Assembly (NCBI GenBank): GCA_000934665.2
Contig: KZ538894.1
Coordinates: forward strand, 1 to 62,308
DNA: 62,308 nt
Reading direction: 5' to 3'
Origin: Catajapyx aquilonaris
Lineage: Eukaryota
The notes beneath the pieces were generated by a model. It searched no databases. It saw only the letters and a list, made by a program, of their open reading frames with translations, and was not told the DNA's origin. This document shows positions 1 to 62,308 of this stretch, piece after piece. Both the position numbers and the translations under genes were made by a program. Position 1 is the stretch's first letter. Every line of letters starts with the position of its first letter.

Positions 1-1646
1 ACCCTATTTATGTGCAATTAATTTATATATCGTCATTTCCATATTCTCAACTGGGAAATATCAGGGTGAGCGAATTATTTTGGGTTTGGGCAAGTACTTA
101 TCTATATATTGCACGTGCCAGCGATATTCTCGTCATATCGAAATTAATATTGCCGCATCGATATTCAATATGAAAATCAAAACATCGCACATATCGGAGA
201 ATAGAACATGAAATACACGGTTGTAAATTCGTGTATTGTTGACTCCAGCAACCAGTGGTGCCAACATGTTGCTCCGCTTTCAACATTCCCAACTAATGAT
301 TCCTGATCCGATGACTAGGCCAGTGTGCCACCCGGTATATGACATTGGTTCCAGCTACACATTGAGGCTACTAAGTAATGTATAATATGGAGCATGCGCA
401 TGTTTCAGGCCAGAGAATGCATAAAACAGAAAGGAGCGTTCCGTTAAGTTTTTGGTCCGGAATAAGATGGTTTCCCCCCTTTTCCACCCCTCCTTTTTGG
501 CCATAGTCATCTTTGATATTGTGCCATTTCTCTTCATTTCCCTGAGGGAGCCTCCAGACTATGAGGACCAGATTGGAGGTGGAGGAGCTGACTTTGGCCT
601 CTGCCATCTTCAGAGTGCTTCACTCCCATCCCACCCACCCACCCAACCCACCCTCCTTCTGGCATATAAATAAATGACAAGACAAATAGTCGTGGAGCTG
701 CACTGCGCTCAAGCCCCGGCCGCCATGCCGATAAAACCCGGGACAGAGAAACCCACCAGAGGAATTCCCCAGCCGCTTAATATAAATAAAATAAGTCACG
801 CTGTCGGAGAACTCCCTTTTAAAAAATTGGTTCCACTTTTAGAACTAACATTTCGAGAGGGGGGAATTAGGAGCAGTGTTTCGCGACGCCAGTCTAGGAG
901 GAGGATGGAAAGCCTGCACTCCAGGACACATGGTCTGGCCACCCTGATTCCAGGGTGGCCAGCCCTGCACTGCATCTGGCAACCCTATACGTGGTTACTG
1001 CAGGTTGGCTACACTGATTCGAGCACCAGCAGCATTGCGCTGCAACCTCGGGGAAGGCCACCCTGACCCCAATTTGGCGCAGCTAGTTTCGCTCAACAAT
1101 ACAATCGAGTGTTTGAGGAAAAAAAGGCAGGGGGTGGGTGGAGTCCACAGTCAGGCAAACATGATTTGAATTTTGACTTTTACGCGTATACTGCGGGTGT
1201 ATACACGTATACGTATATCCGAGGCCTCCCCAAAATGCGCAGTGTTTGCGCCTCTTTCCAACCGGGTTAAATTGCTGACATACACACCGTTTTATTTGCA
1301 ACGGTGCAACATAATGTTGCCAGCTCAACATTGCTGCAATACTCACACTAGTCACACACACACACACTGCGGATTCCAACCCAGCACAAACACTACGTAC
1401 GGGGATTTGCAATGGCCGCATTCGTATATCTGCGCCTTCCGCGCAGGCAACCCGTTGTTCAAAAGAGGCACAATGGTCATCTACACGCCAGGATAACACG
1501 AAGGTCACACTTCCACGAAACAGTGTTCCAGTCAATAATATTGTCGCTAGTAGTAAGCTGGCTATTTTAAGCAGCTACTTTTAATGTTCTTAGCGAGATA
1601 TTAGTTATTGGCAACACTTGTAGCTGTTACCTATATTAGTTCAAGT

Positions 1647-2378
1647 AGTTACTGTCTAACAGTTGCTTATAGCAGTTTCCTAATATTAGCTAGTTTAACT
1701 AGTTACTGTCTAACAGTTGCTTATAGCAGTTTCCTAATATTAGCTAGTTTAACTAGTTACTGTCTAACAGTTGCTTATAGCAGTTTCCTAATATTAGCAA
1801 GTTTAAGTAGTTACTGTCTGACAGTTGCTTATAGCACTTTCCTAATATTAGCAAGTTTAATCAGTTACTTTTAACAGTTGCTTATAGAGGTTATCATAAT
1901 ATGAAATCACTTGGGAGATGAAGTGGCGCTGCGGTAACGCACGCGCCCACGGATATTAAGGTCCCGGGTTCGATCCCCACCCGGGGTTCCCACCTTTATC
2001 CGCGCAGAGTTGGGCCATCTCTGGTTTCGTTTCGGGTGGGAATTTCCGGTAGACTAAGCCACCCTGGGGAGCTCACAAAATGACGATTAGAGACATTACA
2101 CTTGCCTTTGCACATCCCCTCCTACCTACCCTTGGAACAAACTAAATACTATCTTAGTATACCGGTTCCACCCAGATGGTGGTATTCCACCCCCCTAAAG
2201 GAGATGTAACTCCCAATGGGGTAATGCAAAAAAAAATCACTTTAATCAGTTACCTTTAACCGTTGCTTGTAGAGGTTATCATAATATGAAATCACTTTAA
2301 TCAGTTACTTTTAACAGTTGCTTGTAGAGGTTATCATAATATGAAATCACTTTAGTTACTTTTAACAGTTGCTTATCC
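1647..2378. repeat. 54/55-bp tandem minisatellite interrupted by a SINE
   Basis: Unit gttactgtctaacagttgcttatagcagtttcctaatattagctagtttaacta about 4.5x (gives the 18-aa periodic ORF at 1608-1874), then a related 55-bp unit on both sides of the SINE at 1913-2236. Confidence 0.9.
1913..2236 (+). mobile_element. tRNA-derived SINE, family 1, copy 1
   Basis: A-box-like TGGCGCTGCGG, B-box GGTTCGATCCC, short A tail, TSD aaatcactt (1904-1912 / 2234-2242); three more homologous copies in the window. Confidence 0.9.
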
Positions 2379-3523
2379 CGATGTTAGCTCATCTAAGCAG
2401 TGAATTTCTAACAGTAGCTTATAGTTGCTATCAAAATATTCGCTCGTTTTGGCCGTTACTTTTTAATAGTTGATTATAGCTGTTATCCCTATGTTAGCGT
2501 ACTTGAAGTTGTTCTTTCTAACAGTTGCTTACACACACACACAACGGTTATTACAATATTAGAGCTCATTTCCAGCTGTTCTTTCCAGCAGTTGCTGCGA
2601 GAGATGTTATTAAAAATAATATTAGAGCTCGGTACAGGACAATATTCGTGACAGTGAGTGACATGCGGGCAGGGGGGTTAAAAAGGTCGTAAACAAGCCG
2701 TTTCACTTTAGTTTCAGTACTTATGAACAAGCTTTGCGAGTATATTCTATACTAGTAAATGAGGTTGCATTATTATCGCAATCTGAATTGTAATACACGC
2801 ATTATCTCACTACAGTCGGGGACATTTTTACCCCTGGGGGCAGTGCCATTATCTGTTAGTAGAGACCAACAAAAGTACCACTAGTTTTAAATGGGGAGGG
2901 GGGGAAAGAGACAGGATATATTCGAAGTGCGCCAAGCATGAAGTATTTACAAAACAGATGCCGCACACCCCCCCTAATAAGGACAAAATACTGGCAGTTA
3001 TTTTGCGGGTAGCTGCAAAAACAGTATAACAACAAACACATAAAGGGGAGGGTTAAGCCACGCAATAAAACCGGAGATAAAATTACGGGGTGGGGAGAGG
3101 GGGTCGGAGGGGAGGGAGAGGAAAAAAAAGTGCACAAGTGCAGCGTAATGCTGTATGACAGGCTGGTGCTTCCATGTTCATCTCATTCATTACCTGTCAT
3201 TCCCAGAGCATAACCCTCAAGGCCTCGGCTCTATATTCGGGGAGGTGGGGGGCACTTTAGTATCAGGTCATACTACAGGGTGTCACATAATCAAGCTCTG
3301 CTCTTTGGCACCGGAGTCACATTAAACTGTAAGTAGAGGAAGCAGTCTCGGAGGCAATGGAAGTGTCGTAGGATGTGTCCGCGACTCACATAAATCGCGA
3401 CTTACTTATCTGAGCGCTACTGTTAATTAGCAACTAACGTAGTCGTGCCATGTACAAGTAGATGCTACGAATCGCGCTTCATGTAACTGCTACTGTTAAA
3501 TCACCACTCACATCTGATATATA

Positions 3524-3731
3524 CAGGGTGGTCCAACATCAAGTGTCGTTTTATAACGGCTATTAATAGAAGCGCTTTACGATTGACGTAGCAGCGACGT
3601 GTAAAATTGCCCACTTCGATGGCGCCGAAGATGCGCCGAAGTGGGACATTTTACGCGTCGCTGCTACGTCATAGCAAAATCACTGCTATTAATCGCCGTT
3701 ATAAAACGACACTTGATGTTGGACCACCCTG
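3524..3731. mobile_element. Tc1/mariner-type palindromic MITE, family A, copy 1
   Basis: CAGGGTGGTCC...GGACCACCCTG termini, TA on both sides, almost wholly palindromic; second copy at 36074-36280. Confidence 0.9.
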
Positions 3732-3744
3732 TATGTATTATATA

Positions 3745-4530
3745 CTGTAGTTAACAGCGACTAATGTGTCCGCTACTGTACCCTAAGCATTTAACTGCTC
3801 TAAATCGCGCCTTATGAAGCTGCTACTGTAAACCTTCCAGTGTCAAAAGCTACTCATGTAGCTGCTGTTATTTGCCACTCATAACTGCTACTGTAAGTCG
3901 CGCCATATAGCTGCTATTAATCGCTTCTCAGGGCACTGCCGCTGTTAGTAGCCAATCAGAGCTGTTACTGTTCACAGCGTTAATGTGGCTGGTCAAATAG
4001 CGTCTATTAAAACTGCTGCTGTTAATCGCCACTCGCAATTGTTACTGTTAACAGCGATCAATATAGCTGGTATAAATCACGACTCGTGACACTGCTACTG
4101 TTAATAGACACTCATACCTGTTGATGTTAACAGAGATTAATGTAGCTGGTAAAATACCGTCTAATAAAACCGCTGCTGTTAATCGCCACTAGAAACTGTT
4201 ACTGTTAACAGCGATTAATATAGTTGGTGTAAATGGCCCATAAAACTGGCATTATTAATCATCACTTATCGTTGCTATTTTAAGCATCCACGAATGTAGC
4301 AGCTGCTGTAAGTTGCGCCATTTAGCTGTTATAAATCGCCCAGAAAACGGCTACTGTTAATCACCACTTACAGCTGCTATTTTAAGCAACGACTAAATTA
4401 GCAGTTGCTGCAAGTTGCGCTATTTAACTGTTATAAATCGCTCCTCGTGAAATTGTCACTGTAAATCACCATTTCTGTAGCTGTTACTTATAATCGCGAC
4501 TCATGTAACTGTTCCTGTATACATCGTGAC
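3745..4530. repeat. Degenerate ~27-28-bp AT-rich minisatellite (gctgctactgttaa core)
   Basis: Recurrent gtagctg / ctgctactgttaa / aatcgcc motifs. Confidence 0.7.
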
Positions 4531-5249
4531 TGAATATAAGAGAATTGAGCAGACAGTTAGACTAACTTGTACGAGCGACTTAACCGTCCGTCGGTTTACA
4601 TGCTCCTTTCCAACTGGTGTACAGTATCCTGGAAGCCGAAGTGTTTGAATCCGGCAATGGCCGGAGGCTGGCAACAACAAAGTGTAATCTACGTCAGGAG
4701 TGCTTGTAATTAGGGCACCGGTAGCCAGGCCGATTAGAGCCTAGATCTGTCTGAGTTGAACCAACACTTTCTTGCTTTTTGTGTGTGTGAATGCTGCTAA
4801 GGGTATAGGTTGGGAGTCCTGAAGGCAAAACCCCGGTCCGTTTGGCTAATTTGGGCAGACAAGTCCCCGGAGCCTCATAGTCCCCTAACTGTCCGAGTGT
4901 GTACATCTGAGGGGACAACCCAGCCCAAACCCACTGCCTGACTTGCCTATTCTGGAGGCCCTCTAAAAGCGGCTTAGCCCTCAAGTGGAAAACCAGACTT
5001 CAAAGAGGGCCGGGTCCTACAACCTCACTTTTCTGCTCCACCCCCACGAGGAAAAGAAGATGGGGAAATATTCCACCACGAGTGAATCCAAAATTCTATT
5101 TGCATATGGAGGTGAATCGGATTACTCCATAGTCGATAACCCTCACTAGTCTTTAGGGATAAGATGGGGCGGAGCTTGTTTGATTAGGGGGCGTGGACAC
5201 TATGCGGGACACGCTGCTACCATCTATCGCAATGCGCCACAGAATCACT

Positions 5250-5900
5250 GACAGACGCGACTGAAGCAAACGCGATCCACAGGCATCTAAACTGCTCATT
5301 ACAGACTCTATACTAATAAGTAGTATGAGTCGCGATTTATAGCAGTTTAGATGCGTCTCGATCGCGTTTTCTTAAGTCGCGTCCGAGTCGCCTAACAGCT
5401 CTGTTACTGTCAACAGCGATTAATGTAGCTGGTATAAATTGCGTCTCATGAAACTGCTCCTGTTAAGGGCGAGTAATGTAGCTGCTACTGTTAGTAGTGA
5501 CTACTGGAGCTGCTACTGTTAGTAGTGACTAATGTCGTTCCCGACCGCGTCTGCGGCAAAATTAGATGCTATCGAGACGCGTTTAAACTGCTATAAATCG
5601 CGTCTCACGACACGTCTGCTTTTAATCGCGTCTCATAATGTAGCTGGTATCAATTATAAAACTGCTACTGTTAGTAGTGACCAATGTAGCAGCTACTGTT
5701 AGTAGTGACCAATGTAGCTGGCATAAATCGCGTCTCATAAGACTGCTACTATTAATGGCGACTAATGTAGCTGCTATTGTTAGTAGTGATTAATGTCGAT
5801 CTCGACCGCTTCTCATAAGTAGACGCGATGGAGACGCGACTCGGACGCGTCTTAATTGGACACGATCCCGAGCGTGCCTCAAACATTAGACGCGAGTGAG
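5250..5900. repeat. Mixed 28-bp minisatellite and CGCGTCTC/GAGACGCG-rich repeat
   Basis: gtagctgctactgttagtagtgactaat units at about 5470-5795, interleaved with cgcgtctc motifs in both orientations; similar motifs at 9345-9375, 9545-9575 and 40305-40365. Confidence 0.7.
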
Positions 5901-5928
5901 ACAATCTATAGAAGGAGTCTGTGCCTAC

Positions 5929-6010
5929 GTTTGTCCAGGGTGAGTCGTCACGACCCTGAGAGTGGGATGAGTGTGCAGATGCGCCATCTATGCGAGGGGC
6001 ATAGTACTAC
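5929..6010 (-). mobile_element. Dispersed CTCF/AP-1-motif repeat family copy
   Basis: Reverse complement gtagtactatgcccctcgcatagatggcgcatctgcacactcatcccactctcagggtcgtgacgactcaccctggacaaac aligns to about 14 other copies. Confidence 0.75.
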
Positions 6011-6654
6011 ATCACATCAGAGGGCACGACCTATTTCATAATGGCTTTTCCTACATATCTCAGTGGAAGAATTCAGTTTCCAACAGTACTAACAGAATAA
6101 TTACTCTTGTATGTTTTTGGGCAATGAAATGACCAATTTGTATTCTCATGGAAAATTCATGGAATAAGCGACAGAGAAAAAAGTTTCAACAATTTGATTA
6201 ATACGAGTTAGGCACACATTTTTTTTTCTGAGGGAGGGTTTATTCAAACGGGGATTCCCGAGGAGAAAATTGCGCGCAAATTTATTTCCCCTCATTACTG
6301 AAACTAATTATGCATTAATCTCTCTGGAGGCTGGGCCAGGCCCGAAAGTGGATGATTTTTTAAAGTAATAAATTGAGGCAACTCCGGTCCGAGTGCGGTG
6401 TGCACAACTATCAAAAATTGTGTTACACTTGTTCCATCAAAGTATAGCCATGGGAGCAAGATAATTAACGCCATCGTGTTAATGTTGAATTAATATTCAA
6501 AACAATTTTTCTTAATTAAAAAATATAAATATTACAAATAAAACCTAACGGAAAATGTTTATATCAAACATACAAATTGCACATTGAGATTATTTTTGAA
6601 CATTGTATGTACAATAAATTATTGCAAAAATGGTAAATAAAATCCATGTAAAAA

Positions 6655-6865
6655 TTCATTGCATTGTAAATGAATAATTGTTAACATTCATTGCATTGCA
6701 AATGAATAATTGTTAACATTCATTGCATTGTAAATGAATAATTGTTAACATTCATTGCATTGTAAACGAATAATTGTTAACATTCATTGCATTGTAAATG
6801 AATAATTGTTAACATTCATTGCATTGTAAACGAATAATTGTTAACATTCATTGCATTGTCAATGA
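6655..6865. repeat. 32-bp tandem repeat, about 6.5 copies
   Basis: Unit aataattgttaacattcattgcattgtaaatg, near-identical copies. Confidence 0.95.
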
Positions 6866-7299
6866 AATAAGTGTAAAAATTGGAAAGTAAAACTATAACG
6901 TCAACACTGCAAATATATTACAACTATTTTCCCCTATTGTTGAATGTATGGTACAAAATGGTAAATTTAAAGCTATTAAAATTTTAAATGAAAATACTTT
7001 GGAAATATAATTTAGAGAATTTCGAAAATCTTACAGAAACCATTTTTGCATAAAATATGAAAATTTCAAAATTATTTAAAATGATTTGAATAGCTGTTGA
7101 GAAATGTAACGCTACCTAACAATATCAATTAGCAAATAATTTAAGTTGATCATAATCTGCATTAAAAACCCGGTTTACATCCCAGAGTTCCAATTGAAAA
7201 ATATACAGCCGTGCCAAATCTCCCGACACAAATTCTCGTCAACTCGAGTCTGTAAGTTTGCGTCGACGTGACAAGATCCTTCTGAGATGTCGCACTTTT

Positions 7300-7305
<6 letters not shown>

Positions 7306-7364
<59 letters not shown>

Positions 7365-7403
7365 NNNNNNNNNNNNNNNNNNNNNNNNNNNNNNNNNNNN
7401 NNN
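7306..7403. repeat. (CT)n microsatellite running into an assembly gap
   Basis: (ct)n at 7306-7364, then 39 N at 7365-7403. Confidence 0.95.
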
Positions 7404-8076
7404 GGGGAAGAAAAAAAGAAAAGAGGGGATATAAATTGGGGCCCGTTTTGACGCCTCTCGCAGCATCGTTTTGGGGAAGAATCCTTTTAACATCCTTTCA
7501 AATTCCGTCTCTCCTGGTTGCTAGCGGTGGTTGGCAGTGCAGAAACCTGTTTTATGGATCAATAAAGTGCAGGTGTATCGCGCTGTGTGACACAATCCGG
7601 CTCTTTTTGTCCAAACCAAGTGACTAACCTTAACTCTTCCGCTTTCCAGACACTGGAGACAAAATGGACCGGATGAAAAGTCCGCCATTTTTGGTCCGAG
7701 ATAACCCACCCAGCTTTTTATCGCCCCCCTCTGTAAGGCATTGGATCAAACAAAAGGTGCTGCCATCTGAACACACGTGTTAACACATTGTTCAGCGTCC
7801 TTGACACTTTGTAAGGGAAGACAGGAGGAAATTGAACAGCGACACCTCATCTTTTCTTGTGATTCTGAGCCAGGCAAGGTGTTACATCCAAAACGCGTTT
7901 CCATTTCTGGGGAAAAGCCCTCCTGGGCCGACTGTCCAATTACATCTGCCATTTCTCCAATCAGAAGTTAAGGAAGAAATATATCGGCCCGCTAAGGATC
8001 AACCCGCTTGTAATTATTTATCCCAACAAAGGAAAAAAGGGAATCGAATCAAAGGTCAAGTTCACAGAGCCTGAAT

Positions 8077-8258
8077 GAATGAGGTCCACTACTACGGACA
8101 ACCAATAGCGATAACCGAGTGCGATAGGAAGGCCGGAAAGACACTTACATTTTCTGAGCTTCTAATCGCCCTCTGGTGTAGCTTTAATGCGGCCCACTCC
8201 GGACAACCAACAGCTATTACAGCGATAAAATCATAATCCCAACCGAGCTTCTTATCTC
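8077..8258 (+). mobile_element. Degraded copy of the 59813-60007 TIR element family
   Basis: Two cccact(c/a)cggacaacc...gcgataa motifs, as in 59813-60007. Confidence 0.6.
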
Positions 8259-8270
8259 AATTTTTATTTT

Positions 8271-8456
8271 TTCTCATCGAAAAAAGCATTGTAGAACGGC
8301 GTCCGTCCGTCCGTCTGTCTGTGGACAGGTATCAAGGCCCAAACTGTAAGAGATAGCGACAAACTGTTTAGGCGGATCCTAAGTATGTTTCGTGGTCAAC
8401 TTCCGGTGACCTGGACACTTTCGATTTTCCAGGTTCACTATCCGCCAAGGTCGAGT
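8271..8456 (+). mobile_element. DINE-1/Helentron-like non-autonomous element fragment
   Basis: (GTCC/GTCT)n microsatellite core after a T-rich start; homologous to the reverse complement of 62033-62230 (agagatagcgacaaac, aacttccggtgacc, gttcacta..tccgccaag). Confidence 0.6.
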
Positions 8457-8674
8457 CTCCAGGCGGGTATCCTTGGGTCCTTTGAAAACGGGAATAATGA
8501 GACTTACAACCCCAGACAAGATTCTATGTCATTGTTGTCCAATTTGGCTTTTCTTGGCAATAAGAAAAAGTCTACTCGAATCACGCCGGCGTGATTTACC
8601 AATCTTGTTCAGTTTCTCTCGCGTGAACATTGTGCCGTCTCAGAGGGCAGCACTGTGTATCCGGGCAAGAGGAG

Positions 8675-8755
8675 GTTACAACTGGCGCCCAACGTGGGGC
8701 AATGACTGGCGCCCAACGTGGGGTAACAACTGGCGCCCAACGTGGGGCTGTAACA
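8675..8755 (+). mobile_element. LTR-retroelement remnant: three tandem tRNA-Lys(CUU) primer-binding sites
   Basis: TGGCGCCCAACGTGGGGC at 8683-8700 and 8731-8748, and 17/18 at 8707-8724. This is the reverse complement of the 3' 18 nt of tRNA-Lys1,2 including CCA. Preceded by GTTACA-AC and followed by TGTAAC. Confidence 0.85.
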
Positions 8756-9900
8756 TACCCTGTTCGTTCCAGTCCGTTCTGCTCCATTCCTTCCACTAGT
8801 TGAGTGCAAAGGATGAGAAATCGGGGAGAACGTACGCGAGACGCATTATCATTGGCAGCTAGCCGGGATTGGTCGGAGAGCGGCTGCTAAAAGGGGAGTG
8901 CTAGGGTGAAGGGGGTGAGAGAATCCGGATGCTGACGAATGACTCTCACGACAGGGTGTGCAAAAAATGGGGGGGAAAAAGAGAAGAGGGGGTGAAAAAA
9001 GCGAGGCCCTAGTCCCGATCAATCACTCGGCGCATTTCGTGCATGAAAATGCCAACCTCAACAAGTCTCCCTCCCTCAAAAGTTGCACGTCTCTCCGGAT
9101 AAATGGGTGGAAGGAGAGGGTAGGGGAGAGAAGCTCATTTCCTTGCCCTCCCACCGAGAGCCTCCCCCCAAAACCGCTTCTCCCAGAATGCACTTCTTAG
9201 ACACTTGACAACTAGTGGTTACACTTCACCCTCACTGTAATGACGCCTCTGGAGAGAAGCGGGTTGGGACACATTCCGCACTTCAAAACGCCAAGGTTGC
9301 TCTTTACGTCTCCCAAAAGTCAGAAATAATATAGGCGAAGATACAGACGCTGTAGAGACGCGGTCGAGACGCAGTTAAAACGTGGTCGGGACTTGTCCCA
9401 CATTCCTCCCTTCAAACTTTGTTGCTCTTTCATTGCTCTCTAAAAGGGCAGGACTAATATGGGTGAAGCTACAAACCCGGTACGTGACGTGACGTGACTC
9501 CGGCTGGCTGCCCGTTATAGCAGGGTTCATAAACACATTTTCGGGATCACGTCTCGATCGCGTCTCGACCGCTTTTCCGACCCTCCAGTATCCAATCAGG
9601 GAGAGATTTCTTGCCACTTTAGGCTGATGAGATGGTAGGGCACATCACAGGAGAATGTGTTGCGCTCTCCCTGAGTGGTTGGTCATCATCTCCCCAGGCT
9701 CACAGTGGGCCTTATCTGGACGGCCATGATGCCGGACAATCGCCGCTGTCCAGCTCTGTCCGTCCGGGCCACTATCGGGCCCTTTAATGGATGCCATCTA
9801 CCCATCGCTTCATTCTCACCCTCTCTCCACATCAACACTCTAGGATAACCGCTCTGGATTGTCTCTCAATCTAATCATGTATATAGAATTGGCTCTGACT

Positions 9901-9948
9901 CTGTCCGCGATGTGCGTCATCTAGGTGAGAGATATGGTACTACGTCCA
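9901..9948 (-). mobile_element. Dispersed CTCF/AP-1-motif repeat family copy (internally deleted)
   Basis: Reverse complement ggacgtagtaccatatctctcacctagatgacgcacatcgcggacag. Confidence 0.7.
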
Positions 9949-11018
9949 AAGGGCCTGGGGTAGTGGTGCCAACATGTCGGGGTAATGTATAAGTTTCTTC
10001 TCCAAGTAATTAACCGCTGACGGTTGCATAACCATAAGTTGTGGTGCGCTAAACGGCTATTTTCAGGCCCTCTTCTGATTGGTCAATTTCCCCGTGGGGG
10101 CCCCCCTGTTTTTTTTATGTGAGGCCCACTTGGTTGGGCAATCTAATCAGGTCCAGATCGATCTACTCAGAGAGTGTATATATGTAGGGAGGTCTATCCA
10201 ACGAGGCGAGAGAGATTTTCGGCGGAGCATATTGGCAGGCTTTAGGAAGAAAACGTGTCGGCCATCTTTGGTATGGGCAGCAGCGGTACAACCCGGTACG
10301 CTTGTCATGCCCCGTACCACGCTCAAGAGGGATCAAGGGAGGGGTCCGGCTGCCTTAAAAAAAAGAAAGAAAAAGCAGGAAAAAAAAGAAGGGAGAGAGA
10401 CTTTGGCCCACCTGGTCGCGACCTGAATCCGCAAGTAAGCTACGGCTACGATTCAATAATCGCGTCTACGAAGCATCGCCGCCAGGCCGCCAGGTGAAGG
10501 GAGAACATCAAAGAAAAGACCTGGAACACATCCTGTACTGACATAAACAAATGGTAGGCTACAATCTTAGGAAAATTGGCAACACCTTTGCTTTATTTGA
10601 AACTGTGGTCGCGTGACATGGGCGCCGCCATTTTTGGTCCAGACATGATGTCGATGCAATAATTTTTGACGGTTTGTACAAGTTACTGTACAGTGTACAA
10701 CCTGCTTCATAAAGCGTATTAAGAACCGCAAACTGGTGCGGGTAATGAGCTGCATTTTTTGTTTCATTTTTTTGGGGGGCCTGACCACGAGTCTTTGAGG
10801 CTCGAAAACCTGTGCTTTGAAACAAAGTGTGCCAACAACATATTTTCCATGCCATATTTTTCCATCACTAAGCTGATCATGACCTGAAGTGTTTTGCTGA
10901 CATGTCGGTGCACCTCACTTGATACGGAGCGGTTGTTATTAACGGCAGTTTTACATGAAGCGATGCACAGGTGAGGCTGAAGTTTCAGTCACTCTAAAGC
11001 CGCTCTTGGCAACCTCGA

Positions 11019-11020
<2 letters not shown>

Positions 11021-11092
<72 letters not shown>
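11021..11092. repeat. (AAT)24 microsatellite
   Basis: Perfect trinucleotide run. Confidence 0.98.
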
Positions 11093-12064
11093 CTGCACGA
11101 ATTTGGAAGAATAATGATCGCTTCACAACCCATTGCTATCGTAGATGCACGTGGCCTCTTGAGAATTTCGAAAGAAACTTCCGGACTCTCAGTAGTCGGA
11201 AAGTGGGTTAGGTAGCCCGAACAAACACACATTTGTACAATCTTTCCAGTTTATAAATATAGAGATAATCCGCTGTGTTTGAGGCGACGTCGCTAATATA
11301 TTGTGCGAGCGACTTTAAGCCTCCTTTAACGACTTTTTTTTATTAAAAAATCTGAATATTTCGAGCCTTGTTATTCCTGATTTAACAAGCTGTTTAACTA
11401 CCTCAGGGCCAGACTTACTCTGCTCAAAAAAAAACATGGCCCAATTTTTCTTCTTTTGCAAAAAAAAAGGGGGGGGGGGGTAGGGGTTATTTCCACTCAT
11501 CAAATTAGAAGATACCCCCCTTTGCACCTCCTCTTTTTAATTTTCACTCCCTCCTTTCTCCCTCCTGCTCCTTCCCCCTCATAAATTTCTGGAGCAATAA
11601 CAAAAATACGCTTGGAAGAGAGGAATGAAGGAGCACTTTGGAACGCAATAAAAACCTAAGGGAAGTAGGGCTGGAGGTTTTATTAATCCCCCTTCTTCCC
11701 TTCTACTTTGTCTTTGGCCCATACAGGTCCTTGTCTTTCCCTACTCTTAATGGAAGGGGGGATCGTTTTACTACCTGTTTCTATATGCAGGAACCAAAGT
11801 TTATAACCAAGGACTGTTAGAACCTGTTTGAATACATCCAGTTTGTCCAGCTGAGCCCGACATGCGGAATGGGTCAGGTTGGGGACATTGTGGCGATTTA
11901 GGGCAGCAGCGAGCGATTTATTGCTAGAAGCGACTGTCGCTCGAGTTAAAATTTAAGTACTTTTAAATTCCACTTAATATCAGTTTTACTCTCTCTTTTG
12001 ATTTTAAATTTATTTGTAATTATTTCATACCTGGAATGAGTATTAGTGTTTAAGATCAAATAGT

Positions 12065-12180
12065 AATTAGATTGGGTGGAATTTTCCACTGCTAGTTACT
12101 ACAAACTTAGCAGTGCCATGGCCAGTAGGCTACTGCTAAGTAACTATAGCAGCGTAACGAAAATTCCACCAATTCTAATT
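12065..12180. repeat. Imperfect inverted repeat (old MITE-like hairpin)
   Basis: aattagattgggtggaatttt / aaaattccaccaattctaatt outer arms; acttagcagt / actgctaagt inner arms. Confidence 0.6.
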
Positions 12181-13404
12181 AATGCTTCATTACAATATTT
12201 AAGTGTTTCAGAATGTCACCTAATATTGAATTACAATTTCAGATATTAGTGTTTAAAATCGAATGGTACAGCAATTGGTGTTGGATTATTATAATTGCAA
12301 TTAATATTAGGGGTTTTAAAATGAACTAATTAAACATTTTTGATCGTAATTATTTGCAAATTAATAACAACGCGTTCGTACAGTAGTTAAAATTATGCAA
12401 TATTGTCAAATAATATTTAACTCATAATGCTAAAATGGGCCTATAAAATTAATGCAAATTAAAATATGATAGATGATTTAATCCCACCCACCAATGCGAT
12501 ATTTCTCAAATTAACACTTTAATTATCCATCGCACGATATCTCAAAATATTTCCAAATAATTAAAATTCGGTAATATTGTCACCAATAAATTACAGTAAT
12601 TCACTAATAATGCCGACTCAATCCCAGTTAAAATTTGTCCATTAATGTATATCAAAATACGCGTATTATACTTAAATTTGGTAATGTCATTGCATATCGA
12701 GGAATAATTCTCAACTTTTTAATATTTTAAAAGTTTGACTGCGGATGATTCAGAATATTTTGTAACAAATTTGAACAAAAGACGCCATATTCTCGCTCGT
12801 AACTAGTTAGCAACAAGGCGTTAAACGTGTTGACGCAGTTGTAACGAACAAAAATGGCGACGTGGCAGCCAGGAAAGTGTCGTGTAAACGCTCTCATCCC
12901 AAGGACTCCGAGCAACTGAGCAAACTATACGCTGGAGCTCTTTTTTTATCCCCGCTTTTATTCGCAGTTATTCGCCCAAAAGCCGGCTAGAGTGAAGACT
13001 AATGCTGCTTTACCTGCCTCGCCAAATTTCCCCCCCCCCCCTCTTTTCGCAACACTGTATCTGTCTGAAGCAAAAGCGGAAAATTCTGTGGCGCCTTTGA
13101 TGCAGTCGATTTCCTCCTTGTCTGCTGCCAACCTTTAAAACCTCAAACAATAAAAAAGCGCCTTATCTTGTGGCCTTATGAAGGTAAATTCGCGCCTTTG
13201 GCTTCAAGGGCGTTTTCTCGCAAAAGCCGGATCGCATTGTGATGCCAGCACCCCCCAAGCGAGGGGGTTGTAAACCTCGCTCAAGCACAAAAGAGGATAA
13301 GGAGATCCAAACTCTCAAACATCGCTTCCTGCTGGGCCTCCTTTCAAAGCGAGACAAAAACATACGGGCCAAAAGTCCCTCGAAATCATGCTCCGATCAA
13401 AGCG

Positions 13405-14130
13405 TCCAGCGATTTTTCTGTCCGCTACATGGCACTAGCGATTTTATGCAGCGATTTCTAGCTGGAGGAAATTATCGCTTCCGTGGACCGGCGAGTGATA
13501 TCTGTCTGGCGATTTGGTGGAGCGATTTCTATCCTGAAATAAATATATTGTCGCTTCCATAACCACCGAGCGATTTCTAAGCTGGAGGAAATCATCGCTT
13601 CCTTAATCCAGCTAGCAATTTGTTGCTCTCAATTTTATGGAGCGATTTCAGCCTGGATGATATTATCGCTTCTGTAAATCAGCGAGCGATTTCTAGCTCG
13701 CGATATTCTGGAGCGATATCTTGCATGGAAGAAGTGATTAATTCCTTAATCCTGTGGACGATATTTTGCTCGAGATTTTATGAAGCTACTTCTTGCCTGG
13801 AATAAATATTATCGCGCCCATAATCCAGCGAGCGATTGGTTTCCCGCGATTTCTTGCCATGCAAAAATTAACGATTCGGTGATCAAGCGAGCGATTTCTG
13901 ATTTTTAGCCTACAGGAACTTATCGCATCCTTACTCCAGCGAGCGATTTGTTGCTCGCGAGTTTCTGGAGCAATTTCTATAGCCTCGACGAAGTCATCGC
14001 TTCTGTGATCCAGTGAGTGATTTGTTTCTCGAAAATTTGTACAACAAGTGAATCAGGATAACTGTAGCGATTAACGCAACTTGAGGCCAAACCGAGCGAT
14101 TTTATTCCCAGCATGGCGATATCGCTAATT
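13405..14130. repeat. Degenerate tandem repeat with GAGCGATTT / ATCGCTTC motifs
   Basis: More than 15 recurrences of agcgattt and atcgcttc in alternating orientation. Confidence 0.75.
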
Positions 14131-14425
14131 GTAATGGTCTCTCCAGCAGACAAGAGCGTCCAGCTGATCGCGGCTGAATGGGATGCGTCGCTCGGAGTTC
14201 AAATATTGACACAGGCCGCATGGATTTGGAAGCTTTAACTTGTGTAAACAACTCCGGTGCTATGCATATCAAACATTGGGGGAGGTGGGGGGTTTAAGAG
14301 CACAATGGGGCAGGGCCCCTCAATGCCCCGGGTCCCCCCTTCATCAACTTTTATTATTAAGCTCGAATGGGGCAACAATCGCACAATCATCAGCAATTCA
14401 CAAGTCCTAATGGCTCGATCCTCGC

Positions 14426-14716
14426 AAATCTAGAGCTATTCCAAGTAACTGTTACTAAAAGGGCCTGTTAGTAACAGTCACTTGGAATAGCTCTAGATTT
14501 AACAGTTACTTGGAATAGCTCTAGATTTCACAGTTACTTGGAATAGCTCTAGATTTCACAGTTACTTGGAATAGCTCTAGATTTCACAGTTACTTGAAAT
14601 AGCTCTAGATTTCACAGTTACTTGGAATAGCTCTAGATTTCACAGTTACTTGGAATAGCTCTAGAATACACAGTTACTTGGAATAGCTCTAGATTTAACA
14701 GTTACTTTAAATAGCT
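14426..14716. repeat. 28-bp tandem array beginning with a fold-back unit
   Basis: Unit cagttacttggaatagctctagatttca about 8x; 14426-14458 is the inverted copy of 14468-14500. Confidence 0.95.
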
Positions 14717-14726
14717 ATGCGAAGAT

Positions 14727-14795
14727 CAATTCACCGCCCAAGAAGCGCCAAATTTCTTGTCACAAGAAATTTGGAGCTTCTTGGGCGGTGAATTG
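14727..14795. repeat. 69-bp near-perfect palindrome
   Basis: caattcaccgcccaagaagcgccaaatttcttgt-c-acaagaaatttggagcttcttgggcggtgaattg; 34-bp arms, 1 mismatch. Confidence 0.95.
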
Positions 14796-14962
14796 TGTTG
14801 GTGTCATCTGTATGGCTTTTGGATGACCGCACCAGACACTGCCGATCATGTGGCCCTGCCAGGCGCGGTGCGTCGCAATTTCCCGATAATTATTGTGGGT
14901 TGTGTATCCGCCAATAATAGCGTCCGTCTTGTGCGCCGCACGAACGTTATTGTGGCTTTGCC
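14793..14962 (-). mobile_element. Dispersed repeat homologous to the interior of the 46945-47475 element
   Basis: ctgtatggctttt, gtggccctgccagg, ttattgtgggtt, gtccgtcttgtg and aacgttattgtggctttgcc all match 47077-47287 in reverse. Confidence 0.75.
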
Positions 14963-15610
14963 AATTTGCCTGTACTAATGAAGGGCGCGTTTGATACCCG
15001 TTTGATACACATTATAAGGCGTGTATGTCATCAGTTCCGCATAACATTCCCTATTGAGTCCGGTATGAGAAGCGAAGAGGATCAAAGTTTTCCAGCCATC
15101 ATCCATAAATCCTTCCCTATCTAGCCTCAACTTGGGTTTTTTTTTTGTTCCTTATCTGACGGAATGAAGCCCTGCCAAGATTTCCGATTCCGGGAGAAAA
15201 CCGCAGGAACAACGGATAGATCAAATCCTGACTGGAATGCCACCCCGGATTTTAAGAACCCTGCACTCGTCTAGCTTCTTCCATAGACTCGTCCTGTATA
15301 CAGAGCAGCAAACCTCCCAACCGGACTCTCCGTATAAATCGGCCCCCCCGTCTTTTCGCCTCTTTTTTTTTTATTGGCCCGGAACAACTGCAAGAAGCCA
15401 GGTCATATCTTAAGAAAAAAAAGAGGAGGATTGGTGGCGACATGGGAGAAACTTGTGTCTTTCTAGATGTACGGCATCCTCTCGATTACACGAGAGACGG
15501 AAGAAGGACAACTGCTTTTGCAGGAAAATATTTTACGAGAGGAAGGTTTCCGGGTATCTATTCTCCGGGAAGGAAGTTTATTAGACAGGGTGAGTCTGAA
15601 AGGCGGTCCC

Positions 15611-15733
15611 GTGGTGTCATCTGTATGGCTTTTGTGTGACCGCACCAGGCCTGCCAGGCACGGTACGTTGTGTTTTTCAGATATGTTTTAGTTGCAAGGG
15701 TGGCAACCCAACGAACGTTATTGTGGGTTTGCC
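15611..15733 (-). mobile_element. Second, deleted copy of the same dispersed repeat
   Basis: ggtgtcatctgtatggctttt..gaccgcaccag..cctgccaggc..acgaacgttattgtgg shared with 14793-14962. Confidence 0.7.
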
Positions 15734-16284
15734 AACTTGTTGAAAAAAGCGCACAAAAAAAAATCACCACGTTAAATATCAACATCGTTGTGTACTGGCT
15801 TGCATGAGCGACCGTTAAGCACACCGGTACGGTCCAATGGGTGTTTCCTCCGATGATGCGCCCAATACACACCTGCTGGGTCCGATATTACTCATAAACG
15901 TACAGCACGTCCTGTAAACAACGACCGGTTTTTGGGGGGGTCCAACCTTGTTGTTCCAATCAAATTCGGTGGGGAGAGACTGATGAGCCAACCATAGGTC
16001 TAATGCTCCGGAGAGAGAGAAAAAAAAATCCCCAAAATACGAGGCGGGGCATGTAGTTTGAAAAAGGGCCTCTCTCTCTCTCTGAGTAATTGCATTTACG
16101 GTTCTGAACCGTAAATAATAAACATGGCTATAACAAGGGCTCGTCAAAAATATGGCGCGTGTCGCTGGCATTATCCGAGCCCCATTTCTCCAAGGGTCAG
16201 TTTACAATCTGGCAGGCATTGCATTTGATCGCCAGAAAAAAACCCGGGCCCTGTTCAATATGTTGCGAAAAAATAATAACTGTC

Positions 16285-16323
16285 CTCTCTGCGCACCACT
16301 GATGACTCACCGCGGACAAACAG
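16285..16323 (+). mobile_element. Dispersed CTCF/AP-1-motif repeat family copy (3' module only)
   Basis: ctctctgcgcaccactgatgactcaccgcggacaaacag. Confidence 0.65.
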
Positions 16324-18087
16324 GTACAGATCCTATCAATTACGAATTTTTATTAATTATTACTTTCAGTTTGATTAGTCTGTTTTATTATATTAGTTAA
16401 CACTAGTCACTATTATATTAGCCAACACTAGTTGAAAACCAGGATGAAGTGGCCAAAACATTTTGAACCCCATAGTACATTACCAGCACTATCGAGTATG
16501 TTTGTAGGGTAAACAACTCGGCATTTCCTTCCTCGTTGACCTTTGGCTTTGACAGTGCATCATCCCACACATAGCCCTTGATTAGACGAACTTGCCAATA
16601 TTAAGATGGCCCGTCAAAATCTGAGCAGGGCCAACTGAAACGTCACATCCGCCACCATGCCATGCTGCCATAGACATGTTATTGATTGGGTTGATGGAAT
16701 ATGAAGGAGGCATCATCAGGTTGGTTCCCACACAAAGCAGGCGGTTAATCATCCCCCTTTCCAAATTTGGGCCACCACTTGGCAGCCCACAGGAGGAGCA
16801 GGACATATCCCCTCTCCTGCCTCCCTGCCATCCCCCCCTCCAGTTGTAATATCTACTTGTCTGGCACTGTTACCAATCCCTTGTCTCCTCCCTTCCCTTC
16901 CCTAAAGGATTGCATGGAACACGTGTACCTAACTAATGGCCTAGCCCGCAATGGAGAACAGTGGTCTCTCGCCCTATAGAATCTCGTTGCTTCAAAACTA
17001 CTCTAAACTGATGCCAACGTCACTCGAATTCAACCGAAAAACTGACAATTTTTGCATCAAGTTCCCAGGCACAAAGTTAGGTATGTTAATCAGACTCTCA
17101 GGAGTGCCGCCATTTTTGGTCCTACTAACCATTGCTGCTTCAATATTAGGACGGGTTGTAACGTTATACGGAACATCTGCCTTTCACGAATGTTAACCAT
17201 TTTTTTTTTTTTTTTTGAGAGCACAGAGGGGTGCAGATGACCACCCACATTTTTGTTGCTCTCAAAACCCCTCCGAATTGAGAGTTTGAGCGACGTACAG
17301 TGACAGCAAGCAAATTCGAGGGATGAGGACGAACATTCTCCGGACAGATATCGCCTCCTGTAGTCGCCCAAACATTTATTCAATGTGTCAACTTTTGACC
17401 CAGTTTTATTTCGCATGAATATTTATCCCAGAATTTTTTTTCGCAAGTGGTTCCAGCGGGTCAAAATGGCTCATTTTTTTAAAATAGCAAGTACAGTGTG
17501 TTTCGTAAGTTTGCTCACACCTTATGGATGTGAGCTGACTTATGAGACACACGGTATTGGGCGCCGGTATCTATAAGCCAGTAAGTTTCTTGGAAGCGTC
17601 AAATAGTCTGAAATCATGTCTGATCTCGTGCCTTGTTTCAATTATACGATTGGTCGATCCGGTTTTACACGCTCCAGTGTTGCCAGACACATATTATATT
17701 TATCGTTTGCGGCCCATTTGAGTTTAATTAATTAAAGGTTGATGCCAAAGTGCTGCTGCAGGCGTTTCCCCTTGTCTCAGGCCCGGGTATTTGCCAATGC
17801 AGACAGAGAGAAAGGGAAATGGGAGCAAAATGGTTTTGAGCCAATCAGCTTAATGACTTGGAGGTTGTCTTTGTAAAGGTCCGCATCAATAAAAGCCACT
17901 CCCAGCCTGCAGCCCTGCTTAAAAAGAATGGGGGGGACTCAAATGCCACCCATCCCAGACTCACTTCTCTCACTTTCACTCCCCCAACCTCAAGACTTCA
18001 ACTTGTGCCATTTGCGCTCCCTTGTTCTGTTCCGGACATTGTTCAAAAGTTGAGGAAAATGCACGCGTAGGGTGTCCACACCGGAAT

Positions 18088-18945
18088 ATAGGGAGTCCAT
18101 ATATCGACAGATATCGATACTCAGTGATTAAAATGAATCGATTTTTTTTGTATCAACGCATTGATTCTAAGATACGTATCAACAAAAATGCGAAACTTTG
18201 AAAGATGGCTACCTAGACATGACTTTCGATATATTGATAAATGCGATTGGTCAGATATCGATATTATTTTTAATATCGAAAACATTATTTTTAGATATCA
18301 CAAATATTTTTAGATAGCAAAAATGTTATTTCTAGATATCACAAATGTTATTTGAGATATAAAAATTGTTTTAGATATCAAAAATATTATTTTAGAATAA
18401 TATCGACAAATATTATTTTTAGATATCGACAAATATTATTTTTAGATATCGACAAATATTATTTTTAGATATCGACAAACATTATTTTTAGATATCGATA
18501 AATCATATTTCTGATATCGATATGATTTTTAGCTATCGTCACGTATCGACAAGTAAGATATTTTCAGATTTCAAAAATCTTTGATTTTGATAAAAAATTA
18601 ATTTCATAAAACGATATAAATTATTTTCAGATATCGATAAAAATTATTTTAAATATCGATATCGGTAATGGTGATGGTTCGGATATCGATAAAAATTAAT
18701 TTTTTGATATCGATAATGGTAATTTTCAGATATCGATAAAAATTATTTAAAAAAATCGATCATTGTGATTTTTCAGATATCGATAAAAATTATTTTCACA
18801 TATCGATAAAAATTATTTTCAGATATCGATAAAAATTATTTTTAAATATTGATAATGGAGATTTTTCAGATATTAATAGATAATTTTTAGGTGTTAACAA
18901 AAATGACTTTAGAATATATCAAAAACCTTTCAGATATCGATATTT
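18088..18945. repeat. AT-rich GATATCGA(T/C)A tandem repeat (~22-24-bp unit)
   Basis: Units such as aaatattatttttagatatcgac and aaaaattattttcagatatcgat; about a dozen TATCGATA octamers. Confidence 0.85.
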
Positions 18946-21400
18946 CACCACATCAATTAGTTTTTATCGTAAAATGTATTGATATGTATTTCCTGTCATA
19001 CGTAGATCACGATTTAAACATAAATTTCCAATTCAGATGTCGATTATTATCTTTACCGGTGATCGAATGCTCGTCCATATTGATTTTTTTTGAGTGAAAC
19101 AATTGGGCAGACATACCCTCTGACTGAGTACAAAAAAATTCCGTTCCATATGTCACCTGGTCAACTTTAATTACGTACATCGAGCGGTGTCAGGCACAAA
19201 AAAATGTCATTGCAGCAAATAGCCCTTCCACTAAAAAAAAAGGTAGTGCAAAAAATTAAACCGAAGGTTAATTCCGGGTCAGTGAAATGTCGAGGGGGTG
19301 GTTCAATATGGAAGCGACGCTTATTAGAGTAGCGAGCAGTCCTTATTGACACATCGGCTCAATATCCTACTTATCAAACAAGCGTTTACATGCGTTCCAA
19401 CCGCCAACATCGGACAATAATAGTTACGGCTTTTTTTTTGCTTAGAAACCAAGGTTGCTGGGAGTAAACGGGTCTTGATTTTGGACTCTGAGTTGAGCTT
19501 CCAACCAAAAAATTCGAAGGAACTTATGCCCGGAGCGTCAGTGGAGCCAATACCTCCGGAATTCCGGGGCAGATTTTGGGGAACGCAGCGGGCCGCAGAG
19601 AATCGCAACCTGAGGGCACTTGCTCATCCCTGGCCCATCCCCAGCGCGGCCAATGGCTATCACTCACTCAACCTGGGGCCTGCCTGCCACAGCCAATTGG
19701 CCACTGCTCTCAGATTCACGTCTCCAAAGAGCCTGGCTTAAATGCTCGGTTAGGATGATCCTTAAAGGGGGAGAATTAGGGCTGCCAACATCGAATCTAT
19801 GCTCAAATAGCGGTCTTATAATACTCAGGTACGATCACTCCTATCCCAGCCTTATGGATACCCCGTGCTGTTAGCTGGGCAACTCCACTCTCTACAGGTT
19901 TGCCTAAACGGCACGGGAGTTTCCATAAGGCTGGGGTAGGACTGTCCGGAGGCTGGCTCGAATCATGCTAACAGTAGCGCTGAATTCAGAACCGACATTT
20001 TCTAACGGACCGAAATTTATGTTGGGCAATGTACAAACGAGGCCATTTTCTAACCCGCCAAACTTCCACCACATTGAACCGTGACAATTACCGTCAAGTT
20101 CTCTAACGCGTGATTGAAACCAAGTGCTCCACGGTCAATGTACTCCAAACTGCACACATGCGGGAATGAAATTAAGCCGCGCACAATGTACCGCACGAGG
20201 CCGTCCATCACCCTTCTAGTTTCCACCCACAGCCATCTATCTACCTATAGAATATTTATAGTCCTTGTATTTTTATTCCCGTCCCAAAACCTGGATCAAT
20301 TTCTAAGCCTATTCCCGTCGGCCATGTTGTACGATCTCAATAATGGAGGTCGGGTTATAATTAGATGCAAAGAACCTTTAATAGATCAGGCCTGACTGTT
20401 GAGTGGCAAGCTAGGCCCAGCTCTAGGCCTAGTTTTAAAGTTGTGGGGGCCATCATGTTCGCAACCCCTGGATTAAATATGGCACTTATTAGAAAGGACA
20501 CGTCCCATATGCTCACTCTATTAGTGGCCATACTTGACTGTAATCATATGTGATTACAGATTTTCCAACATGTTCATAACGATTACTGGACGCCATTTTG
20601 AATTCACTGACCTGTTGGCAGCCATCTTGTTGAGCACCAAAATTTCACCTCATTTCTGTTGAAGTTTGGTCACGGGTTATGCCTCAACGGGCCCATTATC
20701 GGTCCTGTGTTTCATTCCTGCTCCACATATTTATAGCACTCGAGCGTACCTGAAGCACCCAATAGAGTGTCCCCCTCCCCCCCTCGATAGGCGGTTCAAT
20801 TTTCGCGCTCTCCATAGTCGGTTTCATCTCGATTGGAAAATATTCCCCGGCTCCATCCCAACAAGGCCTCTTTTGAACTGATGTGTTCGACCCATATGAC
20901 TGCAATAAAAGTGCATGCGAGAGGGTGGGGATTTTTTTTCTGCCAAAAAAATTACACCCCTCCCCACCCCACCCACTATAGTACTAACTGTTCGCTAATA
21001 AATCGACGCACGTGGAATGACAGAGGGAAACAGGTTGTTTTTGGTTTGGGCGAAATGAAATCGCCAAGCGCTTTTCAATATAAAAGCACCTGGTGACAAC
21101 ATGAATTACGCAACTATTCCTGCAAAATTGGTTCCAGCATTAATGGCCCTTTTTTGGGGGGGCTAGGGGAGAGGGTCGGTTACGCAATTGAGTTATTTTG
21201 TGTGTGAAAAAAGTGCAATTTGCGACAAACACTCGCCCGCATTGTTCGGAGCAACTGTGTCAAAAACTGAACTCCTATAGTCATATAGATGGTATGCAGT
21301 ATGCAGCACTATCTTTCACCCGATGTATTAATTTATTAACTATCTAATATATTAAGCATTTGATTTATCGATTTTATTATTTAAACTGCCCGGTCCCCTG

Positions 21401-21533
21401 ACGTAGTATCATGACCCTCGTACAGATGGCGCCCATCCCCTTTCGACAAATTATTAATGCCGTGCGAGTAGTCGTGGTACAGTACTATACATGCGCTGAT
21501 GAGTCGGCCTGGCCAGGACAAACAGATACACAG
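21401..21533 (+). mobile_element. Dispersed CTCF/AP-1-motif repeat family copy
   Basis: acgtagtatcatgaccctcgtacagatggcgc...gtggtac...gctgatgagtc...ggacaaacagatacacag. Confidence 0.65.
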
Positions 21534-23284
21534 TCATATTTTTCAAAATTGCGAATTGAGCTGACCATGCAAAATTTCGATTTTGGCGAGATTGAGCTGG
21601 CCGCTTCATTTGCAAAAAAAAAGCAATGATGGGAGATGGTGAATATAAGCACTGGAAAAGTTAGTCCCCAAGTTTTTTGGGGGAAAGCAGCCTCACTCAT
21701 CCGGTACATTGATTTTTGCAGTTCATACCAAGGCGACCCGTTTGCGGAATTTAGCAAAACCTGATAGCGGAGTCAGGGGACTATGAAAAGGGGCCGGAAG
21801 GTGGGTATAGGGGAGGGAGTGTTATGCATAGATTTTCCAAGAGAGGGGGGTGTTGCCTGAACTCAACAATGGCAAAGTCCAATAGTGGTATAGGTGGAGA
21901 GGGATAATTACATAAACTATGCAACTTCATCAACGGAATCGTTCCGCGCTTTGCACATACCCCAGCGCATGATACTGCATAGCCCAACAGACCCCCCAAA
22001 AGGGGAGGTGGGGTGGAAACATAATTATTTAAAATGCTGTTAAAACACTCCTCATGCTTTGTGTTAATTTATCGGCCTCTGCGCAACACCCCGTCTGCGA
22101 ATACTAAGGAGAAACTCGGAGGAACTATAGCAGTGGACGTAATAGCTAAGGTAAACAGCAGATGACGAGGGAAAACGTCAATTGCGCATTTTTTTTGCAA
22201 AACAACATTCATTACGAATTCACTGTAAGTAATTTATTTCTATAATATTTAGGCTTCATTCATCCTGCAAAATTCTCATTGAGATTAATGTTGCAATATT
22301 GGACGACCATTAATATTTGATTATGTTCGTTCATTTTTGCAACAGCAAATGTGATTTTTTTACGATAGTCGTGTGACATCCACTTTAAGCAGAAATTCAA
22401 TTTTCTGCCAAATTGTGGCCTTGAAGCATCGTGAGTGCAAAAAAAAAATCACCCTCATGACCATTACTCCCCCTAACATGACATGGAGGGGTGGCGCAAC
22501 CCCTGAGTTAACGCAATTAATCCTGGCGTCGTCACTAATATTCGCCAACTAGGTTTTCTACCCCGGGTCGAGTGGCCACGAACCGCGAAAATTTTTGCAA
22601 TATGGCCCCAGTCCGAAGCGGGGGAATGGAAAATTGACATCGGAACGAGGGGGGGGGGGGGGNCAGTCAGTCCAGTCACGATGTGTGGGAGGTTATAATC
22701 TGCGAGGTAATTCGCTGCTCATTTTCCGCCAAATGAAACCCATCGTCAGCACATGAGGAAGAAAATGGCCTGTAGGTTAGGTCCAAAAGGTTGTGTTTTT
22801 TTTTCGTTTCTCGGTGAAGTCCCAGCTGCCACCCACAAGTTTGCAAAAAAAAAAAGAGAGAAAGAGAGAGGAAAAGTCTCTCGGCAGCACTTGCGAATAA
22901 CACTTTGGGGAATCGAAGAAGCACCGTAAGGCAAAGGGAGGCCTTCCCCACAACTGGAATCCAATTGGAAAAGAGCGCAAAGTTTTTGGCCAGTTCCCTT
23001 GCAGATGAGCCGCAATGTCCATCAAGCCTAAATCCTCCGGGGAACAACCGCAGGGGGGAAGGGGAAGCCATCTTGGAATAGAGTTTTTTTTTGCAAAGGG
23101 GGGAAAAAAAGGTGGGGTAGTTTCCATTTCCAGGCAAAGTGTCTGAACCATTTCAGGATCCGGTTCACTTGGCGCTCTTCTTGTCATTCCGGAGATGCTT
23201 CATTACCATTCTCATCCCGGATTGTCCTCCAGGAGAGCCAACCAAAGAGTGATTGCCAAGGAATTCTTTCGTTATCCATATTCC

Positions 23285-24033
23285 ATACATAAAAGGCAAA
23301 GTACGTTCATTTGTTCGTCGCATGTCCATGTCATACCTATTTTATACTCTAGCGTCTAGCCTAATAAATCCGGCAATTTTTTCTCCATTTACCCGCATTT
23401 ACCCCATTGGGATTTGCCATAACCTTTAGGGGGGTGGATTACCACCATACGAAATTGGAGCCGTATAAGAAGCTCTTAATTAATTACTCCAGGGTAGGTA
23501 GGAGGGGATGTGCAAAGTGCAGTGTCTCTAATCGTCATTTTGTGAGCTCCCCCGGGTGGCTTAGAGTGTCGGAAATTGCCACCCGAAATAAAGCCAGAGA
23601 TGGCCCAACTCTGCACGGATAAAGGTGGGAACCCCGGGTGGGGATCGAACCCGGGACCTTAATATCCGTGGGCGCGTGCGTTACCGCAGCGCCACTTCAC
23701 CTCCCCAAAATCGGGCAATAATTAAAATAGGTATGATATTTACCTTTATCATTATAAAAGGCAAAGTTTGTTTGTTTGTTTCATGTCCATATCGTACCCA
23801 TTTTATACTGTATCCTAATAAACGGGGTAGTACTTAAAATGGATAAAAATGGGTATGAAATGGACAAACAAATAAGCATACCGGTACTTAACCTTTTATT
23901 ATTTTATTACTTATACGTTTTTATCTCTTTATTATCGTAAAAGGGTAAAGTTTGTTTGTTTGTCCATTTCATGTCCATTTTACACTGTAACAAAATGGGT
24001 GTGAAATGAACAAACAAACATTGTCTTTTATAA
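23285..24033. mobile_element. Helitron-like/(GTTT)n-containing repeat units in direct and inverted orientation, interrupted by a SINE
   Basis: ataaaaggcaaagtttgtttgtttg..tccat..ccattttatactg units near 23290, 23755 and 23938; inverted units near 23846 and 23993. Confidence 0.5.
23378..23706 (-). mobile_element. tRNA-derived SINE, family 1, copy 2
   Basis: Reverse complement matches 1913-2236; near-TSD aaatc(c/g)ggcaat at 23366-23377 / 23708-23719. Confidence 0.9.
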
Positions 24034-25694
24034 TGCGCAATGGAAACCCGAATATATATGTTACAATATGAAATGAAAATTATATCTAATTTTCATACGT
24101 GAAATTATTGCGATATGGTAAGATGTAGTTTCGGAGGGGATGGAAGTGTCGTAGGCTGTACTCGCGTGGTCATGATTAGGAAACATCCTGCATACGAGTA
24201 CGACTTCTTCTTCTTCTTTTTTCATTTGCAAGAGTTTGAGCCTTCCTTCTGGGGTGTATGGGTTGAAGCAGCTTTTACTGCGCTTGTTCCCCCAGCACTT
24301 CCCAATACAGATTATGGCGCCCTGGTATTTCCGGGAATAGAACAGACCCTGTGAGTCGGAGAGGGAAACGAGCCCGCTTTCCCCCCAAAAAAGCACTACT
24401 ATACAAGAACCGACCAATACGCTCTCCCTAAAAGAGATAGAGAAAGAGACCAGAGGAGGTATAAAGACCTCTAGGAGCTTACTCACGTATTGGGGGGTTA
24501 AAAAAAGAGAAGGGTCTTACTCAATGAAAGGATGGGCTTAGGCCATTTCATTCGCAGTGGGAAAGAGAGAAAAAATGGGTCGCGGGGAGAGAAGCCTCCG
24601 AATTTGTAGCCAATTACATTGGTTGTTACACAAATTCAATTCCGGGTCTGGGGGGATTGGGAGATGTACTCATGTTAATGGAATGGAATCTGGGTGAATT
24701 CAGAGTCCTTTTGGAGACTACACGAGCCCTGTCTTCTATTCATGTGTCCGGTTCGAGTGGACCAATATGAATGGCATCCAAAAGTAAATACATCCAGTGG
24801 AATCGCATCTAATCTGATTCCATTTTTTCATATTCTATATAAGTGAATCGAAATGAAAATAATATAGCATTCGTAAAAATATTTGTCACAAAAAGTGAAG
24901 AAAAAATGAGCATTGTAATATATCATATTACAATGCCTTCGTCATGTCAATGTCGTAACGCTAGAGAATTTCGGAAAAGCAGCGTGCGCCATCTACCGAT
25001 TTCCTTCCCAACTTCTTGCACAAAACATACCTTTGTGACAAGAAAGTGATAAAATGACCCAAAGAAAATAAATTGAGATAAATTAGATGAGAACACAATA
25101 ATGAAAGACTAGTGAGCGTATCAGGTAGAGAGCAGGCGCTAAACGTCCCCTTGTAAACACTTGGAAAGTTGCTTGTTAGAGTTTGCTTCGGCGGCTATTG
25201 GAAAACGATACTTGGAGAGACGATGGCTTCTGAGTGCTACCGTAACGCTGCACATGCGGCGGTGGTAGAAGAGGAGGCAGGGAAGGATGACAGAGAATGT
25301 CAGTAGAGAGATGGTCTACTACCACCAGCCACCACCCTTGCCTGTATAGGTTGGCCACAAACACCACCCCAAAAGGACCACCAAGGCAACTCAGACGGAG
25401 CCAAAACGCATAAACATCCAAAACCCCTTCAAAGAAAAAATAAAGGAAAATAGGGTTTTCCATCAAGTTACGTTCCAAGGAACCCTTCTTCTTATCTCCA
25501 CTTTGTGTTGCGGTTAACGAATTTGACGTCACCGGATGCGGGGCTAGCCGCTTAATGCTCCTTTACGGCGATTGATCCTCATGTTTTCTGCTTTTAAAGC
25601 CAACAAGTACACCACACAGATATAAAGTGGGCAAGAAACTCGCTTAAATCTATTATTTTCCTTCATATAACTCCCGATTTAATTTATTCATTCG

Positions 25695-25736
25695 ATGTAG
25701 TACAATCACATAGCTGATGACTCACCGCGGACAAAT
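25695..25736 (+). mobile_element. Dispersed CTCF/AP-1-motif repeat family copy (collapsed)
   Basis: atgtagtacaatcacatagctgatgactcaccgcggacaaa. Confidence 0.7.
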
Positions 25737-25854
25737 ATATAGTCGTATAGCAGGCTCTTTTATTTTATTAGCCTATTAATTTAATTTAAGTTCACTAATA
25801 CTTTTATTTCATGAAATGTATTTTTATTCATGCTATGTAGCCTACTATATATCA

Positions 25855-26031
25855 TTTGTGTAAAATATTGTTTATGGAATGTATTTTATTTATGTAAAAC
25901 ATTGTTTATGAAGTGTCTTTTATTTGTGTAAAATATTGTTTATGAAGTGTCTTTTATTTGTGTAAAATATTGTTTATGTAGTGTCTTTTATTTGTGTAAA
26001 ATATTGTTTAGGTAGTGTATTTTATTTACGT
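25855..26031. repeat. 34-bp tandem repeat, about 5 copies
   Basis: taaaatattgtttatgaagtgtcttttatttgtg at 25861, 25895, 25929, 25963 and 25997. Confidence 0.9.
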
Positions 26032-27021
26032 AATTTTCCATTAGACACAGACAATAATTTAAATGTATTAATTTATTATTTACATCTATGATTGTATAGC
26101 GCTCTTTCAGTTTTGTATTTTACATGACTACAAAGAGCACCGCTTTATATATGAATATTATTACTTTTTATCTCGGGCTGCACATTGTCATGATGCTGTA
26201 GGACCCCTGCCGGAAATCATACATGTGTACACACATTTCCGTTGGCAAAAACAGAGCAACATTTTTTATATTTGATATAGGTTTCAGGCATCCATTTTGT
26301 TTAAAATTAAATATTATTCTCGAGAACTGAAAGCAATAATAATTGCTTCATGTAAAAGTAAACTAATTCGGCATTTCCCCCCCTTACATGCTTCATTAAC
26401 TGTCGAGACCGAGCTGGGAGCTCATAATATTTTCCTTTTATGCACAGCACCAGACGTAATATAGAAAAGTACGTATAATATTTGCTTAATGAGACCACTC
26501 CTGTACTTAACCCCCTTGAATTGTTTTCGGAAACAAATAAAATGAGCTCCAAATTAAACCGAGATTCCGCTTTACATAGCCCCCATTTTCCCTAGGTTAG
26601 AGAAGTACATAAAAATCCTTCCATCAATATTTCATACAGCAGAGTATACAGGTGGAAGGAAAAGCAAATTAATTTTAACCCAGTATGAAGCAGTCATGTC
26701 CAACTCCCATCGGGTGCATATTAAATGGGACTGTCCCAAAAAATAATGTCCATAATTAACCTCTAGAGACCCAATGTATAGTATGCTATACATTCTAGAG
26801 GTTAAGTAACTAGCCGCAGAAGCAAAATCCCGAAAGACGCTAGTTGATTTTTTTGAAGAAAAAAAATTAACCAAATCATACGCAGTTGTTTGTTTGTCCA
26901 GGTTTGGTCACCATGGAAACAGACTTTGCGAAGAACGGGTTCTCTGCTAGTACATTCACTATAGACTCTGCTAATACAGTGTAATATCATATATAGATTT
27001 GGCATCGCATGGCATTAGGCC

Positions 27022-27110
27022 TCTGTTTGTCCGCGGTGAGTCATCAATAGTGTGCACATAGCGAGGATGTGTCATCTATGTGGAGGAGATGGTACTACGT
27101 CCACAGGGCT
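27022..27110 (-). mobile_element. Dispersed CTCF/AP-1-motif repeat family copy
   Basis: tctgtttgtccgcggtgagtcatca...tcatctatgtggaggagatggtactacgtcca. Confidence 0.75.
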
Positions 27111-27679
27111 TCAAAGTGAACCGTACCCTCGTGTAGGCACGCATGTACAGTACTGCTATGCTGGATACACCCACACAAGTATTCCAACTGTATGGCGTGT
27201 GTGTTGGTTGGGATGTGTGCATATACCCCTGGAGAGAATCGGCCAGCCTCTCTTTTCCTTTGACACATGAAGCGAAGGCAAACGCGGCCTGTTCTTGCTT
27301 GCATTGGCCCCGGGGAAAGAGAGACGGAGAGGGTGGATGGGAGGGGGGGGGGGGCTGCCCCCCCACACGCCAAGCCAGCCCCTGGGGCACCCTGTGAAAA
27401 GGGTTAACCGGGCGAGACACATGAAAGTCAAGGATTTGTTTGGCCAACCAAGCAGAGGTCCAAGAGAGAGGGTAGGCCTTAATTAAATGGCCGGGCTCGT
27501 NCCCTCTCAAAAACTGATTGACTCACTGCCCTGATCCTCCTCCTCCTCCTCATAGCCAACACTGCCCCCTCTTTATCATATTTGGACTTCTCTCCTCAAG
27601 CCTTACCCCACCACCCTCTAAGCTCACTCAAGCACGTAGCGACACTACTGGTGGGCTTCATTCTCGCATTTAATCGTGG

Positions 27680-28412
27680 TTATTACCGCTACTGCTCTTG
27701 TAAATAACAGCAATACTGCTATTTCAAAAAAATAGCAGCACTGCTACTCCAACAGCGATTTACTGAGTTGTTATTACATAATAGCAGTGATTAATGGTGC
27801 CAGTTATTCTAAACTAGCAATGATTTAGGAATACAACTGTAAAATAGCAGTTATTTTCACTCTAACTAGCAGTTATTTTTGCTTATATAACTAGCAGTTA
27901 TTTTTGCTTCTCTAACTAGCAGTTATTTCATGATATTGCTATTCCAAAATTGCAGCGATCATTGCTACTAAAAATAGTCAGTTAGTTCTCAATGCAGGTG
28001 ATCACAGAGGCCGATTATACTTCCTGCACTCAATTACTCGCCGTGCTAAGGGACACGAGGTGGTGGTAGGGAAAAGAACGATTAGTTTGTAGTTCAGTAA
28101 TCACTCTTGCTCCTTATTCTGGAAGTAGCAGCCATCATTTGATATTGTGCTTCAGAAATGGCAGGAATCACTGCACCTAAAGTTTAAACTATTAGCATTG
28201 CTCACTGCTGTTAACAATTAGCAGTGATCACTGTGCTAGTAACGAGGAGCAGTAATCAAAGCGACATTAACAACTAGCAGTGAATGTTAGCAGCTATTAG
28301 TAATCACAGTGCTATTAACACCCAGCAGTGAATAGAGCGCTGCTAACAAAGAGTAGTGATCAGTGTGATATTAACAACTAGAAATGATCACAGCGTTATT
28401 ATTAAATAGTTC
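27680..28412. repeat. Degenerate AT-rich minisatellite (tagcagt core)
   Basis: Recurrent aactagcagttatt / agcagtgatcac motifs grading into the 32-bp array. Confidence 0.65.
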
Positions 28413-29239
28413 AGTGATTATAACTACTGCTATTATTAAACAGCAGTGATTATAACTACTGCTATTATTAAATATCAGTGATTATAGCTACTGCTATTAT
28501 TAAGCAGCAGTGATTATAACTACTGCTATTATTAAACAGCAGTGATTATAACTACTGCTATTATTAAACAGCAGTGATTATAACTACTGCTATTATTAAA
28601 CAGCAGTGATTATAACTACTGCTATTATTAAACAGCAGTGATTATAACTGTTGTTTAATAGCAGGGATTATAGCTACTGCTATTATTAAATAGCAGTGAT
28701 TATAACTACTGCTATTTCCCAACGGAATTGATCACGTTTTCGTCAATAGCTATTATTAAACTGCAGTGATTATAACTACTGCTATTATTAAATAGCAGTA
28801 GCTTAACCACTGCTATTTAATAATAGCAGTAGTTATAATCACTGCTGTTTAATAATAGCTATTGACGAAAACGTGATCAATTCCGTTGGGAAATAGCAGT
28901 AGTTATAATCACTGCTATTTAATAATAGCAGAAGTTATAATCACTGCTAATTAATAATAGCAGTAGCTATAATCCCTGCTATTAAACAGCAGTGATTATA
29001 ACTACTGCTATTATTAAACAGCAGTGATTATAACTACTGCTATTATTAAATAGCAGTGGTTATAGCTACTGCAATTATTAAATAGCAGGGATTATAACTA
29101 CTGCTATTATTAAACAGCAGTGATTATAACTACTGCTATTATTAAACAGCAGTGATTATAACTACTGCTATTATTAAATAGCAGTGATTATAACTACTGC
29201 TATTTCCCAACGGAATTGATCACGTTTTCGTCAATAGCT
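28412..29239. repeat. 32-bp tandem array with an internal inversion
   Basis: Unit gtgattataactactgctattattaaacagca; inverted block at about 28810-28990; unique 35-mer present three times. Confidence 0.95.
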
Positions 29240-30399
29240 GGTAACAGTACATCTCTCTTGAAAAGCCCGTTGCCAAAAAAAAGAGTGTGTGCGTGAATCC
29301 TCCATAACTTTTCAATAATCCGGTAATCTGAAGGCCTCCTGGCGTCGAGGGAGCGAAACTCCCAAATGGCCGTTAGCAAGTAGAGCGCAGTGCATTCAAC
29401 GCGAATTTTCTTTTCCACCTCGGCTCTCTACGGTGGGGTGGGGGTGGGGGTGGGGGGAGAGGGAGGGGGTAAATAGCGACACGTCCATCGCCGCGGGGGA
29501 ACGCGTTCCATGTAACCCCTCCAATCGGTTTGACGGCCCAACAAAAGCTGCTTATCTCCTTTCCAAAAAAAAAAAAAAAAACTAGAAAAAACGTGGCTGA
29601 TAATAATAATTTTTTTTGGTGAAAAAATGAAGCAGAGGGCAGCACATGCCACTTTTCCTGCCCCCGTAATCTGATGGAGAAATGAAGAGAGAGTAATCTC
29701 ATTAGTGGAAGCACTGAGAAGGATTTGTTAAATGGGATGTGTATATTTTGAAGGGGGAAATCATGTTGCAAGTTTTAAGTAACTTACTATATAAATAGAT
29801 GGAAACGATTTGGCGTTTTTTTTTCACCGTGTGTTTCATAAGATGGCTCCAATCCGTATGGTTCTTAGCTCCAATGGAGCGCATGTGCTTGTCCGAAACA
29901 TTTCTTGGCATATTGCACAGGACCAGGAAATGTTTCGGGGCAGCGAATGTCCCATTAACTGTTGACACGACCATTAGATGGCAGGGAGTCCTCTCCCGGT
30001 GTCTCTTCTTCAAACTAATAAAATGGCCGCGGATTAGTAGTCCTGCGGATAAATCGAGGCAGCAATTGAGTGGGCCGTTGCGTCACTTTAACGGCCGGTT
30101 TGTATTAGCGCGTAACGTTGGGACAACCCGCCTTCGCCAAACAGACTCTGATTGTAGGGGCCCCATTTTGTATTTCAAAACGGCCTCTTGATCGGGGACC
30201 CTTCTCTATTAACGACCCAATAAAAAATGGAGGGTCAGTCGTATCGTTTCAAGGGTTCCGATTCGACCAAACTGGACACGCGCATCTCGTCCCATCACAC
30301 ACTCTGTATTCTCGCACTTTCCGATCGTCAATCAGGAGCAGCCATTCTAAAAATAGCAGCGATTTACTCATGCGACTATTCTAAAATACGCGAGCAATA

Positions 30400-30640
30400 T
30401 TATTACTAATATTGCTATTCTTAAAAAGCTGTTATTACTGGCATTGCTATTCTTAAAGAGCTGTTATTACTGGCATTGCTATTCTTAAAGAGCTGTTATT
30501 ACTGGCATTGCTATTCTTAAAGAGCTGTTAGTACTGGCATTGCTATTCTTAAAGAGCTGTTATTACTGGCATTGCTATTCTTAAAGAGCTGTTATTACTG
30601 GCATTGCTATTCTTAAAGAGCTGTTATTACTGGCATTACT
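30400..30640. repeat. 32-bp tandem repeat, about 7 copies
   Basis: Unit ttattactggcattgctattcttaaagagctg; degenerate continuation to about 31125. Confidence 0.95.
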
Positions 30641-31125
30641 GTCCTAATATAGCTGCTATTGCCGATATTGGTTGATCGGCTGTTAGACAAGTTAAACGCT
30701 ATTCTACCATAGCAGTTATTACCAATATTGATGATAAAATAACAGTGAATTACCGATATTGCTATTCTAACATATGCTATTACTGATATTTGCCTGAAAA
30801 GCGGTGATACATTTAAAGATATTCTTATGGAGCAGTTATTTGCTGATAGGATGATCATATTATATTACCATCGATAACTGCTATTTTTGCTGAAAACAGC
30901 AGTTATCAATGTTAAAGTCTCATCCTACACAGTACAGCAGTTATTACCACTGTTGCTTATGAAATAACAACGATACTGATATTCCAAAAATTTGTCGTTG
31001 TTACTGATATTGGTCTAAAAGAGCTGTTATACATCTTAAAACTATTCTTGTGTAACAGTTATTACCAATATTGGTATTCATACAGGAATTATTACCAATA
31101 TTGGTTTTCATATAGGAATTATTAC

Positions 31126-31460
31126 GGGGAGACGGAGTGGCGCCGCGGTAACGCGCGCGCCCACGGAAGTTAAGGTCCCGGGTTCAATCCCCACCCGGGG
31201 TTCCCACCTTCTTTCGTGCAGAGTTGGGCCATCTCTGGCTTCGTTTCGGGTGGCAATTTCCGACAGAATAAGCCACTCGGGGGAGTTCACAAAATGACGA
31301 TTAGAGACAGTGCACTTGCACTTTGCACATCCCCTCCCACCCACCCTTGGAGTACACTAATTAAGATCTTAAACTCGCTCCAAACAAATCCCAACGGTGG
31401 TAACCCCCCCCCCCTCCCTATGGAGTAGTATAACTCCCCCCGTGGGGTAATGAAAAAAAA
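31126..31460 (+). mobile_element. tRNA-derived SINE, family 1, copy 3
   Basis: Homologous to 1913-2236; A tail; perfect 12-bp TSD aggaattattac at 31114-31125 / 31461-31472. Confidence 0.9.
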
Positions 31461-32439
31461 AGGAATTATTACCAAAAGTGTTATTCAAAATAGCAGTTAT
31501 TTAGTGATAATGTGATTATAAAAGCATCAATAACGGCTATTCCTGCTGAATATAGCGAATAGTTTGTTATAAGTAGTAGTTATTACAAACTCTTAGTTAT
31601 AATAGCCACCAGATCCTGCATTTCCAAAAAAAACTGGCCGACCTCGACTACACCGGCATGCCGCTTTAAGTGAGGTAGTCCAGTATGAAATTTGCATTTT
31701 TTGGGTGAATTACCCTCCTTGTTAAGGGTGTCTAACTTGCAGCTAATTACTCGTACATGCCGTTTGTGACTTGGGATCAGAAATAGCAAGAAAAAGTACT
31801 TTCTGAGATGGCCATTTTGAATCCAGTTTCTGAGACTTGCCGTTTTTGACAGAATGGCGGGGCATTGGGCGACCTGGAAGCCACCAGAAAATGTTATTTA
31901 GCAACTAGCTACGCTCAAGTACACGTAATAGCAAGTACCAGAATTTTTCGTAGCAAGTTCACGGTCCGATCTGCAAACACACGTCTCATAGAGAGAGTAG
32001 ATGAATGTGCCTGCCCCGATATGTCTCCACTGCTGGGCTGCCAACTGACAAAAAAAATGAGAAATATTAGTCGAGGGTGTGTAGATGGCAGTAAAGGACA
32101 TCTGCGGTCCCACTCGTGTTTCCACGCCCGGAATCGCCCCCGACCGCCTTCAAAAGAGGAAAGTCCGCGGATTAAAAGCAAATGGCCCCGGCAGGCAGAA
32201 CCGCAAATATTGACGGCAGACTACTTGATCCCCCTCCCCCCTCCCTCCCTCCACAGGGCCTCAAAAAATAGGGGCCCTGGAATTAGAGGGGCTGGAATTT
32301 CAGCATCGTTACTCATCAAGGCTGTTAAGACCCACTGCTAAGCGGAAATGACGCGTCCGGAGATGAATGGCCAGCCAAGAGTGTTCAAAACATCTTCAGA
32401 TCGACTAATGCCACGGTTGGAAAACGATCGAAAACTCAC

Positions 32440-33020
32440 CAACATCATTCGACCAAAATGGCTGACGGGTTTCAACGCAATGGGGCCGAAATGGCGGACG
32501 CGACTGGACGCAACCGAACGCGTCAACTTTCAATCACCACTTAGCTAACCCGTCTGAACATAGTCAAACACTGGTCCATATGGCACAAAAATGGGATCGA
32601 TTGCGGACGAGTTTCGATGAAATCGAACGCATTTTGACGCGATCCAACGCGTCAATCGTACAAATCTCATGAACTGAACTATTTTGACGAATTGGACGAC
32701 TCCAACAGGTCTGTGTGGCACAAATAGGGCTACAATGGCGGACGCGTTTCGATGCGACCGAACGCGCCAACCTTGAAAATACCATGAACCAAGATGGGTG
32801 ACACGTTTAGGCACAATCTATACTGAATGTAACAAATATGGCCAAAATGGCGTATGCGTTTTGATGCGACTGAAGGCAACCGAACGCGTCAACTTAAAAT
32901 AAATTATCACGAACCAAAATGGCTGACACATTAAGGCACAGTGGACGACTCAGCCTACCCTGGACGTATCAAATATGGACAAAATGGCGACGCGTTTGAA
33001 CGCGGCCAGACGCGTCAATT
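32440..33020. repeat. Degenerate ~120-130-bp tandem repeat with AAAATGGC and ACGCGTC motifs
   Basis: ccgaacgcgtcaa-like motif near 32513, 32643, 32757, 32879 and 33006. Confidence 0.75.
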
Positions 33021-33974
33021 GGCACCAGTTAAATGCCAAAATGTAACACGTGTCTAATTCACCCATTCATCGTTTGAAATCAACTCTAATAGGCCAGTAA
33101 CCTCCGTTTCATGAACTCTACTCATTGTCAGGGAAGCCAACATAACAGCACAAAAGGCGGCGCCATCCCGCACACCCCCCAAAATGGCCTGGCCAATTAT
33201 TGCTCCCAATTCATGCCCACCGCCACCGCCCGAAAAAAAGAGGTAATTACACTAAGCATTGCATAGTCTGTAGACTTGTTGCAACAAAAAAAAATCGCAC
33301 AATTGTGTGTGCGGCTTGCCCTCCCTGCGAAACCTGACTGCTGACCAATTACTGGAGTCATTAGCGGTCCACGTGCATTGTTTCGATTTGATGCACACCT
33401 GGTAAGCGGATCAGCCCAGTTGCCCATTTTCAATTACTCTGCAGAATAAAAAGGTAGCCATTTTGCACGGATCATTTCGTTAACCCGCGCACATAGCCAT
33501 CTAATCGCTTCTGGAGCCACAAAGTGTAAGAGGTTATTAGCCAGTCGCCGCTACATTAAGCGATCGCAGGCTAGGTAGGGCTGAAAATAGCTGTCATTCA
33601 GCGCCTGACTATGCCCGTTCCTCATAAATAGCGGCTGGAAATTTTCTCCAGCTATTTCTCAGTAACTACATTACCATTAGTTATTTCAGCAACTGCTTTA
33701 AGCTACTTTCCGATAACAACAATTAATTACCTGACACTACTATAAAGCTATTTATAAGCAACAGCTATCAGATATTTTAATAACCGCCCCACTATCTGCT
33801 ATTTGGCTATTTTAGCAACTGCAATCACAATAGTTCTCATTATTTTGTATGGAGCAATTTCTCAGCAGCTGCTAGATTTTCCAGTAACCGTTGTTTAGTT
33901 TTCCTCGTAACTGCTATTTGAATATTTTCAGCAATTCTCAAATAGTTTTGAACCGCTATGACCATTTTCTCAGC

Positions 33975-34580
33975 AACGTTATCAAGCTATTTTCACTAAC
34001 CATAATGAAGTCATTTTCACTATCCATTATGAAGCTATTTTCACTAACCATAATGAAGTCATTTTCACTATCCATTATGAAGCGTTTTCTTACTGTTCGT
34101 ATGCTATTTCTTACTAAGCTATTTTGTACTGTTATTAGTAAGCTTATCAGTATAGCTTAGTAAGATATAGCTTAATAACCAGTTAATAACAGTCCGAAAT
34201 AGCTTAGTGACTAAGCCATTTGGGACTGTTATTAAGCTATATCTTACTAAGCTATTTCGGACTGTTATTAGACTATATCTTGCTAAGCTATTTCTTACTG
34301 TTATTAAGCTATTTCTTACTAAGCTATTTCTGACTGTTATTAAGCTATATCTTAAGAAACTATTTCGGACTGTTATTAAACTATATCTTGCTAAGCTATT
34401 TCTGACTGTTATTAAGCTATTACTGACTGATATTAAGCTATTTCTGACTGTTATTAAGCTATTTCTTACTAAGCTATTTCTGACTGTTATTAAGCTATAT
34501 CTTACGAAGCTATTTCTGACCGTTATTAAGCTATTTCTTAAGTGTAATTAAGCTATTTTTCACTAACCGTTACGAAGCTA
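33975..34580. repeat. AAGCTATTT-core tandem arrays (48-bp, then 36-bp units)
   Basis: 48-bp dimeric unit at 33984-34085; taagctatttctgactgttattaagctatatcttac units at 34210-34560; short inverted block at about 34153-34209. Confidence 0.9.
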
Positions 34581-35281
34581 TTACGTAGCGACTGCTGCAT
34601 AGCTGTAGCTGCTATTAATAACAATAATGATTACAGTCATCAAAGAGGAGCTACATAAGTAGCGGTTTATGACAGTTCTCGACGGCAGTTATTACAATAA
34701 CGGATGCAATGGCTTCCAAAGTATCCTGGAGTTCCTTAAAGAAGAAGGAAAAATGGGTGGGGAGCATTGCAAGTTGGCTATTGGGGCGTCTGGCACGCAA
34801 CGTAAACGGGGGCAGTAATAGCAATTGAAGCTCTTGTCGGTTTGGGAGAGCCAGGGCCTAAGAGTGGAAGAGAGAAACTTGGAGCCAATTACCAGACGCT
34901 TCAAACTAGGTTCTCTCAAGTACAGAAGAAGCAACACGGCCCCACGACCAGACACACATACGCCTCGCTTCCAAAAAAAAGAAAAAAAAGAAGAAGAAAA
35001 AGAAAGAACAAGATCCGAAAAAGAAGTCCTCCTTTTTCTCCAGAGTTGGAAACAGCCATGCTCCAAACTAATTACGATCCTTGCTTGCTTGTCCCCCACC
35101 CCCTCCCAACTCGCTCTTTTAGCCTTGCTGACGACTCAGGTTCCTGCCACTAGACTCGACAAATCTGCTTGTTACTAAGAACAACACGTAATGCAACATT
35201 GCCCTTGTTTTGTCAAAGTTCTTCGATATTTTAGTTTCAGTCTTGGAATTACGTAGGCAAGGGTCAGTTGTTGATGTCCAT

Positions 35282-35430
35282 GCTATTTCTCAGTAACAGC
35301 TATGAAGCTCTTTCTCAGTAACGGCTATGAAGCTATTTCTCAGTAACGGCTATGAAGCTATTTCTCAGTAACAGCTATGAAGCTCTTTCTCAGTAACAGC
35401 TATGAAGCTATTTCTCAGTAGCAGCTTTTA
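35282..35430. repeat. 25-bp tandem repeat, about 6 copies
   Basis: Unit gctatttctcagtaacagctatgaa. Confidence 0.92.
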
Positions 35431-36073
35431 AGTTATTTTCAATAACAGTTAATATGTTGTTTCTCAGTAATAGCTATTCAGCCATATCCCAGTGACTACT
35501 ATTGGGCTATTCTTAGTAACCGATATTAAGCTGTAACCATTGGCAGCTGCTTCTCAGTTACTGCTATTAGGCTATTTTCAGTAATTGGTGTTAAGTGATT
35601 TTCAGTAACCACTGGGAGGTGTTTCTCAGTAGCTGCTATATCTAACAGTAACCCATGCCGCCATTAAAATAACTAATAAATCGCCCGACCTTTAGCGGTT
35701 ATCGTGGGAAGCTAGTCTAAGACGTTATTACAGAGTTATGGCTAACAGAATAACTGTTATTAAGCCGATTAACGACCGCTGCAATTACTTAACACAGTTG
35801 GAATTATCAATATTGGGTTTAATGTTCCACTAATATTATTTAATCGTAGTTTAATTTCATGGCACGATTCTACATTCAATAATATTTTTAGTCCTAATGT
35901 AAGAACAGTCTTCACTTGATTTAATGACAACATGTATCGAAATGTTAATAATTTAACGCGTAAAAATTATTATTAGCATTTGAAATCAATTAAAAATAAT
36001 TTAGTATGTCTACTACGTAATAGTTTGACAACGATTTGTTACGTTGACTTTACCATACACAAATATTACTATA

Positions 36074-36280
36074 CAGGGTGGTCCAAGTTCAAGTGTCGTT
36101 TTATAACGGCGATTAATAGAAGCGCTTAACGATGACGTAGCAGCGACGTGTAAAATTGCCCACTTCGATCGCGCCGAAGATGCGCCGAAGTGGGACATTT
36201 TACGCGTCGCTGCTACGTCATCGCAAAATCACTGCTATTAATCGCCGTTATAAAACGACACTTGAACTTGGACCACCCTG
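36074..36280. mobile_element. Tc1/mariner-type palindromic MITE, family A, copy 2
   Basis: Near-identical to 3524-3731; TA TSD. Confidence 0.9.
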
Positions 36281-37459
36281 TATTTCAGAATCACCATCAG
36301 TGTATACCAAATTAATAGATAGGTTTGCACTAATCATCCGGAGTGTAATGCACGGTTGTATAAATGTAGATGCAAACTGCATGTAACAATAGTGGTAATG
36401 TTTTAATTGGCGATCACGCAGATTTGTGGATACCGCATTAAATGCGGTTCATACATTGAAATAATTATTCCTCTAAATTGCTACATTTAACAGCTATACG
36501 CAACACACGGCGCAGAATGTGCAAACACCGCTATTTTCATAAGCCAGGAAATTTTAGAGCAATAAAATCAAAATAAAATGTAATGAATGTTGAGAACATT
36601 GTAGCCAACAGAAAAGTTCTTTTTGGCTGAAAACAGGAGCACCAACAGAAGTCATCCATGTTGACAAGTAAAAAATTGGGTGTACCAATAGTGGTTGACA
36701 TTAAATGACATTATTAATGAATCTAGATTACCCAAATATTGTCAGAAAACATGAAGTGGACCGGGATCGGATCCGGGTCCGATATCGCCCAGTGGCGTGT
36801 GAATGGCCTTCATATTCCTTATTGCTTGCGAATGGTGAAGGTGATGAAATACTCTTGCAGTGCAGAAAATATCAAATGAAAAAAATTCTGCCCCCCCAAA
36901 GGTGCCCCCCCCCTTTTTTTTGAGGTGGAGGGGGGGGGGGTCTTTTAGGAGTAGCGTCATCTGTCACTGCCACCTTTTCCTCTCCATAGCAACTTCCAGC
37001 GCCATCTCAGAGAGACTGTGATACGTCATTGTCCGCAGCCCCCTTTTTCCAAGGGAAGGAGGGAAAAAATACTTTTTTCTTCCTCCTTCCTCCACCCCCT
37101 GAACTGGTTCTAACGCAGCACAAAATATATGTCTAGAACTGTACAGTAAGTTATTGTTAAAACTTCATGCGCAGTGTACCAACATGCAGTGAATGGGCTG
37201 GTATAACTGCTCTGTTTTTGGCAGAAAAATTGCGCTGTGGGACTGACAATGTAATATGCTAAAAATACATGCTTGGAGCACGCATGATTGTATAGACAAT
37301 ATTTTTGACGTTTTTAAACATCAAAAATTTCGCGTCGGAACAGCTACTTTTAGCTACTAGAAATTGCATATAACCAATAAATAAGCAGCATTTCAAACAA
37401 GGCTTGTCTTCCTGCACCTATACATTTTTTGTTCTACTTATACTACTTAAAAATGCAAA

Positions 37460-38260
37460 TATCAGTTAAGATTGAGTAGCTATATTAGTTACTGGCAGAT
37501 GTTGAATTATCTAAATATTAGTTTTGATTAAGCAGCAGTTGTCTTAATTATAGTTACTTGACGCTGTTGATGTAGCGACGTTAGTTATCATTTAGCAGTT
37601 CTTTTAACCAGCAGTTACTTGTAGCTGTTGAGGCAATGAATAATTATTAGTTGTTACTTTAAACAGTTACTTGTAGCTACTTGTAATTAAAACAGATATT
37701 TTAATTTTTATGAGTAAGCTAATAAAAATTAAAACGTCGGTTTTAATTAAGCAGCTACTTTAAAGGGTCACTTTGTAGCCATTGAAATGCCACAATATCA
37801 GTTAGGATTAAGCAGTTATTTCAAACAGCTGCTTGTAGCTGTTGAAATATTGTATGATGTTATTTAAGCTTATTACCAAGCAGTTCTTTTAACCCGTTAC
37901 TTATAGCGTCTGACACAGTGAAATTTTAGATGTGATCCATCGGTTACTTTAAAGAGCTATAGATGAAAATATGAGTTTGATTAAGCAGCTATACTTTAAA
38001 CGCTCACTTGAAGCTGTTGAAATATCGAATTGTAATTTATGATTAAGCAGTTTTATTTCAAATAGCTGAGTATAGCTGTTGATCCAGTGACATATTAGTT
38101 ATCTTTGATATGTTATAGTCAACAGTTACGCATAGCTGTTGAAATGTTATATGATATCAGTGTAAATGGAGAGCTTATTCAGGGCTTCACATTCGATGAA
38201 TTCACAAAATTCTTTAAGAAGTAACTGTTGAAAAGTAACTGCTTAAAATCCAAGCTGCTG
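37460..38260. repeat. Degenerate AT-rich minisatellite (taagcagttact / agctgttgaaat)
   Basis: Repeated gctgttgaaat and taagcag(t/c)t motifs. Confidence 0.65.
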
Positions 38261-38781
38261 ACTTTATAGGGTCAAAAATCGCTGCCTGTGCTTGTCTCGC
38301 CTGCTTCTCTTTACAATCCCGGCCCGTCTGGCAACAATGGCCTCCGTTCCCAAAAATCGATGACACAATTTTGTGTGTGTGGACCGCGTCACACGTCCCA
38401 CATATTTACCCCCCCTCTCGCGTCACACAACCTCCCCCTTGACTTTTTGAAGGGCTCATAATATTATGGCAAGCAGGTTGCTAGGGGTGACAACAAGATT
38501 GTTGAAAATTACAAGCCCAATGGTTTTCTCTCTCCCTCCCATATACATACACTTGACGGTCCAGCGGACAATCAAACCGTCGGTCAAACTGATAGATGCA
38601 ATTTGTCTCCGCGTCAATATATACCATCGGAGCCTGGTAAATTGAACCAGCCTGCTTTTGTAGCACGGATAAAAAGTTTTAAAAAAAATACATGCGCTGA
38701 GTATGGGGTCGCCATTTTTGCGCAAAAAAAGAGAGGGTTAATCACAATACCTTCATCATGCTGGGAGGGTTGGCACATGTC

Positions 38782-38815
38782 ACATACCTGCAAAGAGAGG
38801 AAAAATGTGTTACTA
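38782..38815 (-). other. Candidate recursive splice site (3'ss immediately followed by 5'ss)
   Basis: Minus strand ctagtaacacatttttcctctctttgcag|GTATGT; junction 38788/38787. Confidence 0.45.
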
Positions 38816-40980
38816 GAGCACAAGTTCAGCAGAGTTTTTGTGCAGTGTCAGGTGTTACGGGCCTAATCACCCGGGTCTTGTCTGGCCAATCAGGAAGCTC
38901 ATTGGCGGTCACTTGTGTCGGTCAGTAAAAAAAAAAGAATCCGGTTGAAAAAAAGCGTCTGGCCTACATTCACTCGAATTAACCGACGGTTAATAATTTC
39001 AGTTCAATATTCTGCTAATTCAGCCATATCGAGTAGTTTATGCCATGTCAATAACAGCAGTTTGCATCAGTACAAATAAAATCTCCGATTATGTGTGCAC
39101 AATAACGTAATCAGGAATTTTTCTCATTAACTTTTGTTGATGCAACGGGTCCAGTAACACTTCATAATACGGTACTACAAATAGGCTACGTACTATGAGG
39201 ATCTGCTCTACTTGAATATTATAGAAATGACACTAATAATTTTTTTTAAAAATGAAAGCAGTGGTAAAATCTATTAAAATAATAATTATAACCATCAAAA
39301 ATTAAATAATTATATACCGTACGCAACTAATGAAAATAAACAATTATATACGTAACTAATGAAAATAAATAATGAAAAATTATAATGCAGTATAATAAAA
39401 TAGTGAAAAATTATAATGAATTAATCAAATAATGAATAGATATACGATATATAATATTGATATAACTTAATAAGGCTCAATATAATGACATTAAATAATA
39501 TCATAAAATCAATAACTAAATATAATCTTACAGTCTAATAAAATAAATTGCTATATTATTTAAAATAAATGGCTATATTTTTTCAAAATAAATTGATAAT
39601 TATTTTTGAAATATAAATTCAATAATTATTTATAAAAATTGAAAATTTGAGAAATAAAATGAAAATTGTAGAGCACAGAAAATGTTGAACTAAAACGAAC
39701 TTAAGTATTTTTGACATAATAATGATTAATTATCATCCTTTCGCTCTCCTCTCATTTAACGGGCCGTTAAATGGCCAACTCCAGTTTTCTGCGGCCGATA
39801 AACTTCCGTTAGCTTCAAACTGTCTGATATGCACTCAATCGAAACCACCTTCATTAGCGACCTGATTGGTCATTGGCTGGACAGTCATGAGAATGGACAC
39901 AACATGTCCCCCCTTTTTACTCCTCCCTAACATTTTTCCCCCCACCTCTCCCCCCGCGTCTCCCCCAAAAAAATCCGATTGCAACAAGATATTGGCCCTT
40001 CTTCCGGGCGACAGGACAATTCATCATGGCTGCGCTTCCAATATCGCAGACCTATACACACAACCAAGGGGGCTTGCCTCTAACCCATATACACTTGTCG
40101 CTAAAATTTTTTTTTGCTCAACCAACTCGTCTTTTTCTTCCTTCTTTTTTCCAGCCAATGAAACTGCACGGGGAGAGATACAGAGTTGGAAAGAAAATTA
40201 ATGGCTTCAACTGCTCCACCGCAACATCACCTGAGAGATAATAAGGAACTACGGATATCCAAGGAGTTTGCCTGTCACATTCTCACTCCACTGGAGGAAA
40301 AGAGTGTCTCGAACGTGTCTTGACAAGCAACCCAACTTGACCAGGTCTCGAACGCGTCTGAAGCGGTACAAAAGTTGCAATTGTTGAAACGCAGATGTCA
40401 AACTTGGCAACACTGCCCGGCCAGTGACAGAAGGTTGGCTATCCTACCACCAGGCAACTAATTAGTAGGCCTATTAGTTCAAAAAGTGAGGTGAATCCAG
40501 GCACAAAATGTGGCCCAATTAGGCGTGCTCGTGAATGCGCGCGAGGCACACACACACACACCAACAGCAATAATTATTATTTCCAACCGGCCAACCCTGC
40601 CGACTTTGCATTATTTTGTAATCCTTTTTGTATACACGGTAATAGTCATGTATAGTTTCATCCCCCCCAGAAATTAATTTTCGAATCTCGCTAATAAATA
40701 TTTCAGTGATTGGACAACATGGTGACATACAAAGTCTTTTGTCGCTTCATTAAAGCATCAATAGTTAACATAGTCATACCAAGAGCTAATATGTAGTTAT
40801 TAACTCTTGGTCATACTAACTACGTACTAAACAATAAGAGTCGCTTAAAATACATTAATTGATTAATTACTTTATTAAATATTAATCTGTAATGTAATGC
40901 GAAAACAAAATTATCGACAGTAAAATAATACAAAGCTAAATAACCGCTAATATAAAAGCAATATAATATTGAAATATTAC

Positions 40981-41278
40981 GGGGAGGTGAAGTGGCCCAC
41001 GGATATTATAAGGTCCCGGGTTCGATCCCCACCCGGGGCTCCCACCTTTATCCGTGCAGAGTTGGGCCATCTCTGGCTTCATTTCGGGTGGCAATTTCCG
41101 ACAGACTAGGCCACCCGGGGGAGCTCACAAAATGACGATTAGAGATATTGCACTTGCACTTTGCACATCCCCTCCTACCTATACCATGGAGTATTTAATT
41201 AAGACCTTATACGGCTCCAATTTCCGATGGTGGTAATCCACCCCCCTAACAGATATGGTAAATCCCAATGCAAAAAAA
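40981..41278 (+). mobile_element. tRNA-derived SINE, family 1, copy 4 (A-box deletion)
   Basis: Homologous body, about 19-bp deletion after gtggc, A tail, TSD gaaatatta at 40971-40979 / 41279-41287. Confidence 0.88.
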
Positions 41279-41339
41279 GAAATATTAATCATGATATTTT
41301 AAAAATAAATGTGGAAATGGCGTAAACCGTCCAGCACTA

Positions 41340-41669
41340 CACTCTAAATTTTTAAAGTGAAAACCCCTCAATTTGAGTGATTTTCACTCTACTTCTATCT
41401 CCATTGATTTCGACTCTTTTTGAGTGGAAATCACTTTTTCGCTTAGGCGAAATATTTTCACTCGAACTGAGTGATCACTGTACAACAAATATTTTACACT
41501 CAGCTAGAGCGGAAATGCACTCATATATTAAGTGAAATCAATCGCCAAATTTTCACTCTTCTTTCGAGCAATTTTCCACTCGATTAGGCGTGAAATTCAC
41601 TCAAAAACAGCATTTTGAGAAATCGCTTCTTTTTGAGTGAAAAATTTCACTCGAATTTTTTTAAGAGAA
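41340..41669. mobile_element. Non-autonomous CMC/EnSpm-like element
   Basis: CACTCTAAA... left end, ...TTTTTTAAGAG right end (decayed), many subterminal gagtgaaa/tttcactc repeats in both orientations. Confidence 0.55.
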
Positions 41670-42393
41670 CAGGTCCACGAGTTACGCAGGCGCAAACCAC
41701 CCAACGGTGGCCATCTTGTCTCGAGTTACCAGTGTTGGAATTAATTACTCGGGACGAACCCTGCATTGTTGCCAGCTCAGCCAACAATCCGAGGTCGTCC
41801 CTTTGTATACCTGTGAGGCCTGACAAAAGCCAAACTAAGTAAGGGAGGGCCAACATCAAACGGGTGAAAAATGAACCCCCGTCTCTCTCTACCTACACAG
41901 AGAGCAACCATTTTCCTTGCTTGCTTGTGACTCCCTCCCCCGGAAAATTCCGGGGCTCAGGGTATACAGGGAGTGGGGGGTTCTGCCTCCATCTTTTGTC
42001 CGCATTCCTCCCTCCTCTCCCTGTGATTGCAATTACCGCACTTTGCCTCGTCTTTGTCGTGCCCCGGTTGTGTTCTGCGGTCCCGACACTCGGAATCCAA
42101 AGATCTATCGCTTTTGCTGTTACCATCACTGCGGATTCCTCTGCATTTAATGCGCCCAAGAGATATATTGCAGCTAGAGGGCCTGATGGTGAGGAGGAAA
42201 ACTTTCCGGTAGATGGCAGGGCGGCCAGTGTTTCCATCCACCTGCCGAGTAAGGAACTAACTCAAATTCCATTAGTAGTTAGAAATTTCTGTACTAGTTG
42301 CTTCTGTTAAAGCAGTTACTTTTAAAAAATGGGACTATATTTAACTATCGAGGGAGGCCCACATGTTTTAGTCACCCATAACATTGGCTTAAT

Positions 42394-42513
42394 CTGTCCG
42401 GAGTGAGTCATCAGCTAGAGCCACGTAGTACCACTATTAATCCCACGACCCTGCGAGTGGCATTATTGTGCAGATATACCATCTCTGTGACGGATATGGT
42501 ACCCTGTGGACAG
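42394..42513 (-). mobile_element. Dispersed CTCF/AP-1-motif repeat family copy (long form)
   Basis: Reverse complement ctgtccacagggtaccatatccgtcacagagatggtatatctgcaca..gccactcgcagggtcgtg..gtggtactacgtggctctagctgatgactcactccggacag. Confidence 0.75.
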
Positions 42514-42895
42514 TCGGAGAGCTGACAGTGTTGCCAAGTTTTGGCATATTGTTCACGCTGGTCTCCATAATAATAATAGTTCGGGGAGACCCATAACTTT
42601 GGGGTTACGAGGCCCAGGCCACGCCCTGATCAGCCACCGGACAGGTAAGCCGTACGTCACAAATTCCGCAAAATTCATTATCCACCCGGAATATGGTTAG
42701 TTTGGAAGGTGGGGGGCAGGATGGGTGGGAAGTGTTTGCAGTGCATGATGGAGGGAAAAGGTAGGGTTTCCCTTGGGGGGGTTGTTCTTGGCACAGGTTT
42801 CCCCCCTACTAGTCCCAGCTAGTTTTGTTTGCGCAGCGCTAGTCTACATTTGGTATATTAAACAGGGTGGTCCGCTTCTCGTGTTTCACAGTTAG

Positions 42896-43234
42896 TCATA
42901 ATGGCTTATAGGTTTGCTTCAGCAACAAGTTGGAATCAAACATCAGAAACATTGGTCGACAGATAATATTTTCAATGTACGTTTCAGTACATCCGGTTCC
43001 ATCTCTTCGAGTGATTTGCTGGGGTGCACAATCCCTTCTCTTAGACAGTGTAACACCCTGGCAGTCTGCACACGCACACCAAGAGCAGCCTGGTTCTGAA
43101 GGTAGTCTGATCCACTCTTCTTCAGTACATTCTCCTGGTGTATGGCCCACCTTACAACAACTGAAGCAACTTGTGTTCGACTCCAGGCGAGGCTGTAAAT
43201 GTCGGCTAATGAAACTTGAGAAATTGTTCCTAAA
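42896..43234 (-). pseudogene. Cys-rich coding remnant with a CCHC zinc knuckle (gag/ORF1-like)
   Basis: Stop-to-stop open frame of 112 codons containing CFSCCKVGHTPGEC (CX2CX4HX4C) at 43168-43127; no ATG ahead of the knuckle, upstream TAG at 43237-43235. Confidence 0.45.
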
Positions 43235-44800
43235 CTATTGCGAGAATTGCTCGCGGTACGTTAGGTACGCGGATCCATCACCTGCAGCCTTCAAGTGCGT
43301 AATCAATCCAGCACCCCGGGTGTCGAGATATAAAATAATTGATTAATCAAAAATCAAATTAAACCACAAATAATCCGACTGAAAATTAAACTGATAAATA
43401 ATTAAGTTAATAAAATTATATAAAACTGATCAAATGAATAATCCAATAAAATAGCTAAGCTAAATAAGTTCCGTACTAATACAGATATACCTTATAAGTG
43501 TAGATAAATCGCTCCACCTTACTAATTAGTGCGAATTCATTAATTCGACACCATCTGTGTGATTAGTCCCCTGAAATATTGAGCTTTCCTTCCCTTGAAA
43601 AAGAAGAAAAAAATCCAACTCTGCGGTTAGCCTCCTCCCCTTTTACAATCAGAAAATATGCGTCATTTCACCATCCCCCGCCATTGCATTGGGGAGGGAT
43701 GGGGGTATAGGGAGAGGAGAGGAGGGTTATATTCCAAAACGAGAAAGTCGGAATGTTCCCGACGCTTGTTAGCTGGCCGAATGACAGCCCAAGCCTCTCT
43801 TTCCTCTCTCCTCGGCAGAGTTGAATTAATCCTGCTTGCACCACCAACCAGCACAGGATACAAAAGGCAACGCTTCCATCACACCAGTTGTGGGAATAAT
43901 ATGTGCCGGAATGGTGGAGGGATGGCGAATGAGAAAAAATAAAAAATTGAAAATAAAATCATACCTTCGACGCTACAGTTATCGCGATTTTGACTCTGAG
44001 CTCTGAAGGAATAGCAGCCTGCAACTCCAGAATGGGGTGGCCACTTTGGCGCTGGTGTAGTAGCCAAGTGTGTGGCGATCCTGGCGGCAGACCCTATTTT
44101 GAGCGTCTCGTTTGCTGCGACTGTACGTACCCTGTGCAGGAAGCGCAATTAAACTGCAATAATCCCCGGGCAGAGATGAGTGGCTCGACTGGGAATCGCT
44201 GACAATGGCCTCACACAAGCGCAAGCTTCCCCCCCCTTTCCTCTCTCTTCTCTACCCGAGACTAGCAGGCAAGAAAGGAAGATTAAGTGAGTGTGAAATG
44301 CATCTCTCCCAAATGGGATATCTCTTCGCCCTCCTTCCACCATCCCTCTCCGTAGCTTTTCTAAATTGATATTATTGGTAAAGACAGCGGAGGCAGAGGA
44401 TGTCTCCTCTGCGCCTCCAGCTATCCCTTTAGGGCCGGATCATTATCGTGATTCTTTTCAGCTGTGCAGGATATCCTATAGGAGCTGCTGGGTGAGAAAC
44501 GACCCCAGCAATAAAAAGATATATACCCACACGCATAACCATCGCTCGAATATATCCGATTCTTCTAGAGGAGGAAAGGAGGAGGTGGAAAAAATGCACT
44601 GCCCTCAGGAGGGAGGTGGAAAAGATAAAGATGCGAATAGAGGCAACTATTTTCTAGCACAGACGCGCCAAACCGTCACATAGATGGGAGGCTTCGCCAG
44701 CCGCCAGGATCGCCACACCAGCGCCGAAGCGGCAACCCCATTCCCTACGGATGACAGCTAAGAGGCACACGATAAGGATAGTGACCATACATGTACATTG

Positions 44801-44835
44801 TATGGTGGTACTACATGATGACTCACACCGGACAG
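44801..44835 (+). mobile_element. Dispersed CTCF/AP-1-motif repeat family copy (3' module)
   Basis: gtggtactacatgatgactcacaccggacag; 5' module fragment ccgtcacatagatgg at 44673-44687. Confidence 0.65.
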
Positions 44836-45392
44836 CCATGTGAAGCCAATAATTATATACAAAAAAATATTTTAAATTAAAATAGCAATCGATCACCCAC
44901 AGGTGAATGAGATAGATGGAGTGTCACAATAGCCAGACCGTGACCTCGACCTAGATCCAGCAGAATTGAAGTCCCAGCCCGGAAATAAAGCGCAGTAAAA
45001 GGGGAAGAGCGTTACCTGCTAAGGGAATATAACCAGGGGTGTTTAGTACAAGGGACAAAAGTTAGTGGGAGGAGCTTGGTTGTAATAAGCACGCGATATT
45101 TTTTTTAAACAACAACATAGAAGAGGCTAGTCGGAGATAGTGCGACTCAGGTGGGAGGGGACAGCACATTACATGCGCATCTCCACACATAAAACCAGAT
45201 GCAAAGCATCGCTTTACACGGTATTAATAAACGGGAGGGTAGAGGGTGGGGGGTTGTTATCACACGCTCCGAGGGGGGGTTTAACGACGCCACTTATACG
45301 TCGCTGGACGTTAAGCAAGAAGAATGTCCCTTGTCCAACCCTCCACTAGCCCAACATATCCCTTCTATGCTCTGAAATATTTTAAAAGGGGA

Positions 45393-45432
45393 CTGTTCAT
45401 GTAGTACCACATCCCTGACAGTGGTGGCGCTG
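45393..45432 (+). mobile_element. Dispersed CTCF/AP-1-motif repeat family copy (5' module)
   Basis: ctgttcatgtagtaccacatccctgacagtggtggcgctg. Confidence 0.6.
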
Positions 45433-45442
45433 TCCAGATATA

Positions 45443-45893
45443 TTTACGAGCGCAACCGAGTGCGCACCACAGTTCGCTCAGCATGCAGATTATCAATGAC
45501 TAGCGCACCCGTAGCCAAAATTTGGCAAGGCCTGATGATTTAGTGCCGTGATCAGAAGGTGGCAGCACTCACCAGGGGCCCTTCCATCTTTCCGCCGCGA
45601 TCAGCAGGTGGCAGCATTCACCAGGGACCGTTCTCCTTCCGGATCGTTCCAGAGACGAAAAAATAAGGCTATTATTATAGGGGGAATGTCTGGTAAGCTC
45701 TCTGTGTAGTGGATGGACTGGTAAATACGAGTTGCACGTATTTACAACGCTACATTTGCGACGCGAAGGTGGCCGACATTTGCGACGTTTCTGAGGCTAT
45801 GAGTGTGAATTATTATTTGGGCTCTAGGGAGGAACTTTGGCAACGTTGTTGTCGGAACAACGGAGCTGCGCGAAGATGGGTGCGCTAGTAAAA
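45443..45893 (+). mobile_element. Non-autonomous element with subterminal inverted repeats (possibly Crypton-like), copy 1
   Basis: Homologous to 58773-59036 (caaccgagtgcgcacc, tggtaagctctct, caacgctac, tggccgac..ttgcgacgtt, gctgcgcga); carries about 200 extra bp. Confidence 0.65.
45553..45617 (+). promoter_or_regulatory. Two tandem CTCF-consensus-like motifs
   Basis: cagaaggtggcagca (45553) and cagcaggtggcagca (45602) in a short direct duplication. Confidence 0.4.
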
Positions 45894-45906
45894 AAAAATC
45901 GTTTCA

Positions 45907-46016
45907 CAGTACCATATCCCTCACACATATGGCGATTTCCCTATCTCGGAATGCTACTGCCACTCTCACCTGTCAGAGTTGTCCGAGAACTAGTGCAGCT
46001 CACCCCGGACAAACAG
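45907..46016 (+). mobile_element. Dispersed CTCF/AP-1-motif repeat family copy
   Basis: cagtaccatatccctcacacatatggcg...gccactctca...ctcaccccggacaaacag. Confidence 0.7.
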
Positions 46017-46873
46017 AGGGACAGACTTGACCAAATTTTAACAACCGATTTTTTAAACAGTCAGACCTTTCATAAATCATCTTTCACTTAACAACCGACC
46101 GTTTGTTAACCTCTCTCTAAAAAAGCAGACATTCATGACCGGGTGTGCCATAATGAGCTGTGTCGCGTGCTCTGATGTACCCGGACGGACATGTCGCAGG
46201 AAATACGGAGTATAGCCTCAGATAAAAGTCTGCTCCGGATATAGCGTCCTTCACTTTTCCCGTGAGGTCGATATAACACATGCACATACACATAGGTTCC
46301 CTTTTCCATATACCAAAAAATCACGGCTTGTTTGCGTGCAGATTGTGATGGACACATATTTTAGGGTAGTGACAGGCCCACCCCAGGAGACGTCTCATTA
46401 TTACTAGGCTTTTATTGCATTCGAGCTCCCCCTCAAAAAAATGGCAAAATGTCGATTTCCATTCATCCAACTCGTGCTAAAACCCACCCCTTTTGTTCTG
46501 CCCTTATCTCCCTCAAATTTTGGCCCCAATATTGTGCCAAGGTTGCCAATAGAAACGGACAGTTCGCATGCGACCAAGGTTTCCGATTGTTTGAAAAAGG
46601 CGCCAAGTCGCTTTGTAATTAACCGCTGTAATGAGTTCAGCCTTGAACAACAATATATTGTGTTACTTCCACAACATTGCTGCCAGCAACAATTTCCCAA
46701 GTAAATCGCGCATAAATGTTGGGCACAAATTGACGACGTACATTCCGGTTGCGAAGAACGGGCTCCGCTGCTAGTATAGTACGGTTGACTCCGGACATAA
46801 CCGACTTCAAGTGACCGGCGAGTCTGTTAAACCTCAAGTCCATGACAGTATATCCGGAGAGTATTGCCTACAT

Positions 46874-46925
<52 letters not shown>

Positions 46926-46943
46926 CAGCAGCAGCAGCAGCAG
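46874..46943. repeat. (GTA)n(GCA)n compound microsatellite
   Basis: Direct reading; (TAG)n resumes at 47478-47507 beyond the inserted element. Confidence 0.95.
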
Positions 46944-46944
46944 T

Positions 46945-47475
46945 GGGTCTCGGACTTTTCGCCCCCGCCGTTTCGCCCCCGCCGTTTCGCCACCGGACGT
47001 TTAGCCCCCGACATATTGGCCCCCGCGACAATTTCGCCCCCGGCGTATTCGCCCCCGTGACATATTTGCCGTGCTAGGCAAAGCCACAATAACGTTAGTT
47101 GACCTGCGGCGCCACAAGACGGACAGTAAATGTTGCGGATACAGAAACCCACAATAAGCGCTCAGCTCCGCTTCCGCTCCGCAAACACTAAAATATCACG
47201 CACGGGCGACGTACCGTACCTGGCAGGGCCACAGGAATTGACAGTACTTCTGCGGTAACAAAAAGCCATACAGCATCACCAACACAAAGTGCACTTCCAT
47301 CCGTGACCCAAGCAGAAGACCGCAAAATTTCATTTTATAAATCAGGCATATTCACTTGATGGCTCGAGAAATGCCCAGCCGAAGGCTTCAAAGTGGAATA
47401 TGTCGCGGGGGCAAATACGCCGGGGGCGAAATTGTCACGGGGGCCAGTATGCCGGGGGCTAAAAGTCCAGATACC
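46945..47475. mobile_element. Foldback/MULE-like non-autonomous element with modular TIRs
   Basis: Left GGGTCTCGGACTTTTCGCCCCCG, right (reverse complement) GGTATCTGGACTTTTAGCCCCCG; TIRs built of ttcgccccc subrepeats over about 80-120 bp. Confidence 0.8.
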
Positions 47476-47477
47476 TA

Positions 47478-47508
<31 letters not shown>

Positions 47509-47579
47509 CTCTGTCCGCGGTGAGTCATCAGTAGTGTGCAGAGAGCGCCATCTATGTGATGGGTATGGTACTGCACGTT
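47509..47579 (-). mobile_element. Dispersed CTCF/AP-1-motif repeat family copy with the best CTCF-like site
   Basis: Reverse complement TGCAGTACC-atacccatcacat-AGATGGCGC-tctctgcacactac-TGATGACTCA-ccgcggacag. Confidence 0.8.
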
Positions 47580-48667
47580 CCGTTCCCCCCTATTGGCCAG
47601 ACGCCTAAATTTTCGGGTGTCCCCAATGCTAATGGAGGTGAATAATGGAGCTGGAGAGAAATGGACTTTTAGAAACCGTTGTAAATACATGTGAACACAG
47701 GTTCACATGCCCGTTTGTCAGACCTCCCTCTAAAATAAAAGCTGGCCAAAGAGACAAGAAAGCAGACTGTTTGAGAGTGGCACTCAACTTGAGGGTCCGT
47801 TTGGCGCAGGTACAGCCAATGGGACTCTGGAGAGAGCAGGATAGGGTGGGGGGTGGGGATGACCCTGTCAGGAGGCCAAGGGGAATGATTTACGGCCCCG
47901 GGGCTATGGCGGCCTCTGCCTTGTTTACTCTGACGTTATGGGTTTGGAGGCGAGAAAATATGGGCACAGGGACTCGGACCCGGTGTGTCTCTCTATGTTA
48001 CGCCATTTTGCTGGGCAGGTTGGCAGCTTGTGTGTGCCCTGATTGGCCGGACCGATTTTCAGCCATTTTATAGGTAACGCATCTGTGATTATCCACAACT
48101 GCTATACACACGTCGTATGCAAACAAGTTGCAGTTTGACGCATGGCGCTTCTTCTCCCCACCCACCCAACCCTATAGCAGCAGACCCCCCCCCCCTTTAA
48201 TTAGCAAACGGATGCGAGCCAAGGAAATGAGCCATTTCCCCCTCTTCATGTTGGCATCAGCAGCTAACACAAGTGCAAAGGACGTTAATAGACGGCTGGG
48301 GTGTGCAGTAATTGGTGTATCAATGGCGCCTACCCCACTGCCTGCTGCTACATCTGTTTACTACGTGACTCGCATTCTGCTCTAGAGCTGTGTCTAGCTT
48401 ACCCCCCTCCGGATGCTTCTTCCCTTTTCCACAGACTATCCGGAGAGAGAGAGAAGGCTGCTGGTCGGAATCAATGGGATCAACCTGATGCTGCGGAGGT
48501 TAAATGAGCCTCCGCACGTATACACAGCCTGCTCATCTATGGGCCCGAAAGGAGGGCATGCGTCGCACATCACCATCAATTGGGTCAAATCGCCTTGTTT
48601 CCAACCCCTCGGCGAAAGAATTAATCCGATTGGGCCTCTCAATCAGTTGCCATCTTGAAATCACGTA

Positions 48668-49380
48668 ACAAGTGGCGGCCATCTTGGCGGATCAGTCTCG
48701 CATGTTTTCGCAGATTTTATCTTATATTATTTTAGTAAAAATTGTATTCGATAATTTATTGTTAAAATCTTTTTTAAACATAAAAATGCAGCCATCGACA
48801 CAAGATGGCGACCTACAGATTATTGATGACATCACAAGTGGCGGCCATCTTAGATCAACCGCACACACGTTTTCGTAGATTTTACTTGCAGTAGGGCCTA
48901 CATATTTAGTATAAATTGCAAAGTGTAATAATTTATTGTTAAAATATTGAAAATTTGGATTTTATGATGGCGACCTCCAAATGATTGATGACGTCACAAG
49001 TGACGGCCATCTAGGATCAGTTGTCCACACGTTTTCGTATATTTTTACTAGCAAAATAAATCGAAAATTTAATTATTTATTGTTAAAATATCCTCGAGTA
49101 ATTTTAAACCAGTCAAATGGTTTATGAAATTATGCATGCGAAATTTTCAAGTGTTTAAAAAGTTATTATTTTACACGAAATGGAGCTGGCAACAAGATGG
49201 CGACCTCCAGATGACTGATGACGTCACGCATGATGCAATCTTGCGACGTCATTACGAAGTTTGGCCACCTTGTGACGTCACAACGAAAGTCGGTCATTTT
49301 GATTTCGTCACAACGAAAGTCTGACATCTTGTGACGTCATTATGAAGTCGGCCATCTTGTGCTGGCGGCCATTTTAGATT
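48668..49380. repeat. ~165-bp tandem repeat rich in YY1/Pho-like and CRE motifs
   Basis: acaagtg(g/a)cggccatct at 48668, 48834 and 48996; gatggcgacct and tgacgtca recur. Confidence 0.8.
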
Positions 49381-49953
49381 GCGATCTTTACAAAATGGCG
49401 CATTACGACTTTCACCTAACCAATAGCATGGGGGGACATAAACTAGTCCGTGCCCAGAAGCCCAGATCCAGCTATTTAAAAAGCAATCATAGACTATAGT
49501 GCGCAAAAGGAAGGTCGTGGAGGTATTATTACATTGGAGTCAATACAGTAAACTTTTCGATAGGCCTTATTGCTCGTGGTATGGGGTTTTACGGCTGGAG
49601 AAAAGGGAAAAAAACGGAAAGTTTCATTGCTGCTTTCCTCCTCCCTAGTCCTAAACCGGCAGCTTCTGCTACCGGTACTTAAACCCGCCAATAAATCCAA
49701 GGCGCACGTCCCACCAGTACAAATTGCAATACCTGCGCTCAGAACATGCTAATGTCCCCCCACCCTCCCCATTTTTTAAAAAATTTCCTAGTGCCCGCAC
49801 TTGCTCCATTCAACAGGGTTCGTAATGGCATGAAGCGGGTATGAAATGAGCCAACACTGCCGCCCTAAGCAAAAACAGCCTATATGTGCACATATAGAGC
49901 TTTTTCCATTTGGAAAGAACTAAGCACTGGTGTCCGAAGGAAAAACGGCCCCC

Positions 49954-50130
49954 TTGTACAATGTTGGCCATATATCGAGGCAACCGCCAGCGACATTTTT
50001 CCGAAGCGGCAGAAGAAGGAATCTTTGTTCGCCCGGCTTGTAGTATGCTTATCTTCGATTCCTTCTTCTTCCGCTTCGGAAAAATGTCGCTGGCGGTTGC
50101 CTCGATATAATTATGACCAACACTGTACAA
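49954..50130. mobile_element. Palindromic MITE-like element
   Basis: About 53-bp near-perfect arms tatatcgaggcaaccgccagcgacatttttccgaagcgg(c/a)agaagaaggaatc, plus imperfect outer arms ttgtacaatgttggccat / atgaccaacactgtacaa. Confidence 0.8.
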
Positions 50131-50858
50131 AATAGGTTTCGTAGATAGACTTCTTCATTAGGAAGGAAATAATGGCCCTCAAACGCACCAGCACTGCCGT
50201 CCCAAGGAAAATAGTCCTATTGTCAAAATTGGCTTAGTAGATAGGACCCTTTTCCTGGGAAGCAAATAATGCGAAATAATGGTATCAAACAGGTATATCT
50301 AATGCACCAGAACTGCAGTTCCAAGTATATTTTTTTAACCTATTTACAAAACAGATATTGTAGATATGTCTTTTTTTCCTCGGGATGGTTGGAAATACAC
50401 ACAGCTCTCCCAAAATCGGAAGAGAGAGAGAGAGAGAGAGAGAAATAGTGGCGGTTCCCATTAGGCTTGGGCAGGTTTGAAATTCCCAAGGGTATGTCTC
50501 TCTCTGGGATGAAATGAAGCATAAACAAGCCCAGGAAAGAGAGGAGCCTTTTCTATATTTCATGGCTCCCCTTCTCCTTCAGGGGGGAGGTAAATACGAG
50601 GAGCTTCTCTATTCCCATTTTGGATCAGCCCCTCTAGGCCATCTCTTTTTTCTCCCCCAAGACACATGCACTATTGGGGAGCTTACATACGCAACTATAT
50701 ACATAATATTCAGCGTTGCCAGCTGAAATTGCGGGGGCCGGATAAAAATATAGAGCGCTTCCAAATGGGCAGGGTTGGAGATATGTTACTGGTCTCTTGC
50801 GATGCAGACGTTGCCAGAAGCAGTATTTGCATGATTGTGACGCACTGCGGGGGGAGAC

Positions 50859-50908
50859 TGTCCCTGTAGTACCATATCCCTCACATAGATGACTCACCCC
50901 GGACAAAA
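50859..50908 (+). mobile_element. Dispersed CTCF/AP-1-motif repeat family copy (microhomology-collapsed)
   Basis: ctgtccctgtagtaccatatccctcacatagatgactcaccccggacaaa; modules fused at GATG. Confidence 0.8.
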
Positions 50909-51593
50909 ATGGTCACAGACTTGAGCATATACGAAAAGTGGGGGTAACGTGTTCACCATAACGTCTACGTCGTTCACTCTTTTATAGCCTGAATCTTCCT
51001 GACTGTCCCCAAATCCTTCTACAGTTGTACCAGTTTTTACCTCCCATGTTTTACGGTTGGAGATAAGACACTTTTTATAATCCCTCGCGGACGAAAAGTT
51101 TGGGAAGGAATGAGCGTAAATAATAATAAAAGTTGTGGCTTTTTTTTATTATTGCAGGTAGGCTGCAAAAGTGAAGTGGACACGAGTGTTCCACTCACGG
51201 TACGCTTTTTTTTACTAGTGTCCACTGCCAGACTGTTCTTTCGCAAAAAAAAATGCAAAAAGAGAAAAAAAATGCAGAGAGAGCGGTTGGTCATGGATGG
51301 CACAAATCGAGTATAATTTACCGTGTCCATCCATTACTGTCGGTCGGGACAGCATAAAAGTAGCATTTACGGCCTGTAAAACCTGCATCAGATAAGGGAA
51401 GGGAATCGGGACGGGAATTCCCCGACTGAGCGCCTGTCCAGAAACCAGGGATATAAAATGTGTGGAATAAAAAAAAAATGTTGGAAAATGTAACATTTCG
51501 AAGGTTTTCTGGAGAAAAAGGGGGGCAAGAATCACATACTTCTGAATATTAGGTTTTGATAGGTTAGATGAAATCAGTCTATACATATGTATA

Positions 51594-51918
51594 CAGGGTG
51601 TTTCAACTTTTTTGTCCGAACAGTTATCGGAAAATTGCACGTAGCTGCTACTTTGTAAGCAGTGACTTGCAACCAGTGATTTGTCGGAGGAATGGGGAAA
51701 GAGAGGGTCACACATCCCGTGGCATGTGTGACCCTCTTTTTTTCAGGCTTGACCCTCCATTTTCAGAGGGCAGCACGTATGCCACGTCAACCTACGATTC
51801 GCTGGGAATATTCCCCGTTCCTCCGAAAAATCACCGTTTGCAAGTCACTGCTTACAAAGTAGCAGCGATACATGCAATTTTCCGATAACTTTTCGGACAA
51901 AAAAGTTGAAACACCCTG
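51594..51918. mobile_element. Tc1/mariner-type MITE, family B
   Basis: CAGGGTGTTTCAACTTTTTTGTCCGAA TIRs extending about 105 bp, TA TSD, internal hairpin agagggtcacacat...atgtgtgaccctct. Confidence 0.9.
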
Positions 51919-52004
51919 TATGTTTTTAACGAACGCAAGGCAGCTCGTGATGAGTGCACGGTTGGAGCTCTGCACTGGACTTATTTCCAACCCTATGCTG
52001 TGGG

Positions 52005-52040
52005 GTCATCTATGTGAAGAATATGGTACTACGTGGACAG
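52005..52040 (-). mobile_element. Dispersed CTCF/AP-1-motif repeat family copy
   Basis: Reverse complement ctgtccacgtagtaccatattcttcacatagatgac. Confidence 0.7.
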
Positions 52041-53606
52041 TTTCGCCCAGTTTTGGCAATGGGTTCACTAGTAGGTAATAATGTCAAGGGTATGTGATAT
52101 ACCTGCAGTGCAGTGTCGAATATTGAAATGCGCCAAATTGCGATGCAGCGTAAATAAGTGCGTAAACAGCCATTTAATTGGCGGATGTGCAAATAGGGAA
52201 ATTGCTGGAAGCAGGATGCCAACAGTAGTAGACTCCACAGGGCTTGGTGACTATGGCATAGGTCCTTCGACCCCCTGACTAAAACCCAGGGGTTGCCAGC
52301 CGAAGAGGGTCCATCAGAACAATTGCAAATAAAGGTTGGGCTCACCGCGGTGCTGGGCTGTGTTCCGGAACATGAGCCTCCGTCAAAGCGACAAATGGCG
52401 TCCCCCCCCCCCTCGCCTGCTAAATGGACGGAGCATTAGGCTAAAAACAAGCCCGGCCACAAAACCTATTTATCTTTTCCCAACGGCCCAGCTCTGGCGC
52501 TGCGATCGGGGACGCTTGTTTTCATCCTAACTCTGTGAAGCGCCATCTACCGGGCTTCCCTCCCAAACAAAAAAAAAGCAGAAGTGTTACCAGACTCATA
52601 AATATCCGTCGACAGTGTTGCCAGATTCATAACGGCCGTCAACAGTGTTGCCAACGGAAAGGTTTTTTTCTGTTGGCACCCTTTAGCCCACCACCTGGTA
52701 TACTCGAATCAGGCTAAGCAGGGTCCCAGCGCTACAGTTATCGTGACTATTTGTTCAAGCAGAACCAGAGGCCATAAATAGGATTGGGGGGCTTAGTGTG
52801 GGGTACAAATGGCACTTGGGACGAGCGGGGGAGGGGGGGGGGTCGATTAGTGTCGTTTTAACGTCTTGGAGAAGGACCTCTGATGCTGGGTCATCAACAA
52901 TGTTCTACTTCAACTGCTGGATTTCTACTTGACCGAGTGGCCACGCCTTCCTGGCCGACCAATGAGCACTCAGAGGATGAGGACATGACTGAACTGAAGG
53001 GGCGGCTGATTACTTCTCGGGGATTAGTTTGAGGGCGGTGTCTGATTTGTCCGGAGACCGGAGATTGCAACCCTGCGAGTCAGACGCGAGTTGGCAATAG
53101 TGACGGCACCAGTTGGACCGCACTAGTCCATCCTAAATCATCGTTGTTCCTGGTCTAACTTCTCTTATTATGGCCCGTTGCATGATCGATGCTAAAATCT
53201 GAACAACACACTAATTGACTCCGTGCAGGATTAATTAGTTGTTCTGGGTCTACCATTGACAAAGCAAACGGAAGTTACCCAACACTAGTCTAGGACTACG
53301 GAGGTTTAACATGGCTTTATAAAATAAAAATTAACTCTTTAAAGACCGAGCTATAGTCGTGGCGGACGAAAACTTAAACAGCGGTAGTTCGTAAAAATTA
53401 AATCGACGAATTTAATATTGTAAAATAATTTTAAATACTTACACATACAAATGATAATATTGTTATAAATAAATAAATAATACAACACATATAATAAAAT
53501 GAATAAACAATACGCGTAATGACATGAAATGAAAACATTAAGTTAAATAAATAATAAAATAAATGAAGGCAGAAATGGTGTAATGGAATTATGTCAAATA
53601 ATATAA

Positions 53607-53798
53607 CGGAAAGGAAAGGAAGGAGGCGGCTGCGGCCTATTAGTTTAGGAAACAACTCTGGAATTCTCCTGGAGGAACCGTGGGAAACCACAGAAAACCA
53701 CGGTTGGAGTTGCCGGCACCGGGATTCGAACTCAGGACCACCCGATTAGCAGTCGGATACCATATCCCCTCCGCCACCAGCCCACCACTGCTTCGGTA
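53607..53798 (-). mobile_element. tRNA-derived SINE, family 2
   Basis: Minus strand: tRNA-like head with anticodon arm ccga-ctgctaa-tcgg and B-box GAGTTCGAATCCC, body gtggttttctgtggtttccc...taggccgcagccgcctccttcc resembling widespread arthropod SINE bodies; TSD aaataatataa at 53596-53606 / 53799-53809. Confidence 0.8.
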
Positions 53799-53802
53799 AA
53801 AT

Positions 53803-53982
53803 AATATAATATAACAGAATAAATAATATCACAATATAATATATAACGGAATAAATAACATCACAATATAATATATAACGGAATAAATAATATCACAATA
53901 TAATATATAACGGAATAAATAATATCACAATATAATATATAACGGAATAAATAATATCACAATATAATATTACAGAATAAAT
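53803..53982. repeat. 32-bp AT-rich tandem repeat, about 5.5 copies
   Basis: Unit aatataatatataacggaataaataatatcac. Confidence 0.93.
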
Positions 53983-55934
53983 GTCTTACTAATAATATAC
54001 ATCACAAATTGCTTTTTGTTATTAAACTAAAGCCAAATTATATTATTAAAATTTAAAGTGCGATTTATATCCAACCCGTCGCTCTAAATATTTTTTAACA
54101 AAATCGTGCCTCATTTTTTTTCTCTGTCCCTGGAGACCTGCACTATTCTTCTTCTTTTTCCCCTCGTTATTTACAGACTTATTTACAGTGCTCCCGGTAA
54201 AGACTGGAGCCAGCCAGGGAGTAATGCTGAGCAAGTAAAGGGACGAGGTCAATCCATCAATTTGCCGCCATGTTTTTGGATATTAGATTCATTCCTAGCT
54301 GGCTCGACTCTTTGCTTCTCAGGCCCTCTTCCCCCCTCAAGAGGATAGTCAGCAGGGAAGGAAAAAAAAAGAAAAGTTGCAAGAAAAAGGAGAGGAAAAG
54401 AGGGAGTTAAGTTAGGTTTTTTCCCTCCTCCTCCTCCTCCTTCCCCTCCTCCTCCTTTTTCTCTGTGTAAGGCGCATGATTAATGGCCGTCCAGACAAAG
54501 GTTGTGGATGCGAGCAAACAATCCTCCCTGGGGAAAAACTGCTCACGCTCAAATCAATAACACATTTTCCTGCTCTCCAGAGAGAAAGAGGTATGTGCAC
54601 TGCTCTGCACATGCACGTCAACACTCGACACAATCCAGATATATGTATGTGTGATGTGGAGGCATCCAATATAATATGATACATCGCTTTTGAGAGAAAG
54701 GAAAAGGGCGATTTATTGCAAGATGTACTTCTGCTTCGTGCACAACACAAGTCAGAAGTCCTGGAAGGGTAGAATTATTTTCGATTGTTTCCTCCATATT
54801 AATTATATTCTTGTCATCTATTTTATTATATTATATTTAACCTTTAGTACGCTATATAGATTTGCGAATTTATTTTATTACGATCTTTGTATTTATTGGA
54901 TTCTTATCTTATCTTTATTTACTTTATTTCGTTTTTATTATATGATACGTTTGGTAAGTGATTTATTATATATTTATATTTTTGTATTTATTTCGATATT
55001 TCAATTTTATTTCATTTAAATTGGTATTATATTACATTTGTTACATTTTTGCATTTTATGTACGCGTATTAAAATTATGCATTATATTTCATTCGTTTAA
55101 ATATTTATACTATATTGATTTTGTATCATGCTGTATTTCATTTTAAAATAGCTGGTATTAATAAATAAGCCATTATTTTATTTAAACGGCGGGTATTAAT
55201 TAATGTCATTACAATTATCTAATTTAAATGAGCAAATGTAATTATTAGAGTACCTTGCAATAAATTGAACGCCATGTTTAATTTCAATGAAAATTAATTT
55301 AAAAACTAAGCAGTGACAGGTGCTGCTTCGTTTAAATCCCTTCGACCTCTAAACCGGTTAGCCCTATAGAGGAAACTATATCTGCTATTTTTGTCATGCT
55401 GCTGCTGTATGCACACTCTGCCTTTGCTTTACCAGAAAGGTGAAAAAGTTAAAAGGGGGATGGAGAGAGGAGTGATCCAATAAGCATGTCCCGAATGTGT
55501 GTGTTGTCCGTAGCAGGCTTTTTTAATTGGCCCCGAAGGTGTGGCAGGGATTGGTCACGTTTTCAATACCAGCAGATGAAGCCCTGCCCTGGAGGAGCTT
55601 CACTCTCTCTCTCTTTTTTCCGGACACCAGCCAAACCAACCAACCAAGCAACCAACCAAACCACTCTCTTTTCTGCAAGCCTGCTCTTCTGCACCAAACC
55701 ACATCGATTTGGCCTCTTCTTCTTTTTTGATGCTCCAAAAAAAGAAGTAGAATAAAAGGGGGGGGGGGGGAGGGGGCAGGCAGACCTGGCAGGCAGCACA
55801 ACTCTTCTTCTTCTCTTTCCCATGGATGTCACTCTCTCCTAACACTCATTTCTCAGACCCCCATGACTTTTTTTTCCTACCCATCTCGACCATTCCAGTC
55901 TCTCTAGTGTATAGAGGACAAGTACATCTTTCCT

Positions 55935-56010
55935 CTCTGCATACTACGCCACTCTCAGGGTCCTCCCTGGGGTAGTGGTACTACACATAGCTGATGAATC
56001 ACACTGGCTA
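55935..56010 (+). mobile_element. Dispersed CTCF/AP-1-motif repeat family copy (middle and 3' module)
   Basis: tctgcatactacgccactctcagggtc...gtagtggtactacacatagctgatgaatcac. Confidence 0.7.
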
Positions 56011-58596
56011 GAGTCACGTCGAGCCAGTTCTATGTACCATATGATGATAGGCTATACTTACTAGTAAGCAGCTTTCTATAGTAGTTAAAATGTTAGTAAT
56101 ATTAGCTTCGACCTCAACATGTAGTTTTGTAGTTTTGTTATCAATAATAAATCATCGTTTCTATTTTTATAACTAAACGAATTGTAGTCACGTTTTAAAA
56201 ATGACGTGTCGCATTTGCATGTAAATTTACCTAATTTCAGCCAAAATTATTTTAAAGCGCAGGAATCGGTGACGTTGTAGTTTAGCCTAATGCTGCTTGG
56301 AAATCATGCTCGATTATTATGTTATTAATATATTTTCCGCACGCTGTACAGATATGCATTATTTTAATAATGATTACGATGATGACAACGCCGCTAATTA
56401 ACACCGCATTTACATTGACGTATTAGGATATACCGACATTTTTAATCAGCCAAAAATCGGCTTGTTAGCAGTAATGAACAATTGCAGAGTGTACAAATTA
56501 TTACATCCCCCCTCCCCCCCCGCAATGGGAAGCGACCCTTTAAAATACACTGCGCACATTAATATAATCATTGAGCCACATATACAGTGTCACTTGCGCT
56601 TGTAGAAAAAAAGGGAGTGCACATTGTTTAATTGAAGGGGTTTTTAAATAATTAGTGTCCACTTAGAAAACGGCCGGTTGAATTCATTGTTGGCTGTCAG
56701 ACCAATATTCGGAAGCGTCAATGGCAGGAGGACAGCAATATGTGACGTGCATTTTTCGCGTCATATTTTTTTTAAAAAAACACATTTGTTCTGAATGCTC
56801 GACAAATGCAATAATAATATAATAATAGTACCAGCGGGGAATCAATAAACTCTGGCCAACATAATGGCAGCCAATGACATTTTCAGCATTAAAATTTGAG
56901 CCCCAGCATCAGCCAATGGAAAGCCTGACATTTAAAACTGTTTACATCGAATTGATGCGTTACCATCCGAGCAACAGAGTTTAAAGAATCGATCAAAACA
57001 CATCTCATGCGGGCAAAATTATTGCAATTGACAAATTTAATTAATACTGATGTCACCCGTACATTTTATTTAACGTTCATTACACTCTGCAATGATACTT
57101 CAGTTTAAAATAACCCAATATGAACGAAATTGCAGCTCAAAATTACTTTGACTAATAACTCATTAATTAACGACACTATTTATATTTATTTTATTTTATT
57201 TGTTAAATTCATGAAACGCATTTATATTTGATCAATTTTAAATTTATTGTATTATATTTTATTTGTATGTTCATTTATTAATATTTATTCATTTTCTTTA
57301 TTTCACGAATTGATTTATGTACATATTTACCTATATTTATTTCTCGTATTAATTAATTTACGTACCTATTTACCTATTTATATCACGTATTCATTCATTT
57401 TTATTTATTTTACGTACGTGTATTCATTAATTTTATTTATTTTACGTACTTGTATTCATACATTTTATTTATTTTACGTACTTGTATTAATTAATTACGT
57501 ATTAATTAATTTTACTTATCTGAAGTAATCATTCGTTTACTTATTTTACATATTAATACATTAATTTAAAAAAATATTTTTGTTAAATTTAATGAGCGGT
57601 TAAAATTTTTGGGCACTAAGCGGCTTATTTTAAGCAGCTACTTCATAATAGCTACATTTGATGTCATCAAACGTAGGCATAATCTGCACAAGTGATCCCA
57701 ATTAATTGCTGAAGTTGGGGCCATTACCAATCGGATATTACATGCAATAATGTAATAAGTGATTCAATTCGACATATTAGCTGTTAGTACTTTTGATAGC
57801 TGCTAAAAGTAACTTTGAGAAAAATAACCGATAAAAATAAGCAGCTCAGTCGGATTTTTAAATATTATTATTATTTTTTCTTTATAGTTGGAGCACTTTT
57901 GTGGAGGGAATTCCAGGTTGCTAGGGTGGGTTGCTAGAGGTGCGGTTTCGAACCCTTTTCCAAAAGCCTTGTTGAGGTGAGCATTGACCGACCGTCAACG
58001 GTTGCAATGGAGTGAAGTTGAAGCCCTCTCTAATTCGAGTTGAGTAATTGCCCTGCCCTCATCCGTCAGCGGAGTTAATTACGGGCAATCTGGGGAATCT
58101 TTTGTTATCAGCCCCAGAGCGGAAAGGTAACAATGCAATCATTAGCAGTAGAGGGAGGTCTGTTATCTTGTCAGTCTCAGTTGACTCCCTCCATAAGTCT
58201 CTCAAAGTCAAGGCGGAGGAAGCATGCTTCATCCGGACAGGCTCAGACCGCACGCCAATCACAAGAGACTTCCCTCGGGGGGGAAGAGGTGGCAACACTG
58301 CGCGTTTCTCTCTTACGTGTGGGCCAAGAAATGTTTCGGACACTATGTGACCAATCAGAAGCAACAGTGGACACTGGATTGGCTGGTTTGGATCACGTGA
58401 TCGTTACTGGCGAATAATGAAGAACAGCTACTTAATGAAATAAGCAGCTATAACTATACACACATTAGCCGTTAGTTAGAGCAGTTAACTAAATGTTAAA
58501 GCTTTAAGTAATAGCTGTTAAGTCTGTTCATTTCCTACGGTTTCAGCTGCTGTTGAAGCAGCACTTTGTCCAATCACTGTCGACCAACAGGATGAG

Positions 58597-58631
58597 TCTT
58601 ACCTGTGAAGAAAGAAAAAAGCAACTATAAG
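58597..58631 (-). other. Candidate recursive splice site (3'ss immediately followed by 5'ss)
   Basis: Minus strand cttatagttgcttttttctttcttcacag|GTAAGA; junction 58603/58602. Confidence 0.5.
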
Positions 58632-58772
58632 TACAACAACATCAACAACAACAACAGAGCTTTGTTAGTTACCGGGAATAACAACTAACAGTTACGCTAA
58701 ATTAGCTGCTTTTAGAAGCAGCTAATTTTTATCATCTACAAAAGTTGCATATTATCGCAGCTGTAAGTGAAT

Positions 58773-59036
58773 TTTTATGAGCTCAACCGAGTGCGCACCG
58801 CAGTCCGCGCAGCTGGACTATAGCTGGTAAGCTCTCTATTTAGTGGGTGTACTGATTGTATGAAAAGCACTGCCAGTATTTCCAACGCTACGCTTTAGGG
58901 GGAAACAATATGGCCGACGTTTGCGACGTTGCAAAGTCTCGTGAAGGAATAACCTATAAGAGGCCCATGGGGGAGTAACTCTGGCAACTTTGTCAGAACG
59001 ATGGGGCTGCGCGAGTGTGGGTTCGCACTCGTAAAA
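58773..59036 (+). mobile_element. Non-autonomous element with subterminal inverted repeats (possibly Crypton-like), copy 2
   Basis: cgagtgcgcaccgcagtccgcgcagc / gctgcgcgagtgtgggttcgcactcg inverted pair; T-run and A-run flanks; homologous to 45443-45893. Confidence 0.65.
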
Positions 59037-59092
59037 TAAATAATATACGGTATAGTTTTGCTTACTTTTGCGAGAGTTTACTAGATATTCAG

Positions 59093-59220
59093 GGCCGGTT
59101 TCCCCGAGCTCAGTACATGATAAAACCAGGGTTCTTTCGGAAAATACCTACATAATTATTTGTATGGATTTTCCTAAAGAAACCTGGTTTTACCATATAC
59201 CGGGCTCGGTGAAACTGGCC
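59093..59220. mobile_element. Palindromic MITE (PIF/Harbinger-like ends)
   Basis: GGCCGGTTTCCCCGAGCTC / GGGCTCGGTGAAACTGGCC; imperfectly palindromic throughout (taaaaccagg / cctggtttta). Confidence 0.7.
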
Positions 59221-59812
59221 TAAGAGACAGGGATTAGGTTTAAACCTTACTAACCAGGGGTTTAGCGTGGACTAAATCGTGACGTCGCTCAGTGTATCCA
59301 AGAGCGCCAACCGTTGTTTCGCCCAAATTTTAACGAACCATTAAGAGCTAACGACAGTTTGGGACATGTCAACAGCATGAGTTAACGGTCAGTTAACTGT
59401 AGTTGTTCCGGGTTGCAGTTTTTCACCCCATAAAGAGCCGGGGATAACGAATATTTACTGGTCTGAAAGTTTTACAGTGGTGGAAAAAGCAGAGATCTTG
59501 TCCCATTATCGCTTGATGATCATCCAATAATGGGTGGGTTTGACGATGTTTGACCCCCTGTAAACACCCGTTTTAGTGCCCCCGAAGTAAAACTTTGAAA
59601 ACGGCCCTTGCAGGAGGAAGCTCCTCCATTTTGTGTCTGGTCCCAAAGTTGCTCCAAAATGACTTTTTGATCCACATCGGTTTGAAGGAAAGAGCTAATC
59701 AAAAAGCTGTTATTTGTTGGCTAAACTGATAATCAAACCCTCCTCAGGTACTTGGTAAGTAAAGAGAGAGAGAGAAAAAAACATTGCGTAAACATGTTGG
59801 CAGCTTATCTGA

Positions 59813-60007
59813 ATGCAACCCACTCCGGACAACCTAAAGCGATAATCCTGAGTGCGATAAAAAGCTCGAAAAGATTTTTCCTAACAGTCATAGTCGCGCT
59901 TACATAAGTGCAACCCACTCCGGACAACCTAATGCGATAACTTGAGGGCGATAATAGGCTCTGAATAATGCTTCTTATCGCACTGAGTTGTCCGTAGTGG
60001 GTGGCAT
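59813..60007. mobile_element. TIR MITE (PIF/Harbinger-like), TGA 3-bp TSD
   Basis: ATGCAACCCACTCCGGACAAC / GTTGTCCGTAGTGGGTGGCAT (19/21), TGA on both sides, internal second left-end copy near 59910. Confidence 0.65.
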
Positions 60008-60505
60008 TGAGATAAGGCGTTTGGTGGGAGATGCCTTTTAACATGTATCATAGAAGTAGGAGATAGAATTGAGTTGGTGGTTTGGAGTGTTGTGGTTTGG
60101 ACCTATCTGTTGGGACCTCTGTTTGAAGCGGGCCTCACACAACAGCAAATGTATTGGTTGGGGTTTTGAAGGGAGGGGGAAGGGAGGGTGGCAGGCACGC
60201 AGACACACAGACACATTTTCCAAGCCTTTTACTGTTGCCAGTTGGGGAAATTGCTTTAGAGCTTTTCCGTCCCGTTTTCCAAAAGCCTGCTGTGTAAACC
60301 TGCAAATCGATCACCTCAATGCGAATTCCACCCCTTCCCCCCCTCCACTACCCCTCTACCTCCACCTCCCTCCCCCGCTTCTCTCTCTCTCTCTCCCTTT
60401 TTGGCCAGGCACGAAAATTGAAAACGTTGCGAAAATTGCGAACAGTCGATTGCTGGAAATCGCATTACTCCGTTCCACCATGACGAATGCATTCTCACGA
60501 GTTCC

Positions 60506-60609
<104 letters not shown>

Positions 60610-60625
60610 CACCGAGTAATATTAC

Positions 60626-61040
60626 GTTTGTTTGTTTGTTTGTTTCTTTGTCCGAGGAGTCATCGACGCAGCCAGGTCCACGTAGTACCATACCCCTCGC
60701 ATAGATGTGGCTAGAGAGGCTCGCCAACTTCTGACGTCACATCGTCTCTGATTGGTCGGAGTAATTATGGAATTTACGTGTCCTATGGAGGCCGACATCT
60801 TGCGCTGCCGGCTCTGACGTCACGGTCGACTGCGATTGGATACGGCCTGTAATTACTCCAGCCAATCGGCAATCACAGTCGATCTTGTGATATCAGAAAT
60901 TGGCGTCTCTCCTCCTGTCCCTCTCACCACATTCCTGCTACTCTCAGGATCGTGCGAAGAGTACTGGAACTACGTGTACGTGGCTCAGTGGCTGACTCAC
61001 CCAGGACAAACAGACAGACAGCCGATTAGTATAGTAGATT
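60626..61040. mobile_element. Longest copy of the CTCF/AP-1-motif repeat family, with a nested MITE
   Basis: Left (gttt)n-tgtcc..gagtcatc..ccacgtagtacca, right tggaactacgtg..tgactcacccaggacaaac-(agac)n-..tagtatagtagat; the right end read on the minus strand (a|tctactatactaa..ctgtctgtctgt) resembles non-autonomous Helitron 5' ends. Confidence 0.65.
60714..60911. mobile_element. Old MITE nested in the preceding element
   Basis: gagaggctcgccaacttctgacgtcaca / tgtgatatcagaaattggcgtctctc termini; gattggtcggagtaatta / taattactccagccaatc inner arms. Confidence 0.6.
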
Positions 61041-62032
61041 TTTCCAGCTATAGTTTTGCATTGTTATACCTGTGTTTATGACCTACCCTATATACACTAG
61101 TCCCTGTTCAAAAGGTGCAAATCAATGTGCAATTCGGGACGTGTGTGTCAGAGAGAGTGGAAACCAAACACGTGTCGCATGTTGCCAACCTTATAATTTG
61201 GCTAGGACCAATCCCATTTTAACCCTTACTCTGCAGAAATTCCAGTCTGGAATCCCCAACTCTGTTTTTATTGTTTCTTTTTCTATAGTGGAAAGTGCCA
61301 GTTGTGCTGAGGCCATAACACCATTGGTGGACGGAAAGGTGTTGCCTGGTGGAATGATCGCCACTGAATTTTCGCTCGCAAAAAAAAAACACCCCGCGCT
61401 TTTTATTGGCCAACTCTCCCTATACCCTTTATGGAGTTATGTTTCATCTACAAGCCTCTGAGCCCCCCCTTTTCCCTTCCATCTAGGATCATTTCAGGCC
61501 TGCAGATATATCGATTCTGTCTGAAGGTGCTGATAGCTCTCTACCCTCCAGCTTCCGCCATCAAAATATGGGGAGGTTGAGGGGGGGCAGAAAAAAGATA
61601 AAGGGAACGATTGGAGGGAATTGTAAGGCAAAAGGACTGATAAAAACATGATGGACACACTTTGATGTCTCGTCCCATTCTATTTCCAACCCTGATATAA
61701 AGGATGTCTGGCCCATAAGACTGGACACTGATGACTTACTGGCTGAGACTTCGTATGGGGATACTGTGAAGATGTCCAACATATAGGTTTTGGTTTGATA
61801 AGAACATAACCAAAGCAACAAATATGGCTAATCTGGCTATCCGAAGACACAAAGGTGTGAGAGATATGGTGAGAGAAACGAAAAGAAAACAAGAACGGGA
61901 AATAGCGTGATTCGAGTAGATTTTTTTCTCATTGGGGTGCGGGAAATGAGGCTGACAAACCCGATACGATGCGAATCTAATAGGATAACAATGACCTCGA
62001 TTGTGATGCAAAGTAACCATATTTAAACAGTA

Positions 62033-62230
62033 ACTCGATCTTGGCGGATATAGTGAACGCAGAAAACCGGAAGTCGCGGGTCACCGGAAGTTGGTGATGA
62101 AATCTATTTTGTTCACGGTGAATCCGAATCCGAAAACTGTTTGTCGCTATCTCTAGCGGTTTAGACCCTGATACATGTCCACAGACGGACGGACAGAGAC
62201 GTGCTAGAAGCCTTTTTTTCGACGAGAAAA
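62033..62230 (-). mobile_element. DINE-1/Helentron-like non-autonomous element fragment, copy 2
   Basis: Reverse complement aligns to 8271-8456, including the (GTCC)n core. Confidence 0.6.
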
Positions 62231-62308
62231 AGTCTAAAAGAAGAGAAGAAAGTATGGCTGTGCGATATGATACATCGACTAGCTGTCGATACGATATTTT
62301 CCTAATAT

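Follow-up and report, generated by a model that had tools for sequence, protein, structure and literature searches.

LTR retroelements primed by tRNA-Lys(1,2), such as Ty3/gypsy and BEL/Pao elements, foamy viruses and SERV, share one 17/18-mer as primer-binding site (PBS), which lies behind an LTR terminus of the type ...ACA and a spacer of 1-3 nt. The locus described here has the same 17/18-mer, the same type of terminus and a spacer within that range, but while those elements have a single PBS it has three, and it comes without LTR body, PPT and genes. Several complete PBS in one leader are reportedly also a feature of the retroviral vectors with two PBS that were engineered by Voronin and Pathak in 2004, and dual initiation is said, by the title of that work, to be frequent; these vectors are, however, artificial and the sites lie inside complete vectors. 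Tandem duplication of the minisatellite type likewise yields head-to-tail units with substitutions, as in the 24-bp units seen here, and the window, i.e., the whole stretch of 62,308 nucleotides from Catajapyx aquilonaris that was analysed, contains 22 other arrays with periods of 21-36 bp. The difference is that the unit of this locus holds a complete retroelement primer site, and slippage is a putative mechanism. In the literature within reach of our search, outside which most subscription journals lie, no description of a natural element with tandem identical PBS copies was found.

Three further systems share single traits with the locus. In the accessible parts of the reports on FIV (PMC3292463) and on rice PopRice (PMC5338827), imperfect 2-LTR circle junctions resemble it in having a PBS between a U5-type CA end and a U3-type TG start; they are, however, built from two copies of one LTR with one partial or whole PBS, whereas the flanks in the window are unique, unlike each other and enclose three. 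More than one site for one primer tRNA is also found in Gypsy and Ty3, where, according to the available text of PMC1635307, one 11-nt tRNA site is situated at either end of the genomic RNA and the two sites pair with separate regions of the tRNA; this is no tandem of identical copies. In mouse, LTR elements are repressed by 3' tRNA fragments (3'-tRFs) that act through the PBS, and sites derived from it are under regulation in domesticated elements, as described in the accessible part of PMC12853362. An orphaned PBS could pair with such fragments in the same way. The mouse targets, in transcripts of domesticated LTR retrotransposons, are single and lie in expressed 5' UTRs, however, while the site in the window is triple and known from DNA alone.

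In the window, three exact head-to-tail copies of TGGCGCCCAACGTGGGG start at 8683, 8707 and 8731 of the + strand, at a spacing of 24 bp (Table 1). Tandem Repeats Finder (TRF) describes the array with a period of 24, 3.0 copies, 87 % matches, 0 indels and a score of 121. These three are the only matches of the 17-mer in the window, even when up to 2 mismatches are allowed; the chance expectation is 0.01, and three matches were reached in 0 of 100 shuffles. The triple 18-mer, the 24-bp period and the differing linkers are all as an earlier, sequence-only reading of this DNA had described them, and so are GTTACA-AC before the array (8675-8682) and TGTAAC directly after it (8749-8754). Units 1 and 3 are identical at 23 of 24 positions; between units 1 and 2 there are three differences, all transitions, of which two lie in the linker and the third at base 18 of the PBS. 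In a separate comparison (repeat family D13), the identity to 8674-8700 is 96 % for 8722-8748 and 81 % for 8698-8724. Two of the three substitutions of unit 2 thus fall into the 6 linker positions (p ~0.16, binomial, by hand); this is no significant concentration outside the PBS, so that neither selection nor re-copying from the tRNA is required.

Table 1. Features of the tandem PBS array and its immediate borders (positions in the window)
Feature	Position	Strand	Basis or remark
GTTACA, LTR-3'-end-like hexamer (TG...CA type terminus)	8675-8680	+	sequence
AC spacer between LTR-like end and PBS copy 1	8681-8682	+	sequence
PBS copy 1, 18 nt, TGGCGCCCAACGTGGGGC, 18th base C	8683-8700	+	complement of tRNA-Lys(CUU) 3' end + CCA
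Linker 1, AATGAC	8701-8706	+	two transitions vs ACAAC context of units 1 and 3
PBS copy 2, 17/17 exact, 18th base T in place of C	8707-8724	+	sequence
Linker 2, AACAAC	8725-8730	+	repeats the ACA-AC context 5' of copy 1
PBS copy 3, 18 nt exact, 18th base C	8731-8748	+	sequence
TGTAAC, exact inverse of GTTACA	8749-8754	+	directly 3' of copy 3
Whole array, 3.0 units x 24 bp (ACAAC + 18-nt PBS + 1)	8678-8748	+	Tandem Repeats Finder
Unit 1 (TRF frame), ACAAC-PBS-A	8678-8701	+	
Unit 2 (TRF frame), ATGAC-PBS(T18)-A	8702-8725	+	
Unit 3 (TRF frame), ACAAC-PBS-T	8726-8749	+	
Unique 65-bp stretch from end of high-copy repeat (8609) to hexamer	8610-8674	+	possible U5 remnant, putative

That the 18-mer is the complement of the tRNA-Lys 3' end plus CCA, as the sequence-only reading had stated, is supported in two ways. 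ARAGORN, run on four metagenomic loci (L023, L040, L064 and L072), calls a 76-nt tRNA-Lys(ctt) at 601-676 (-) of L040, the last 17 bases of which, including CCA, complement the 17-mer match at 601-617 (+); and the PBS of human foamy virus is the identical 17-mer, according to the available text of PMC3386198. All three exact 17-mers of the array are therefore complementary to a host tRNA 3' end with CCA, as is expected of an LTR element. Of the other three metagenomic loci, L023 has a degenerate tRNA-like call whose end coincides with the match and L064 a tRNA-Lys elsewhere in the locus, while L072 has no call. The 17-mer is continued by ...CGAACCC(A/G)...GACCCTGAGATTAA, i.e., the tRNA body, in L023, L040 and L072, and by a degenerate form of it in L064. 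Since the 17-mer continues into the tRNA-Lys body, these four are read not as primer-binding sites but as copies of tRNA-Lys with its CCA, either retro-copied tRNA or tRNA-derived repeats; AAAATAA precedes three of them. A tRNA retro-copy or a tRNA-derived SINE is out for the array, where the copies are followed by AATGAC, AACAAC and TGTAAC and no tRNA body. With nothing of the tRNA past base 18, the copies in the window are of the PBS type. Neither ARAGORN nor Rfam finds a tRNA at the array, and Rfam at gathering thresholds has 0 matches across the window. ARAGORN also reports a 71-nt tRNA-Ser(gct) at 53711-53781 (-), where Rfam at the gathering score has no tRNA, as anywhere in the window. 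A serine tRNA of 71 nt would be without the long variable arm, and the call is probably false or a tRNA-derived repeat.

Five public runs are listed, none of them recorded as RNA, and the window stretch occurs in four of them, all from one sample and one study, possibly the source of the window. Logan contigs of the runs X1, X3 and X4 (sample S1) and X5 (another sample) were aligned to 7404-10400 at a likeness of at least 80 %. In each of X1, X3 and X4 (3/3), one contig of 2490 bases spans 8554-10400 with 0 differing letters and 0 gaps; contig depth at 8804-9303 is 17.7, 28.3 and 26, respectively, and about 18, 22 and 21 in the unique flank 7404-8103. X5 matches only pieces of the neighbouring high-copy repeat, the array lying outside its coverage. 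Because the linkers differ, every 31-mer across the array should be unique and a de Bruijn assembler unable to inflate the number of copies, and the presence of the same array in three separately assembled runs means that the triplication is no artefact of one assembler. The triplication is real in the one sample S1. The sequence-only reading had foreseen that reads with a single PBS would expose an assembly artefact, but the contigs of three runs of this sample carry three. One could still suppose that assembly or sequencing has distorted a true locus with one PBS, given that all supporting runs go back to one sample, possibly the window's source, and that an N-run at 7365-7403 reveals a gapped assembly nearby; against the spanning contigs of unique depth and the unique 31-mers, this is scarcely credible. 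None of the joints listed (15 of 26; Logan contigs) skips 24 or 48 bases at the array. One or two further Logan contigs per run align over 8696-8727 with small indels. They might represent other multi-PBS loci, which would favour a family trait, or elements with one PBS whose alignment runs over a linker; single-PBS metagenomic loci align in like manner, e.g., L009 over 8714-8749. A (CT)31 microsatellite within 7302-7403 abuts the 39-base N-run, an assembly gap 1.3 kb to the left of the array, and single Ns are found at 22663 and at 27501.

The sequence-only reading had placed the array between LTR-like termini and considered an aberrant LTR-LTR junction, in which a U5 would end at 8680 and a U3 start at 8749 with retained primer copies between them, either in tandem LTRs or in a circle-junction-like product. 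This idea draws on the hexamer and its exact inverse at the two borders, on a further GGTTACA at 9217-9223, which would delimit a candidate LTR of 475 bp (8749-9223), and on the circle junctions with PBS remnants known from the accessible parts of PMC3292463 and PMC5338827. However, self-BLAST (7500-10500 at word 9, 8150-8700 at word 7) found no partner for 8610-8680 or 8749-9300 in the 62-kb window and no resemblance of the left and right flanks to each other or to anything elsewhere in the window, so that only the terminal hexamers fit. In the Logan contigs of the one sample, at a likeness of at least 80 %, the flank 8750-9300 is single copy, no paralogue pieces or variant rows are listed for 8610-8682, and no other family copies of the presumed LTR are seen, the depth at 8804-9303 being that of unique DNA; two ends of one LTR family are not what these flanks look like there. 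TGTAAC is no more frequent in the window than expected (24 matches vs 32.7), a second GTTACA within ~1.4 kb would turn up by chance in ~1/10 to 1/3 of cases by our estimate, and no PBS follows 9223. Moreover, none of the 83 ORFs of at least 95 aa in the whole window contains a retroelement Pfam family, the only hits being two unrelated ones below the curated cut-offs; the six read-through frames of 8750-11751 contain 0 families, and only six stop-to-stop ORFs of the window reach 150 aa. As there is no 3' LTR, there is also no position for a PPT. The absence of a second LTR, a PPT and internal genes, remarked upon by the sequence-only reading itself, thus held up in the self-BLAST and Pfam searches. 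As far as the data reach, the flanks are not LTR-derived and the triplication would be a one-off duplication, which is the very case that this reading had set against itself. A junction between two LTRs is close to refuted and strikes us as most improbable.

The left border deserves separate attention. In form, GTTACA followed by AC is a typical LTR-end/PBS junction. For comparison, we used 118 sites with the 17-mer in the 117 loci listed for metagenome_contigs, where at least that number exist. Among the matches listed, ACA is found 0-4 nt upstream of the PBS at 63/118 sites, with a spacer of 1 nt in 32 and of 2 nt in 20 of them, GTTACA at 10/118, and C as the 18th base at 105/118. In random sequence ACA would be expected at ~8 % and GTTACA at ~0.1 % of sites by our own estimate. 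Frequencies so far above this expectation make it very probable that unit 1 is of retroelement descent and not the copy of a tRNA alone. The hexamer and spacer that a PBS 0-5 nt after an LTR ending in ...CA would show are present, but no LTR body is seen upstream of them, where 65 bp of unique sequence are preceded by the unrelated high-copy repeat that ends at 8609. When 7404-10400 was compared by BLAST with the metagenomic loci (best 60 of 372 rows), similarity was confined to 8667-8754, apart from two matches of 14-17 nt. As to the right border, an exact inverse hexamer at that one position has a chance of ~1 in 4096. A U5-leader stem that closes the PBS loop is known for retroviruses, and TGTAAC may form the leader side of one or may match by chance. 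Inverted repeats of at least 6 nt within 16 nt on either side of the PBS occur at 7/118 sites among the matches listed, compared with 2.8 +/- 1.7 (maximum 9 in 200) in a shuffled re-pairing control, and L077 has a 12-nt stem around its PBS. The RNA fold of 8655-8775 is no better than that of shuffles (z = +0.53), 141/200 of which equal or surpass it.

Two exact 17-mers 1-30 nt apart are found neither in all of metagenome_contigs nor in viral_contigs, collections that contain the single 17-mer at at least 117 and at 32 loci, respectively, and arrays of this kind must thus be rare. Among the matches listed, one exact copy per locus is present in 32/32 viral_contigs and 116/117 metagenome loci, the exception (L029) having an inverted pair 460 bp apart. 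No tight triple of perfect PBS copies was seen in either collection. Looser duplications were observed. L030 has a 47-nt block (LTR-like end + tRNA-Lys PBS + 8 nt) twice in direct orientation, at 241-287 and 578-625; the blocks are 338 nt apart and 95-96 % identical, with further 140-nt-spaced duplications between them. In seven loci (L022, L034, L041, L084, L086, L099 and L112), the exact PBS is preceded at a distance of 56-60 nt by a PBS-like 17-mer that carries 3-4 substitutions. They form a multi-copy family in invertebrate-associated metagenomes, to which L091 probably also belongs. The second, PBS-like copy in this family is preceded by a GCGACA-type end and a third TGGCGCCC start lies further upstream; the arrangement looks like an old tandem duplication of an LTR-end + PBS module that was kept across copies. 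A second copy that differs by 4 substitutions is present in four additional loci, about the number to be expected by chance (~1.7 per 117 loci on our estimate). L030 and the seven-locus family indicate that the PBS region is sometimes duplicated in real elements.

The explanation that we prefer, with a probability of roughly 60 %, is that the array is an orphan U5-end/PBS remnant in single-copy DNA that was expanded by ordinary local tandem duplication. A remnant of a tRNA-Lys(CUU)-primed LTR retroelement would have arrived in single-copy DNA, of which only the last U5 bases, the 2-nt spacer and the 18-nt PBS would still be recognisable. The 24-bp unit (ACAAC + PBS + 1 base) would then have been copied head to tail into three units. 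Slippage during replication, unequal exchange or error-prone end joining could have done so, and many 21-36-bp arrays of the region presumably arose in a similar way; the middle unit would later have gained its three transitions. Both the retroelement origin of unit 1 and the placing of the duplication at the DNA level after insertion are what we infer from the pattern. What is seen in the array is what tandem duplication and minisatellites produce: a constant period that includes the linker, head-to-tail order and divergence between whole units. TRF periods of 21-36 bp account for 25/51 rows in the window, which merge into 23 arrays of 4158 bp in all (6.7 % of the window); with the window so crowded, it is not surprising genome-wide that an orphan PBS was caught in one. 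The copied unit carries 5-6 non-tRNA bases (LTR-like end and spacer), as fits the plain duplication of a 24-bp block, so that the iterated strong-stop transfers invoked by the sequence-only reading are not needed. Its remark that each unit stops at about 18 nt is right in that the match to the tRNA ends there, but it is no independent evidence, since it follows from the length of the unit. Certain facts sit less easily with a tandemly duplicated remnant. All 51 core PBS bases are perfect, yet at a likeness of at least 80 % the Logan contigs include no relative of the presumed LTR; decay would be expected of an old insertion and surviving relatives of a young one, which would imply a moderate age and a lost family or a fragment that arrived alone. 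In addition, the inverse hexamer after the array is explained only as a U5-leader stem partner or by coincidence, and the absence of tandem copies from two collections makes such arrays rare. Nothing indicates a present function of the array.

Reverse transcriptase might instead have made the multimer before integration, either by switching templates within the leader of a retroelement's RNA or cDNA, or by copying the 18-nt tRNA-Lys end several times, each time as far as the m1A58 stop. What entered the chromosome would then have been a truncated element or a short cDNA (U5-PBS, strong-stop-like) that was captured at a break. Capture of a short fragment would explain why LTR body, genes and 3' LTR are missing, and this route agrees with the fact that every PBS is a perfect 17-mer while the variation lies in the linkers and at base 18, beside the position of the m1A58 stop. 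The U5-end/PBS block duplications of L030 and the seven-locus metagenomic family point the same way, as do the PBS pieces kept in imperfect 2-LTR circle junctions of FIV and rice PopRice (accessible parts of PMC3292463 and PMC5338827). A donor family should have left U5 relatives, however, and none is found at 80 % likeness or more in the Logan contigs; the identical ACAAC linkers in units 1 and 3 are better accounted for by copying of a unit than by untemplated additions, and 21-36-bp arrays form frequently in this region with no reverse transcriptase involved. Nor is there a target-site duplication, the longest word shared by the flanks being 6 nt, a length reached in 59 % of 500 shuffles. 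Taken together, an origin by reverse transcription appears unlikely. A different proposal, which the sequence-only reading also raised, is that the array works as a multivalent site: within a transcript of the host or of an element, it would offer tRNA-Lys, or the 18-22-nt fragments of its 3' end, a triple target or decoy. Three perfect PBS in unique DNA and the existence of a 3'-tRF/PBS repression pathway in mouse (accessible part of PMC12853362) would be in keeping with this, but no gene or ORF context was found in the window, the RNA fold is unremarkable as given above, and the pattern of substitutions requires no selection. A functional site would thus be very improbable, and we give even less credence to its extreme version, a retained three-site landing pad in host RNA for tRNA-Lys(CUU) or its 18-22-nt 3' fragments, acting as multivalent target or sponge, with selection behind the 51 perfect bases.

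PBS remnants as such are a known kind of sequence, and a remnant in tandem triplicate would appear, from its absence in two public collections, to be a rare curiosity. If the array did arise by tandem duplication of an orphan remnant, it matters little beyond showing that a PBS can be caught in the formation of a minisatellite and that perfect orphan copies can persist. It nevertheless calls for some caution in annotation, as LTR finders and tRF-target predictors keyed on the PBS would score the locus highly where there is no element. The array would matter more as a family trait with several working PBS, as the fossil of a strong-stop template switch or as an expressed multi-target of tRNA fragments, none of which is supported so far.

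The surroundings of the array are rich in other repeats. An unrelated repeat of 361-363 bp and very high copy number occupies 8249-8609, with a summed contig depth in the thousands; in each run, 53-57 contigs part from the window sequence immediately behind 8609 and lead into AT-rich DNA. A second copy lies in opposite orientation at 61888-62250, with ~71-75 % identity and no PBS beside it. The minus strand of the first copy ends in an A-rich tail, from which the repeat is probably a SINE-like element; it has no clear terminal inverted repeat or target-site duplication. A chimeric retrocopy, made by a LINE reverse transcriptase that switched from this repeat, at its 5' end, to tRNA-Lys ends, would have the right polarity, yet it was rejected: 65-73 unrelated bases separate the repeat from the array, 53-57 further copies in each run stop at 8609 and give way to unrelated AT-rich DNA, the copy at 61888-62250 has no adjacent PBS, and no target-site duplication was found. 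To the left of the high-copy repeat, a low-copy repeat of ~105 bp occurs twice in tandem (8091-8115 / 8196-8220, within 8078-8259) and again at 59812-59982. The density of minisatellites is unusual, with examples at 6647-6881 (32 bp x 7.3), 14474-14716 (28 bp x 8.7), 18263-18855 (23 bp x 26) and 28397-29204 (32 bp x 25). To the right of the array, 11-bp units of the GAGACGCGGT type form an inverted repeat (9355-9387 / 9545-9577, within 9345-9577) with 76 % complementarity, and 4000-5900 is filled by similar CGCGTCTC-rich 28-bp arrays and inverted repeats; the two regions probably represent another, foldback-like family.
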